Below are positions 1-64,000 of a stretch of 64,000 nt of DNA, in pieces. The notes under the pieces were generated by a model. That model worked only from the letters and a program-made list of their open reading frames with translations. It was not told the DNA's origin and did no database searches. Position numbers and translations under genes: made by a program. The DNA is from Anthoceros angustus (lineage: Eukaryota; Plantae; Anthocerotophyta): NCBI GenBank assembly GCA_010909165.1, contig VJWM01000011.1, positions 620,001-684,000 on the forward strand. The letters run 5' to 3'. How positions within the stretch are numbered: position 1 is the first letter of the stretch; every line of letters starts with the position of its first letter.

Positions 1-1216
1 AGAAAGCCAGAGCGATACTCTTCTGCTGCACCCCTGACACGTGAGTTTTGGCTTCACCGCTGGTCTCTCTTCCAGTGGGCTCCGTCTTATGCTGTTTGCG
101 TGCTGTGGCAATAGCGGATGCTCGTCAACGCATTGTCTCCGAGCGATTTGATTACAAAAACAACGTTGTCATATCTGTTGCGGTGAGTAGGCAGTCCTGC
201 TGCTGGTGGCGAAATGTTTGGCACCTAAGGTTAGGCAATTTTGTATCTGTCTGATTCCTGTTGCACTGTATTCTGGATTAGGTTGGCCCCCCAAACTTTA
301 CATTCTTGAAGTCGAAAGACTCGAGCACCTGGGATGCCAAAGATGTTGCTCGTTCGGTTCTCTCTGACAAATCTACTTCGGTATACATGCCTCGTACTCT
401 CCTCCTGCGTGGCTTTATTTTACAAGGTGGGCTTCAACTAACGCGCCGTTCCACTGTGGCTACAGAGAATGACAAGTGGTCAACGAGTGGTTGAAGTGGC
501 GATTCTGGATGCACACAGCCAAGTGGTAATCACACTAGACTATTGCCTTCCCTCTGTTGCTATGGTGCTAGGAATTCTATCTTGCTTCACTGCATTGGAA
601 GCAGGCAGTCCCCTTCTCCTCTCTTTCCCTTTCCGGACCACAGGTTCTATCAGCTCACTAAGGCTGATGTTTCCTCAGATTGATGGCGTGACGTATTGGT
701 ACTACGAATATCTGACGCAGAAGTCGCCTACAACTGCTGTAAGCTCTGTGGTGGGAAGGAACACTTCGCAACTACTGTGGGCCTGTGTCATTACTTCTTC
801 CACCTCACCAGAACAATTGTATCTTTGGCAGGTGTACTCTGCAGATGTATACCGGCATTCCCTAGCTGCCAGCGCCGAGAGGGAAGGTCAGCGAAAGTGT
901 GAACCTAAAGCTGCGAGTTCCGGTTCCTTGTCGCATCAGATTTGCTGATGACTTGTTGGGTGGTATTTGGGTCCAGGCTACTTGTACTCTATAAACGCTT
1001 CCGCCCTTGATACACGATGGAACACAGTACGCTACATTAATCCTTCTACTGCTGAAGTGGGTTCCTGAGTCAGGTGTTTGTGACATGGTCTTGACTGCGT
1101 GATCTCCCCTCTTGCAGATGGGACCTCTGCTGAATCCGTGCGTGGCGTCATTCCGTTTAACGCCCCCGACAGAAGAATATGTCCCACCCTACAAAGACCC
1201 ATGGCGATTTTGGTGA
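1..1216 (+). CDS. PPD5: PsbP-domain protein 5 (thylakoid lumen), multi-exon, 5' end outside window
   Basis: GT-AG exons join to give RKPERYSSAAPLTPDARQRIVSERFD..., DGVTYWYYEYLTQKSPT, YRHSLAASAEREGYLYSINAS and the C-terminus PPTEEYVPPYKDPWRFW*, which matches the recognisable PPD5 C-terminus. Confidence 0.85.
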
Positions 1217-2059
1217 CACATAGCTAACTTCCTTCACGACCGTCTTCATGAGAAACAGCAATTTTCTTAGAGCAGGTAGTCACCAGCTCATCCATCTAAG
1301 AATTGACCCATCCAACACCATGGAGCTGTGACCTCATGCGTCTCTCGTCATGCGCATCTTCTCTTCGGAGCTAGTTACATGATGCTACTCAGAATCTAGG
1401 AGTTCCTTATCAGCAGGTTGGGTGGTTGTTGGGCCTTGTATTGTCTTAGATGCAAAGGTGTAAGTGACGAAGGTGTAGAAGGCCAGGTTGATGGTACTCA
1501 GCACTACCAGCATCTAGTAGAACCGCAGCAGTGGCAGGTTGACTGTATGCTCAGCCCTTCCAGCATCCAGTAGAACCGCAGGAGAGCAGGACGACGATCC
1601 AGACACTTCGATTGGGTATAGCGAGACAGTTTGCTTCAAGGAATATGAAAAGAAGCATCTGGTTAAAGAAGATCCACGTATGTTCTCAGACGTCCTCTTA
1701 CCTCCCCACCCGGTACGTTGTGACCGGCACGACTCATCTCACCCCTTATAGCCGGTCCCGTCGACACGCTCGGCCTCGTCACCCCCCATCCCTTAAATGG
1801 AAGGCCCAATCTTGGTCCCGGTCCGCAACGCCGTGATCCATGCCTTATGAGTACATTTAGCAGCACCGTGACCGATGTATTATGTAGGGTTCACAAGGGC
1901 TACCAGGGCCGCGGGTCCGTCCGGCGTGTCTGGGCGTCTACCCACGGCTCCGTCGGGCGAATTCGATGTCGAATACGAAACGATGTTTTTCTGAAGTAAG
2001 AGAGGACACAATTTCTGGGTTAAAGTCTCATGATAATCATCATTTACTAACAAACTTGT

Positions 2060-2590
2060 GGGTGAGTGTCTTGAAAGGGTTGATAGACAATGATGCCCAT
2101 CAGGCTATATGTGATCTTGCCGAGCTATGTCAGTGGCTTTGTTGAAAGGAAATTTGTCGAAGGAAGGATTATATTCTTTGTGTGAAGGTGAAATACGTGG
2201 AAGTGATGTGTGTAGTGGGAAGAGAGTTTCCAACAACATTCTTGACAAGTCAAGTGCATGTTGTTATTGATCTTGTATGAGAGGTCAAAATATGTAAACC
2301 AATGCAATATGGATGGGTGTATTTTTTAGAACGGCACTTCAACACTTGTGAGACAGAATGCCTACCAGAAGCACGCATGGCTTTTGGGCACATAGGACAG
2401 GAGGCAATGCTCTATTGCTCAAAGTTTTTTGGAAAACTTCATGATAGAGAATCACATATGTGGGGATCACAGGAGGATCTGAATAAATGTGGAGAAGTGT
2501 TGCAAGGAAAGGGTAAGAGATACAAACTTTCAAACGTCGAATGGAAACAATTTGTGCAGAGTGTTGGTGGAAAACTCCAAGTTTACTAAG
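2060..2590 (+). mobile_element. Degenerate CACTA/En-Spm transposase (TnpD, DUF4218-like) remnant
   Basis: Translation FPTTFLTSQVHVVIDLV*EVKICKPMQYGWVYFLERHFNT...PEARMAFGHIGQEAMLYCS resembles the TnpD motif FPPSFFDIMVHLxxHLxxE..GP...WMYPFER....PEGS.A.GY..EE; contains stops. Confidence 0.55.
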
Positions 2591-2619
2591 GTACGGAAAA
2601 TAAGATATCATATTTGATA

Positions 2620-4350
2620 GATGAGTTCATTCGTTTTTGTTGGTCGACCAGCCAGAGTTGTGGCTACTCGAGGCAAGGGCGGGCCTAGGTGAAGGAGGCC
2701 GCCCACTATGCAACACGCGATGATGGCCTCGCTAAAGAAGGCCTGGCCAGCTCGAGGCAGGGCTGTGTTTTTCTTCCCGCCCTCACGGCCAAGATGATTC
2801 CAAGGGGCGGGGAAAGCATGAGACACGGCGTCAATAAATAGTGTGGCAAGGTGAGAAGAGAGGGAGATAGGATCAGCAAAACGGAATAAATCCCCATGAA
2901 TGCCCGCAAGGTCCGATGTGCTACCACTTCTCAGTTTCCGCATAGCACGAGCCACAAGATGGGTGTTGAAAAACCTAAGGCCGGGATCAGAGGAAATAGG
3001 GGCTGGGAGGGCAAAGGGGATGTGGTAAAGACTATGAACATAGGAGACCAGCTCAAAGTCACCTTTGAGCAGGATGGGGGAATGGGTATGGAATTCCTTC
3101 CCAAAAGCAGAGGCACTAGGAGACGACCAGAGGAGGGAAGTAAGACGGATGTGTTCAGATCGGAGGAATTGAGACTTTTTCATGGAAAGAAAAGCTTTGT
3201 AAGGTTTGACAATGGCTTTGTAGAGGGGGGAATGATGAGACCCAGGGGGGAGGTGAAGCTAGCGCAAGGTAAGACATAATTGAGAGCGCATGGACTTAGC
3301 AGCGACCCGAGAAAGAAAGGGGAGGTCAGGGGGGATGGAAGCTAGGAAGGAACAGAGCATGTGGGAGAATTGGGGAACAAATTCATGGGAGAAGGTAAAT
3401 TTGTTGATGGACCATTTGTGGAATGAAGGGGAAGAGTGGTGGCGGAAAAGGTACGGAGATCAAAATAGTCAACAGCATGATCAGACTCCACACAAACGGA
3501 GTCGATGGTCCTCAGGTTGGAGATACGCGAAAGGAGCCGGACATCACCAAGCTGGTCTCACTACTTCATTAACTTCCCCATGTGCGAGGCAATTGAAGCA
3601 CAAAGTACATACAAAAATGACCGATAATTATCCTAAGGTTGAAGGACACATGATTGCAAAGATAGAGTGGAAGGAAGGGTCTCCCAGACTTGGAGAGGAT
3701 ATAAAATTATTGTTTGTAAGTCTGGAGTTTAGTGGGTAAGGATCTAGAGACGGGAGATCATGTGTAGGAGAGATAGGCGGATTGCAATTCATTGCGAATG
3801 CACCTATTAGAAGGAGGAGGCAAAACTTGGAAGAGGGGGTGGGCCGGGAGACTTTCAGGACAGAAGACAAGATTTTTAAGCCATCCGAGGACTGGGCATA
3901 CCAGCGAGTCTTAGTACCTAAAGAGGCTAACTTCCAAGAGGATTGGAAAGCAAGGAGGAGGTACGGGCGAGTGGAGGTGGGGTTACTGGACTGAGCTTCC
4001 TCTAAAGAATAGAGGTGGTACAGGAAGTTGGTTGCAGCCGAAGAAAGGATGTCTGAACTTGTTCCACCTTGCTCAAATCATCTTGTGAAAGATTGGGCCC
4101 CAAAACTCCACAGCATACATAACGGAGGGAACAACAACTGTGTTGAAAAACCGTTGCTGAGTGAGGATGTCCTTGATGTGCATCCTAGAGCATTGCCTCC
4201 GAACCCACATGCAGATGCCACACCCTTGACAATGTGAGTGGTAGCAAATAGCTTACACCGAAATTTTGGGCCGTAGAGAGTTACACCCAGGTACACATAA
4301 CACCTAACAATATCAAGGGGCTGGCCATTATAGAAGAACTACAAATTGTG
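2620..4350 (-). mobile_element. Degenerate LINE (APE endonuclease plus start of RT) remnant
   Basis: Minus-strand pieces LLLLIGAFAMN (GDFN-like) and RKLRSGSTSDLAGIHGDL...LATLF...FPAPWNHLG (K.PG.DG / P..W-like RT entry); frameshifted; purine-rich plus strand. Confidence 0.45.
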
Positions 4351-4632
4351 ATCGTCCGGTTCCCTTTCTATTGAAGAACATCACTTTGATCTTATTCAAA
4401 TTCATCTCCAAGTTCTTGGCCTTGCATAAATGGGGAACAGCCCACTCGAAGACTAGCCGCCCCCAAGATGTGCAGAAGCTGTACTCGTTGTACGCATGAA
4501 GTACTCTAGGGTAGAAAGAGTCCGCGGCTCGCCTGACAAGTCAAACACGTGGCCTGGTCATGTGTAGTTGCACAGTTGCATCCGTAATGCATCATGTTCA
4601 ATTTTTTTGTCGCACACTGCACACGACAACTG

Positions 4633-5173
4633 GTCAGATCCCCCTAATTGGGACTGGTTCGGAGTGCCTTTAGAGATCCCATTAAGGGAGGTGTCCCGAT
4701 TATATTTTCCCTATTTAAAAATAATAAAAATATTATAAAATCTAAAAAATCAAAAAATATCCAAAAACAAAGAAAAATTTAAATTTTGATTGATAGGTTT
4801 CACTAAAAATAACTTTTACCACTTTTCTATATAGTTGTTTGAAAGCTAGCGCTTTCTCTAAGCAACATAAAAAAACCTATACCTATCATAAAGGAAAAAG
4901 CTTAGCTTAAGAGTCTTCAATCACACCTAAAAGTCTATTGTGCTCTGAAATAATCCATTCTTTTTTCTTTCTTTTTTAATTTTTTTAGTAAAAAAAATAA
5001 AAATCCCATTTAGGGAGGTGAAACTAACATGAATGTATGTTTCAAAAGGTCCCAATTATCATTTAGGGAAAAATCCCATTTATTACATTGTAAACTAAAG
5101 GGAGTAGGATGGGAGGTCCCATTTAGAGAGGAATCCCATTTATAGAGTTCCCAATTAGGGGGGGCCGACTGTA
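4633..5173. mobile_element. AT-rich MITE, probably Tc1/mariner-pogo type
   Basis: Inverted termini CCCCTAATTGGGA (4641) and TCCCAATTAGGGG (5149); right end ...GGCCGACTG followed by TA; non-coding AT-rich interior; second copy at 14738. Confidence 0.6.
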
Positions 5174-5426
5174 TGTATATTGGTCACGTGTTGGAGATGA
5201 AATTTTGCCAGGCTAGCATTGGTTGACGCTCAACGTGGTTGGTGAGTTGATAAGTCTCCACGACTGCAACGGAGGAGACGCGGGCTCTAATTCCACGCTC
5301 GCCTCTCCGGCCGACTGCCTTGCCACCTTCCACTGAGACAAGAGCGCACATACAGTGATTGCCTTCCGCGGAGGCAGTGGAGATGAGGAAGGTTGGGAAG
5401 AGTGGATGGGCTGAGAGGGAGCGGGC

Positions 5427-8400
5427 ATGATGTCCATACTTCCATCCTGTGCCGGGGGCCACTGGCACGCAGCCTGGAGGCTCTGCTTGCGGATTCTGCT
5501 GCTGCAGCTGCTCCTGATGACGATGGTGGACGTGGAGGGAGCGTCCCCGGCGGAAGTGAGCGCGCTGCGCAAGTTGCAGGCCGCGCTCCACGATCCGCAG
5601 GGGGGATTGCGGTCGTGGGTGCAGGGCTCGGATCCCTGCGCGTCGTGGTGGGGGGTGACTTGCAGCAACAGCACCCTTGGCAATGCGGTGGTGGGCTTGG
5701 ACCTGAGCAATGCGGGGCTGTCGGGTAGCATCTCCCCCGCCATCGGGGCGCTGTCCAGCCTGCAGAGCCTGAACCTGAGCAGCAACCGGCTCACGGGGAG
5801 CCTGCCCCCGGAGCTGGGCAACCTCACCCACCTCACCACCCTGAAGCTGTCCGAGAACAGCCTCAGCGGCTCCATCCCGCCCGACCTCTTCAACATCTCC
5901 TCCCTGGTGGAGGTGTACCTGTGCTCCAACAGGCTCACCGGCGGGCTGCCCGCGGCGGTGGGATCGCTGCCCAAACTCCACACTCTGGCCGTGTTCGACA
6001 ACGCGCTCACGGGGAGCCTGCCGCCCTCCTTCCGCTCCCCCGCGCTCTCCCTGCTGCTGGCCTTCGACAACCCGGAGCTGGGCGGCAGCATCCCCGGCGG
6101 GCTCTGCCGGGGGCAATCGCTCACAATGCTGGCGCTCTTCAACACCAGCGTAGCGGGGGCCATCCCCCCCGACCTGGCCGAGTGCACCTCGCTACAGCGC
6201 CTCCGGATCGCAACCGGTTCCATCCTCACCGGGGGCATCCCCAGCTTCTGTCTGTATCCGCAACCGGACTTGAATTACGTGGAGCTTAGCGGCAACCAGC
6301 TGGCCGGCGGCATCCCTCCCAGCTTCGGGAGCTGCCCCGCGCTGGAAACGTTGAAGCTGGATGGCAACCTGCTGGTCGGGCCGGTTCCTGGGGAGCTGGG
6401 GAATGCCTCCAAGCTCACGGTTTTGAACCTCTCCAGGAACCAGCTCATCGGCAGCATTCCCCCTCAGCTCGGGGCTCTGTCTTCGCTTTCCAGCCTGGTG
6501 CTGTCCGGGAACAAGCTCTCGGGGCCTGTGCCGCAGGAGCTCTTCACTGGGCTCTCCTCGCTGCAGACTCTCCACCTGACCGACAACCAGTTGCAAGGGG
6601 AGCTGCCTGCATCCATCTCCGGGCTCAAGAGTGTGCAGCATTTGGACCTGGCGGGGAACAGGTTCTCGGGAAGCATTCCCCCGGAGCTCGGGGACCTTGT
6701 CACCCTAATGTATGGGCTGAATCTGAGCCACAATGCGTTCAACGGAACCATCCCTGCCTCCCTGGGTGGGCTCGCCAAGCTGCAGGGTCTGGATTTGTCC
6801 TACAACAATCTGTCGGGCCGGATTCCCGCGTCTCTGGGCGCCTTGACAGCCTTGTCCTTCCTCAACCTCTCCTACAACCCCGGGCTGTCGGGCCCCGTCC
6901 CGGACTCCCCGACATTCAACAAGTTCTCCCGGTCTTCCTTTCTGGGGAATCCGGGACTTTGCGGTTCCGTGCTTTCCGACTGCGGCGGGGGCGGAGGCAG
7001 CAGCAGCGAGAGTAGCAGCAGCAGCAGCAGCAGCAGAAAGAGCAAGCTAAGGACTGGGGTGTTGGTGGGAGTCATCGTTGCCGTGGCTGTGATATGTGTG
7101 GGACTGCTCCTGGCTGGTCGGATCGGCATTGGCAAGTGGGCACGTTGTGCCAAGGTCCCGCTTCTTGTCCCGGATGTGTACCGGAAGTTCACCTTCCAGG
7201 AGATCATGGTCGCTACCAACAGCCTGAGTCACAGGAACCTCATCGGGCAGGGAGGGTACGGGCAGGTGTACAAGGGCCTGCTAAACTCCGGCCAGGAGAT
7301 TGCGGTGAAGAAGATGAGAGTAAAGGAAGAGGATCCCAACCTGTTTCAGAGCTACATGACGGAAATCCAGACGGCAGGTCAAGTCAGGCACCGTAACATC
7401 GTCAAGCTCATAGGCTACTGCAAGCACAAGCACACGGCGCTCATTCTGTACGAGTACCATCCCTTGGGTAGCCTGGGGGATGTCCTGTACAAGAGGAAGA
7501 GGAATGGCATGGACCTGGACTGGGAGCTGCGCTACAAGATTGCTCTGGGCACAGCGCAAGCCATTTCTTACCTTCACTCGGACTGCGTCCCTCAGGTCCT
7601 GCACAGGGATATCAACAGCAACAACATCCTTCTGGACCAGGACTTCGTTCCCCGTGTCACAGATTTCAGGTTGCCAAGCTGATGACTCCTGTGGACGGAT
7701 CCGGAGGAGGATGGCAACCATGTCAGCCATCACGGGATCTGTAGGCTACATCGCCCTGGTGAGTCCACCTACCTCGTGCTTGTGATGTTCTTTTCAAGTC
7801 TACACTCACACCCGCACGCACGTCTGAGACACAAGCGCTTGGGAGTTTTGTTAAAACCCTAGCGTGGTGGTGTCCGGGAACAAGCTCTCGGGGCCTGTGC
7901 ACTGCAGGAGCTCTTCACTGGGCTCTCCTCGCTGCAGACTCTCCACCTGACCGACAACCAGTTGCAGGAGCTGCCTGCATCCATCTCCAGGCTCAAGAGT
8001 GTGCAGCATTTGGACCTGGGGAACAGGTTCTCGGAAGCATTCCCCGGAGCTGGGGACCTTGTCACCCTAATGTATGGGCTGAATCTGAGCCACAATGCGT
8101 TCAACGGAACCATCCCTGCCTCCCTGGGTGGGCTCGCCAAGCTGCAGGGTCTGGATTTGTCCTACAACAATCTGTCGGGCCGGATTCCCGCGTCTCTGGG
8201 CGCCTTGACAGCCTTGTCCTTCCTCAACCTCTCCTACAACCCTGGGCTGTCGGGCCCCGTCCAGACTCCCCGACATTCAACAAGTTCTCCCGGTCTTCCT
8301 TTCTGGGGAATCCGGGACTTTGCGGTTCCGTGCTTTCCGACTGCGGCGGGGGCGGAGGCAGCAGCAGCGAGTAGCAGCAGCAGCAGCAGCAGAAAGAGCA

Positions 8401-9613
8401 AGCTAAGGACTGGGGTGTTGGTGGGAGTCATCGTTGCCGTGGCTGTGATATGTGTGGGACTGCTCCTGGCTGGTCGGATCGGCATTGGCAAGTGGGCACG
8501 TTGTGCCAAGGTCCCGCTTCTTGTCCCGGATGTGTACCGGAAGTTCACCTTCCAGGAGATCATGGTCGCTACCAACAGCCTGAGTCACAGGAACCTCATC
8601 GGGCAGGGAGGGTACGGGCAGGTGTACAAGGGCCTGCTAAACTCCGGCCAGGAGATTGCGGTGAAGAAGATGAGAGTAAAGGAAGAGGATCCCAACCTGT
8701 TTCAGAGCTACATGACGGAAATCAGACGGCAGGTCAAGTCAGGCACCGTAACATCGTCAAGCTCATAGGCTACTGCAAGCACAAGCACACGGCGCTCATT
8801 CTGTACGAGTACCATCCCTTGGGTAGCCTGGGGGATGTCCTGTACAAGAGGAAGAGGAATGGCATGGACCTGGACTGGGAGCTGCGCTACAAGATTGCTC
8901 TGGGCACAGCGCAAGCCATTTCTTACCTTCACTCGGACTGCGTCCCTCAGGTCCTGCACAGGGATATCAACAGCAACAACATCCTTCTGGACCAGGACTT
9001 CGTTCCCCGTGTCACAGATTTCGGAGTTGCCAAGCTGATGACTCCTGTGGACGGATCCGGAGGGAGGATGGCAACCATGTCAGCCATCACGGGATCTGTA
9101 GGCTACATCGCCCCTGGTGAGTCCCACCTACCTCGTGCTTGTGATGTTCTTTTCAAGTCTACACTCACACCCGCACGCACGTCTGAGACACAAGCGCTTG
9201 GGAGTTTTGTTAAAACCCTAGCGTGGTGGTGGGTGGTCGCAGAGTACGCTTACACACTGAATGTGGGGGAGAAGAGTGATGTCTACAGCTACGGGGTTGT
9301 GCTGCTGGAGCTTCTCACGGGGAGGCGGCCTGCGGATCCCAGCTTCCAGGAGGGCATGGATTTGGTGCACTGGGTAAGGGACAGGCTCAAGAATAGTGAC
9401 ACCATCGATGTGGTGTTGGAGCAAGGGCTGCGCACGGCCATGCAAGCCTTAGGGCCTGAGGCTCAGGAGATCGCCTCCACACTCAGCGTAGCCATCCTAT
9501 GCACCCGTGACGCTCCCTCTGACAGGCCCACCATGAAGGAGGTGGAGAAGATGTTGCTCAGACTGAAGAGTTGCTCAGACCCGAATCTCATGGCCAGGAG
9601 CCCTTTGAATTAA
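5427..9613 (+). CDS. LRR receptor-like kinase, subfamily XI (CLV1/BAM/HAESA/RGI-like); interrupted by an internal 1.37-kb duplication in this assembly
   Basis: Signal peptide, many LxxLxLSxNxLSGxIP repeats, GNPGLCG cap, TM helix, kinase motifs GxGGYGxVYKG, HRDINSNNILL, DFGVAK, GSVGYIAP|EYAY with the LRR-XI-type intron at 9117-9242, stop at 9613. Confidence 0.85.
6502..9229 (+). repeat. Tandem duplication of ~1.37 kb of the RLK (6502-7870 / 7871-9229)
   Basis: Sequence jumps from inside the kinase intron back to TGTCCGGGAACAAGCTC; the copies differ mainly by single-base indels. Confidence 0.9.
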
Positions 9614-10299
9614 CTCGTCTGCTCAAATCCTGCGGCAGATGCAATCGACTCAGCAGAGTCTTGTCCACAAAGCGTGCGAGCCTGAGCTGATGTTGATGAC
9701 AAACAGTCTTCGGTTTCGGACATGATGTGGTGGAGGAGGTCATTTTTCGGCCGAAGGCGAACGCCTGACAGTGCAGATGTTGTTCTTGGACTCCTTGCCC
9801 CAAGCACTGTTGCCGTTTTTGGAGGTTCAGGAGAAGAAACTGGGCTGGCCGGGATGGCGTGGGGATCACGTGCGACCCATCCAAGCTGCAGCCAGAACAC
9901 GGAGTGTGGTGCCAAGGCGAGGTGGACTTGACGACCCTGTCGCCTGCTTGCTGGAAGACGCAGGAGGTGAGAAACTTGGGCCTGCAGAAGCTGGCCACAT
10001 GGGTGATCGATTTTGACATGGCCAAACCTTAACAAGGTGACGATGAGTAATATGTAAATTGCGCGAAGCGAGTGCCTGGACCAGCCCAGTTGCGATGTGC
10101 GGGTTTGGATGCTTGGGTATCGTTTGCTACTTTCCACGCGCTGCTGCAACGGCAGGCAGTCTGCAAGTCACATCTGTCGGGGTGTATCTTTCGCCCTTGT
10201 TTGTTTCTCTTCGATTCATACGTTGTGGGATTTGCATTGGTGAACTGGGTTTTGCATAGTCTACAAACTGCGAGCCTGGGGTACAGGTTGGGCACAGCA

Positions 10300-11290
10300 G
10301 AAAGAGAATGAAGCTTCACTGCAACTGTAATCGAAAGCTTCAATCCAGACGGCATCACGTTCTTTTGTTCTCTAATTTGTGGGAAGGCAACTTCATTGTG
10401 CTGCAGTTCTCTAGTTTGTGTACGAAGCTGCTTTTCTAATTCCAAATCTGGTGTGCCCACACATGCACATGCCTGCAGGAGGCAAACGAATGTCACAGGA
10501 TTGGGTGCAGCTAAGGCTTCTTCTTGCGTAACACTAAAAAGCTCGAGGGTCTTCTTCCCCAGACCCGGCTTAGACTATCCGGCTATCGTGGCACTCCAGG
10601 TTACCACATCTTTCCGAGGAAGTGCATGAAGAACACCCAGCATCCTCTAGGCCCCCGCACTTGGCATACATGTCTACCAAACTGCTAGCTACAAACACAT
10701 CAGTTTGAAGCCCTTGTTCTCTAATTTGTTTATGGAGCAGCTTCCCTTGCTCCACAGCCGTATTGCCAGCACTTTGCACATTGCAGGAGGAACACAAATG
10801 TCACAGAATCGGCTTGAACCATGCATTCCTCTTGCATAACTTGATAAAGACTAAGGGCTTCATGCCCTATACCCCGATGGGAGTATCCTCCTATCATGGC
10901 ATTCTAAGGGCACCTTATAAAGACTAAGGGCTGCATGCCCTACACCCCGATGGGGGTATCCTCCTATCATGGCATTCCATGCCACCACATCCTTTTAACC
11001 AAGTTTAGCAAAGATGCTCCGATCATGCGCAGCCTCTATGTTCCCAAATCTTGTATACACGTTCACGAGGCTCTCACCTACAACTAAGCCTCAAGTCCTT
11101 GTTGTCTACTCTGGGCATGAAGGTTTGATCCACCGTGGGAAGTTTGGTCGGCGTAAAAAAGGAGAAAGCTGACCACTGATACCTGTGTGAAGAACTCCTC
11201 AAAAAGCTGAAGAGGAGAATTGCGGAGCAAGCTGAAGTCCATGGCACCACATCACACTCGACGTTGTCAACCACCGGTTGCGGATGTTCT
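10300..11290 (-). pseudogene. Degenerate PLS-class pentatricopeptide repeat gene
   Basis: EQGKLLHKQIREQGLQTDVFVASSLVDMYAKCGGLEDA, two NAMIGGY-type motifs (10845-10980), TFVCLLQACAC and CDVVPWTS; many frameshifts and stops. Confidence 0.75.
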
Positions 11291-12252
11291 AAATTACGTA
11301 TGGTGAACTAAGATCCAACATTCAAGGAGCGTTTCCGTATCCTTGAATGTAGGTTGGACACGCGAGACTGTGGTGTTAAATCTGTGCACTTCCTTGATCT
11401 TTTAGTACCTTCCGTGCTTGTGGTACTATATACCATTATCGCAGAACAGAGGCCAACCGGAAGGCATGACGCATTGGCGACCTTAGGAAGGAAACTGGGA
11501 GGCTTGTTTTGGGATGTACATTTAGGCAGGTAATAGGATTCGGAAACAGATTAACAAGCCTGGCCCTTCACTGAAAACGTTGAGGGCCAAGACAAGCACT
11601 CGAGACTAGCCCGAGTACAATATTCTACAAACACGCACATCAAAAAGTTAACAAACCAGTTTAGCACTCTCAACTTGATCTTGTTACCCGTATGAAGCAC
11701 AGGTTTCCGTTAGAAATGCAACCACACACCTATGTTTCTCCGCATCACTCTGAGCTCCATCACGAAGCTCCTTCCAGTCCTCTTTGCATGACTTGCGTTC
11801 CGGACTGCTTCCTCATCTTGGTCAAGGCAGATTGCTCATCCTTCAAGATCATCTGCCAACCTGCTTCTGGGGAATACCATCCCAAAGCAATATCACATTT
11901 GGATTTGCAGGCTGCTGGACACCATTCCACAAAACTCCATGGTGGTCCCTACACTAAAATATATGAAAGTGTCAAGACAGCCCAAACGATCCTCAGAAAC
12001 TGTACATTTGATGACCTTAAGCCCAGACGATGTACCACATATCCAACTGATTGATCCCCTTTTCTTTCCAAGGTGGTTTCAGTACAGCTTGGTCACCTTG
12101 GTGTGGCCTGCGCTCCTTTGCTGCGCAGGCCACCTTGTGTGCCATAAAACTCCGGAGCTTGACTGGTGGACGACTAGAGGCCCATGGTGTCGAGCATAAG
12201 TATCCATCCTTTCAGGATACTCGGTCAGGCCCAGCAATGTCAGCTGTGGAGA

Positions 12253-13995
12253 TTAGGGGCTTTGAACTTTGAACTGCAGGTACTGTGTTTCGTCCAAAAC
12301 TGTGCTTCCCAGCCTTGTTGGTGGCCAGTACCTGACCACAGACCTTCCTAGAATGTTCTTCACAGGAAGTGGACCCCTGCCAGAAAGTACCAGACTCAGC
12401 GCTCTTGTTGGTTGGCACACAAGAAAAACATCTCATGATCAGTGCAGAGAGAGCCCCACCAGACATGTGAGTCATAGCTGTTGTTGCGGTTGTCACCCAT
12501 CACAAACACATAGCCGCTAGGCACACTCTGCCACAAACCCGTAATTGTTAGCACTGCATTTAGCTAATTGGTCCTGGCTCGATGTAGAAAAGGGGGAAAG
12601 GCATCGTTGCCTAACCACTGGCCTCATGTTGTATGCTGGGGGCTCTGCAATGAAGTCCTCGGTTTTCACAACTCCGTTCACCACAAGCTTTCCACTGTTC
12701 ACCTGTCAATTAAACACCACTTAAATAATATTCTTCGAATCCAACCAGAAAGGCTTGTTGAGCTCTCCATATGATAGGGCGTACCTCCACCAAGTCCCCA
12801 GCTTTAGCAACAACTCTTTTGATGAAGACCTCACTCGCGTTGTACCCTCTTGACTGAACAAAAAAGATTTCCTCAGATGTCTAGAGCATAGCAAGCAGTC
12901 ATAGCCCAACTTAGCTACCAATATCAATTTCAACCTGTAAGACTTCAGGGGCCCTGAAAATGACAATATCATTGATACTAGGACTTCTGAAATAGTAGGA
13001 CACCTGAGGCACACAGAGTTGAGTCAGTCTCAGAACGAACTTAAGGCCAGATGCCAGTTAGTTGCATACAACAAGCTGGAATTGACATGTTGTCAACTAA
13101 AGCTCACCTTTTCAGCAATTATGCGGTCACCGACATCAAATGTAGGATACATCGAGAGGGAAGGAATGAAGCGAGGCTCAGCAATAAACCATCTGAAGCA
13201 GAGAGAAATTGCAAAGACTGCAAGTACTGTCTTTCCATCTTCTGCAGTGAAACTCATCCAGTCAGGCAACCAACTTATCTTCTCGCCACGTGATTTAGAG
13301 CCTACTCCTGCCACCTCTCCTCCCTGCTTCTGAGAGATGGTTACATTCTCTGTTACTCCACCACCACCACCATCACGACCACCACCGCCACCTTCATCCA
13401 CTCCCCTCCTGTCATCTCCAGAAAGAGCACTGCAAACCATAAAATGCCTTGACTGTCTGGAGTACCATGGAGCTTGGATGAACTCATGGCAAGGCAGCCA
13501 CTTGGTAAAGTTAGAAGCCAAGTAGCCTGGCATCTCAGCCACCTGAAACCTTAAGGGCCGAGTACCAAACCGTGAGATCCCAGAACAAACCGACCGAACT
13601 CTCCTTCCTTCAGAAGAAGTTTTATGACTTGGCAAGAAAGTCGAGTGTGAGAAATTCAATGAACCACTGCACAGGAAGCCCTTGCGTGAAGAATGTGCCC
13701 GCAGAGAGTCTTCTCCCACAGGAACTTCACAGGGACGGGGTAAACAGAGAGATTCTTCTGCAACTTTCTCTTTTGCAGATCTGCCAAATGTAATGAAACC
13801 TGCAATCCCGTGTAGCACTGGCCCTGTTCGACACTTGACAGGGAACTGGAACAGTCTTCTCCTGTCACTAACCAGCTTGAGAGCAATGTCTTCCCTGAAA
13901 GCACTCTCCCTGGAGTAGTCTCCAAGAGCAACACAATGTACAGCATTCTTCACACGCAGTAGCGCAAATGGGCTCATGATCACAAAAGTACCCAT
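12253..13995 (-). CDS. PLSP1: Plastid type I signal peptidase (Plsp1/TPP), multi-exon
   Basis: Exons join as [15 protein letters not shown]...[25 protein letters not shown]|VSYYFR...[12 protein letters not shown]...[17 protein letters not shown]...YWPP with catalytic Ser/Lys; Gly-rich linker; start codon tentative. Confidence 0.9.
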
Positions 13996-14737
13996 GTTTA
14001 CAAGTTTCTGAAACAACCTCCACAAGCAGTACAGTGTAGACAACAACGAGTCCACCGACACAAAGCCGCAGAATTTGACTACAACATCTTGACAGCAAGC
14101 GTGTAACCTCTGTAGGCAGCGAGGAATGGGCTTGTCGGAATCAACCAGACGGACGGGCCAGGAAGCAAGTGAGAAATGGAGAGTTCTAAGTATGCTGGGG
14201 TTGGGACGTCCAGGAACGCTTCACCAAAGGGGCAGCAACAAGGAAAGCCAGATCTGGCTGGTAATAAGCAAGACAAGGCAGAGCTCGCAGATATGGTTAG
14301 CAAAGACCAGGATGGCAACAAAGACAGAGACGAGACAAGAGTACTCGAGGTTATATGAGATTTGTGCGGTGCAAACTGCCCGCGTGCACCGCAAATCTTC
14401 AATGCTTGAGCACCGGGTTGAGTGACTAATTTGCCCAAGCTGAGCAGCGGCTTCGACAGCCCGGAAGCCCAGTTTAAAAAGTCGGGCTCCCAAGCTCCAC
14501 ACTTCCCCGCAAACGACTGCGGCCGGCTTGTTGCCAACACGACCAAGTTCTCAGGCCCGGACCCGTCGTCCGAACAGACAAACAGAAGACACGAGCGAAA
14601 TGAACACCAAACTCGAAAAAATTGGCGAACACGAAGGCAAACTGCGGACCGGCACGGAAAAGTTATTTTCCCCCTTCGCAAGGGCCCCTGTAATGAGAGT
14701 CCTTGTAAGCATCGGCAGAAGCCCGGGATCCTAGAAG

Positions 14738-15088
14738 TACAGTCGGCCCCCCCCCCTAATTGGGAATTCTATAAATGGGATTCCTCTCTAAATGGGACCT
14801 AGCATCCTACTCCCTTTAGTTTACAATGTAACAAATGGAACTTTTCTTTAAATGGTAATTGGGATTTTTTGAAACATAGTTAATTTTATCTCCCTAAATA
14901 AAATTTCTATTTTTTTTACTAAAAAATATAAAAAAGGAAAAAGAATCGATTATTTCATAGCACAATAGACTTAAAGGTGTGATTGAAGACTCTTAAGCTA
15001 AGCATTTTCCTTTATGATAGGTAGAGGTTTTTTGATGTTGCTTAGAGAGAGTGCTAGCTTTCAAACAACTATATAGAGAAGTGATAAG
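14738..15088 (-). mobile_element. Truncated second copy of the 4633-5173 MITE in inverted orientation
   Basis: TA-CAGTCGGCCCCC...CTAATTGGGAATTC... is the reverse complement of ~4815-5173 and stops abruptly at ~15088. Confidence 0.75.
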
Positions 15089-15900
15089 CGGGTGGACTAA
15101 ACTGGAGAGACTGATCCAGGTCCTGGTGATGGGCCCTAACGCGTGTTGGTGAGTGTAGGTGCGAAGGACTCGGGATCCCTGCTCTTCCAGGGCAGGAACT
15201 CGACGGCCGGCAGACCGAAGCGGACGCGATTAGCCGGATCCCCAAAAAGGCGTGTAGAGCCTGGACGGGACGACCTAGTAAACGCGACGCGGAGGCCTGC
15301 AGCCTACACACACCCAAACCGTGAACTTCAACTAGGCACCTTAGGTACGAGCAAGGGTTGCAGGAGAGACGGAGTGAGTGCGGTAAGTGAAGGGAGGAAG
15401 GGCTTTCGGACGAGAATGGGTCCTTAAACGTTCGTCCATACTGGGCCTGTACGGTGAAAAAGTAGTGTGACGTAACAGGAGTGTGGTCTTAATCGCAGTC
15501 CGTGTAAGGTGGCACATAGGGTCGGATACGGTGACCGTGGGTAAGTGATCGTGCCTCGACAACGGACGTGTATCGGGTAGAAAAACGTGGTAAGCGGAAA
15601 AATCATTCCCTTGGGAAAGGACCCCATATTACAACGACACGGGTCCGATGCACGCCCGGCTGGTCGTCAGCAAAAGTAGCGCCACACTCCCTATCGCGGT
15701 TGAGGGCACTGATCTTTTGGCTACGGAAGCCTCAGCGCTAACAGCTTTCCTTGGGAGTTGGGCCTTCTCTCCTCCCATCCTAGTCTCTCGCTTCGTCATT
15801 AGGGATTCTCGCATTTTGGAGTCCTTCATCGCGGGAGTGGAGGAAGGCGGTTTTCCCCTGCAGTGTCCTCCGTTTGGCTAGAGGTTTCCTAGCCATAGAG
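15089..15900 (-). mobile_element. Degenerate retroelement (LINE-like) fragment
   Basis: Shares blocks (AGGCGTGTAGAGCCT; TCATTCCCTTGG...ACAACGACA) with 24450-24900 and, for the second block, ~26470-26510; no intact ORF. Confidence 0.35.
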
Positions 15901-16259
15901 GCTAGGGATGCCTTACCCTCTTTTGCTTCACTTACCTAGTTGGATTCTGCGGGCTACAAGCGTCCCTCCTGGATAAGCAATATCGGCAGGTGTAAACGAT
16001 CTGGACTTGGAAACCCCTGTTGGGATGTGCCTGGAAGTGTTTTTTTTGTTTTTTTGGTCGAGTGTGGTGTGAAAATAAGTCAGGTTGACAGTAGGCAGAG
16101 GTATTTATAGAAGATCCTATGTCCTTGGCCTATGGTTTTTTTTCTTGTCTTGATTTTTAGGTTAGAAAATAAATGGGCCGGGAACTTGGTGTTCCTTGGC
16201 CCATGGACTTGGGATGTCCACCAAAAAGTCTATATATGTGAGGTAGGGGGGGTTGGAAT

Positions 16260-19200
16260 AATTAGAGTGTGATAGGTCTATAAGTTTGGGGTCGACCGGA
16301 GTAGGCGAATGAGTGTGGGGTTGTGGATTGGGATGTGGAAGCGGTCGTGAGGTCGAGCAGGAGTAGGGAACACAGGAAACTTAACCCTAGGAAATAGCGT
16401 TCATCCGTTGTGGGCGGAGGAGGAAGGCGGAGGAGCCCAAGGAGGAGGCGGGCGGAGGAGGAGGCGCGAGGCCGGGGTGAAGGCGGCGGGAGTCGGTGGC
16501 GGCAGGCGATTCGGAGGAGGCGCGGGCGCAGCACGAAGGAAGGAGCTCGAACCCCACGGTGACATCGCGCGAGGAGGAGGAAGGCGCGACAGACGTGGCG
16601 CTCCTTGAGGAGGTAGGAACCACAGGCCCGACCCCCAGGGGTGCAGTGGCGTTGGTTTGTGAAGGGAGGCGCGAGGCCGGGGAGGCGTGAGAGGATGGCG
16701 CCCAAGGTCACCAGTGTGCTTGCCCAATGGCCGAACATGGATCATTGGAAAGTTCTCGACGGAGGAAGTGGTGAAGGAGTCAAGCTTGGTTTCATGGAAG
16801 AGCGGTGGAATTACATGAACTTGGGTGGTGCAGAGTGCGCGCCACGAAGGACAAACAAAGGGGGATTTAAAGCCGAGTTGGGACTGGGTGGTTAGGAGGG
16901 TGTATGGGCGCAGAAGGAGGAGGCGGGCGGTTTGGTGATGGAGCCGCCCAAAAAGAGCACGGAAGAAGCAGCTACCGTTAAAGCGGCGACACGAACCCAA
17001 CGGCGTTGACGAGGATTTGGCAACGGCGCAGCTTGATGGGTCCGCCAGTGGCTCCTATGTTTCGCAAAGACAAGAAGTGATTATTTGTCGACCACTTGCT
17101 TCCTTCATGAAGTGGTCAAGGGGCGAAAAATCGATTAGCGAATTCTCTTGACAAGTTGTGTGAAGAGGTTGAACTTGATTTCTCTACCCTCGGCCTCTCT
17201 AATCTCACCATTTCGGTCCATCTTTATGTTTCTAGCGCGGAGGTGGAAATTAGCCTCCCTCCACATGTGGAAGCCGGTTAGGGAGGTGAAATGGAAGGCG
17301 GAGGAGCCCAAGGAGGAAAAATCGGATGGATGGGGAGTCGGTGGCGGCAGGCGGTTCGGAGGAAGAAGGAAATTCCCAGCAAAGGAGGAAGGCCGGGGTG
17401 AAGGCGGAAAGGAGGAAGTGGTGAAGGGACGCGCTGCCACCGTCGAAAACGCGCAAGGCGTAAAATGAAAGCCAAGCGGATGGAGGTGGCGAGAGGAGGC
17501 GCGATCAGGGACAATTTTGCCGACTGATGCGATGATGAATCAACTCCGGAGGGTTTAGGGCGACCTCGAGCGGACCCCTCAAAGATGGGAAGAGATTTTC
17601 AAGGGGACTCCAGCAGCAGGTGGATGCAACCGAATTGGTGAGGTGCGCACTGCCGGGAGGAAAGTTCTCGACGGAGGGATGGCGTCTGGCGGGGCCGCCA
17701 CAACAAGTGGACTTGCGGGGAGGCGACCACGTCGATGATCCGGCCAAGGCATTTGTTGGATCAAGCGGCTTTAGCTCTCACCGCCTGGGCAGTGGGCGAC
17801 GGAGGAAGTGGTGAAGGCCGGGTTTGTGAAGGAGGCCAAGCGCAAGCAATCGGAGGAAGACAAGCGGAACCTAGAAATAAGGGCCAAGATTCAAGAAGAT
17901 TTGTGCGAGGCCGGGAGAAGTTGCAAGCCATGACGAGCCGGGAAGCACTCATGGCTCAAATTAAGGATGCCACAGGCGAACCGGGAGATGCGGGGAGTTG
18001 TTGCGAGCCGGAGGCGGCCTCGGTGGAAAAGGCCCATAAGCTAAGCGGAGGCGATATCATGAGGCGGGATGAGGCACGTGGCGAGCTAGAAAAGACAAAG
18101 GGAAGGGAGGCGGGAGTCGGTGGCAGGACCACCGGCAGTAGCGGAAGGAACTACGAGGAAGGAAGCGAGGTGGCGAAACCTCACCTACCAAGGTTCTTTG
18201 AGCAGACGGCGGTGGAGTCCACTACATGCAGTGAATTGAAGCCGCTCACGACATGCGCATCCAACCCGGAAGGCAGGCATGGGGAGCGGGCTGGCAGGGG
18301 CCTGTGGCGCCGCAAGGACATGGTGTGGGCTATGCACTTCCACAGGAGTTAAGAAATAAGTAGGGTTTGTTTTTAGGATTGAAGGATAAATAAAGGCGGA
18401 AAGGAGGAATAAATTGGGGTAGCGCTTGGACGAGGCTCGGAGTATACTCCGGACTACAGTGAACAACGGACCCGGTACCACTATGGCAAGCTCGGACTAC
18501 AGATAGCAGGATAAGTCAGGAACCCACTCCAGTCAAAGCAGGATAAATCGCCGAGTAACCTAGGAGGCGGGCGTGAGGGCAGACAGGCGGCGCCACGTGG
18601 GCGGCCACAGTGGAGGTCGGGCATGCATGGGCGGGCTTGTGACGGCCGTGGCGCCGCAAGGGACATGGTGTGGGCTATGCACACTTCACAGGAGTTAAAA
18701 TAAGTAGGGTTTACATTTTTAGGATTGAAGGATAAATAAAGGCGGAAAGGAGGAATAAATTGGGGTGGCGCTTGGACGAGGCTCGGAGTATACTCGGACT
18801 CTGGAGTGAACAACGGACCCGGTACCACTATGGCAAGCTCGGACTACGCAGATGTGAGATAAGTCCGGAACCCACTCCAGTCAAAAGCAGGATAAATGCG
18901 TAACCTAGGAGGCGGGCGTGAGGGAGGCAGGCGCGCCCGTGGGCGGCCACAGAGTGGAGGTCGGGCATGCATGGGCGGGCCGTAACCTTGCGAGGCCGTT
19001 ATAGCGGTATTCACGCCCAGCGGGCGCGGCGTAAGGCGAGTAAGCGGGCGTAGGGTCGAGTAAGCCATGCGGACCCTGGCGATTCTGGACAGCGCCTTCC
19101 CCGTTACTTCCTAGCGGCCAAGGAGGAGGTCATTTGCTGCGACCTCGAGCGGACCCCCCTCGGCATGGGAAGAGATTTTCAAGGGGACTCCAGCAGCAGG

Positions 19201-22200
19201 TGGATGCAAGAATTGGTGAGGTGCGCACCTTCTTGGGAGGAAAGTTCTCGACGGAGGGATGGCGTCTGGCGGGGCCGCCACAACAAGTGGACTTGCGGGG
19301 CGGACCCGTCGATGATCCGGGCCCAGGTTGTTGGATCAAGCGGCTTTAGCTCTCACGGCTCGATGTGCGGGCGGGAGGAAGTGGTGAAGGCCGGGTTTGT
19401 GAAGGAGGCCAAGCGCAAACAGCGGAGGAAGACAAAGCGGAACCTAGAAATAAGGGCCAAGATTCAAGAAGATTTGTGCGGGGCCGGGAGAAGTTGCAAG
19501 CCATGGAGCGGTGAGAAGCACTCATGGCTCAAATTAAGGATGCCGGGAGATGCGAGTTGTTGCGAGCCGGGGCGAGGCGGCCTCGGTGGAAAAGGCCCAT
19601 AAGCTAAGCGGAGGCGATATAGAGGCGGGATGAGGCACGTGGCGGGCAGAAAAGACAAAGGGAAGGGAGGCGGGAGTCGGTGGCAGGACCACCGGCAGTA
19701 GCGGAAGGAACTACGAGGAAGGAAGCGAGGTGGCGAAACCTCACCTACCAAGGTTCTTTGAGCAGACGACGGTCGTGGAGTCCACTACCGCGGTAGTTGA
19801 AGCCGCTACTGACATTGGCGCATCCAACCCGGAAGCAGGCATGGGCGGAGCGACAGGACGCGACGTGGCGCCTCGCAAGGACATGGTGTGGGCTATGCAC
19901 TTCCCTGGGGAGTTAAGAAATAAGTAGGGTTTCTGTTTTTTTTTAGGATTGAAGGATAAATAAAGGCGGAAAGGAGGAATAAATTGGGGTGGCGCTTGGA
20001 CGAGGCTCGGAGTATACTCGGACTGAGTGAACAACGGACCCGGTACCACTATGGCAAGCTCGGACTACAGATAGCAGGATAAGTCCGGAACCCACTCCAG
20101 TCAAAAGCAGGATAAATCGCCGAGTAACCTAGGAGGCGGGCGTGAGGGCAGACAGGCGGCGCCACGTGGGCGGCCACAGTGGAGGTCGGGCATGCAGTAG
20201 GCGGGCCGTAACCTTGCGAGGCCGTTATAGCGGTATTCACGCCCAGCGGGCGCGGCGTAAGGCGAGTAAGCGGGCGTAGGGTCGAGTAAGCCATGCGGAC
20301 CCACAGCGATTCTGGACAGCGCCTTCCCCGTTACTTCCTGGCGGCCAAGGAGGAGGTCATTTTGCTGCGACCTCGACAATCCTCACGGTCCCTTGCGCTC
20401 CATAATCCGGCTCTCTGGCGCTATCTTTGGCGCCGATCGGCAAGCGGCGCACCGTCAAGGTTGGAGCGGCGCAGCGAAGGAGGAACATCGTGCCGGCGGA
20501 CTCGGCCGGCGGCTGACAACAAGAGGAGGAGAAGCAATGGCACCCAAAAGCCGGAGTCAGGAGCCATGGACCCTCGTGGGCGCAACATTGTGACCGGCGC
20601 TATCCGGACTTGACCTGGTGGAGGAGGCGGCGGGAGGAAGTCGGGAGTGGCATCGGGCGTGTTCCAAATGGTGCGGACCTTTGGCGTCACTCTAGTCGGG
20701 AGTTTGCGGAAGATCTTGGCGGCGATCAACAAGGAGGTCCGATCAAGAACCTCCGGGAGGACCAGGCGATGGACCTTGGAGGTCGAGGATGGCCTACAAC
20801 CGCGAAGGAGGAAGAAGGGGCGTGGTGCGAGGCCCCTTAAGGCGAAGGGAAGATAGGGCCGGCCAGTGGCGATCTTGAGGCACAGGCAGCGGACAACCAG
20901 CGGATGGTTGATATCCGTCTGGGCGGTCGAGTAAGCGGTAGCCGGATCATTATCCATTGGAACACGCTCACCAAGGTGGATCACCTTGGTGATAACTGAT
21001 AGTATTCACATGCGCTCCGGTGAAGAAGGCGGTGGGAAGGATTATCTTCGCGGTTCGATCGGGAAACCGCAAGCTAAGGCGAAGCCCTCGCCATCGGTGA
21101 CCCATACGATTCATGTATGGGGACATTTCGAGCTCTGAAGGAGGAGAGCTTGAGCAGGCGCTCGGAAGGCTGGAGGCCACCGAGTAGGCGTGCAAGGCGC
21201 GAGGTGGGGGTCGTCCTTGAGACCAAGCGGACTCGGGAGGAGGGGCACGGGAGGATTCGGACTCCATCGTCAGGCGAACCCCTCACCACCCGGGGAAGTT
21301 TGGGAGGAGATTCCCCTTCCCTCCTTTTGGTGCCCCTCGGGCGGTAGGAGGAGGCGTCTGGGAGGCGTTGGCGGCTCGGCCGGCGGGCGGACCAACAACC
21401 ACGTGCCGGGCCCCGCGAACTCAGCGGGGCCGAGGCGGAAGGCGGTGCCGCCTACCACCTCGGAAGGTGCGGTACCCTTACCACCTTGCAGGTGTAAAGG
21501 CGGTGGAGGCGAGAAAGGGCGTGGCCCAAGGCGGAGAGGTCAGCGGCCCACCAGGCAGTCTGTCCCAGCGGAAGGGGCAAAAGAGCTTGCTCCGGACCCC
21601 CTCACCTCCTCAGGGCCCAGGAGAAAGGGCACAAAGGAGTTAGAGGCCAAGAGGGCCAAGAGGGTGAGACTCGGACCTCACCACTCGGGACTGAGGTCTG
21701 ATTAGGTCAGGAGAACCCAGTCCGGACTTACTCGGGGCTGCGGTATGGAGGTCCTTGGCGGACCGAAATGCCGGCTCCACTACGGACTTTGTGGGGGCCT
21801 CACCGTGATGGCCGTGGAAGAAACACGGCGAGTCACAGCTCGTCATGGGCCGGAATGCTTTGGGGTCTCGTAGTGCAGTGGAAGACCCGAAGTGGAGGCC
21901 ACCGGAGGAGGATGGTGGAACTCCAAGAGCAAGTGAAGGCGGCCCGAGGGGCAAAGGAAAAGGCGGAGTCCCTCGCTCGGATCGAGGAAGGAAGCAGCGG
22001 GAGGCGAGCGAGGGCGGCGGAGGCGGCGGAGGCCGGGCCAAGGTTCTTGTCTGAGCAGTGAAACAAGCTCGAGGAGGCGGCGGAGGACCTTGCGGCGAAG
22101 AGCGGAGGCGGAAGAGGCCGGGCACAAGCGAGAGAGCTCGGGACTGGCGGAGGCCGGCTAGGCGGCGCCAAGTGGGAGCCAGTAAAGCGGCGAAGAGTGA

Positions 22201-24050
22201 GCCGCGGCAAGCGGCAGGATCACTCTGAGCGTGATCGGGCCGGTGGAGAGGAGGCGGCGGAGGCGGAGGCTAACTCGAAGGCCGAGCTAACGAGGCGGCG
22301 GAGGAGGAGATGGAGGCCGGCCTCGGGAGATAGGAGATCTCAGTGCAGTGCAGGAAGTAGAGGCGGCGGATGGATGGAGGCAGCAAGGACACCTGGAGCT
22401 ACAACTCCAAGATCGTCGGGGCGGCGGTGATTCTCAGCGAGAGAATCCACGACTTGAGCGAAATAGAGTGCCTCGGCTCCGTCGAAGGCGGAGGAAAATC
22501 GGCGACTATCGAGGTTGGGCGTTGCGAGCTCTGAAGGAGGCGGAGGAAGTCGGGAGTCGGACGGAGGTATCGACCTTTGGAGAGGAGGCGGCGGCTAAGG
22601 CGAGAATGAGCGGAGGCGCGAGCAGGCGAAAAAGGCTGCTGGTCCGGTGAGAAAGGCGGAAGGAGCAGCTGCGCTATGGCGGAGGCGGCGGCAATGGAGA
22701 GGAAGCAGCGGAGGCTGGGCGGTGGAACATGGCAGTGCGAGGGAGGTGACCGAGGCCGCCCTTGTAGCCTCGCGTGATCTGACCGGCTCCGGTATCCGTC
22801 AAATGGCGGGAGGTGGCCCAACAAGCGGCGCCAAGTGGGAGCCAGTAAAGCGGCGAAGAGTCGGGCCGCGGCAAGCGGCAGGATCACTCTGAGCGTGATC
22901 GGGCCGGTGGAGAGTCGGTAGCAGTGAGGCTAACTCGAAGGCCGCTATGAGCGAGCGGCTATGGGAGGAGGAGAGGCCGGCCTCGGGAGATAGGAGATCT
23001 CAGTGCAGTGCGAGGAAAAGGAGGCGGCGAGATGGAGGCAGCAAGGACAGCTGGGCTACAACTCCAAGATCGTCGGAGGCGGTGATTCTCAGCGAGAGAA
23101 TCCACGACCTCGAGCACGAAATAGAGTGCCTCGGCTCCGTCGAAGGCGGAGGAAAATCGGCGACTATCGAGGTTGGGCGTTGCGAGCTCTGAAGGAGGCT
23201 GGAGGAAGTCGGTCGGACGGAGTGTCACGCTGGAGAGGAGGCGGCTAAGGCGAGAATGAGCGGAGGCGGAGGCGAGAAAAAGGCTGCTGGTCCGGTGAGA
23301 AAGGCGGAAGGGAGCTGCGCTATGATGGTGGCGATGGAGAGAAGCAGCGGGAGGCGGCGGAGGAGGCGAGGAGGTGACGAGGCCCTTGTAGCCTCGCGTG
23401 TCTGACCGGCTCGGTATCAAATCTGGCGGAGAGGTGGCCCAACAAGCGGCGGCCGACTCCGGAACACTTATGGCGGAGGGAGTATCGGGTGCTCGGGCAC
23501 CGTGGAAGAGCAATTCAACAAGTCGATTCGGACTTTGCCTATTACCGAGCTCTGAAGCGGTAGAAGCCTCTCGGCGCCCGCAAGCGGCGGACCCTGGAAG
23601 GCTCGAGAAGGAGATGAAGGCCAGGGGCCACAGGGACCCTAGTGGCCTGTTTGAAGATAGCGGAGGCGGCGGAGGCGGCGGAGGAGGCGAGGAGGCGGCG
23701 GATCTCGGCGAGTGGCACCCGCACCTCACCATGGAAGGAGGGCCAGCAGAAGGAGTCACCAGGCGATCGGGAGCAAGTGAGGACTTGAGGAGAGCCACGG
23801 AGGAGTCCGTGAGGAGGAAACCGGGTGGGCGTGAGTCCGGACTTTGTCCGGACCCGGAGGCCGGACCACGAGTCGGACCTCGGTAATAATCCGGACCACG
23901 AAGTCGGACCCGTAATAAGTCGGACCACGAGGTCCGGACCCAGTGAGTCGGACCTAGCCGGCGGACCGAAATAAGCGGACTCACGAGTTGAGTCGAGGCA
24001 GACCTCGAGGGGCCGGGCTGCGGCGGAGGAGCCCCTTCGACTTACGCTAG
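16260..24050 (+). mobile_element. Unclassified GC/purine-rich transposon-derived block with broken coiled-coil ORFs and internal duplications
   Basis: Glu/Ala/Arg-rich plus-strand ORF pieces (17735-18352, ~21900-23750); repeats A(17570)-B(18310)-B(18655)-C-A(19140)-B-C; 22165/22829 duplication; short GGACC repeats at 23850-23990. Confidence 0.45.
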
Positions 24051-24399
24051 GGGAATGGTGGTGGCCCCGGCGAAGGACCCGAGGAGGCGAGGAGGATGGC
24101 GTCGTGGTAGCGGTTGTCGAACCGCCGCCGTATAACGGCAGCGGAGAGGAGGGCCCGCCTCACGGATCATCCGATTGGGTGCACCACAAGCTGTCGGGGC
24201 GAAGTTGGACCACCCATTCCGGCGGGGCCAGGACCTTCCAGCCCCAGTCGGCGAAGGAGATAGGGGAAAAATAGGATGGCCGATTAGGGTATCTGCGGCT
24301 ATCGGCTCGAATAGGGGTGTAATAAAGCGCCTTAGGCGATATAAGAGGTGAGGCTCTAGTAAAGCATCTTTCTCTTGGTGTTGATGCAGCGTTCTTGCG

Positions 24400-27300
24400 G
24401 ACCTTTGTGAGTCTTCTTGCTAACGTGAGTCTGAGTCAGCGAGCACGGCGGCTCGGGAGATTGATCAAGGTCGGTGGCGGACTTAGCAGCGTTGTGGTGT
24501 GTGTAGGAAGGGTGGCGGTGACCGTGCTCGTCCGGGCAGCGGTGCCGCCGCAGGGCAGCGTGTGCGGAGGAACTCGGGAGGCGTGTAGAGCCTAGGCAGG
24601 CGGCGGAGCAGCGGAGGAGGTCGGGCTGCGTAACCAGCGTCTTTTCTAAGGCGAAGAGTGTAGCGTGAGGAGAGAGGAAAGGGCTGATGCGTGAGGATGT
24701 ATGTGAGCAATCTGAATGACGGGTCCTAAGCGTTTAGCCATAGGGCTGTCACGGTGGGCGTTGTGAGTAGTTAGGAGTATGTGTGTGTTGAGGCGAGCAG
24801 GCGCTAAGGGCGGAATCACAGGCAGTAGCGGGCCTATCATTCCCTTGGAGCGGACTTCTTCCTACAGCGACACGGGATTGTCAGCGCCGGTGCCATCGGC
24901 CAAAATCCACGCCACACATGGACCGAGGCAACCGGTGTAGCCCTCTACGGAGGAGGAGGGGTAAGCACCTCGGCAGCAGGGGTCCTATTATATTGCGGCA
25001 CATGGATGAGGAAACTTATGTTCTGGTCTATATGTGAATGGAGAACGCGTGCTTAACTTCATCCGTAATGCGTGTGGAAATAGGAGGATCGGGGCCTACC
25101 TCGCAAGTGAGGACCCAAGTGCATACTTCTACCACTGCGCCAGTGTGGGGTTGGCCCCTATTATCACGGAGGCGACTTTGGAGGAGTTGAGTGAGGAGGA
25201 GGTCAAGCTTGGGTGGGCGAGGCAGTGTAATCCTCGGCAATAGGCGGCCCGGAAGATCACTGAAGCTCCGATGATGCACTCAAATTCAGACGTCCAGTGA
25301 TGCAGTGAGGTGGAAGTAGTGGGCTTTGTCAGGCCAGCGTGGCGGAGAGCTCGTGGCGGCAATGGAGGCGTGGGGCAGGCGGCCAAGTCGAGGTAGGCAG
25401 CCTTGAGATAAGCGTAGGTAGAGGTGATAGCATCCTAAAGATAATTTGGTTAGGGTCTTTGCCTTTGGACCTAGGATCGCTCCGAATCGTGGGCGCGTCC
25501 TTCATGATAGCCATCTTAAGACACGAAAATCAGGGCATGGCGCCCCCAACGATGTATAAGAGGGCAACTTATGTCCTCACAGAGATAATTCGTTGAGATC
25601 CCCACGCATGGGCGGTTGGAGCGTCAATTAGCGGGCGGGGTGTGCGAGGCGCCCTAGGAATGGTCGAGCTTGCTCACTGTTGGGGAAGGGGCGATCAAGT
25701 GTCTTGCTGACCAAGGGGAAGGGGACCAAGAGGCCGGCGCGGGGCGGGTCTGGAGCTTGCTCGTAACGCCTGCTGTGTCGCTCTGGACTCCCCTCCCCTT
25801 CGCTTCTTTTCTCGCCAGCCGTGTTCTGAAATTGAGAGTCTGTGAGTGAGAGGATGCCTGGAGGGTGAATCGAGAGAAGGAGAGTGAGAGCAGATCGGGA
25901 AAGGAGAGACTAAGTGCTGTACGCGATGCGAGGTGCTGAAATGTGAGTGGAAAAAGAGGAGAAGAACCGTGGAGGGGATGTGGTTGGAGTTGGTGTGAAG
26001 GAATCGCGAACTGAGTCAGTGCTGTTTGGAAGAAGTGCGCATGGGAAACGGTGTTTCCTGGAGGAAATAAGGCGGTGCGGTACCTTTGTGTGTGAATGTG
26101 CATGTGTGTGGATTGAGTGTGGAGTGGGCTAGGAAACCCTAGTGTCAGGAAACTGGCTGGGAATAGTATCCGGGGTAGAGAATTATCCAGGCCACGGGGC
26201 AGGACAACTCCGTACCCGAGGACCGCGGCGCCGTAAGTCGAATCAGCCGTTAGGGTTTGGCGTGGGACCCACCTCGGTGGTCGTACACTACCGGGTAGTG
26301 ATGCGGACTTCCGCGGTAGCAGAAAGGGAACGGGGTCGGGAAGTTAGATTCGTGGTAGTTGGATAAGGAAGAAGGTAGTCGTAGTTGAGTGGATAGGTGC
26401 GAGAAGTGGTAGCGGTCTAGTCCAGGCTTAGGCAAAGGTTGGTAGTGATAGAAGATAGCGTCTTTTGGCACAAACCATTCCCTTGGGAGCGAATCCCAGG
26501 ACTACAACGACATTGAGGGTAAATGTGGACCTCACCGTGTCCCACGACACGAGTTTACACCCCACAGCAGGCGCAAGTGGCCCTTCTTCGAGACTCGTCC
26601 CTCCCATGGTGGCTCATCCCCGTCTCCACTCTTGCTTAGGTAAGGGAGCAGGTTCATGGCTTCTTGCTCAGCCTTGCATCCAGGCTTTCCGAATTGCACC
26701 AACCTCTTTTTCTACCGCAATGAGGTTTCACCTACGCCTGGTCCAGCCTTTGGCCTGCTCTGTCCAGGCTTGGAGCTGTGGGGCACCCCTAGACGACTCG
26801 GGACCCACCTTGCTCACTGTCCCGCGCATTGCTACACATGACGTCGTTCGCGACGTCATGTTTTCTCTGGCCAAGGAGGGAGGTTTCTTTCCCTATAGGG
26901 CGCGCCCTTATACTCTGCCTAACAGTTTCCCTCCATATGGATCTTTTTTTAGCCCAGGGGGACTAGGTTTTAGTTGCAGATGTGGTTGTCATTGACCCTA
27001 GTCGGGATTCCGTGAATGAGCATATGATGCTCAAGCCTCCCGGAGTGGGCAATGGAGGACGTAGGCCGGGGCCAAGTCGAGTAGAGATAAGCGTAGGTAG
27101 AGGTGATAGCATCCTAAGATAATTTGGTTAGGGTCTTGCCTTTGGACCTAGGATCGCTCGAATCGTGGGCGCGTCCCTTCATGATAGCCATCTTAAGACA
27201 CGAAAATCAGGGCATGGCGCTAACCCGATGTATAAGAGGGCAACTTATGTCCCTCACAGAGATAATTTGGTTGAGATCCCCACATGCTGTGGGTGGTTGG

Positions 27301-28150
27301 AGCGTCAATTAGCGGAGGCGGGGTGTGCAGCTCCTGGAATGGTCGAGCTTGCTCACTAGAGGGAAGGGGCGATCAAGTGTCTTTGTGACCAAGGAAGGGA
27401 CCAAGAGGCCGGCGTGGCGGGCTTGCTCGCTTGCCTGTGTCACTCGGACTCCCTCCCTTCGCTTCTTTTCTTGACCCGTGTTATTGGGAGTACATGGTGG
27501 GAGAGGATGCTGGAGGGTGAATCGAGAGAAGGAGAGTGAGCGGATCGGGAAAGGAGACTAAGTCTTTGTCTGTGATCACGAGGTCTTTGAAATGTGAGTG
27601 GAAAAGAGGAGAAGAACCGTGGAGGGATGTGGTTGGAGTTGGTGTGAAGGAATCATGAGTAGTCGAGTCTTTGTTTGGAAGAAGTGCGCATGGGAAGCGG
27701 TGTTTCTGGAGGAAATAAGGCGGTCGGTACCTTTGTGTGAATGTGCATGTGTGTGGATTGAGTGTGGAGTGGGCTAGGAAACCCTAGTGTCGGGAAGCTG
27801 GTGGGAATAGTATCCAGGGGTAGAGAATTATCCGAGGCCCGCAGGCGGGACAACTCCGTGCAGGGACGAGTCATGGTAAGTCGAATCGCCGTTAGGGTTT
27901 GGCGTGGGACCCACCTCGGTGGTCGTACACTACCGGGTAGTGATGGGACTTCCAGTGGCGAAGGGAGCAGGGGTCGGAAGTTAGATTAAGTGGTAGTTGG
28001 ATAAGGAAGAAGGTAGTAAGTAGTTGGTGGATAGGTGCGAGAAGTGGTAGCGGTCTAGTCAGGGCTTAGGCAAGGTTGGTAGTGATAGAAGATAGCGTCT
28101 TTGGCACAAACCATTCCCTTGGGAGCGAATCCGGGACTACAACATTGAGG
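24400..28150 (-). mobile_element. Degenerate LINE-like remnants (endonuclease end, linker, RT start), partly duplicated
   Basis: Minus-strand KPGLDRYHF...SSLSNYH (RLDRF/SDH-like) and RSDPRSKGKDPNQIIFRMLSPL (PK.GKDP...RPISL-like); 25355-27040 is repeated at 27045-28640. Confidence 0.4.
26600..27030 (+). mobile_element. CRE-clade non-LTR retrotransposon C-terminal fragment (Zn knuckle plus RLE start); copy at ~28230-28640
   Basis: AMRFHLRLVQP...CGAPLDDSGTHLAHC...THDVVRDVMFSLAKEGG...ADVVVIDP, homologous to the element at 51.3-52.4 kb. Confidence 0.6.
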
Positions 28151-28831
28151 GTAAATGTGGACCTCCGTGTCCCACGAGTTACACCTGACGCCGTGGCCCT
28201 TCTTGAGACTCGTCCCTCCATGGTGGCTCATCCGTCTCCACTCTTGCTTAGGTAAGGGAGGCGGGTTCATGGCTTCTTGCTCGGCCTTGCATCCAGGCTT
28301 TCAGTGCACCAACCTCTTTTTCTACCGCAATGAGGTTTCACCTCGCCGGTCATGCCTTTGGCTCTGTCAGGGCTTGGGTATGGGGCACCTGGGCGACTCG
28401 GGACCCACCTTGCTCACTGTCCCGCGCATTGCTACACATGACGTCGTTCGCGACGTCATGTTTTCTCAACCAAGGAGGGAGGTTTCTTTCCCTATAGGGC
28501 GCGCCCTTATACTCTGCCTAACAGTTTCCCATATGGATCTTTTTTAGCCAGAGGACTAGGTTTTAGTTGCAGATGTGGTTGTCATTGACCCTAGTCGGGA
28601 TTCCGTGAATGAGCATATGATGCTCAAGCCTCCGGAGTGGACAGCGGAGGGATGTTCCACGGCAAAAATTCGTAAATACTCTCCTATGCAGCAGGCGCGC
28701 GCCTTCATTTCCTCGCCATCGAGATCCATAGGCCATGGGCAAGGCCTTTTCTAGGTTTCGTAAGACCTGTACCAGGGAGTACCACAGTCTTAAAACCTGT
28801 ACCAGGGAGTACCGCAATTGCAAGAATGAGG

Positions 28832-28938
28832 TTGGCCGCCACAACGGGGTTAGTCCCCCATGGTCCGCCACAACGAGGTTAGTCCCCTTGGTCCGCCACA
28901 ATGGGGTTAGTCCTCCATGGTCCGACACAGCGGGGTTA
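28832..28938. repeat. ~28-bp minisatellite (4 units), with the interrupted unit resuming at 32487-32505
   Basis: Unit TGGTCCGCCACAACGGGGTTAGTCCCCCA; the last unit is split at TTA by the Harbinger compound. Confidence 0.85.
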
Positions 28939-29615
28939 GGGCGGATTCGCATGAACCCGCTTCCGGCTATGTTCAGTAAGTTTTTAACGTGGCGGGGCGT
29001 CCGCATGTAAAGTGGCAAACCGAACCCGAAACTTTTCGCAGCAGGTCTCCGGTGTCTTCACACACGGGACTGAAGACATAAGCCTGGCATTCTCTCCTAG
29101 GTTATCAAGAAGAATCTTCCACTCCTAGGTTATCAAGAAGAATTGGTGCACGTCATGAGCTCCTCTCAAAATCGCTAGACAGGCGAAATGTGAATTTGCA
29201 GATCTAAGTGTTGAAAACCCAAAATGAACACCGGCTATACCCGGGCTGCACTGGATGCAGCCCGTCGTAGCTTCTTTCCAGAGCCGGAATCGATTACAAC
29301 CACCTTAGGGCGGATTCGCATGTGGGCACCTCCGCTTCCGGAATGACATTTTGGCAGAAAAGGGCCCGCCACGAGACCATCTTTAGCATCTGAGGCCTTG
29401 CCCTATGTTTACGGTAGGGGGCTTTTTAGGTGGTTGTAATCGGTTCCGGCTCGGGAAAGAAAGCTCTGACATGCATCACAGTGCGGCCGGGTATATGGTG
29501 TTCAACATTTTGGGTCTTCAACGAGATGCAAATTCACATCTCGCGAGGAGCTCTCTCGCGAGTCTCGCGATTTTGAGAGGAGCACCAATTCTTCTTGATA
29601 ACCTAGGAGTGGAAG

Positions 29616-30770
29616 ATGGAGGCGACCACAAGGATTTGCTTCTTCCTCCAGCGTTCGTTGGTCATCAAAGGCATTATGCATGGTGCCTTCTCACCGTATG
29701 TCTTGCCCATAGATTTACGCCATTGGAGGTCAAGCTCCTCTCAAGAAGAGAGTGAGCCCAGGCGAACTACATGTCTTGCAGTGCAAAACGTGAAGATTTT
29801 GATCGACACCAAGCAGGTGGCACCAAGGAAAGGACCAAGACAGCAGCAGTCCGTTGGGCTGCCATTGTAGCTTCTTGTGCAAAACATGGGGTCAACAGGT
29901 CTGCCCGCCAGTGTCAGGAGAAGTGGGACTCTCTGTACTCTGATTTTAAGAAGATAAATGATTACCAGAAAGCGATTCCATCTGGCCAAGATGGATATTG
30001 GAGCATGGACAAGAAGTGTCGAACACAAGCTAGCCTCCCTGCAAAGTTTTTCTACCAGATTTTCGAACACATGCAGTCATGGCTCCAGCAAAGCAGAGTT
30101 GTGAATCCAGGCGGGTTGATCTTAGATTCAGGAGAGATGAACAATGCAGGTACAGCCACTCCAAGCTACAAATCATGAATTGAGTTGAATTTCCTTGTTT
30201 GTGGTTAGATTTAATTTGCTTTCGTTGTGTGCACGTGTTGACAATTTTGGCATACCTTCAAGTGGTTCAGTACAAAGGGATGAGGATTTTGATTTATTTG
30301 GACACCAGAATCCTACTGTATCTGAAGGAATGCCGAGCAGTTGTTGTCAACACACTGATGAGGACGTGGACCCACGGAACCATGGGACACCAGAACCTAC
30401 TAGGACACCAGAAACTAAGAGTACTGGTGTCTCACCTGCCAAGACCAGCACTCAAGGGAAAAGGCGGAAAGTAAGAGGCAAGTCATCAGAAGGTGTTCTC
30501 TCTACTTTGAGGAGTAACAACCAGGCCTTGGCATTGGCAGCTGCTGACACTAGTTGTGATAGAAGACACGCAGAATTGGTTCAACATGATCAACGTAGGC
30601 ATGAAGATATCGTACAGTTGGAGAACCACAGAATCGAGATTGATTCACAGAAAGCTGCACTTTATGTGTCAGCACTCAAAAGCATAGGTGAGAACATCAG
30701 ATTCGTTGGAGTGTATAGCAAAATCCAACAAGCCTTTAGAATGACGATTTTGTCTACTATAAAAAGTTGA
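29616..30770 (+). CDS. Harbinger MYB/SANT (trihelix) DNA-binding protein, 2 exons; 5' part frameshifted
   Basis: AKREDF...VRWAAIVASCAKHGVNRSARQCQEKWDSLYSDFKKINDYQ trihelix; GT-AG intron ~30150-30240; C-terminal coiled coil; start uncertain. Confidence 0.8.
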
Positions 30771-30775
30771 CTTGC

Positions 30776-32150
30776 CTAGGAAGTCTCTATTGATTCACAC
30801 GTGTACAACATTAGTGTTTCTCTCAATTTGTGGGATTCTTCAGCATTGTCTCCTTCGTGCCTTTCACCTTGCATGTGCACTCTTCTCTCGGGAACATATC
30901 CTTCAAACAGCCTGCAGTACTCAGGCTCACCATATTGGAGACGTATGTTATGCAAAATGCAACAGGCATATGTCACTTCAGCGAAATATTCAGCTGAACC
31001 CCTCCATACTTTTCGTCCAAGTATACGCCAGATGCATTTAAGTTGACCAAAGGCTTCCTCCACTATCATGCGAGTGGAGGACTGCTTGAAATTAAAAGAA
31101 TCCCACTGAGCTGATAGCTGCCTTCCAGGATATGGTGTGACAACCCAAGGCATGTCGGGATACCCGGCATCCGCCACAATGTATTCCCGAACCACACCTG
31201 TACTGAGTTGTAAGACTGGACCGTTCAAGCATCTTCCTGAACATGCATCAGCATACAACGAGCTGTTGAAAAATTCTACTATCTGTGGCATTTCCAGGCC
31301 ACCCAGTGACTACATCAAGGAAAGCTTTGTCGGGACCTACAACTGCCTGCAAAGCCATGGTGTAGGTGCCATACCTACCATACCAATCCGTGATTAGCGA
31401 GCCTGCAGGCAATTCAATGGTGAAATGAGTGGTGTCAATTGCACCACAACAATTCACAAATCCATGTTGAAGTTGAAAGCCTTGCTTGATCTCTGCGAAC
31501 CTTGGAGCAGTTGGCCACTGTAGGTGATGTTTGCCACGCTGCAAAATAGAAGTCACGAATCGACGACAAACATCGAAGGCCGTGGACGAACCTACACCAA
31601 ACAACTCACTGAGGGTGCGGTAAGAATCCCCAGTTGCAAGTCTTCGGAGAGCGATTCCAACTTGCTTCTCAACTGATAAAATTCTCCCTGGGATATTTCG
31701 GAAGCTAAGAATTTCTGTGGGTTGGAGGTCCACTGCAACCAGCGAACACAAGTAATAGAAAGAATCAGGCTTGAAGCGGTAGAACATAGCAAACCTAAGC
31801 GGATCCTCTCTTGCAACCAGGTTGTGGTGAAGGGAAAAAAGCCCATCCACTCTCGGCTTAATGTAATACTCGCCGTATTGCACCCCATGAAGCATTTGGT
31901 GAGAGATTCCTGATACACGCTGCAAGTGAGCTAGAAGCATTGTGATATCAGACTGTAAAGAGTGCAACACGGTCTCTAATTCTTCGAATTGGGCATCTAC
32001 ATCAAGTGGAGAAGAATCATTTGTCGACCGTCGCCTGCAATTACAACGATGAGGCCTCAAAACAATGGCATTAAAGGAATCAATTACTGCAAGGAGACCT
32101 CCAAGCAATGGTAGCAGACTCTCCATTTCAAACCAACAGAGCATCGGCCG
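30776..32150 (-). CDS. Harbinger DDE transposase (HARBI1/DDE_Tnp_4 family), one frameshift near 31275
   Basis: LSVEKQVGIALRRLATG..., GAIDTTH, LQAVV...VTGWPGNATDSRIF / NSSLY, ADAGYP...PY, RMIVEEAFGQLK..W, CCILHN; start approximate. Confidence 0.9.
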
Positions 32151-32919
32151 AGAATGCCAGCTTATGTCTTCAGTCCCGTGTGTAAAGACACCGGAGACCT
32201 GCTGCGAAAAGTTCCGGGTTCGGTTTGCCACTTTACATGCGGACGCCCCGCCACGTTAAAAAACTTACGGAACAGAGCCGGAAGCGGGTTCATGCGAATC
32301 CGCCCTTACCCGGGCTGCACTGGATAGCTTCTTTCCAGAGCCGGAACCGATTACAACCACCTAAAAAAAGCCCCCTTACCGTAAACATAGGGCGGGCCTT
32401 CCGTATGCTAAAGATGGTCTCATGGCGGGCCCTTTTCTACCAAAATGTGATTCCGGAAGCGGAGGTGCCCACATGTGAATCCGCCGATAGTCCCCCATGG
32501 TCCGGTGCCCTCCTCAGGGTTGTTCCCCCTTCTCTTGGGGTAGATGGTTTTCCCATCTCTTTTTCATGATAAAATCTCCTCCTCACATTACACAACATAC
32601 AGTTTGTCCTCAAAACAGTTTTCAATGCCCACAGCAGAGATCAAATCCAGGAGAGATCTTCACACAGCCGAGTAACAAATGTTGGTTGGCGTTCATGCTT
32701 TCAGATCTTCAGAAATTAGGAGGCTCCATGCCTCCTGTTTTCTGACAGGGAGCAAAAATGTGGAGGATGTAGCCCTCATGAGTCATGACCACAGCCGCAG
32801 GAGACTTCCCTGTCAAGGAATGAGAGACTTCTCTACAGGTTTACTGAAATCACAGCTAGAATGCCTATCTAAATCCGCACCGAATAAATTGGAACACACA
32901 AAGTGAACTGAGCGACCAA

Positions 32920-35214
32920 CTAGCTAGAAGCCATAACTTTGTTCATTGCTTGCTGGACTGCCCGGGCATATGTGTTATACTGGTAAGTCAGTGTAGCCTC
33001 CAACAAATCAGGCAGTGAAGTCGTCGGCTCCCAACCTGCAGCAGATATTCTGGTATCAGCGGGACGAACTTTGCAGAATCATACGGTGACACAAAGCAAT
33101 AGTCTCGATTTCTTACCGAGTTGTCGTTTTATGATTGTCATGTCGGGAATGCGTTTGTCACTGTCATCGTAACCCTCACCATAAAAGTCCTTGGAGCTGA
33201 CGTCCAGAGTTGGCACCTCTGGCTCTGGTTGCTTGCTTACTTTGCAGTAGATCTGCATTCAAACAGATTTAGCCTGAAGTATTCATTCCCCGGCTCCACA
33301 AGGTGCAACAGGGGATCCTCAAGGAGGTACCTTTGTCATAAGGTTTGCGAGCTCTCTCACAGTTGCTTCGTTGTCAGGGTTGCCCACATTGAAAATGTGA
33401 CCGTTTGCTTCCTCTGGATTCTCCTGAAAACTCACAATGTCCAGATAAGGATATGCACAGCTGAAGACATTATCAGGAACGTATGGCAAGTGAAACCAAA
33501 CTGGTTGCTGAACAAAAGGTAGTATGACTAATCTCACAATGATACGCAAGACAGCTTCAATAGCATCCTTGATGAACACAAATGTACGCTGCGATTTTCC
33601 CCCATCGACCAGCTTCAAAGGCTCTCCTCGCATCAAGTTCTGGACAAGGTAATCTGGTTAGAAGCAGGCATAAACAGCATGTATCAGATACAGGACTCAC
33701 GAGGCAGGCAAGGGCATGCTATGGAGCGTACAGTGCTGAAGCAAGCTAGAACTCGTGGCACGCCTTCACTTGGCCCATCCACACCCGGGATGAAGTCCAT
33801 TCGTGGGCCAATCCAATTGAATGGTCTCACTATTGTGAACTTCAGATCATTTTCAGCGCCCTCTGCTGCAAAACCCAAGTGTTCAAGCCACAACTGATCA
33901 GTGGCCCCACACAAATTCCTTCAGAAGCACAGAACACTGATCACAGAAGGCAGCAACTCATACCGTAGATCACACGTTCAATCAACTGCTTTGCACAAGC
34001 ATAAGACCAGCGTTGCTTTTCAATTGGGCCAAAGATGCAAGGAGATGCATCTTCCTTAAGGAGATAAAACCTTTGGTCCTGTTGCAGACCAAAATGCCAC
34101 GCTCAGCCACTGTGCTGATACCAGCTGGGAAGCAAATAAGTAAGAGCTGACTTTGCCAAAAGCTTCATAAACAAAAGACTGAGTGAGCAACAAAGCGCCC
34201 TGTTGGAGTAAGAGCTGCCACTCGACCCTCTGCAAGCCAGAGAATCCAACATGAGAGTTGGAGGGGATCCTTTGTCGTAGTCCACGGTGCTTTACCTTAC
34301 GTAAGGGACTGTCTTCTGGGAGAAAGCTCCCGACAGTCTTGCCATACACCTCACATGTTGAAAAATGGATCAAACGCTTCCTGTGATCTGTACAATGTCG
34401 GACCTGCCCCAAGACATCAGAGCAGGAGTCAGAACTGCTTCCTTACGCTGCAGGCAGCTGACAAGAGACAACAACCACGGTTCCGGATGCTCCATCTCTT
34501 AGGAAGAGAAAAGTTGCAGCTGCGACAACCTCCACAGCAAGGCCAGAGAAAAGTCCTAAAGTCTTACCACTGGCAAGGCATCGTTGAAATTGCTGTAGAT
34601 GGTATCGATAGGTCGAGTATTGTAGTCTGCTGGCGTGCAAATAGCAGCCAAATTAACAGTCTGAAGCACAAGGCTATTCAGTAAGTACGACGAACCACAC
34701 ACTCGCAAACACAGCGCAGCAGTCAGAGTAGCAACGACATCACGATCATGCAGCTAGAACATGCAAGGCCACTGTGCTGACGCCTCGAAGCCGTGCTAAA
34801 CATATCCAAGCGCCAGATCGCAGTCCGAGCGATCTTGCACTTTCAGCGACTGAGCACACCCCTCGATTGCTTGCTAGAACAAGAACACAAGCCTACAGCT
34901 AGACAGTAGATGACGTTTTAAGCTCATGAAAGAGGATGAAGGATCCTAACCACGTCCGCCTTCTTCACGAGCCCCTCCAAACGAGGATCCTGCTTGATGT
35001 TGAGCTTGTAAAATTCAATACGTGCACTCCACGGTTTGGAAGGATCAAGCAGATGCTGAATCTTGTCGCTGTAGACATCAATGGCTATTACTTGGTGCTC
35101 TGTCTCCAACATAAGTCTCTCACACAGGTGCGATCCAATAAAACCTCCGGCGCCAATGATGCACAGCTTCAGAGGTTTGATCTCCCTACCCTGAAGATCA
35201 ACTCGAGCAGCCAT
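32920..35214 (-). CDS. AXS: UDP-D-apiose/UDP-D-xylose synthase, multi-exon
   Basis: MAARVDLQGREIKPLKLCIIGAGGFIGSHLCE..., IHFSTCEVYGKT, FTIVRPFNWIGPRMDFIPG, FYGEGYDDSDKRIPDM, final exon GWEPTTSLPDLLEATLTYQ...*. Confidence 0.93.
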
Positions 35215-36599
35215 GCCTGCTGCGCGAGAGCTGAGCTGGAATTGAGAGGGGGCGAGGAGAAATTGGCAAATGCGCGGGAAATTTTGGCAGAGCAGAAAAG
35301 CAATGGCTTCCTGGAAGGCAATGTGTCGTCCGGACAAGGGCAACGGCGTGGGAGGAAGCGGAACACAAAACCTGGCCCCTTCGTACGGGAGAACCAGCAG
35401 CAGCAGCCGTGGCCGGGCGATTCAAAAACAAAGGGAGCCGAGCGATGGATAGCCTCCGGCCCCGCGGAGGAGAAGAGGGAATTGAGCAACAGCGCAAATT
35501 GACGCCGGGCACTGACTCCAATGCTATCCCGCAGCAACCACAAGACGCAGCGAGGAAGACATGAAGAGAGAAGCAATGCAGCAGGACAAGGACAAGGCAC
35601 ACGGCGCAGCTGTGAGTTGAGGAGAGACAGGCGGATGACAGCCGTCCAACGTGTTGCAGAAAGTAACCAGCCAGAGGAGCAGCAGCTGCGACCACTCGAG
35701 GTCAATGCGCGGAGGGTCAATGCAGGGCAGGCATGGCGGCGGGAGGCGACGAGCAGATACTTGAGGCGGAAGGGGCAGCCCTCGGACACTGAAAGCTCCA
35801 GGACACAGCTGCTGCTGCGGCAGCCATACCTTGTGCGGTTTCCAGAGTGCAAGCAGCGTTAAGCTTGGCTGGCATACCGCAAGCTCAACAGTGAGAGGAG
35901 AGAGAGAGAGCCCGAGCTAGAGCACGAGACGGCCAGACACATTACTAGGTAGCCATTCTAAGCGATTTGGCATTAAATGTTATCAGAATTCACGGGAAGA
36001 GTCTTGCATGTCCCTCTCTGAGGTGTTTGCTTTGTCTCACTTTGAGTTGTAGTAATCGTAATAGCAATTGTAGCAGCTTGTATGCAAAACATGTAGCCCT
36101 TGACTATTTCGGCTTATGTACACTCATTGATGGGATATTAGATTTTACTTAATTTAGAGGACCTTGAAGGACCTTACAATAGCAAAGATAATTGACTGCA
36201 AACCCTTACAACAGGGGCTTTGCAGCAAAAATCATGTATGAGGCAGCCATGAGGGCCAGTTTTCATGTAGTTTAGGCCGTCAACAAGAAAACACTTTCCT
36301 AACACCGACATGGGTATTCACATGCTTATGGCCATCATATGGTGACTGGTATTTATCAATCTTAAAATTCAATTCACTGCCAATTTCAAAGTATCATTAT
36401 ATCGAGCACTTCCATTCACTTTAGATTCGCAATTAGGCCTCCGCGGCCATCCCAAATTAGTTGTAGCTCATTGTTTGTAAATTCAAACCCGGCTCCCTCC
36501 CACGTCGGTTTCACTAGCGAACTAAACAAAGTGATGTTGCTTATGGAAGCTCGGGCCGAGCCCGGACTCATGAAAACTAGCGCTAAAGGTCTAACAAGA

Positions 36600-36940
36600 G
36601 CACGCCATTTTGCGGGTGAGACAACAAAGATCATATACTAATCAACCCCTAAGAACCTTACAACAACAGTCCTCTTTGCATGTGAGACTACAGAGACCAT
36701 ATATCATGTAGCTCCTAAAGGCCCTATTTGCATGTGAGGCAACAGAGACCATATATCAGGCAGCCCCCAAGGGCCCTATTTGCGTGAGAGACAACAAAGA
36801 CCATACACCAGGCAGCCCCTATGGACCTTGCAATAGCAGTCCAGATGGACTAAGCTTGGACATCACTCCAAGCTTGCCAGCCCTTAAGAGCTTTGCATTA
36901 GCAGTCCAGATGGACTACTAGAACATCACTCCAAGCCCCT
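36600..36940. repeat. ~52-bp tandem repeat (about 4 units) followed by a ~62-bp duplication
   Basis: Recurring TTTGC(A/G)TG(T/A)GAG(A/G)C(A/T)ACA(G/A)AGACCATA; GCAGTCCAGATGGACTA...ACATCACTCCAAGC occurs twice. Confidence 0.7.
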
Positions 36941-37116
36941 TTGGGCTGTTGTTATAATTTGGCTAAATGCCGAATCCGGCAACACTCTATTCGTGATAGT
37001 TAAGGCTAGATTTAAGGATAAGTCTTTGAGCCTAAGAGAACTGTTTATGGACTTAGGACAAGTTTGGTTTAAGTCCGTTGGGGTGTAATCTTTTGTTGGA
37101 TTTATGTTTTGAATGT

Positions 37117-37330
37117 TTAGGCTAAGGATCGATGTGGTTTGTGAGATGTTGTTCTCACTTCAAGGCAAAGCACAGACAACCCTTCACTCATACGCAACAA
37201 AAATTTAACATACTCTGACAACACTGGCCAGGCTTCCTCAAAATCCTTCCACCACTTTACCAAAAAAAATGTAATACATAACCCTGCGATCCCTGGGACT
37301 GATATAGGCGAACTGTTGGCAAAAGCTCCT
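37117..37330 (-). mobile_element. Possible hAT transposase dimerisation-domain remnant
   Basis: LVKWWKDFEEAWPVLSEYVKFLL resembles the hAT C-terminal WW......P.LS motif; short and degenerate. Confidence 0.3.
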
Positions 37331-37452
37331 TGCTCTAAATCTCTAGCCACATGGAGCACTTAAAGGAGGAAGGGGTGCATGAGAATGCAACTACCCAGCT
37401 TGCAACTAAAGCTCACACATGTACCAATTTGACAACACCACTAATCAACCAA

Positions 37453-37682
37453 GCACTCTTTCCAACGAGCTCATGGGCGGGCAAATAGGGGGCAGTGGGG
37501 GTGACAACTACACACGCTGGTAGGACGTGACAAGGAGCTGGTTGATACTCTCCGCTTGAGAAAACATGCTTTCCAACGAGCTTCATGGGCAGGCGAATAG
37601 GGGGCAATAGGGGTGAGACAACTACACACGTTGGTATAACGTGACAAGGAGCTGGTTGATACTCTCCTCTTGAGAAAACATA
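37453..37682. repeat. ~115-bp tandem duplication
   Basis: CTTTCCAACGAGCT(T)CATGGGC...GACAAGGAGCTGGTTGATACTCTCC...GAGAAAACAT present twice. Confidence 0.8.
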
Positions 37683-38214
37683 TGCAGCTCTTGGCTTTAT
37701 ATCACAGCTTGGGAAGGATCACAACTTGCTTGGGTTATCGAGTTGATCCTCTTACATAAATCCTGTCTTCCCAAATTATCTCGTTTCCCGATGAGCACTT
37801 GTTGTTTTAGTAAGACAACGTTGACCACCTCCTCGTATGTTTGTGAGGCGGCTTTGCTTCACAGCTGGCACACCCTAGGCCATGCATCCTGGGCCTGTAG
37901 ATCCTCTGATCAAGACAAGGAACTTACCCATTAGACACGGGAGCCCAAGTCAACATCTAATAAATCCTTTCTTCATCTTCTTTCTGCAAGCTTCCTCAGA
38001 AGTTGTACAAGAATGTATGGAATTATTCCTTGGATAAATAACACATAATACTGAGTAGTTTTATAATCAGTTACATTCAGAATAACTGTTTGACACTTGT
38101 ATAAATATGTAAGTTGTGCAGTAAAGAAGAACCGCTTCTCATTTTTGTCGCTCACCTTCATTCCCGTCTCTCATGTGCTTGTTCCATGTACCATGAAAAT
38201 CTTTAAGTTGGAGA

Positions 38215-38510
38215 GTCATGCAGAAAGGCTAGAATGATGCTCTCCCGGTTGTGTAGCCTCGTCTTGATGAGTGCAGTGAACGTGCTGAAGGATGAGTTCG
38301 AAATCAACACCTACAGGCTTTTCCGAAAGGTTCAGCATCTTGAACGATGCAAATGCTAGAGCTGTCAGATAAAGCAATTTTGTTCCAGCATCTTTGTTGT
38401 TGTGCAGATCGTGCATAGCCTTAACAGAGAAGCCTACCTGGACACCCAGAGCTGCAGCACGCTAGGAGTTGGTGGTTAGGGAAACCTTGATTCCCATGAA
38501 TATACAAACA
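38215..38510 (-). pseudogene. Inverted, diverged fragment of the gene at 43425-44823
   Basis: MHDLHNNKDAG...FKMLNLSEKP...HQDEATQPGEHHSSLSA versus MHDLYGSKDDG...LKMLNLSEEP...HQDEAAQPGEHHSSLSA; includes the upstream intron tail. Confidence 0.85.
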
Positions 38511-40167
38511 CAACTATTTTCGGATCATACGGAGATACTTCTTGATCGTCAACACAAATACATCTTCCCGCAACAAGACTTCTCCTACAAATACATTCTC
38601 CTTCAAGATTTAAATCCATGCAAGAAATCCCGATACAGACGCAACAATTTAAAGCTGGTGAGCGCGTTGTTGAATATGCCAACAGGGTCTAAGCATTTGT
38701 TTCAGCCCTAAACAACCTCACCTAAACTCATTCCACCAGAATCGTATAACCATACCTTGCTCAAGAAATTGCAAGTTCAACCCACCCAATAAGCAAGGAG
38801 GTCAGCCAAGCAATCTACATATTCCACACAAGATTGACGAACTGAGTCAAGCTTGCTACTCTACAATAAATCCCGCCAGGGTGGCCAAGCTGTTAGATGT
38901 GGGGATGGCTCTAGGGGCCAGCCTGCTTTGGACTGACATTCAAACCAGATGAGTTCAAACCTAACCTGCAATACTACTTAGGGGTCATAACAACTATACT
39001 TTTTTTTGTAAGTCGGATGCTACGATTTCTACATCTTTCAGGTATGCATTCAAACAGACATGCTGACACCACCAAATATTGCTGATGCTGGTATTGATGC
39101 TGCCTTGTAGAACAAGGAAAGACAAGTTGATGCTCTACTCCTTAACCTCTAGCAATTTGACCTGCACACTCATGGGTCAACTCAGTGTGTACAACGGCTG
39201 CACCTGCAATTGAAAAACAAGACTCTGATGATTAATACACGAACACTCGATGACATGTTACATCGGACTCCGGACTATAATGTGAAAGAATAGTGTGAAA
39301 AAGGTAGCCCCAACACACACACGAAATGCTGAAGGAAGTAGAGAGGGACAATAACTATATGACCTTCTGCTTAGGTTTGGCTCAACAGCCTAATATATTT
39401 ATATATCTTCCATGCCTTCCAAGGCCATCCGCTACAACCAGATGAGGGCGAGGCCCTCCACACAATTCCCCTATCGCATCCATCATTTCCTATTCTCACG
39501 GCTTTAGGCCAAAATCAACATATATTTGAATTCAAATGAGCGGGCATCCTCTTGGCTCGTTCTTGCTCCCATCCACACATGTCCTCTATGTTCCAGCTTC
39601 TTGGCTGCTGTTATTGATCATTTTTCCTGGTTTATTCAATAAAAAACCTTATTTTATAAACCAAAAACAAAAGTTATACACAACACCTTGGGTACGTAGC
39701 CTACTTAATAAAGCTTGGTAGCGTATGTAGATATGTTCATGTATGGAAGCGAAGGTGTGCGTGATGAGGTGGGCACAGAAGAGTGAAGGAGAGAGAGAAA
39801 GCAGGCCGCGCGCCCCATCCTTTTATTCGCCGACTACAATACATACTTCGCTTCTTTCTTCTGCGACCTCCGTCTCCGTCTCCGCCTCCGCCTCCGCCTC
39901 CTCATCTGCACCTGCCTGCTGCTTGCAGCCTGCTGCTGGTGCGTCCTGCGGGTTGCGCTCCCTTGTGCTCGGGCCGTGCTGGCATCCATGGCGGTAGGGC
40001 ACCACCGCCGCCTGCCGCGTGCCGCGCAACAGCTCTGCGGGTTCGGTTCTGCTCTCTGAGGTTGGCCTCCAATTCATCGCTGCAACTCCTCCGGAATTGG
40101 CCTGCCCGGGGGGATCCCCACTGAATCCCTCAACAATTGTCGAGGAGTACGAGGCCACGGTGTCACC

Positions 40168-41761
40168 ATGTCGTCTCCGAGCAAGCGGCGGGAGATGGAT
40201 GTCATGAAATTGTGAGTTGCGGGGCTTTTGAGGTTAAAGTTTGCGCTGTCACGTCAAAATGGCTCTGCCTTCCTGCTACCGGCACGCTTGCTGCTCCTAA
40301 TTGCCGCACTCGGGGCCTGGGAGCGACTGCTTGGTTGCTTGCAGCTCTCCTGTCTGTTGTTGGATGCGTGGCTGCCTTCTCAGGGCGCTCGTCCATGTGG
40401 CAGGATGATGAGCGACTACAAGGTGGAGATGGTGAATGATGGCATGAGTGAATTCTACGTCGAGTTCCATGGCCCACGTGACAGTACGTTGGTTTAAACT
40501 ATTTTAGGACTTTGTGGCCGGAATGGATCTGTGAAACCCTCAGGGGACGCTTGTCCGACCTGTGTTTTCTTGTTCCTGTCTTTTTTGTGAGCGTCTGTTT
40601 CTGCCCTGTTTGTTGGTGGATGTTTGGGAAATGTGGTGAATGCTGTTTGGGACCGAGTAGAGAGTGTACCCCCCTCCCCCCTCGTCTTGGCGTATGCTAA
40701 TTTGTTAATACTGCAGGTCCTTATCAAGACGGCACTTGGAAGATTCGAGTCGAGCTGCCTGAGGCCTACCCTTACAAGTCCCCGTCCATTGGTTTTGTGA
40801 ACAGGATCTATCATCCCAATGTGGATGAGATGTACGTCGTTTTCTGAACTTCTGTTTGTACTCTCAACCTGCTGGGCAGCTCGTGTGGCGCTTAGACTTA
40901 GGAGGGTTGTCTGTGTGGCTTGCCATTTCCCTCAGTATGAGTGTGACGACTCTGAGCTTCTGCCTTTCATGGTGTGATATTGGGGGGAGCGAAAGTAGGG
41001 TGGGATGCTTCCTGTTACTCTACAAAAGAATGGGGGCCTGCCTGCTCGGAATTGTGTTGCTAGTTGATAATATGAGCCGGGGTCTTGTGATCCTGGTGAA
41101 ACTAGACACAACAAGCGTGCACTGTTAGGTCATCGAGACTGCCGTGCCATCCTTCTGAAATGGTGTGGATTTTCCATCCTTAAGGACGTTGAGTTGAAGG
41201 GCTCTCTCTGTGCTGTGCATGGTGGTCCATGCAGGTCGGGCTCTGTATGCTTGGATGTCATCAACCAAACCTGGAGTCCTATGTTTGGTGAGGCATCTTT
41301 TTGATGTCACCTTTTGTAGTATTTGTAATCATGTCGGTAGTTGGCAGTTGTTTTTGCCAAGAGTTTCTTGGGTCCTTCTGAGGCTGTCGCTTGGTTTCAT
41401 TTGCAGATTTGATCAATGTCTTTGAAGTGTTTCTACCCCAGCTTTTGCTGTATCCAAACCCGACTGATCCATTAAATGGAGAAGCTGCAGCTCTTATGAT
41501 GAGGGATCGTGAGCACTACGAACAGAAGGTTAAAGGTAACATGTTCGCCTTTGAAGGGCACCGCTGTTGCCTGGATTGTTGCCACTTGCGGCTGGTGACT
41601 TGGGGTTGCTGGCTGTTCGGGTGTTTGCTCCCGCAGAATATTGCGAGAGGTATGCAAAGGCAGAGGATGCTGGAGGGCAGCCTGAGGAAGATACCAGCGA
41701 CGAGGAGGGGAGTGATGAATACAGCAGTGACGAAGAAATGGCTGGTCATGCAGACCCTTGA
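40168..41761 (+). CDS. Ubiquitin-conjugating enzyme E2 (plant UBC4/5/6, UBE2H/Ubc8 type), 6 exons
   Basis: [15 protein letters not shown]|MMSDYKVE...|...[19 protein letters not shown]|[17 protein letters not shown]|[28 protein letters not shown]...| plus acidic tail. Confidence 0.95.
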
Positions 41762-42188
41762 ATGATCCCCTTGTTTCTGTCCGTCGAGGAATTAGCTCAC
41801 ATAGAGTCTGTGGTAATAATCATTTTCAGGCTGCTGGCAAGCATCCTCTCTTCAGACAAGCTGGGTTGCTGGGATTGAACAAGTACAGTGAATAAGCCAG
41901 CTTTGTGAAGATGGTCGGATTCTTTGCTTCACGAGCCCAATTGTACATACCATTTCGGGCTGGGATAAACTGTGGCATCTGAACTTACCATTCTTTTCAT
42001 AACCATGTTAGCGCATTGTAGGTATCTTGCTTGCCCAGGCTTCCTTGGCAAGTAGGTGCTGTCAAGATCCTTAGGTTAATGGGAAACGGTTGTGAGGATC
42101 TAAACGGTCTTGGTGATTTGTTGATTTTCATGTCTTGCTTTGAGAGGAGCATGTAGAGACGAATGCAACCACCAACCGGAGAGTCAGT

Positions 42189-43115
42189 TCAAAGCCTTGT
42201 GTAAAGCAGTCGGTACATGGTTTCCCCCGCAGCCAGAGCATGCATTTCTCGCTCGGTGGGAATCCCTATGGGGTTGTCCCGCAGCCAGCCATTTTCATGG
42301 GCACAAGCGGGATCACCCTCATGGGCAGCACGGATTGCAACTCCAAGCAATTCATCAAACTGCTGCCTCATGTCCTCCGCCACCTCCTTCACATCAGACT
42401 GCACGAAAATGTGGCCTCCAGGTGCCAGATGCTTCACGATGGCATCGACCAGCGGCTTCTGCACAATCCGCCTCTTGTGATGCCGTTTCTTGAAGTGCGG
42501 ATCCGGGCACAGGATGGAAACTCGCGTGACCGAGCCGGGGTAGGCAGACAGAATGGAGTCCAGCATGAACGTGGCATTCGCAAGCATGAAATGAACATTT
42601 CTCAGGTGCAGTTCCTGAGCCCACATCCTGGATCTGTCCACCAGCTTCTCCCGCACATCGAGCCCCAGAAAATTGAGGGATTCCGGATTCCGCTTGGCCA
42701 GCATCATGACAAACCTCCCGCTCCCGCACCCTATGTCCACAGCCAGCGGGAGTGCAGGATGGTCATACACTTGCTCCCACCTGGGGGGAGTCACCGGAGC
42801 CATGAGCTTGGCCTGGAGGGGATTCACATGCTGCCTAACCCTCACCCTCCCGACATGATCCGCAATCCCCTTGATATTCAGCTCCGCAAAGGGATCCTCT
42901 GCCTCCTCGGCATCCGTTTCGCCCACGGCCAAGCTCTCTCGCACCGCCTTGCTGCATAGCTTGCTCCCCCGTGAGTGGATTGGAGGAAACGCCAACCGAG
43001 GGGTCAGCTGCAACAGAGACGACACCTGCTCCCTCTTGGCCTTCACCAAGTGCCAAGCCGGATTCCCGAGCTGTCCCCCACAGCCGTGAGACACCAGTAG
43101 CCTTGCCACTGCCAT
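42189..43115 (-). CDS. tRNA (guanine-N7)-methyltransferase, TrmB family, probably organellar; intronless
   Basis: RVRVRQHVNPL, VDIGCGSGRF, NFLGLDVR, CPDPHFKKRHHKRRIVQ, QSDV, PTEREMH; N-terminal transit-like region; start chosen at second in-frame Met. Confidence 0.9.
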   Translation of the reverse strand: MAVARLLVSHGCGGQLGNPAWHLVKAKREQVSSLLQLTPRLAFPPIHSRGSKLCSKAVRESLAVGETDAEEAEDPFAELNIKGIADHVGRVRVRQHVNPLQAKLMAPVTPPRWEQVYDHPALPLAVDIGCGSGRFVMMLAKRNPESLNFLGLDVREKLVDRSRMWAQELHLRNVHFMLANATFMLDSILSAYPGSVTRVSILCPDPHFKKRHHKRRIVQKPLVDAIVKHLAPGGHIFVQSDVKEVAEDMRQQFDELLGVAIRAAHEGDPACAHENGWLRDNPIGIPTEREMHALAAGETMYRLLYTRL

Positions 43116-43424
43116 TGTCACAACCGGTGGCACGTGAAGCTCATCCCATCCAGCCCTAAAACGCCATTGCATCAGCACATACCACTGAACATTTTGTCAT
43201 AGCTGGTGGGAAGATCGGGAAGTCAGGAATCACCTCGCGGCAAGCATTCATGTAGCCTAAAAGTTTGCATCCTATTTCCGCCCCATCCAGCCTAACAACT
43301 TGCATGGTGGATTTGATGAGCTTAACATTGTTAATACTTTCCGTAATTTGGGCACTTGCCTCCACCGCTTCGACACGAGGCAGATTTGAGCTCCCGGCTG
43401 AGACCCAGCAGCACAGCTTGTAAG

Positions 43425-44823
43425 ATGGCTGACAAACCAGCTCGTGCTCTGCTCATCTATGGCGATGGACTGGCGGGAGTTCTGGGGTCTGAGCACACCA
43501 ATCTTCATGCTCTGGCATCAGTAGGATCTTGTGGGTTTCTCGTGCTTCGAACAACTGGTTCATCAGGTTGGGATGGATTAGCCCTGTCCTGTCCTGTCCT
43601 TTGTGCGGCCACTGGAAACATGTGATGACCTAAAATTGATGTCCACCAGAAGTCGAGGAAGAGCGTGTGCTCGAGGAAATGGCACAACTTCTTGACGTAC
43701 AGGAGGTTTATTCGGTGAAGACCCGGCTCAGCTGTCTTTGTTGTGGGTCAGTCACACTGGTAGCTTGAAGCTCATGGTGGAGTTTTCTTGCTTGTAGGAT
43801 ACTGCAAAAGCCGAAGATCTTGCTTCTTCTGGAGAAAGAAGCAATGCAGACAGTGACATGCCTTCCCTTTCTCAGAAGTGCGTTTCCGCATAATTTAGGA
43901 ATGCTGCTTTGCTCGCTGTCGGATGCCGAATTGTTGTGCATTTGAGTGACAGTTGTGTTTGCAGATTCATGGGAATCAAGGCTTCCCTGATCACCAACTC
44001 CAAGCCTGCTGCAGCTCTGGGTGTGCGGGCAGGCTTCTCTGTGAAGGCTATGCACGATCTGTACGGCAGCAAAGATGATGGAACAGGACTGCCTAATCCG
44101 GCAGCTCTGGCATCTGCATCGTTGAAGATGCTGAACCTTTCGGAAGAGCCTACAGGTGCTGATTTCGACCTTGTCCTTCTGCACGTTCACGGCACTCATC
44201 AAGACGAGGCTGCACAACCGGGAGAGCATCATTCTAGCCTTTCTGCAGCACAGGGGCTTGCCTGGGTGGATAACCTGGTTGGGAAATTGACAAAGCTCTC
44301 ACAACCAGGAACAAAAGCTTCGAACCATTTGTATCTTGCTGTTGTCCTGGGCTATTGCTCGCAGAATTTCTCGGCCAACGAACATCCATCACTGACATCT
44401 ATAGCGAGCTTCCCTGAAGAGCTTTCCAAGTTCCGCCCAAGGCAGAGCTACACAGTCAAGGGCGGGCATTATGTGGAGGACATCAGGTGAGTCCCCTTCT
44501 CCGCCACATTGGTGATGCATTTTCACTCACTCACCTTGCCTGCTGAAGCCTAGTACAATGTCGGTGCAGGCAGCAATCTCCCTTGCTCGTGGTGCAGCAT
44601 CTGAATGCAGTTACACGCCGTGACGAAGCCAAGAGCTTCAGCTTCCAGGAGTTCAGCAAGGTAAACCTACTTCACATGAGATAAAAAGTGCTCAAGCAGC
44701 ATCACACACTTCTAAGGTGTTCATTTCCGTTTGCAGCACGGAGGGAATCTTGCCATTCTTGCAGACCGATTTCTTCATGAGGTGGCATTTAAGCTTTGGA
44801 AAGCCCCGAAATATGGTGCATGA
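43425..44823 (+). CDS. Conserved plant protein of unknown function, multi-exon
   Basis: MADKPARALLIYGDGL...LHALAS...CGFL start and ...HGGNLAILADRFLHEVAFKLWKAPKYGA* end match a conserved uncharacterised land-plant family; GT-AG introns. Confidence 0.75.
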
Positions 44824-45388
44824 TTGGATTCAAGCAAGATAATCAATTTGACCAGGCTTCCAACCACTAGGAAGGAGTGGGGGCAAGCAAGAGTGGCCAC
44901 CTACATACATATATGTATTGCGGAACTCATGCTGCGCACGTCTGATCTCCTGAAGACCTTTAGAGGTGCCTTCAACGACGGAAGTCTTGATATTTCTTTG
45001 TCCTTTTGTTGACGAGCTTTCCCCTAAGGTGGGATATCGAGATGTATGGCGGGAAGTGGCCAGTCCAGTGTAATGTACAACGAAGAGGAATTCGGGAAGT
45101 GCGGAAAAATCCCGTAATCGAATGCAAGTATTGTTTGCGTAGTGACCTGTTACAGATTTCAATGTGCGGCCCCCGGACCGTGACTTCCACCCACGATGAG
45201 AGAGTCAGCAGCTGGAAGCCGACGGTAACAATAAGCACCAGCTCTCGCGTGTTGCCACAATGAGCACCCCGGGACATTGCATAGATAGTGTTGGAAGGGT
45301 AGCGGCGGGAAACACCGGGCAGCGGCGAGGAGAGGCAGGCCCTGACGGCGCACGCACAACATCCGATCGCCATCTTCACTGGAACTTC

Positions 45389-47444
45389 TCACGGCTGCTG
45401 CACCACAATGTGTTGAACCGGCTGCTTGTTGTTGGCAGGAGCAGGCCGTTTCCCATAAATAGCCTGATAGACAGAACGCGTCCGGGAGATGAGGACGAGA
45501 TTGAGCAGCACGCCTACGAGGCAGACGGCAGTCATGAGCAGGAAGGTGAGGCGGAAGCACACGGCGCCGTGGCACTGGAGGGTGTCCTCGGCAACCATGT
45601 ACCCGCCGCTCTGCTTCTCGGCCTCGTAGTCGTAGATGCGCCCCGCGATGACGCCGGAGAAGAGCAGCGAGCCCAGGGGCATGGCGACAGTGATGAAGTT
45701 GTAGATGGTGCCGAAGTTGCGCAGGCCGAAGAGCTCGGAGGCGGTGGCGGGCACGATGGACCAGTGCGCGCCGTAGCCGAGCCCTACCAGGAGGCAGCCG
45801 ACGTAGAGGGAGCCGGAGAAGGCGAAGGCGAAGAGGAGATGGCCCACGGCCATGACGGTCTGCGCGGCCGCCAGCACCACGGAGCGCGGGGACGCGTACT
45901 TCTGCACCAGCCGCTCCGAGATGTAGCCGCCCCCGATGCGGCCGAGGAAATTGAAGATGGAGATCATGGAGACGAAGATGTGCGCGTTAGGGTATCCCTG
46001 CGCCTGCCCCATCTGGCCCAGGTTGTCGATGGCCGTGAGCCCAGACCCCGCCCCGCACCACAGCCCGAAGAAGAGCAGCCAGAAATCCGCCTTCCGCAGC
46101 GCCTCCACCAGCGTGAAGTCCTCCCGCGGTGCGGCGGGCTTGCGCCGCCGCACCTTCACGGCTCCCTCCGAGATGGCCTGCAGCAGCCGGTTGTAGCTGC
46201 GCTCGATCCGCCGCAGCCGCTCCTGCTCGTCCTCGGACTTCCGCTCATGCGCGTCCTCAAGCTCGCTGAACTCCGCGGCCGCCTGCTGGTGGTGGATGTG
46301 TATCTCGTACCCGCGCCCGCTGCTCTCCTCCGCAACCTTCGACTCCGAGGGCAGCAGCGCCGCCGCCAGCGACCCCGAATCCGCCGATTCCTGCTCCGGG
46401 CTTGCCGCGGCGCGGATGGCCGTCACCAGCGGGAGCAGCAGCAGCGCGAGGAGCAGCACCGCGAACACCACGCTCACCGCCTCAGCCACCGTCACCAGAT
46501 CCTGCAGCAGCATCACTCCCATGAGGTACGCCGCCAGCGCCAGGCACACCACGTAGATGAAGCTGAAGTTGGATTCCTCCACGGGATCGTGGCCCGCAAT
46601 GACCGCAGGATCCCCGACGGGCCGGATCACCGGCGCGAACAGCACCGCCACCAGCGCCGGCCCGACCGCCACCATGTACACGAACGCTGCCTGGTCCGGC
46701 GCGTACATGGCCGTGTAGAGCACCGTGAAGATGGCGCCGCTCAGCCCGGTGAAGCCCTTGAGAATTCCCACAATCGGGCCCCGGCTCTTGGGAAAGTTCC
46801 GCACGCAGGCCACCAAGGCCGCGGTGTTGAAGTATGTCTCCCCGTTGGTGCCGATGAAGATGAGAATGCAGATCTGTCATGTCACATCACCACACGCACA
46901 CGCACAGGCACACACGCCCCGCCTCAGCGTCCTGTCACACTCGCCTGTCCCGCTCATCATGCCAATTCCAGAGCCCGGCTTGCTCATCATTACAATGCTA
47001 GTGGGGAAGAGGGGCAGTGGGGCAGTGGGGGAGTGGCAGAACGAGGGGGCAAGAACGCAATCACGAGTGAAACAGATGTGAAACTAGCAAGGGAGGGTGA
47101 GTCGTGAAACGTACCCCCCAAAAGGGAAGCGGACCAGCTCTCCCCGTGAGCATGAGCCACAGCCAACCATAGCCGACGAGATTCTGCGCCGCGCCGAGCA
47201 GGAAGAGCGCCCAGATGGGGAGAACGTCGCAGAGGAGGCCTGCGAACAGGCCGACGCTGTCACCCATGTCCTTGGCCACGCCCAGCCCGCTGATCTGCTT
47301 CTGGTTGTACCCGAACTCGGACTTGATGATGGGGGAGTAGTTGCCGAAGACGTAGCCGATCCCGGCGCAGGCCTGCACCCAGATGGCTGCCACCAGCACC
47401 AGCCAGCGGCTGTTCACCACGGCGCGGAGCGTGGTGGCGGCCAT
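45389..47444 (-). CDS. Nodulin-like / NFD4-like MFS transporter, 2 exons
   Basis: RWLVLVAAIWVQACAGIGYVFG.YSP.IK...YNQKQ...GVAKD.GDSVG, ACVRNFPKSRGPIVGILKGF.GLSGAIF, EDFTLVEAL...DFWLLFF, SELFGL..FG..YNF; intron ~46875-47110. Confidence 0.92.
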
Positions 47445-48242
47445 GGCGCCCGGCCTCGAGCTCGAGCTCCGGCTCCGGCTCCCGCCTCTGCTCGCCGCTG
47501 CTTCTTCTGCTTCTGCTTCTGTCTGAGCTGCTGCTGCTGCTTCCGGTCTTGAACATCGCCGGTCGCGCCGAATGATGCCTGGCCCTGTTGGTTTGGAGTA
47601 AAATACAGAAGGCGGAGGAGAGACGACACTGCAGATCAGCCCGGATCGAATGCTAGGAGACTCCTTGTCACCGTATGGGGCCACGGATAGCTACCGCCTC
47701 GCCCGGCCCCATGGCCCGGCGCGGCCCCACCATTTACCGCAGCAGCGGAGCGGAGCGCAGCTCAGCTCCCTTCCCCAGGATCGGCCGGGCAACTCCACCG
47801 CGCCTCCGCTCTCTGCCTCCGTGTCACCACTACGGGCGCTCGCTTTCGTCGTCCTTCGGCCAAGGGCGTCTGTCATGGGGGAGCAGATGCAGATAGCGCT
47901 TGCAACCTTCGCGGCCGCACATGTCACACATGTACATATCCGGGCTCTTCTGCCGGGCCATCGCATCGTATAGTTCATGTATGCTTGGCTTCGGTCTGGC
48001 CTTGGCTTGACCCACGGAGCATTTAATATCGGTTGAAGCAGGCTTTGCAGCCGGCATTCCGGGCCACAGCTAGCATCCTCGGCAGCACATGGCCGCTTTA
48101 CAAGTCCTTTGTCGGTCGGAATCTAGCTAGGCAACTTCCCTGCTCACTTCGCGCTGGACTGGGAGTGCTGAAACATCACCACACCACACAAGCAAAGTTG
48201 CAGGATGCGACATCCTTTGCAACACGGGGAGCCCTCTCAGAC

Positions 48243-48995
48243 CATCCTCTCTGCCAGACAGGACATCCTCTCTCCGGCATCCTCTCTGCAAGAGAGGACA
48301 TCCTCTCTCCAGCATCCTCTCTGCAAGAGAGGACATCCTCTCTCCAGCATCCTCTCTGCAAGAGAGGACATCCTCTCCAGCATCCTCTCTGCAGAGAGGA
48401 CATCCTCTCTCAGCATCCTCTCTGCAAGAGAGGACATCCTCTCCAGCATCCTCTCTGCAAGAGAGGACATCCTCTCTCAGCATCCTCTCTGCAAGAGAGG
48501 ACATCCTCTCTCCAGCATCCTCTCTGCAAGAGAGGACATCCTCTCCAGCATCCTCTCTGCAAGAGAGGACATCCTCTCTCCAGCATCCTCTCTGCAAGAG
48601 AGGACATCCTCTCTCCAGCATCCTCTCTGCAAGAGAGGACATCCTCTCCAGCATCCTCTCTGCAAGAGAGGACATCCTCTCTCAGCATCCTCTCTGCAAG
48701 AGAGGACATCCTCTCTCCAGCATCCTCTCTGCAAGAGAGGACATCCTCTCTCCAGCATCCTCTCTGCAAGAGAGGACATCCTCTCTCCACCATCCTCTCT
48801 GCAAGACAGGACATCCTCTCTCCACCATCCTCTCTGCAAGACAGGACATCCTCTCTCCGGCATCCTCTCTGCAAGACAGGACATCCTCTCTCCGGCATCC
48901 TCTCTGCAAGACAGGACATCCTCTTTCCAGCATCCACTCTGCAAGACGGACATCCTCCCTTCATCATCCTCTCTACAAGGCCGGACATCCTCCCT
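48243..48995. repeat. ~32-35-bp minisatellite (~21-22 units) with internal palindromes
   Basis: Unit CATCCTCTCTGCAAGAGAGGACATCCTCTCTCCAG; TCCTCTCT-GCA-AGAGAGGA is an 8-bp inverted repeat. Confidence 0.95.
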
Positions 48996-49028
48996 CCCAA
49001 TCCGAGCTTCGCACCCGCTCACTTCTCG

Positions 49029-50243
49029 TCAGAGCGCAAAGGAGGGCTTTCGTCTTGCGGACCTGGAGAATCTGGCAGGGTCGAAGGGAGTGAGATCCAC
49101 GGTGCTGGCAGCGCCTTCTGCGATGAGCTCGGACAGGGAGGCCCCGGTGGCCGGACCGTTGAGGATGCCCCAGCAGCTGTGGCCTGTTCCCACGAAAAGC
49201 CCGTCCACGCCGGGGATTCTTCCGATCAGCGGGAGCCCGTCCTGGGAGCAAGGGAGGAAGCAGGCTTGCTCTACCACGACCTCTGCTCCGGCCAGCTTGC
49301 TCGAGACGGTGGACGCCACTCTGTGGAGCATCTGCAGGGACTCCGGCTTCGGACGGATTTGGTCAGGGTCGTCCGGGACGGCGACCTCCTCCGACATCCC
49401 GCACACGTACACCTCTCCGCTGCCTCGAGGGTATATCTCCGGCTCCAGCGTCTGGCCTTCCTTGGTTTTGTAGCCGAGGAACAGGCAGTGCGCGGAGATG
49501 GCGTCCGGCTGCTGCGGGAAGAGCACCACGCTGTGCGCCTTGAGCCCCGAGATGGTGGTGAGCCGGGACAGCAGCTCCATCTTCCCCGACCAGGGCCCCA
49601 CGGCCAGCACAACGCCGTCGGCTGCCAAGAAGCTTTCTTGCCCGTCCCTTGCTGTGATCACCACTCCCGCAGCCCTAGCATTCGAGGAGGATGAGGAGGA
49701 GGAGTCCGAGGTCTGGCCATGGTGGAGCTTGATCTCCTTCACCTCCCCGAAGACGAGCTGTGCCCCGAATTTCTCCACAGCCGTGTCTAGGACCTTCCTG
49801 GTGAAGAGCTGCGGGTGCACTTGCGCGTTGGTCTCCGGAGTCCCGATCACGCCAACCTTTTTTACCACAGGCCCGTCCACCCACGCAGGCAGGGAGCCGC
49901 TGGTGCTGGTGCCGGAGCCGGAACTCCTCGACTCCTGGATGCTGACGCTGAGAGCTCCGACCCGCCGGTACCCATAGCTCTCCGCTCCCCCGAGCTCCTC
50001 CGCGAGCTGCTCGTGCAGCCGGAAGCTCGCTCGGGCGAGCTTCCCTACAGGTCCCGAGTCGCACCAGTCCAGCGCCAGGAATCCGCCTGCCTTCCCCGAT
50101 GCCGCGCAGGCCACGCTGCACTTCTCCACCACCGTCACCCGCACTCCCTTCTGCGCCAGGAAGTAGGCCGTACAGGCTCCGATCACTCCCGCCCCACACA
50201 CCACCACGCTCTCTGCCTTCGCCTCTTCCTTTGCATTCGCCAT
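49029..50243 (-). CDS. FAD-dependent oxidoreductase, DAO family (TDA3-like); intronless
   Basis: VVVCGAGVIGACTAYFL, VEK..VACAASGKAGGFLA, AQVHP, QACFLP...DGLPLIG, TGHSCWGILNGPATG. Confidence 0.9.
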   Translation of the reverse strand: MANAKEEAKAESVVVCGAGVIGACTAYFLAQKGVRVTVVEKCSVACAASGKAGGFLALDWCDSGPVGKLARASFRLHEQLAEELGGAESYGYRRVGALSVSIQESRSSGSGTSTSGSLPAWVDGPVVKKVGVIGTPETNAQVHPQLFTRKVLDTAVEKFGAQLVFGEVKEIKLHHGQTSDSSSSSSSNARAAGVVITARDGQESFLAADGVVLAVGPWSGKMELLSRLTTISGLKAHSVVLFPQQPDAISAHCLFLGYKTKEGQTLEPEIYPRGSGEVYVCGMSEEVAVPDDPDQIRPKPESLQMLHRVASTVSSKLAGAEVVVEQACFLPCSQDGLPLIGRIPGVDGLFVGTGHSCWGILNGPATGASLSELIAEGAASTVDLTPFDPARFSRSARRKPSFAL

Positions 50244-50588
50244 GGCCGACGCACCCCTTCTTCGTCTTCCTCTTCCGAGTCTTGCTCTTCCGCACCTGAA
50301 CTCTGCTGCGGTTGCTCCACACCGCGGGTTCCAAGCCACGGCAACACGCAAGCTGCTCATCTCGCCCCAACGCCCCCCGGGTTGCATGCGCTGCGGCTGG
50401 CCCGGCATCCGGGTCACGATACTCTCACCGGATCTGTCTTCGTGTCCTCGTACCTCGCTGCCAGTTCATCACTTTCTATCTCCCATCACGGTAGACCTTG
50501 GGCCCCGGAGGATGAATCCGGCGACCCCGTAGTTGTAAGTGCGAAACTGCTTAAATTAAAACATTTTGGCTCTTCTTCACATCTTTGA

Positions 50589-50673
50589 GTTGCATACAGG
50601 TTTGGCACCTAGGACCTTCAAGGTAATAACACCTAGGACCTTCATGGCGCTCTAACCAACTGAGCTAATGCAC
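50589..50673 (-). pseudogene. tRNA-like relic (Ile/Asn-like pseudogene or SINE head) with a 13-bp internal duplication
   Basis: Minus strand TGCAT-TAGCTCAGTTGGTTAGAGCG (intact A box)...AAGGTCCTAGGTG twice...degenerate B box GGTGCCAAACC...ATGCA acceptor complement. Confidence 0.6.
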
Positions 50674-50929
50674 GTTTTTTTTTCATAGCCAATCCACCAT
50701 TGCAAATTTAACCTTTTTTCATAGCCATTGCACCACTGTAAATTTAGAGTCTTTTCATAGCAAATACACCGCTGATCCCTTTGAAACATGTATAGAAGAT
50801 GAGTGCTCACTTGAAATTTTATGAGTATCAGAAGTTTCTTCAGCAACATTTTCTACTTCTTTTTACATTTAGCCCGTTGATCCTTTTACAATACATGAGA
50901 GATTAGCGTTGAATCAATAGTTTTATTCA

Positions 50930-53460
50930 GGGAAAAAAGTTGATGGGAGAAGCCCATCCAGCATAGGACAACTAAGAGGGACCTTGAGGGTCGAGGTGAA
51001 AAGGAGCAACTAAGCTCCCTACCAGAAGTTACCGACTATGCCTACGGTATCATACACTGGAAGAAGTTGATGGGAGAAGCCCATCCAGCATAGGACAACT
51101 AAGAGGGACCTTGAGGGTCGAGGTGAAAAGGAGCAACTAAGCTCCCTACCAGAAGTTACCGACTATGCCTACGGTATCATACACTGGAAGAGAACCTACA
51201 AACTACAGAGGTAGAGGAGGACGCGTCACCTGTTGTCGCTGCTTTATGGAAGATCGCCATAGAGAGGGCCTGTTGAAGAGTAGTTGATACTCGCTGTCTG
51301 AAGAATGCCATAAAGTAGGAGAGGGAAAGCCCTACACCATGCCTGCGGGCATGATAACCCTTGGCACAGGACTTGAGAAAGGTATCAAAGTACTTAGCCA
51401 ATGCCCTAGCTATATGTTTCAAGGGCAAGCGGAATGAATTGGTGGCTCGCTTGCATCTTGCTATATTTCTTGACTTTGATAGCCGCCGCTCTGACAACAT
51501 CCCAACCTGGAGGGTTAGTGATAACCTGTGTAGAGATGGTGTCACGCGTAGGGTTAGTGACCACTATTGAAACCTGTGCGAAGAGTGTACCCCACTCCTC
51601 CCGGCATGTAGCCACTTTCGCAAGCAATGACGAACATGATATCGCGGATGCTGTCATGGGTGTAAATGCAATGACCCCCATGGGGACAATGAGCTAGTTG
51701 TTTCCCGAAGTCATTGAGGGCTGAGCCGCACTCGCAGGTAAGGAGGGAGGAAGCCACAGGTTGGAGTAGGCCAAGACGGAATCGCATCGCAATAGAGAAA
51801 GTGGTTGGTGCGTTGTGAAAGCCTTGTATACATGGACGAGCTAGTAGTTAGGCAACTGCGCCCTTCCTAGAGCAAGAGCGAAGCCGAACTCTTATGGACT
51901 TGGGGATGGAGGCTTAGGAGTCCATGAGGACGAGGAAAGCCCTACACCATGCTGCGCATGATAACCCTTGGCACGGACTTGAGAAAGGTATCAAAGTACT
52001 TAGCCAATGCCCTAGCTATATGTTTCAAGGGCAAGCGGAATGAATTGGTGGCTCGCTTGCATCTTGCTATATTTCTTGACTTTGATAGCCGCCGCTCTGA
52101 CAACATCCCAACCTGGAGGGTTAGTGATAACCTGTGTAGAGATGGTGTCACGCGTAGGGTTAGTGACCACTATTGAAACCTGTACGAAGAGTGTACCCCC
52201 ACTCCCTCCCGGGCATGTAGCCACTTTCGCAAGCAATGACGAACATGATATCGCGGATGCTGTCATGGGTGTAAATGCAATGACCCCCATGGGGACAATG
52301 AGCTAGTTGTTTCCCGAAGTCATTGAGGGCTGAGCCGCACTCGCAGGTAAGGAGGGAGGAAGCCACAGGTTGGAGTAGGCCAAGGCAGATCGCATCGCAA
52401 TAGAGAAAGTGGTTGGTGCGTTGTGAAAGCCTTGTATACATGGACGAGCTAGTAGTTAGGCAACTGCGCCCTTCCTAGAGCAAGAGCGAAGCCGAACTCT
52501 TATGGACTTGGGGATGGAGGCTTAGGAGTCCATGAGGACGGACAGGAAAGCCTGACCAAGCTGCTTCTCAAGTAGGGATGCCTGCAGACTTCTGAAACCA
52601 TCTGTGATGAATGTCATAAAGGGAGGGAAGTTGTGTCGCACATCAGCCAATAACATATGCCTAGCCAGCCTTAGGGATACTTGGAGAGGGAAAGTTCCCT
52701 CCTCCATTCCTGATACAAAATCCTCCAGAAAAAGGCCTGTCCTAGAGGATGAAGTGGGAGGCCAAAGCAGGGGCAAAGAGGGCCTAGCTGCCCAAGAACG
52801 CTGCTAGGGAAAATACCTCCAGTGATAGCAAACTTGTTCCTCCAAATTGCACTAGCATGGATGCTTGCTAGCGGGTAAGATCGCCTGCAAGGCACTCGAA
52901 AGCCATAGGGCCCATGATGTCACCAAGAGTGTCCATGATCTTCCTCTCAAACCCTTATTGCCGGGACAAACGCACTGAAGACGGGGACAACGTGTGGATG
53001 AGGTAACGAGGACGCTTACCAAAAAAAGAGGAAAGTATATCAAAGGCCACTTGTGCATCCTCTAACAATGAGAGGTCCTCGATGTGGGAGAGGTCTTCCG
53101 TGAGAGCTTGGTCGAGGAAGCTCCTAGGCCTGAGGATGGCCTAGGAGCTTCCTCCTATCCCTAGGCCCGAGGATGTGAGAGTCGTCTGCCAAAGAAGGAG
53201 GGAAAGACACAGTCACCTGTTGAGGAGGCAACCTTGGATAGAGCACTGTAGTGAACGATGGTGAAGAGAGCACCGCCCATGGGGTCGCCTTGCTTGGTAC
53301 CTGTGGCTGACTCCAAGATAGAGACGGCAAATCCCAATGACACGTTCTGTGCTGATAATAGAGGTTGGAGGACCTCCCGTAAAAGCATCTCACAAAAGGG
53401 ATGAGGCTCCCGAAGACGCCGTTAGCGTCCCTAAGCTCCTCAAAGATGATGTCTCTAGAG
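50930..53460 (-). mobile_element. 5'-truncated CRE-clade non-LTR retrotransposon (RT, CCHC and restriction-like endonuclease), with internal duplications
   Basis: RDIIFEELRD...LIPFVRCFYG, SATGTKQGDPMG, PSLADDSHILGP (RT); CECGSALNDFGKQLAHCPHGG...THDSIRD (Zn); VVTNP...AAAIKVKKY...FIPLALETY (RLE); duplications 51321-51932/51933-52540 and 50937-51063/51064-51190. Confidence 0.85.
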
Positions 53461-53899
53461 AGTTGAGTTGAATTGAGTTTCTATGAGTATCCAAATCTTG
53501 TTCAACCACATTTTCTACTTCTTAAATTTAACCCGCTGATCGTGACATAGTTTATCCATGGATATTAGTTTATCTTCAGTACTCTAAACTGAACTATCAC
53601 ATCTTCTCATAAAATTTAACCCCAAAGTAGAGAGAAGTGCATCATAGTGTGTCCCAAAAGTACATAAAAGATTAGCAATAGGCCCTACACAATTATCAAG
53701 CTATCCCAGAATCACTGACAAATTGCTTCGAGCTAGTTTGAGGCTTGCTAACAAAACGCTAGACAACTTCATAGGGTTTGTACTTGGGTGGAAGTATAAT
53801 TTAATATGTTAGGTGACATTATGTTAAGTTAGTGGTACTTCGTATTGAAAGGTCCAAGGGCTGACTCCAAGAACCAATGGCAGGTCCCAGAGCAAGCCT

Positions 53900-54100
53900 A
53901 AGCCAGGGCCTAGGCTTTCTAGAAAAAGGAGGAGAACAAGATGATATTTTAAGGAGGTCTAGGCCTAGGCCTTCAAGGAAAAGGAGGAGAACATGAGGAG
54001 AACATGATGATATTTTAAAGTAGGCCTGGGCCTAGGCCTTGAAGGGAATGGAGGAGAACAAGATGTTTCAAGGAGGTCAAGACAAGATGAAGTTGAAGGG
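53900..54100. repeat. ~55-bp degenerate tandem repeat
   Basis: Recurring GGCCTAGGC(C/T)TT...GGAGGAGAACA(A/T)GA...ATATTTTAA. Confidence 0.65.
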
Positions 54101-55041
54101 AATGTCGGGCAACGCGGACTCCATTACCTTGGAATAGTAGACATGTCACTGAGTATTCGCATCGTAAAGCATTGAAAAAATTTGAAGAAATGGGTTTGCA
54201 GCATCCGTGCTCCCACTTCGGACAATTTCAAGGTTGAAGTATTATGATCTCACCATTTGTCATATGACCTATGGCCAGTTGTCCTCGGATGACGGATACA
54301 TCCATGTGGGCACAAGGCTATAGGTGATGTTGTGGAAGAATTCTGGAAGCAAATTCTCTTATATGAAGAAGAAGAAGAAGAAGAAGAATTTTGTTTAAGT
54401 CCACTAAGGACGGATTTCCGTCATGGGACTTGTACTTAACAACATATGGCTGCCCAAATCCGTCATGGGACTTGGTACTTAACAACATATAGCTGCCCGT
54501 GTGACGGCAACATTACACACAACTACGAAGAAGAAAATCCGTAAGCAAATCCGATTTCGATGGCATTGCTTGCGGACGGGATTCATTCTGTGTGAATGAG
54601 AGATCGAAGCACATCCGAGGATGCCCGTCGCTCCAAGCCTGGAGAAACGGGAAGTGTTTCGGATGCAGGGGAGACGTGTGCGGCGGGTATCTGTGCGTGG
54701 GCCAAGCTTGGAATAGTACCTCGTAGATGCCAATTCGGTATTAAGCTGCTGTTCTTTGACATGAGCGGCGCAAGCTTGTCTTCGGTGGTGCACCTATTAT
54801 GTCCCTCTGCCTCGGCTATGCCGCGCCCCTAGCGGGCCCTCTCGGCAGGCCACTCCCTCCCAATTCCCATGGCATGAAGCAAATCTGGTCAAGTGCACAG
54901 AACCGCTGCCGCTGCCGTGGCCCTGGCCCTTGCCACTGCGTGTGCTCGGCGGGCAAGGGAGGTTCCGCTGACAGCGCGCACCTGAGGGCGGGTCGGGCGG
55001 ACGCTCTCGCCGGCGCCCCGGCATTGCAACGGGGTCCCACA

Positions 55042-56002
55042 ATGACTGTGACGACCAAGAAGAGCAGCAGCCAAAATGAGGGAGTGAAGCTGCTGCTCAC
55101 CTTGGTCATAATCGAGCAGGACGGCAGGTTGCTGCTCGGCATGAAGAAACGAGGGTAACGCGATTTGGCCATGCTGCTTGTCTGCTCCCATGCTCCAAAC
55201 ACGTCAGTTGGGACGAGGGAGGCTGACGGTGCCTCCGCCTGTTGGCAAGATTTGGTGAGGGCTTCTACAATGGGTTCGGTGGCAAGGTGGAAGCGGGGGA
55301 AACAATTGAGGAGGCAGCGGCAAGGGAGGTGCGGATTTGGATCTGTCGGATTTCGTTTCTCTTGTCTTGTTTTGCTCTCCAAACCAGTTCTGCAACGGCG
55401 TTCTGTTGGCAGCTCGAGGAGGAAGCCGGGATTGCCGCCGTTGAGATGGTTAAACGAGGCATCCTGACCTTTCACTTTGATGATAAGCCTGTGCCTTGGG
55501 AGGTATTGCTCTTGATCGTGTGATGAAATGGTTATGTCAATGCCTGTGTTGTCACTCTAGGTCATGACGCTCCCACATGTGTCTCTGTAGGTGCATGTGT
55601 TCCATGTGCGGGAGTTCACTGGTGAACCCTGCGAGACCGAGGAGATGTCTCCCATCTGGTTTTCCTTAGCAGATATTCCTTACGGTGCGTTGATCCACAC
55701 GCTTGTGCTGGAACCACCCATATGTACCACATTTCTCTCACCGTAGTATGTATGTATGTATGTATGTATGTATGTATGTGTGGATCCAGATAAGATGTGG
55801 AAGGATGACGTTATTTGGTACCCGCCATTCCTGAAAGGTGAGCATTTGTTTCTCCTTGTGCGGTAGGGAATAGAGTTTGTCAAGTTCGTGTCTTCACAGC
55901 CTGAGGTGCGTTTACTTTGCAGGTCACTGCTTCCGCGGAGAATTCTTTTTCCAGACTCGTGAGTTGATTTCCCACTCTCTGCAGATAGTTCCTGTCCTGT
56001 AA
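55042..56002 (+). CDS. Nudix hydrolase of the MTH1/NUDT1 type (8-oxo-dGTP sanitiser), 6 exons
   Basis: LLTLVII...LLLGMKKR|GFG.GFYNGFGGKVEAGETIEEAAARE|LEEEAG...|VHVF...EEMSPIWF...IPY|DKMWKDD..WYP; (TATG)n in an intron; an upstream transit peptide is possible. Confidence 0.88.
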
Positions 56003-57018
56003 CACAGCGACGCCCCTCTCTTCACATTTCTCCTCGTCGGGACAGTTCCCACCAAGAATCTGTGAGCAAAGCTGCTGCCCATGGTCTAAGTAGAAGCCCA
56101 GCAGAACAACTTCGGAGCTTTGGTTGGCGCTCACGTTGTAGCTTCTTGTGCTTTGCGCTTAGCGGATCTGGTGGTCGCTCTTGTAATTTTTTGACGAAGT
56201 AAACTTCAATTCAAGTGCTCTGGAAAACACAAACCGATCGGTTTCTGAGGCACTCTGAATCATCCAACGAGGAATCTGGCGATTCGTTGAGCTTCGCCTG
56301 CCGTTTCTGTGGGTACGATAGTCTGAATGTTTCTACCGATCTGTTGGCACAGGAGAGAGGTACCTATAGGTACATAGAAATACAGTTTTGTCATGTGTAA
56401 TAACTTTACAATTTGTCTGCATCTATGCCCAAAGTGTCGTGTCGACTCAATGTCGTATGGACAGGCGTTCTAGGCACTCTGACATTCACTTGGAACCCTT
56501 TCCACGAAAAAGAATTCATTACACCTGAATCAAGGTAAATATGACAGAGATCCGGAGGGAGTAGACTCCGTCACCTAGAGGTAAAACCCTTTGGGCTTCT
56601 CTTCCATAACAGAAGACGGGCCCCTTTGCCCCGTTGTACAAACTCAAAGGTGAGCCCACAACGGACTGCCGGTTTATGGCAGACTCCAGCCTGTTTTCTG
56701 AGTCAGGTGTGAAACAACACCACACGAAGGGCCGGGCGTTCTAGTTGCCCTGGGTTCAAGCTCATGAAAACCCACCCTAAGTTCCCCGAGCGCCGAGAGG
56801 TACCCACTTTTGTTCTTGGCACATGACTCCTCTTTCTGCGTGGCTTTTAACGCCATGGTCATGCGCTCACTTGAACACCTGATCACTTCACCTATATATC
56901 CACTCTACATATTGGTACCTGTTCCAGATATCTTCGTGACAAACAAGTCCCAGAGGATCGTTGAGCACAGGTGGGAACTTTTTGTCAAAAGTGACATGGT
57001 GCCACTGTCCCTGGTTCC

Positions 57019-58992
57019 TCAAGTCGGCAACTCGATAAGTCTGTCTAAATCAGGTGTGAATATCACGCGCTGTTTTACATCCCCTATGAAGCAGCACATG
57101 TTCGATTCGGCATTCACTGCAGCAAGTTCCTGAGAGAACACGCACTCTGCACCTGGAGAAGCCTGCATGCATCATCCAGCCAAGGTTATACAAAGCACTA
57201 TAAGAACATGACATGAAGCAAGGGCAGTCTCATAGATCTCACATCCAGTATAACGTTCCCAATCTTCAACTTCACGGCTCCACTCTTGTACACAAGTAGC
57301 TTCCCCATCAGGCCCTCGGGCATTTTGTCCAAGGTAGTGTTAAGGTCGGAGCTGCCGCTGGGAGAACCCTCCGACCCACCAAAAGGTAATGTTGATGGGA
57401 TCTGGAAGAACATAAGTCTATCCTCCTCATGTTTTGTCTACATGCAAAAAGCAAAGGCTGTTAAAGAAAGCAGAAAGTTGCTGAAGAACGTTTTGCAGTC
57501 AAGCAGATTGGGAGAAGAACATGCATCACACCAAAAGGGACAGCTCTTCCGCAGGATTTACAACATCCTCCTCAAGGTCCATGGCAGAAGCTTCACCAAA
57601 CTCCTGCGCATCCAGATCCTCTTCACAAGATTGGAAAAAAACCATCAGTTTAGGGCTCTATGATGGCAAGACTGTCTGCAGATCTGAAGATTGATTGTGA
57701 TGGGATACCTTTTCTGCCTGAGAATGGCTCTCGTAGAGGAAGAACTGTTGGATAGTACTGAGAGTAATCCTGAAGCAAGACAGAGTTGCTTAGATATGTG
57801 CTACGGCAGCAGGGAACTAACTTTCCTGGAGGCTTGCAAAGTGTGTGAAGTACCAGAGAATCATCATTGGGTCTCCTCTTTGGAATTTCTGGTTTCTCGT
57901 CCGAAAACTGAAACCCTGCAAGGACGCACAGTTGAAGAGACTTTAAAGCACTCACCAACAGACTGCTGCATCAATAACTTGCTGAAGAATCAAGCAAATG
58001 AGCAGCTCTACCTTCTCGTTTCACGCCATGTACCCCACTGCCCCCGCCAGATCCACCACCTCCTCCACCTCCTCCTCCACCACCACCTCCTCCACCTCCA
58101 CCTCCACCTCCACCTCCACCTCCTCCTTTACTTGTCCCCAGGAATCCCTTCCTTGCTTGACCAGCTGCAGGTCTAGCAGTGGTGCTTGTGCCATAGCCAA
58201 AAGCTACTCGGGCTGGCACCCCACCTGTTGGTAGCGGAACACACCCGCACCACATCCCGCACCTGGTAAGACCCATGACTTTCGTGCAAGAAACAGCTTG
58301 AGGACAAACCAATTGCAGAATTCAACAATATCTTACCCTTCTGATCCCGCCTCCCTCTTGGATCGAGCGCACTCTCCTGCAAACCCACACAAAATGCTGC
58401 TCAATAAAAGGGAACTTGACTGAGTCGGAGCAGACAACTACTGAAGACTTTAAACTAGAGACCTTTATAAGCTTCTGCAAATCAGCTGAAAGCTCCGCAT
58501 CACCAGCTCCAGACTCTCTGCAAACAACGCCTACTCGTGTCACAAAAGGCTCGGCAAGTCCTCTATCATTTCCTCGGCAAGTCCAGGAGACTTGGACTAG
58601 AAAAATCCCCTGAAGAAAATGATCCCCCAAGCCTAACACAAACCTAAAGCAAACCCATACACTACCATCTACTCCAAATCCAAAGCCAGAAAGCACTGCT
58701 CACTTCTTAATATCCGCAAGCTTCTTCAGCCTTCGAGCAGGCACCTTCGGCTCAAATTTCGTCTGTCAACACACCAGCCGGACATGAGAAACATGACCAC
58801 CGTGAGCCAGCCCCAAGCACACGCTCCAAAATCACCAAAAACAAGAGAAGAAAACTCCAAATTGCAACCAAGGTGGCCTCCGAGCGAATCCACGGATCAT
58901 ACCTTGCGCACACCTCCGGTCGTGAAGCCTCCAGGAGGCTTTGGTGCCGAACCGGACTTGTCCCCGTCCCCGCCTCTCGACGCCTCAGCCAT
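57019..58992 (-). CDS. NRPC4: RNA polymerase III subunit RPC4 (RPC53/POLR3D), multi-exon
   Basis: KFEPKVPARR, YYPTVLPLREP, FFQIP, EGLMGKLLVYKSGAVKLKIGNVILDV|.SPG.EC.F.QE...IGDVKQRVIFTPD; poly-Gly tract at ~58050-58125. Confidence 0.88.
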
Positions 58993-59703
58993 GGTCGCAC
59001 CACCAGCAAAAGCTAAACGGATACGGCGAGGCCCTACTCGTTGGCTGTTAGCAGGGCCCGCTGTTATGTTAGTAGGGTTCGTTCTTGTGTGACTTGGCCA
59101 CCTCCAGGTGGGGTCCTGCCTACATATATAGGTTGTCTACCTGGTGACGAATTTTAATCAGACTGTACACTGGATACTCTTAGGAACGGACAGCATTTGG
59201 TGCCTGCGCTGAGGCTTGGAGTTGGCGTCGGCAGCTGAGCGCAATCGGGGCGGCTGCGGTAAATGCTGGGAAACTACGGATTGCTTAACTGAATTGCTGA
59301 ATTCTGCTTCCATTCTGTAGGCTGGTGTGTGTGACGCTGCGGTGCCTGTGCGGAGAACATCCTCTAGCTGGACACCGCAGATTACTGGAATTCCAGGAGA
59401 AGCAATTCTGGCAGTTTTGCAAATTTCCAACTTTGGCGTGGATCGTTGTGAATCCCTGCTTTACTGGCTGCGGTTTGGTGTCCTGTCAGTCGAGAGCAGG
59501 GTTTGATTGTGGTTGACTGAGTTTATTGCTAACGCTGGTTGCAAACCGTGTTGTCACAATCTGGATTTTGCGATTCCTGCTGCTTGAAAAAGGTTGGATC
59601 CCTCCTGGGAGTTGTGGAGCTGGTGGAGCGGAATCTCCTGCATTCTTCTTATGTCTCGTGTTGTTGCTTAGGGAGAGGAAGGTGTGCGGCCGAGCTCTCC
59701 GCC

Positions 59704-61523
59704 ATGGCAGCAGCAGTTCTGGAGAAGTCCATGGCTGCCGCCGCCTCCCTGGCAGCTGGTCATCAAGGTGGTGCGACTCGTGAGGAGTTAGGTTGGAAGA
59801 GCGTGTCCTTCGGTGGCATGAAGCTGGCAAGGGGAGTGTGCACTGGAGGTTACCGCTGGAGCCGGGAATCGCAGCGACTGGTTGTCAGGGCTGTGGAGCA
59901 GAAATCTGCTTTGACTCCAGGTTTGTTGGCTTGCCAGGTTTACGGTGGCGGTGAATGCACAAATGGAGCTCCTGTTTGCAGATGTATCAGCTGCGGAGAT
60001 GGATTGACATGATGGGCTTGTCGGCTCAGATTTGCAGGACAACCTTAAGCGTGCTGTGGCCAAAAAGGCAGTGGAGCTGGTGAAACCTGGCATGATTGTT
60101 GGACTTGGAACTGGGAGTACGTCGTCCATGGCCATTGAAGAGTTGGGTAAGCTTATTACACAAGGAAAGGTGAGGGTGCTCTTCGAAGGAACCTTGCGGG
60201 TACCGAGTACCTTCATGCTTTCACCGTCTTGTTAGGAGTGACGGACGTGGAATAAATTGGTGTGGTTCGGTGTCCGCAGCTGAAAGACGTTGTTGGTGTT
60301 GGGACAAGCTATCAGTCACGTGTGCTGGCACGTCAGTTTGGTGTGAAAACTGTAAGCGTCTGTGTGGGGGTACTGTTTTCACGTGAGCTTCATCTCTTGC
60401 TTGATACGCTAACAAGGACGGAGTGTCCATGATCTCAGGTGGATTTGAACGATGTTAACAGGATCGATATTGCATTTGATGGAGCAGATGAGGTTGACTC
60501 GTCCATGAACCTGATCAAGGTGTTCATTCACCTCTTGTCAACATCTTCTATGGTCACCGAGATCTGCTATGCTGTCTTATCTTATCCAAATTGACTTGAT
60601 CTCTCTGGCTTGTGGTCGCAGGGCGGTGGTGCAGCACACACCTTGGAAAAGGTAGGCAGTGTGAATGGGGGTTTTCCAGAGACGTCATACTCCTTGTGGG
60701 AATCACAGTTAGGGTCGACCTAGGGGTCTGGGCCATCCGTCTGATGCCATGTGCCTTGCAGGTGGTGGATACCATGGCAGAGAAGACTGTGATCTTGGTG
60801 GACCAATCAAAAGTCGTCTCTGAACTGGGGCTGACCTTCCCTGTGCCGGTTAGATGCTGCTAAACCTTGCATGCTGCTTCCTGTTCCCTGATTCTCATCT
60901 GACATGATAGTTTGTTTGGGGAATCAGGTGGAGGTTCTTCCACCAGCAATCTCACCAGTCCTTCGGTCTCTAGTTGGTCTTGGTGGAGGTAAGGCACACT
61001 AAACTAATATTCCACAAGTGACCCAGATTTCAGGTCTGAAGGTAGTGAGATGACGAGTCGGGCTGGTTGGCAGTGCCCGAGATTAGAAGTGCCCTGAGGA
61101 AGGACGGCCCTGTCATCACCGACCTGGGCAACATGATCGTGGATGTTAGGTGTGTGCTTTTGCGGGATTTTCTGGAAAGAGTGTGGAGACAAAACGGGTT
61201 CCCCAACGCATCCTCTGCTGATTGCAGGTTTCCGGAGGGAATAAAAAATCCAGGGGCTTTGGAGCGGGCCATCAACATGATCCCAGGAGTGGTGGAAAAC
61301 GGTACAAATCTATCCTCATTTCTCACGGCATTTCCTCCTAGGTGAATCTCTGGAAGAGATGAATCTCACAAGCCTGGAGACACTCCCCCCTCTCCCCGCA
61401 GGTCTCTTCATCGACATCGTCAAAGTAGTGCTAGTCTCCACGCACGATGGAGACGAAATATCTATTGTGGAGCTGGCAGACTTCGTGAAGAGCCTGAAGG
61501 GTGCCAAGGAATCTGTTGCCTGA
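59704..61523 (+). CDS. Ribose-5-phosphate isomerase A, plastid-targeted, intron-rich (RPI4-like)
   Basis: [35 protein letters not shown]...NLIK|[32 protein letters not shown]|GLF. Confidence 0.92.
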
Positions 61524-62274
61524 ATCTAGAGCGCGGTCAAGCATGAATTCACCCAAGGAATGATGCCGAAGGCACAGTGTCTGCGGCGTGGATGTTGTGT
61601 GCCACAGTTTTGCAGATTTTCCCAAGGCCAAGGCCAGAAGAGAGCATTTGTGATAAGTCGAGGCATCATAATATGTACTAGCAGGCTGCATTTGGACCGC
61701 TTCTTGGAGGAGAGCGCCTGCCTTAAGTATTTATAGTTTGTTAATCCGATGCCGTTGCCGGAATCATGATAAGCTAATGTGCTTGCCGCTCAACCTCACC
61801 TTCTTGGTGTTTACCTCGTGTTCATTGTTTTCTAGGGACCCCAAGCCGGAGCCCGATCATTGAAGCCAAGAAGCTGCAATGGGCCCCATAGACAGTATCA
61901 AACTCGTTTGTGTAGAATGTTCACCAATGGAAACGCACACCCAAGTCGTAAAACCGCATCCAACGGCGACATGCGAAGCCTCTACGAGTCTGACATACGT
62001 ATCTCCGCAGCCAGAAATGAATGTGGATTGCGGCGCATTGAAGAGCCTGGCTTGGCCTCGCGGATATACATATTTGCTTGGCACAGCTCCCAGCCTGCCA
62101 TTCCCTCCGCCCCCTCCCACCAGCGTTCTCGTCCTCTCTTCTTGCGCGCTCTCTCCAGACGTGTCCTAGGCCTGTGCGCGGGATTACAATCCAGTCTCAC
62201 GCACCTTCCTTCTTGCGCGTCCCGAGCGCCATCTGTTTTCTTCCAGCAAGCTTTGTAATTGCTAGACATCCGAG

Positions 62275-62666
62275 ATGAAGAAGCTGGCGCGAGCCAAAGC
62301 CAAGGACCGGCAAGCCAGCAGCTCCGCCACCGGCAGCATGCAGGACCATGACTCGCACGACGACGATTCCTCCACCTCGGTCCCGGTACGCTTCCTCTCT
62401 CTCCCTTTCTTGAATGCCGTCAATTCGTGACTCCGTCTGCTTCCGCCACAGCGCTGCGGCCAGGCGTCTTACATTGTTCCCTTTCTGTGCAGCAGATGAG
62501 GACCTGCGGGCCGCACAACGCCAACCCGCACCTGGTGCACTACTCCGACAGAAGCGAGCTCCGCCGCATCTGCGTGGTTTGCAGTAAAAGGCAACACTTC
62601 TACTGTCCTTCTTGCAACAGCTTCATGTGCCTCGGCCCCTGCTTCGTGAAGCACCACTCCGGTTGA
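62275..62666 (+). CDS. Putative ~94-aa spliced protein with a piggyBac-type C-terminal Cys-rich zinc-binding domain
   Basis: ATG at 62275, phase-0 GT-AG intron 62386-62492, exon 2 encodes RRICVVCSKRQHFYCPSCNSFMCLGPCFVKHH; expression unverified. Confidence 0.5.
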
Positions 62667-64000
62667 TCCACTCGCGGGCTTCCGACCATCTCCTGTTCCT
62701 CTTTCCCTCTTCCAGTCGCACCGGAGCGATCTCCGCTTCCATTGCGTTCTTGCGTCACTGACACACAGCCGAGCGGCTTGGGAGGAATTTCGGAAGCTAG
62801 CACAACCAGGCGCTGTGTTTTTGTTGCCGCTGGAATCATCCATCCAGCAGTGCCCGACCAAAACCTTGGCCGGTGCAGGTGATCTTCCACAGTGAGCATA
62901 GTGTGGAATCTGCTTGTCAAGTGCAGTCGCTGTTTCCAGACACGCATTCGTCGTGCTGGATCTCCGCGCACCTAGTCGGATTCCCAAGGAAATTCCAAAT
63001 GTGAGAATAATTTTGGTTTGGCCGGGCAGTAGCTTCAGATTTAGTCGGTCTATCAGCATTCGCATGCATGTACATACCTAGTCTGGAGCTGTCTCTCCGT
63101 CTCTCTGCTGTGAAACCGAGAAGGATGTTGGATTGCCATTTCCAATCGCTGCACAATCTCTGGCAAGGCTTTCTGATCTGCATTCTCAACCGCGCATTCT
63201 CAATCGCTCAACGAAATCCAATGCCCGTCTTTCCTCCGCGCAGGTGCAGAGTATCTTTCGGGGTCAAGTTCGTGTTGAGTTGTGGAACGCGGTTAGCGAA
63301 GGCGGCACACGCATTAACTGCGGTGTCTTTGCGTTTGTGCATCTAGGAGGAACGCAGTCAACGACAGTCGAGGATAATTAAGGCCTCCGAACAACAAGTA
63401 CGTGAGCGCAGGCTGCAGGAGCCTGCTCTGCTGCAGCCAATACTTGGCTGCCTTCCGATAACGCCGCAGTTAATGAAGAGTCTATTTCCGGTAACCGGAG
63501 GTGGTGTAACCGAGTTCCAAGTTCCAACTAGGAGTACGTGGTCAGCAGGCAGCCGCCAGCCGCCGACGAAGAAGATGGACATAAAAGCTCCCATCGGACA
63601 CGCCCCACTTGCCGCCGACACCCTCTGCGGCGATAACAGCCAGCATCTGCGAACGAACACCTCGTTACATTTCTGGGCTTTCCCCTATGAGCATATGCAG
63701 TGTATGACGTGTCCTGCACGTACTCACGTGTTGTAGCCTAAGTATTTTAACTTTTTTATATAATAGTCGAGAATAAGGAAAATATTAAAAATCTGTATGC
63801 ACATTAATTATGCTGGATACTACTATACTTCAATCTGCAGGTGCAAATTTAAAATACAAGCATATAATATACTATAACACTATCTATATAAAGATAGATA
63901 AACAATAGGTCTTGTCCTTATCCATAAAAGCTATTATGCATGGTGTGTTTAATGGGCGCGAGCGCTTCCATGGGCACTTAGAATGGTGTGTTTAATGATG

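Follow-up and report, generated by a model that had tools for sequence, protein, structure and literature searches.

At this locus we found a nested insertion of an ordinary kind within a single PIF/Harbinger family, in which a gene-bearing element that looks dead (the inner element) lies inverted inside a shorter relative (the shell). Two successive cut-and-paste insertions probably made it. In the first step, a ~0.5-kb non-autonomous element made up of ~157 bp of right end and ~310 bp of left end would have entered a TTA in a minisatellite; the shell would then have gained a 68-bp internal tandem duplication, the junction of which created a new TTA, and finally a 3.0-kb gene-bearing relative, encoding a Myb-like ORF1 and a DDE transposase, would have inserted at this new TTA in the opposite orientation. 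Since the insert is oppositely oriented, every segment common to the shell and the inner element is an inverted repeat, and the hairpin that results is a by-product of this geometry which is unlikely to have been selected and bears no sign of a selected function. The repeats, target-site duplications, protein domains, frameshift, divergence pattern and folding energy were observed, while we infer the order in which the insertions took place, the logic of the promoters and whatever small RNAs may result.

Layout of the two elements

The sequence-only reading had described four TIR copies, one of them slightly degenerate, and we found that the 15-nt TIR, GGGCGGATTCGCATG, is present exactly at 28939-28953 (+), 29308-29322 (+) and 32291-32305 (-), while a fourth copy at 32472-32486 (-) carries two mismatches, the first base being changed from G to C and position 11 from G to A. 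The inner pair, formed by the second and third copies, is perfect over its 15 nt, and the outer pair, formed by the first and fourth, matches at 13 of 15 positions. In the window, that is, the whole 64-kb stretch of DNA analysed, the TIR has seven matches with three or fewer mismatches against 1.97 expected, a number reached in none of 100 shuffles. The remaining three matches, with three mismatches each, look like chance occurrences.

The hallmarks of PIF/Harbinger are found at this locus (Table 1): both the inner and the outer TIR pair bound an element, the target-site duplications (TSDs) are 3-bp TWA sequences (TTA/TTA for the inner and TTA/ATA for the outer element), and a Myb/SANT-like DNA-binding protein is encoded as a second gene. 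When joined, the flanks of the outer element restore one unit of the 29-bp minisatellite. The shell is 547 bp long, has no genes, and consists of a right and a left end fused together, inverted relative to the inner element. Three inverted homology blocks connect the two, in exactly the geometry expected for nesting, with one family member inserted inverted inside another as in a double-Ds-type composite; shell positions 28933-29094 match inner positions 32150-32311, inverted, at 95.7%, and shell positions 32326-32485 match 29309-29465 at 91.4%. At the deletion junction of the shell lies a tandem duplication with a 28-bp period, its 22-nt exact copies occupying 29094-29115 and 29122-29143. Inversion of a single element is ruled out, as two elements are needed to account for the four TIRs and for duplicate ends that have diverged. 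Two further descriptions in the sequence-only reading hold as well, namely that an inner TIR pair with TTA duplications encloses the MYB and transposase genes, since TTA is seen on either side and Pfam finds both domains inside, and that inverted arms of ~190 bp flank a ~120-bp loop at the MYB start, the spacer of this closest inverted pair measuring 122 nt with the inner TIR inside the loop.

Table 1. Coordinates of the features of the nested locus, given as positions in the window.
Feature	Position	Strand	Basis
Inner PIF/Harbinger element, 2998 bp, perfect 15-nt TIRs	29308..32305	+	Sequence, TIR search, Pfam
Myb/SANT-like ORF1 gene	29616..30770	+	Pfam PF13837 (Myb_DNA-bind_4), E 7.7e-11; frames; splice candidates
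DDE_Tnp_4 transposase gene, tail-to-tail with the Myb gene	30776..32126	-	Pfam PF13359, protein alignments
Shell right end: TIR 28939-28953 plus ~142 bp subterminal	28939..29095	+	151/155 aligned bases identical to inner right end 32150-32305
Deletion junction: right end joined to left-end position ~310, CTC common at the join	29094..29143		Alignments
Terminal part of the shell left end (positions 1 to ~178), degenerate TIR 32472-32486	32309..32486	-	154/174 aligned bases identical to inner 29308-29494
Arm 1: shell copy of left-end positions ~121-310, inverted	29114..29305	-
Arm 2: left subterminal region of the inner element (presumed promoter with 5' leader), up to the Myb ATG at 29616	29428..29617	+
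Direct duplication of shell sequence, left copy, 68 bp	29238..29305
Direct duplication of shell sequence, right copy, 56 bp	32307..32362
Inner TSD	TTA 29305-29307 (left); TTA 32306-32308 (right)		Sequence
Outer TSD	TTA 28936-28938 (left); ATA 32487-32489 (right)		Sequence
Minisatellite, 29-bp unit, ~3.6 copies, target of the outer element	28832..28938; unit resumes 32487-32504		TRF, repeat family

The genes of the inner element

When its exon pieces were searched against Pfam, the Myb gene matched PF13837 over profile positions 27-88 only, and its 84-aa N-terminal piece had no Pfam match. The frame that opens with the ATG at 29616 stops at 29870, the frame encoding the Myb domain opens at 29771, and a second exon frame extends to 30770, with a candidate intron at 30150-30270. 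A frameshift near 29800-29830 is probable. The transposase is likewise split between two frames, the pieces of which match PF13359 with E-values of 6.3e-09 and 3.3e-15, by one extra base in or beside the A5 run at 31269-31273. Since the two pieces abut when aligned with homologues, with no residue missing, an intron is ruled out in favour of a 1-nt frameshift, which, lying in a homopolymer run, could be a sequencing error. Mobility with either TIR pair, as had been suggested earlier, is doubtful, and the locus looks immobile now, judging from its frameshifted transposase, its probably frameshifted Myb gene and the mutated tip of the outer right TIR, which has lost its terminal G.

The alignments with homologues also revealed that acidic residues are kept at all three positions of the D, D, E motif, so the triad is present in this copy. 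Among the homologues aligned, the second D is missing in four members of one alignment and the E in all eight that are full-length. The best protein relatives of the transposase are plant Harbinger-derived nucleases of the ALP1-like and HARBI1-like kind, at 37-49% identity; compared with these, the copy described here keeps its TIRs, TSDs, partner Myb gene and acidic D, D, E positions; it is a transposon copy and not a domesticated gene. The protein search with the transposase returned nothing above 49% identity and hence no close copy in that collection, the exact ORFs of the inner element were absent from a collection of 15 billion proteins, and exact-pattern scans of metagenome contigs, using either the TIR with a subterminal motif or a 40-nt right-end block, gave 0 matches. 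With 28800-32600 as query, BLAST across the window yielded self-matches only, and a Pfam search of the flanking ORFs between 22 and 36 kb gave nothing usable from which to name the promoter of a flanking gene.

Order and origin of the insertions

The outer ends have accumulated three changes in TIR and TSD together and the inner ends none, and this greater decay of the outer ends fits an outer insertion that came first and an inner one that came later. Divergence between the shell and the inner element is uneven, amounting at aligned bases to 2.6% in the right end and 12-20% in the left end; similarity to the inner copy is ~98% for the shell right end together with a block of 36 nt that precedes the Myb ATG, and 80-88% for the remaining left end. 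From this difference between the ends we conclude that the shell comes from a diverged or mosaic lineage and is not a recent derivative of the inner element itself. Hence, of the earlier proposal that a Harbinger lies inverted inside its own deletion derivative, the right-end/left-end layout and the foldback stand, but 'its own' does not agree with the left-end divergence. Moreover, since the copies of the direct duplication agree at 55 of 56 bases, the right ends at 151 of 155 and the left ends at 84-88%, most of the left-end divergence would be older than the nesting.

The 56/68-bp duplication, the copies of which differ additionally by a 12-bp indel, bears directly on how the inner element arrived. 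Its junction provides the TTA used as the inner insertion target, and a model in which the tandem duplication came first reproduces both inner junctions with 0 extra mutations. An exact hit on this junction has a chance of about 1 in 15, given 15 equally likely TWA sites in the shell, and this figure, together with the match of the duplication edges to the inner TSDs to the base, speaks for an alternative in which the composite and the duplication came from a single aberrant event, be it repair synthesis, alternative transposition or a non-concerted integration that placed the two ends ~70 bp from each other; for Ac, alternative transposition is known to make duplications and inverted composites (PMC3744419). 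We nevertheless consider a single event unlikely. Its long-TSD version, by non-concerted integration, is disfavoured because it requires two extra substitutions, TAA to TTA and ATA to TTA, in the trinucleotides abutting the element, whereas duplication first requires none. The left ends of the shell and the inner copy differ by 12-20%, which means that the two were no sister copies when the composite formed, and Ping/mPing, the best-studied PIF/Harbinger system, is without local hopping (PMC7584900).

The nesting by two insertions, which we prefer, has the same layout as double Ds (maize Ac/Ds, hAT superfamily), where one Ds is inverted inside another Ds and 'left' and 'right' termini are brought close together in direct orientation, as are those at 28939 and 29308 here, 369 bp apart. 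Nested Ds elements are reported to gain chromosome-breaking properties and to occur rarely, which is probably due to selection against them (PMC3260210; PMC7584900). The present locus differs from double Ds in being PIF/Harbinger with a 3-bp TSD and in combining diverged partners of unequal size, 0.5 kb for the shell and 3 kb for the inner element, in place of identical copies; furthermore, Ac hops locally, unlike Ping (PMC7584900), and the resident transposase here is frameshifted. Same-family nesting of PIF/Harbinger is already known from Medicago truncatula, where in MtPH-M-2-IIa, as here, an older related copy was the target of a later insertion of the family, and where non-autonomous copies are internal-deletion derivatives and some elements have ~60-bp internal tandem repeats (PMC2213677). 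MtPH-M-2-IIa, however, is a mosaic of 21.7 kb that contains a retrotransposon, and a tight foldback at a gene start is not described there (PMC2213677).

The foldback and the silencing reading

The two arms are 76.8% identical over 203 columns with gaps and 83.9% identical at aligned bases, with five indels. The longest perfect duplex between them is 36 nt and another is 22 nt, both right before the Myb ATG, and given the overall divergence of the arms a 36-nt perfect run is unexpected (P ~0.008). RNA folding of 29114-29617, which the sequence-only reading had put forward as a check, gave strong folding, with -303.9 kcal/mol against a shuffle mean of -163.9 (z -21.5). The shell right end carries the sequence that lies upstream of the transposase gene and is directed rightwards into arm 1; RNA polymerase reading from it into the arm would produce a transcript that folds, and dicing of such a read-through transcript is possible. 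Small RNAs from inverted TE repeats are common in plants, so that the description as an inert by-product may fall short of what the hairpin yields.

These properties raise the question of a functional 'killer', in which RNA across 29094-29617 would form a hairpin whose Dicer products silence the Myb promoter and leader of the family in cis and in trans, post-transcriptionally or through RNA-directed DNA methylation. The strong folding, the perfect duplexes before the Myb ATG and the orientation of the shell right end all point this way, as do precedents in two other superfamilies: Mu killer silences Mutator (PMC3440606), and the p1-ww-id alleles ('Ac killer') silence Ac (10.1101/2020.01.07.897926). 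What this locus has in common with both maize loci is a natural inverted duplication that takes in the 5' portion of a DNA transposon with a TIR, and from which a neighbouring or an element promoter could transcribe a hairpin. In the known killers, however, the arms are near-identical, of kilobase scale and inclusive of coding or transcribed sequence (in the Mu killer type, that of the transposase gene), and dsRNA, siRNAs and heritable silencing in trans have been demonstrated, whereas here the arms are ~190 nt long, 77-84% alike and made of non-coding 5' sequence only. We judge a functional killer quite improbable. The 21 transversions against 7 transitions between the arms give no sign of selection for pairing, such as a wobble-preserving bias, and no cytosine-deamination signature of long-term methylation. 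Rfam found no known miRNA or hairpin family over 28500-32900, the single match being to a lncRNA at chance level (E 0.6), and the frameshift has already inactivated the resident element, so that silencing is not needed here. Very unlikely is the extended proposal of a first PIF/Harbinger killer, in which a 5'-end inverted duplication would be transcribed from the transposase-side shell promoter and diced, with the 36-nt block as the trigger of heritable family silencing. An assembly artefact, in which the inverted layout stems from a foldback chimera among the reads or from the collapse of a repeat, is extremely improbable even though inverted chimeras are generally known in long-read data, because foldback artefacts have identical arms whereas the paired segments here differ by 2.6-20% plus indels, and because proper TSDs lie at both element boundaries and the outer flanks restore the minisatellite unit.

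For the first recognition of an active DNA transposon by a genome, few cases are known; they come from maize and are all inverted duplications. With its ~500 bp, the self-nested Harbinger of this hornwort offers a cheap and well-defined setting for learning whether such a trigger also operates in another superfamily and in an early-diverging land plant. If the killer reading were true, the precedents, so far in Mutator and hAT, would come to include a third superfamily and, with a bryophyte, a non-seed plant. For annotation, the locus comprises two elements and not one and includes a pseudogenised transposase, and its internal duplication may confuse TE callers.

Architecture of the nested elements

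The reading that fits the locus best is an ordinary nested insertion, in which a now-defective Harbinger, the inner element (29308-32305, + strand), lies within an older, diverged non-autonomous relative, which we call the shell. The nested inverted structure described by the sequence-only reading is real and was correctly described, with its four terminal inverted repeats (TIRs), its target-site duplications (TSDs) and three blocks of inverted homology, the last delimited by self-BLAST and a repeat finder. As the alignments show, the shell runs wholly opposite to the inner element and consists of a family right end of ~157 bp, fused at ~29095 to left-end position ~310 and returning from there to the left terminus. 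At the junction, CTC is common to both sides and a tandem duplication of 28-bp period occupies 29094-29143; the shell without the inner element and one TTA measures 547 bp. Nesting in opposite orientation also generates two wider inverted pairs, one formed by the right ends at a distance of 3.07 kb and the other by the left termini at 2.86 kb. BLAST found no further copies of any part of the shell or the inner element in the 64-kb window.

Features of the nested locus; divergence counts (last three rows, shell versus inner element) comprise aligned bases only
Feature	First position	Second position	Identity	Detail
Inverted homology block, right ends	28933-29094	32150-32311	95.7%	
Inverted homology block, left termini	29309-29465	32326-32485	91.4%	
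Inverted homology block, foldback arms 1 and 2	29114-29305	29428-29617	76.8%	over 203 columns
15-nt terminus GGGCGGATTCGCATG	28939-28953 (+); 29308-29322 (+)	32291-32305 (-)	exact	
15-nt terminus GGGCGGATTCGCATG		32472-32486 (-)	two mismatches	
Flanks of inner TIR pair	29305-29307	32306-32308		TTA and TTA
Flanks of outer TIR pair	28936-28938	32487-32489		TTA and ATA
29-bp minisatellite	28832-28939	32488-32504 (continuation)		~3.6 units
Divergence, right ends			151/155 (97.4%)	transitions/transversions 2/2
Divergence, left terminal part			154/174 (88.5%)	transitions/transversions 10/10
Divergence, foldback arms			146/174 (83.9%)	transitions/transversions 7/21, plus five indels

With up to three mismatches allowed, the terminus matched the window seven times against 1.97 expected, a number reached by none of 100 shuffles; the three further matches, with three mismatches apiece, look like chance occurrences. 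Since the outer flanks are the end and the continuation of the minisatellite, excising 28939-32489 restores one repeat unit. Two tandem 30-bp units, 90% alike over the 29 nt aligned, lie directly upstream of the minisatellite (28758-28816), so that the transposon inserted among short tandem repeats. In like orientation, the two insertion sites share the context C-GGG-TWA-G (28936-28938/32487-32500 and 29295-29307/32306-32320; TWA is the TTA/TAA-type target trinucleotide), which hints, from these two sites only, at a target preference extending beyond TWA. An internal TIR-like motif, GGCG-GGGCGTCCGCATG, lies in the right subterminal region (28994-29006 and 32238-32250), and CCGCTTCCGG is common to both ends a few bases inward of the TIR; both are candidates for sites at which the Myb or transposase proteins bind.

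Its layout makes the locus the Harbinger equivalent of double Ds in maize, in which a family member likewise lies inverted inside another, and here a left-type and a right-type terminus stand in direct orientation 369 bp apart. Chromosome-breaking properties have been reported for nested Ds, which is reportedly rare on that account (PMC3260210). Among PIF/Harbinger elements, tightly linked mPing copies generate rearrangements, and Ping is without local hopping (PMC7584900); the members described from Medicago include same-family composites, internal-deletion derivatives and elements with 60-bp internal tandem repeats (PMC2213677).

Divergence of the shell and a proposed order of events

The shell had been taken for a deletion derivative of the inner element itself, and a fresh derivative of the present inner copy it is not, most of its left-end sequence being 80-88% identical. 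Divergence is significantly lower in its right end than in each of the two left parts (Fisher P = 2e-5 and 0.002); between these, the left terminal part and the arms, it does not differ (P = 0.28). Since the first ~210 bp of the shell, comprising the right end and the block before the Myb ATG, are ~98% like the inner copy and the remainder 80-88%, the shell is a mosaic, possibly through family-level constraint on the ~98% segments or possibly through recombination. The longest perfect duplex between the arms spans 36 nt (29114-29149 with 29582-29617; the next are 22, 17 and 15 nt), and a perfect run of at least this length has P ~0.008 under a random spread of differences. The 36-nt block that immediately precedes and takes in the Myb ATG (29582-29617) is identical in shell and inner element in surroundings of ~80%, and its 22-nt core, with a CCTAGG palindrome, has three copies at the locus (29094-29115, and within 29114-29149 and 29582-29617). 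Within the family, this block might serve as a protein-binding site or as a leader element.

The TTA duplications reported around the inner pair of TIRs are present on both sides; what the sequence-only reading overlooked is a direct duplication of shell sequence that also flanks the inner element, at 29238-29305 (68 bp) and 32307-32362 (56 bp). The two copies are identical at 55/56 positions, differ by one 12-bp indel and share shell-specific variants relative to the inner element. Tandem doubling of the 68-bp unit makes a new junction TTA (unit end ...CCACCT, then unit start TACCC...). A 68-bp tandem duplication inside the shell would first have created this TTA, into which the inner element would then have inserted with an ordinary 3-bp TSD, and this model reproduces both observed junctions with zero further changes. 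Integration of the two transposon ends ~70 bp apart, followed by filling in of the gap, calls for two additional substitutions located precisely in the trinucleotides that abut the element, and we therefore prefer duplication first, then insertion. Under the preferred order, the shell's 15 TWA sites make an exact hit on the duplication junction a ~1-in-15 coincidence, which remains a mild oddity; the 68-bp duplication at the insertion point is unexplained but explicable. Nesting seems to have occurred only a short time ago, the duplication copies differing by just 1.8% and the right ends by 2.6%; if so, most of the left-end divergence would predate the nesting.

Coding capacity of the inner element

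The DDE_Tnp_4 Pfam profile matched the minus strand in two pieces, 31248-32231 (profile 1-62) and 30776-31291 (profile 75-158). Aligned to plant homologues these adjoin with zero residues missing, so that the frame is broken by a shift of one base within or next to the A5 run (31269-31273), a shift that may alternatively be a homopolymer sequencing error; an intron between the pieces was ruled out, since they adjoin without residue loss. Acidic residues occupy all three catalytic positions, which we placed by what we take to be the family motifs (AID-T-H, GWPG-x-x-x-D and E-x-A-F-G); the second D is absent from the four plant homologues of one alignment and the E from 8/8 full-length homologues aligned. 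The nearest database relatives are plant ALP1-like/Harbinger nucleases, at no more than 49% identity. On the plus strand, a search covering the separate ORF1 pieces matched Myb_DNA-bind_4 (Pfam) at 29771-30178 with E 7.7e-11, at profile positions 27-88 only, and the frame opening at ATG-29616 is without a Pfam match and stops at 29870. From this partial profile and early stop, ORF1 is probably frameshifted too. An intron with donor 30150 and acceptor 30271 could plausibly connect the Myb frame with that of 30195-30770.

The foldback and a possible silencing role

The RNA of 29090-29620 is predicted to form a single long, imperfect stem of -303.9 kcal/mol (shuffles: mean -163.9, sd 6.5; z -21.5), strong folding being expected of any inverted repeat. 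The arms are far from perfect and non-coding, representing the presumed promoter and leader of the inner element up to the ATG. Their differences are transversion-rich, with no enrichment of changes that preserve G-U pairs and no C-to-T excess of the kind expected from long-standing cytosine methylation. Judging from orientation, the sole promoter proposed would be the shell right end, which faces arm 1 and contains the sequence preceding the transposase ATG (32126). An Rfam search returned no known RNA at the hairpin. Precedents for the suggested 'killer' function are Mu killer (PMC3440606) and two Ac 'killer' alleles (10.1101/2020.01.07.897926), which have kilobase-scale, recently formed arms with transcribed sequence, and for which dsRNA, siRNAs and heritable trans-silencing were demonstrated (PMC3440606; 10.1101/2020.01.07.897926); the Harbinger locus has geometry alone in common with them. 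No Harbinger 'killer' was found in the literature searched, and this reading would be new if true; the evidence gives it little support, and we regard a silencing role as a testable hypothesis of low prior.

In the neighbouring 16000-28000 region, Pfam searches of long ORFs gave zero matches. These 12 kb have a strong strand asymmetry, with GC skew of +0.16 to +0.33, AT skew of up to +0.30 and GC content of up to 64%, and contain only small tandem arrays, with a 346-bp unit at 18354-18986 and a 29-bp unit at 23860-23941.
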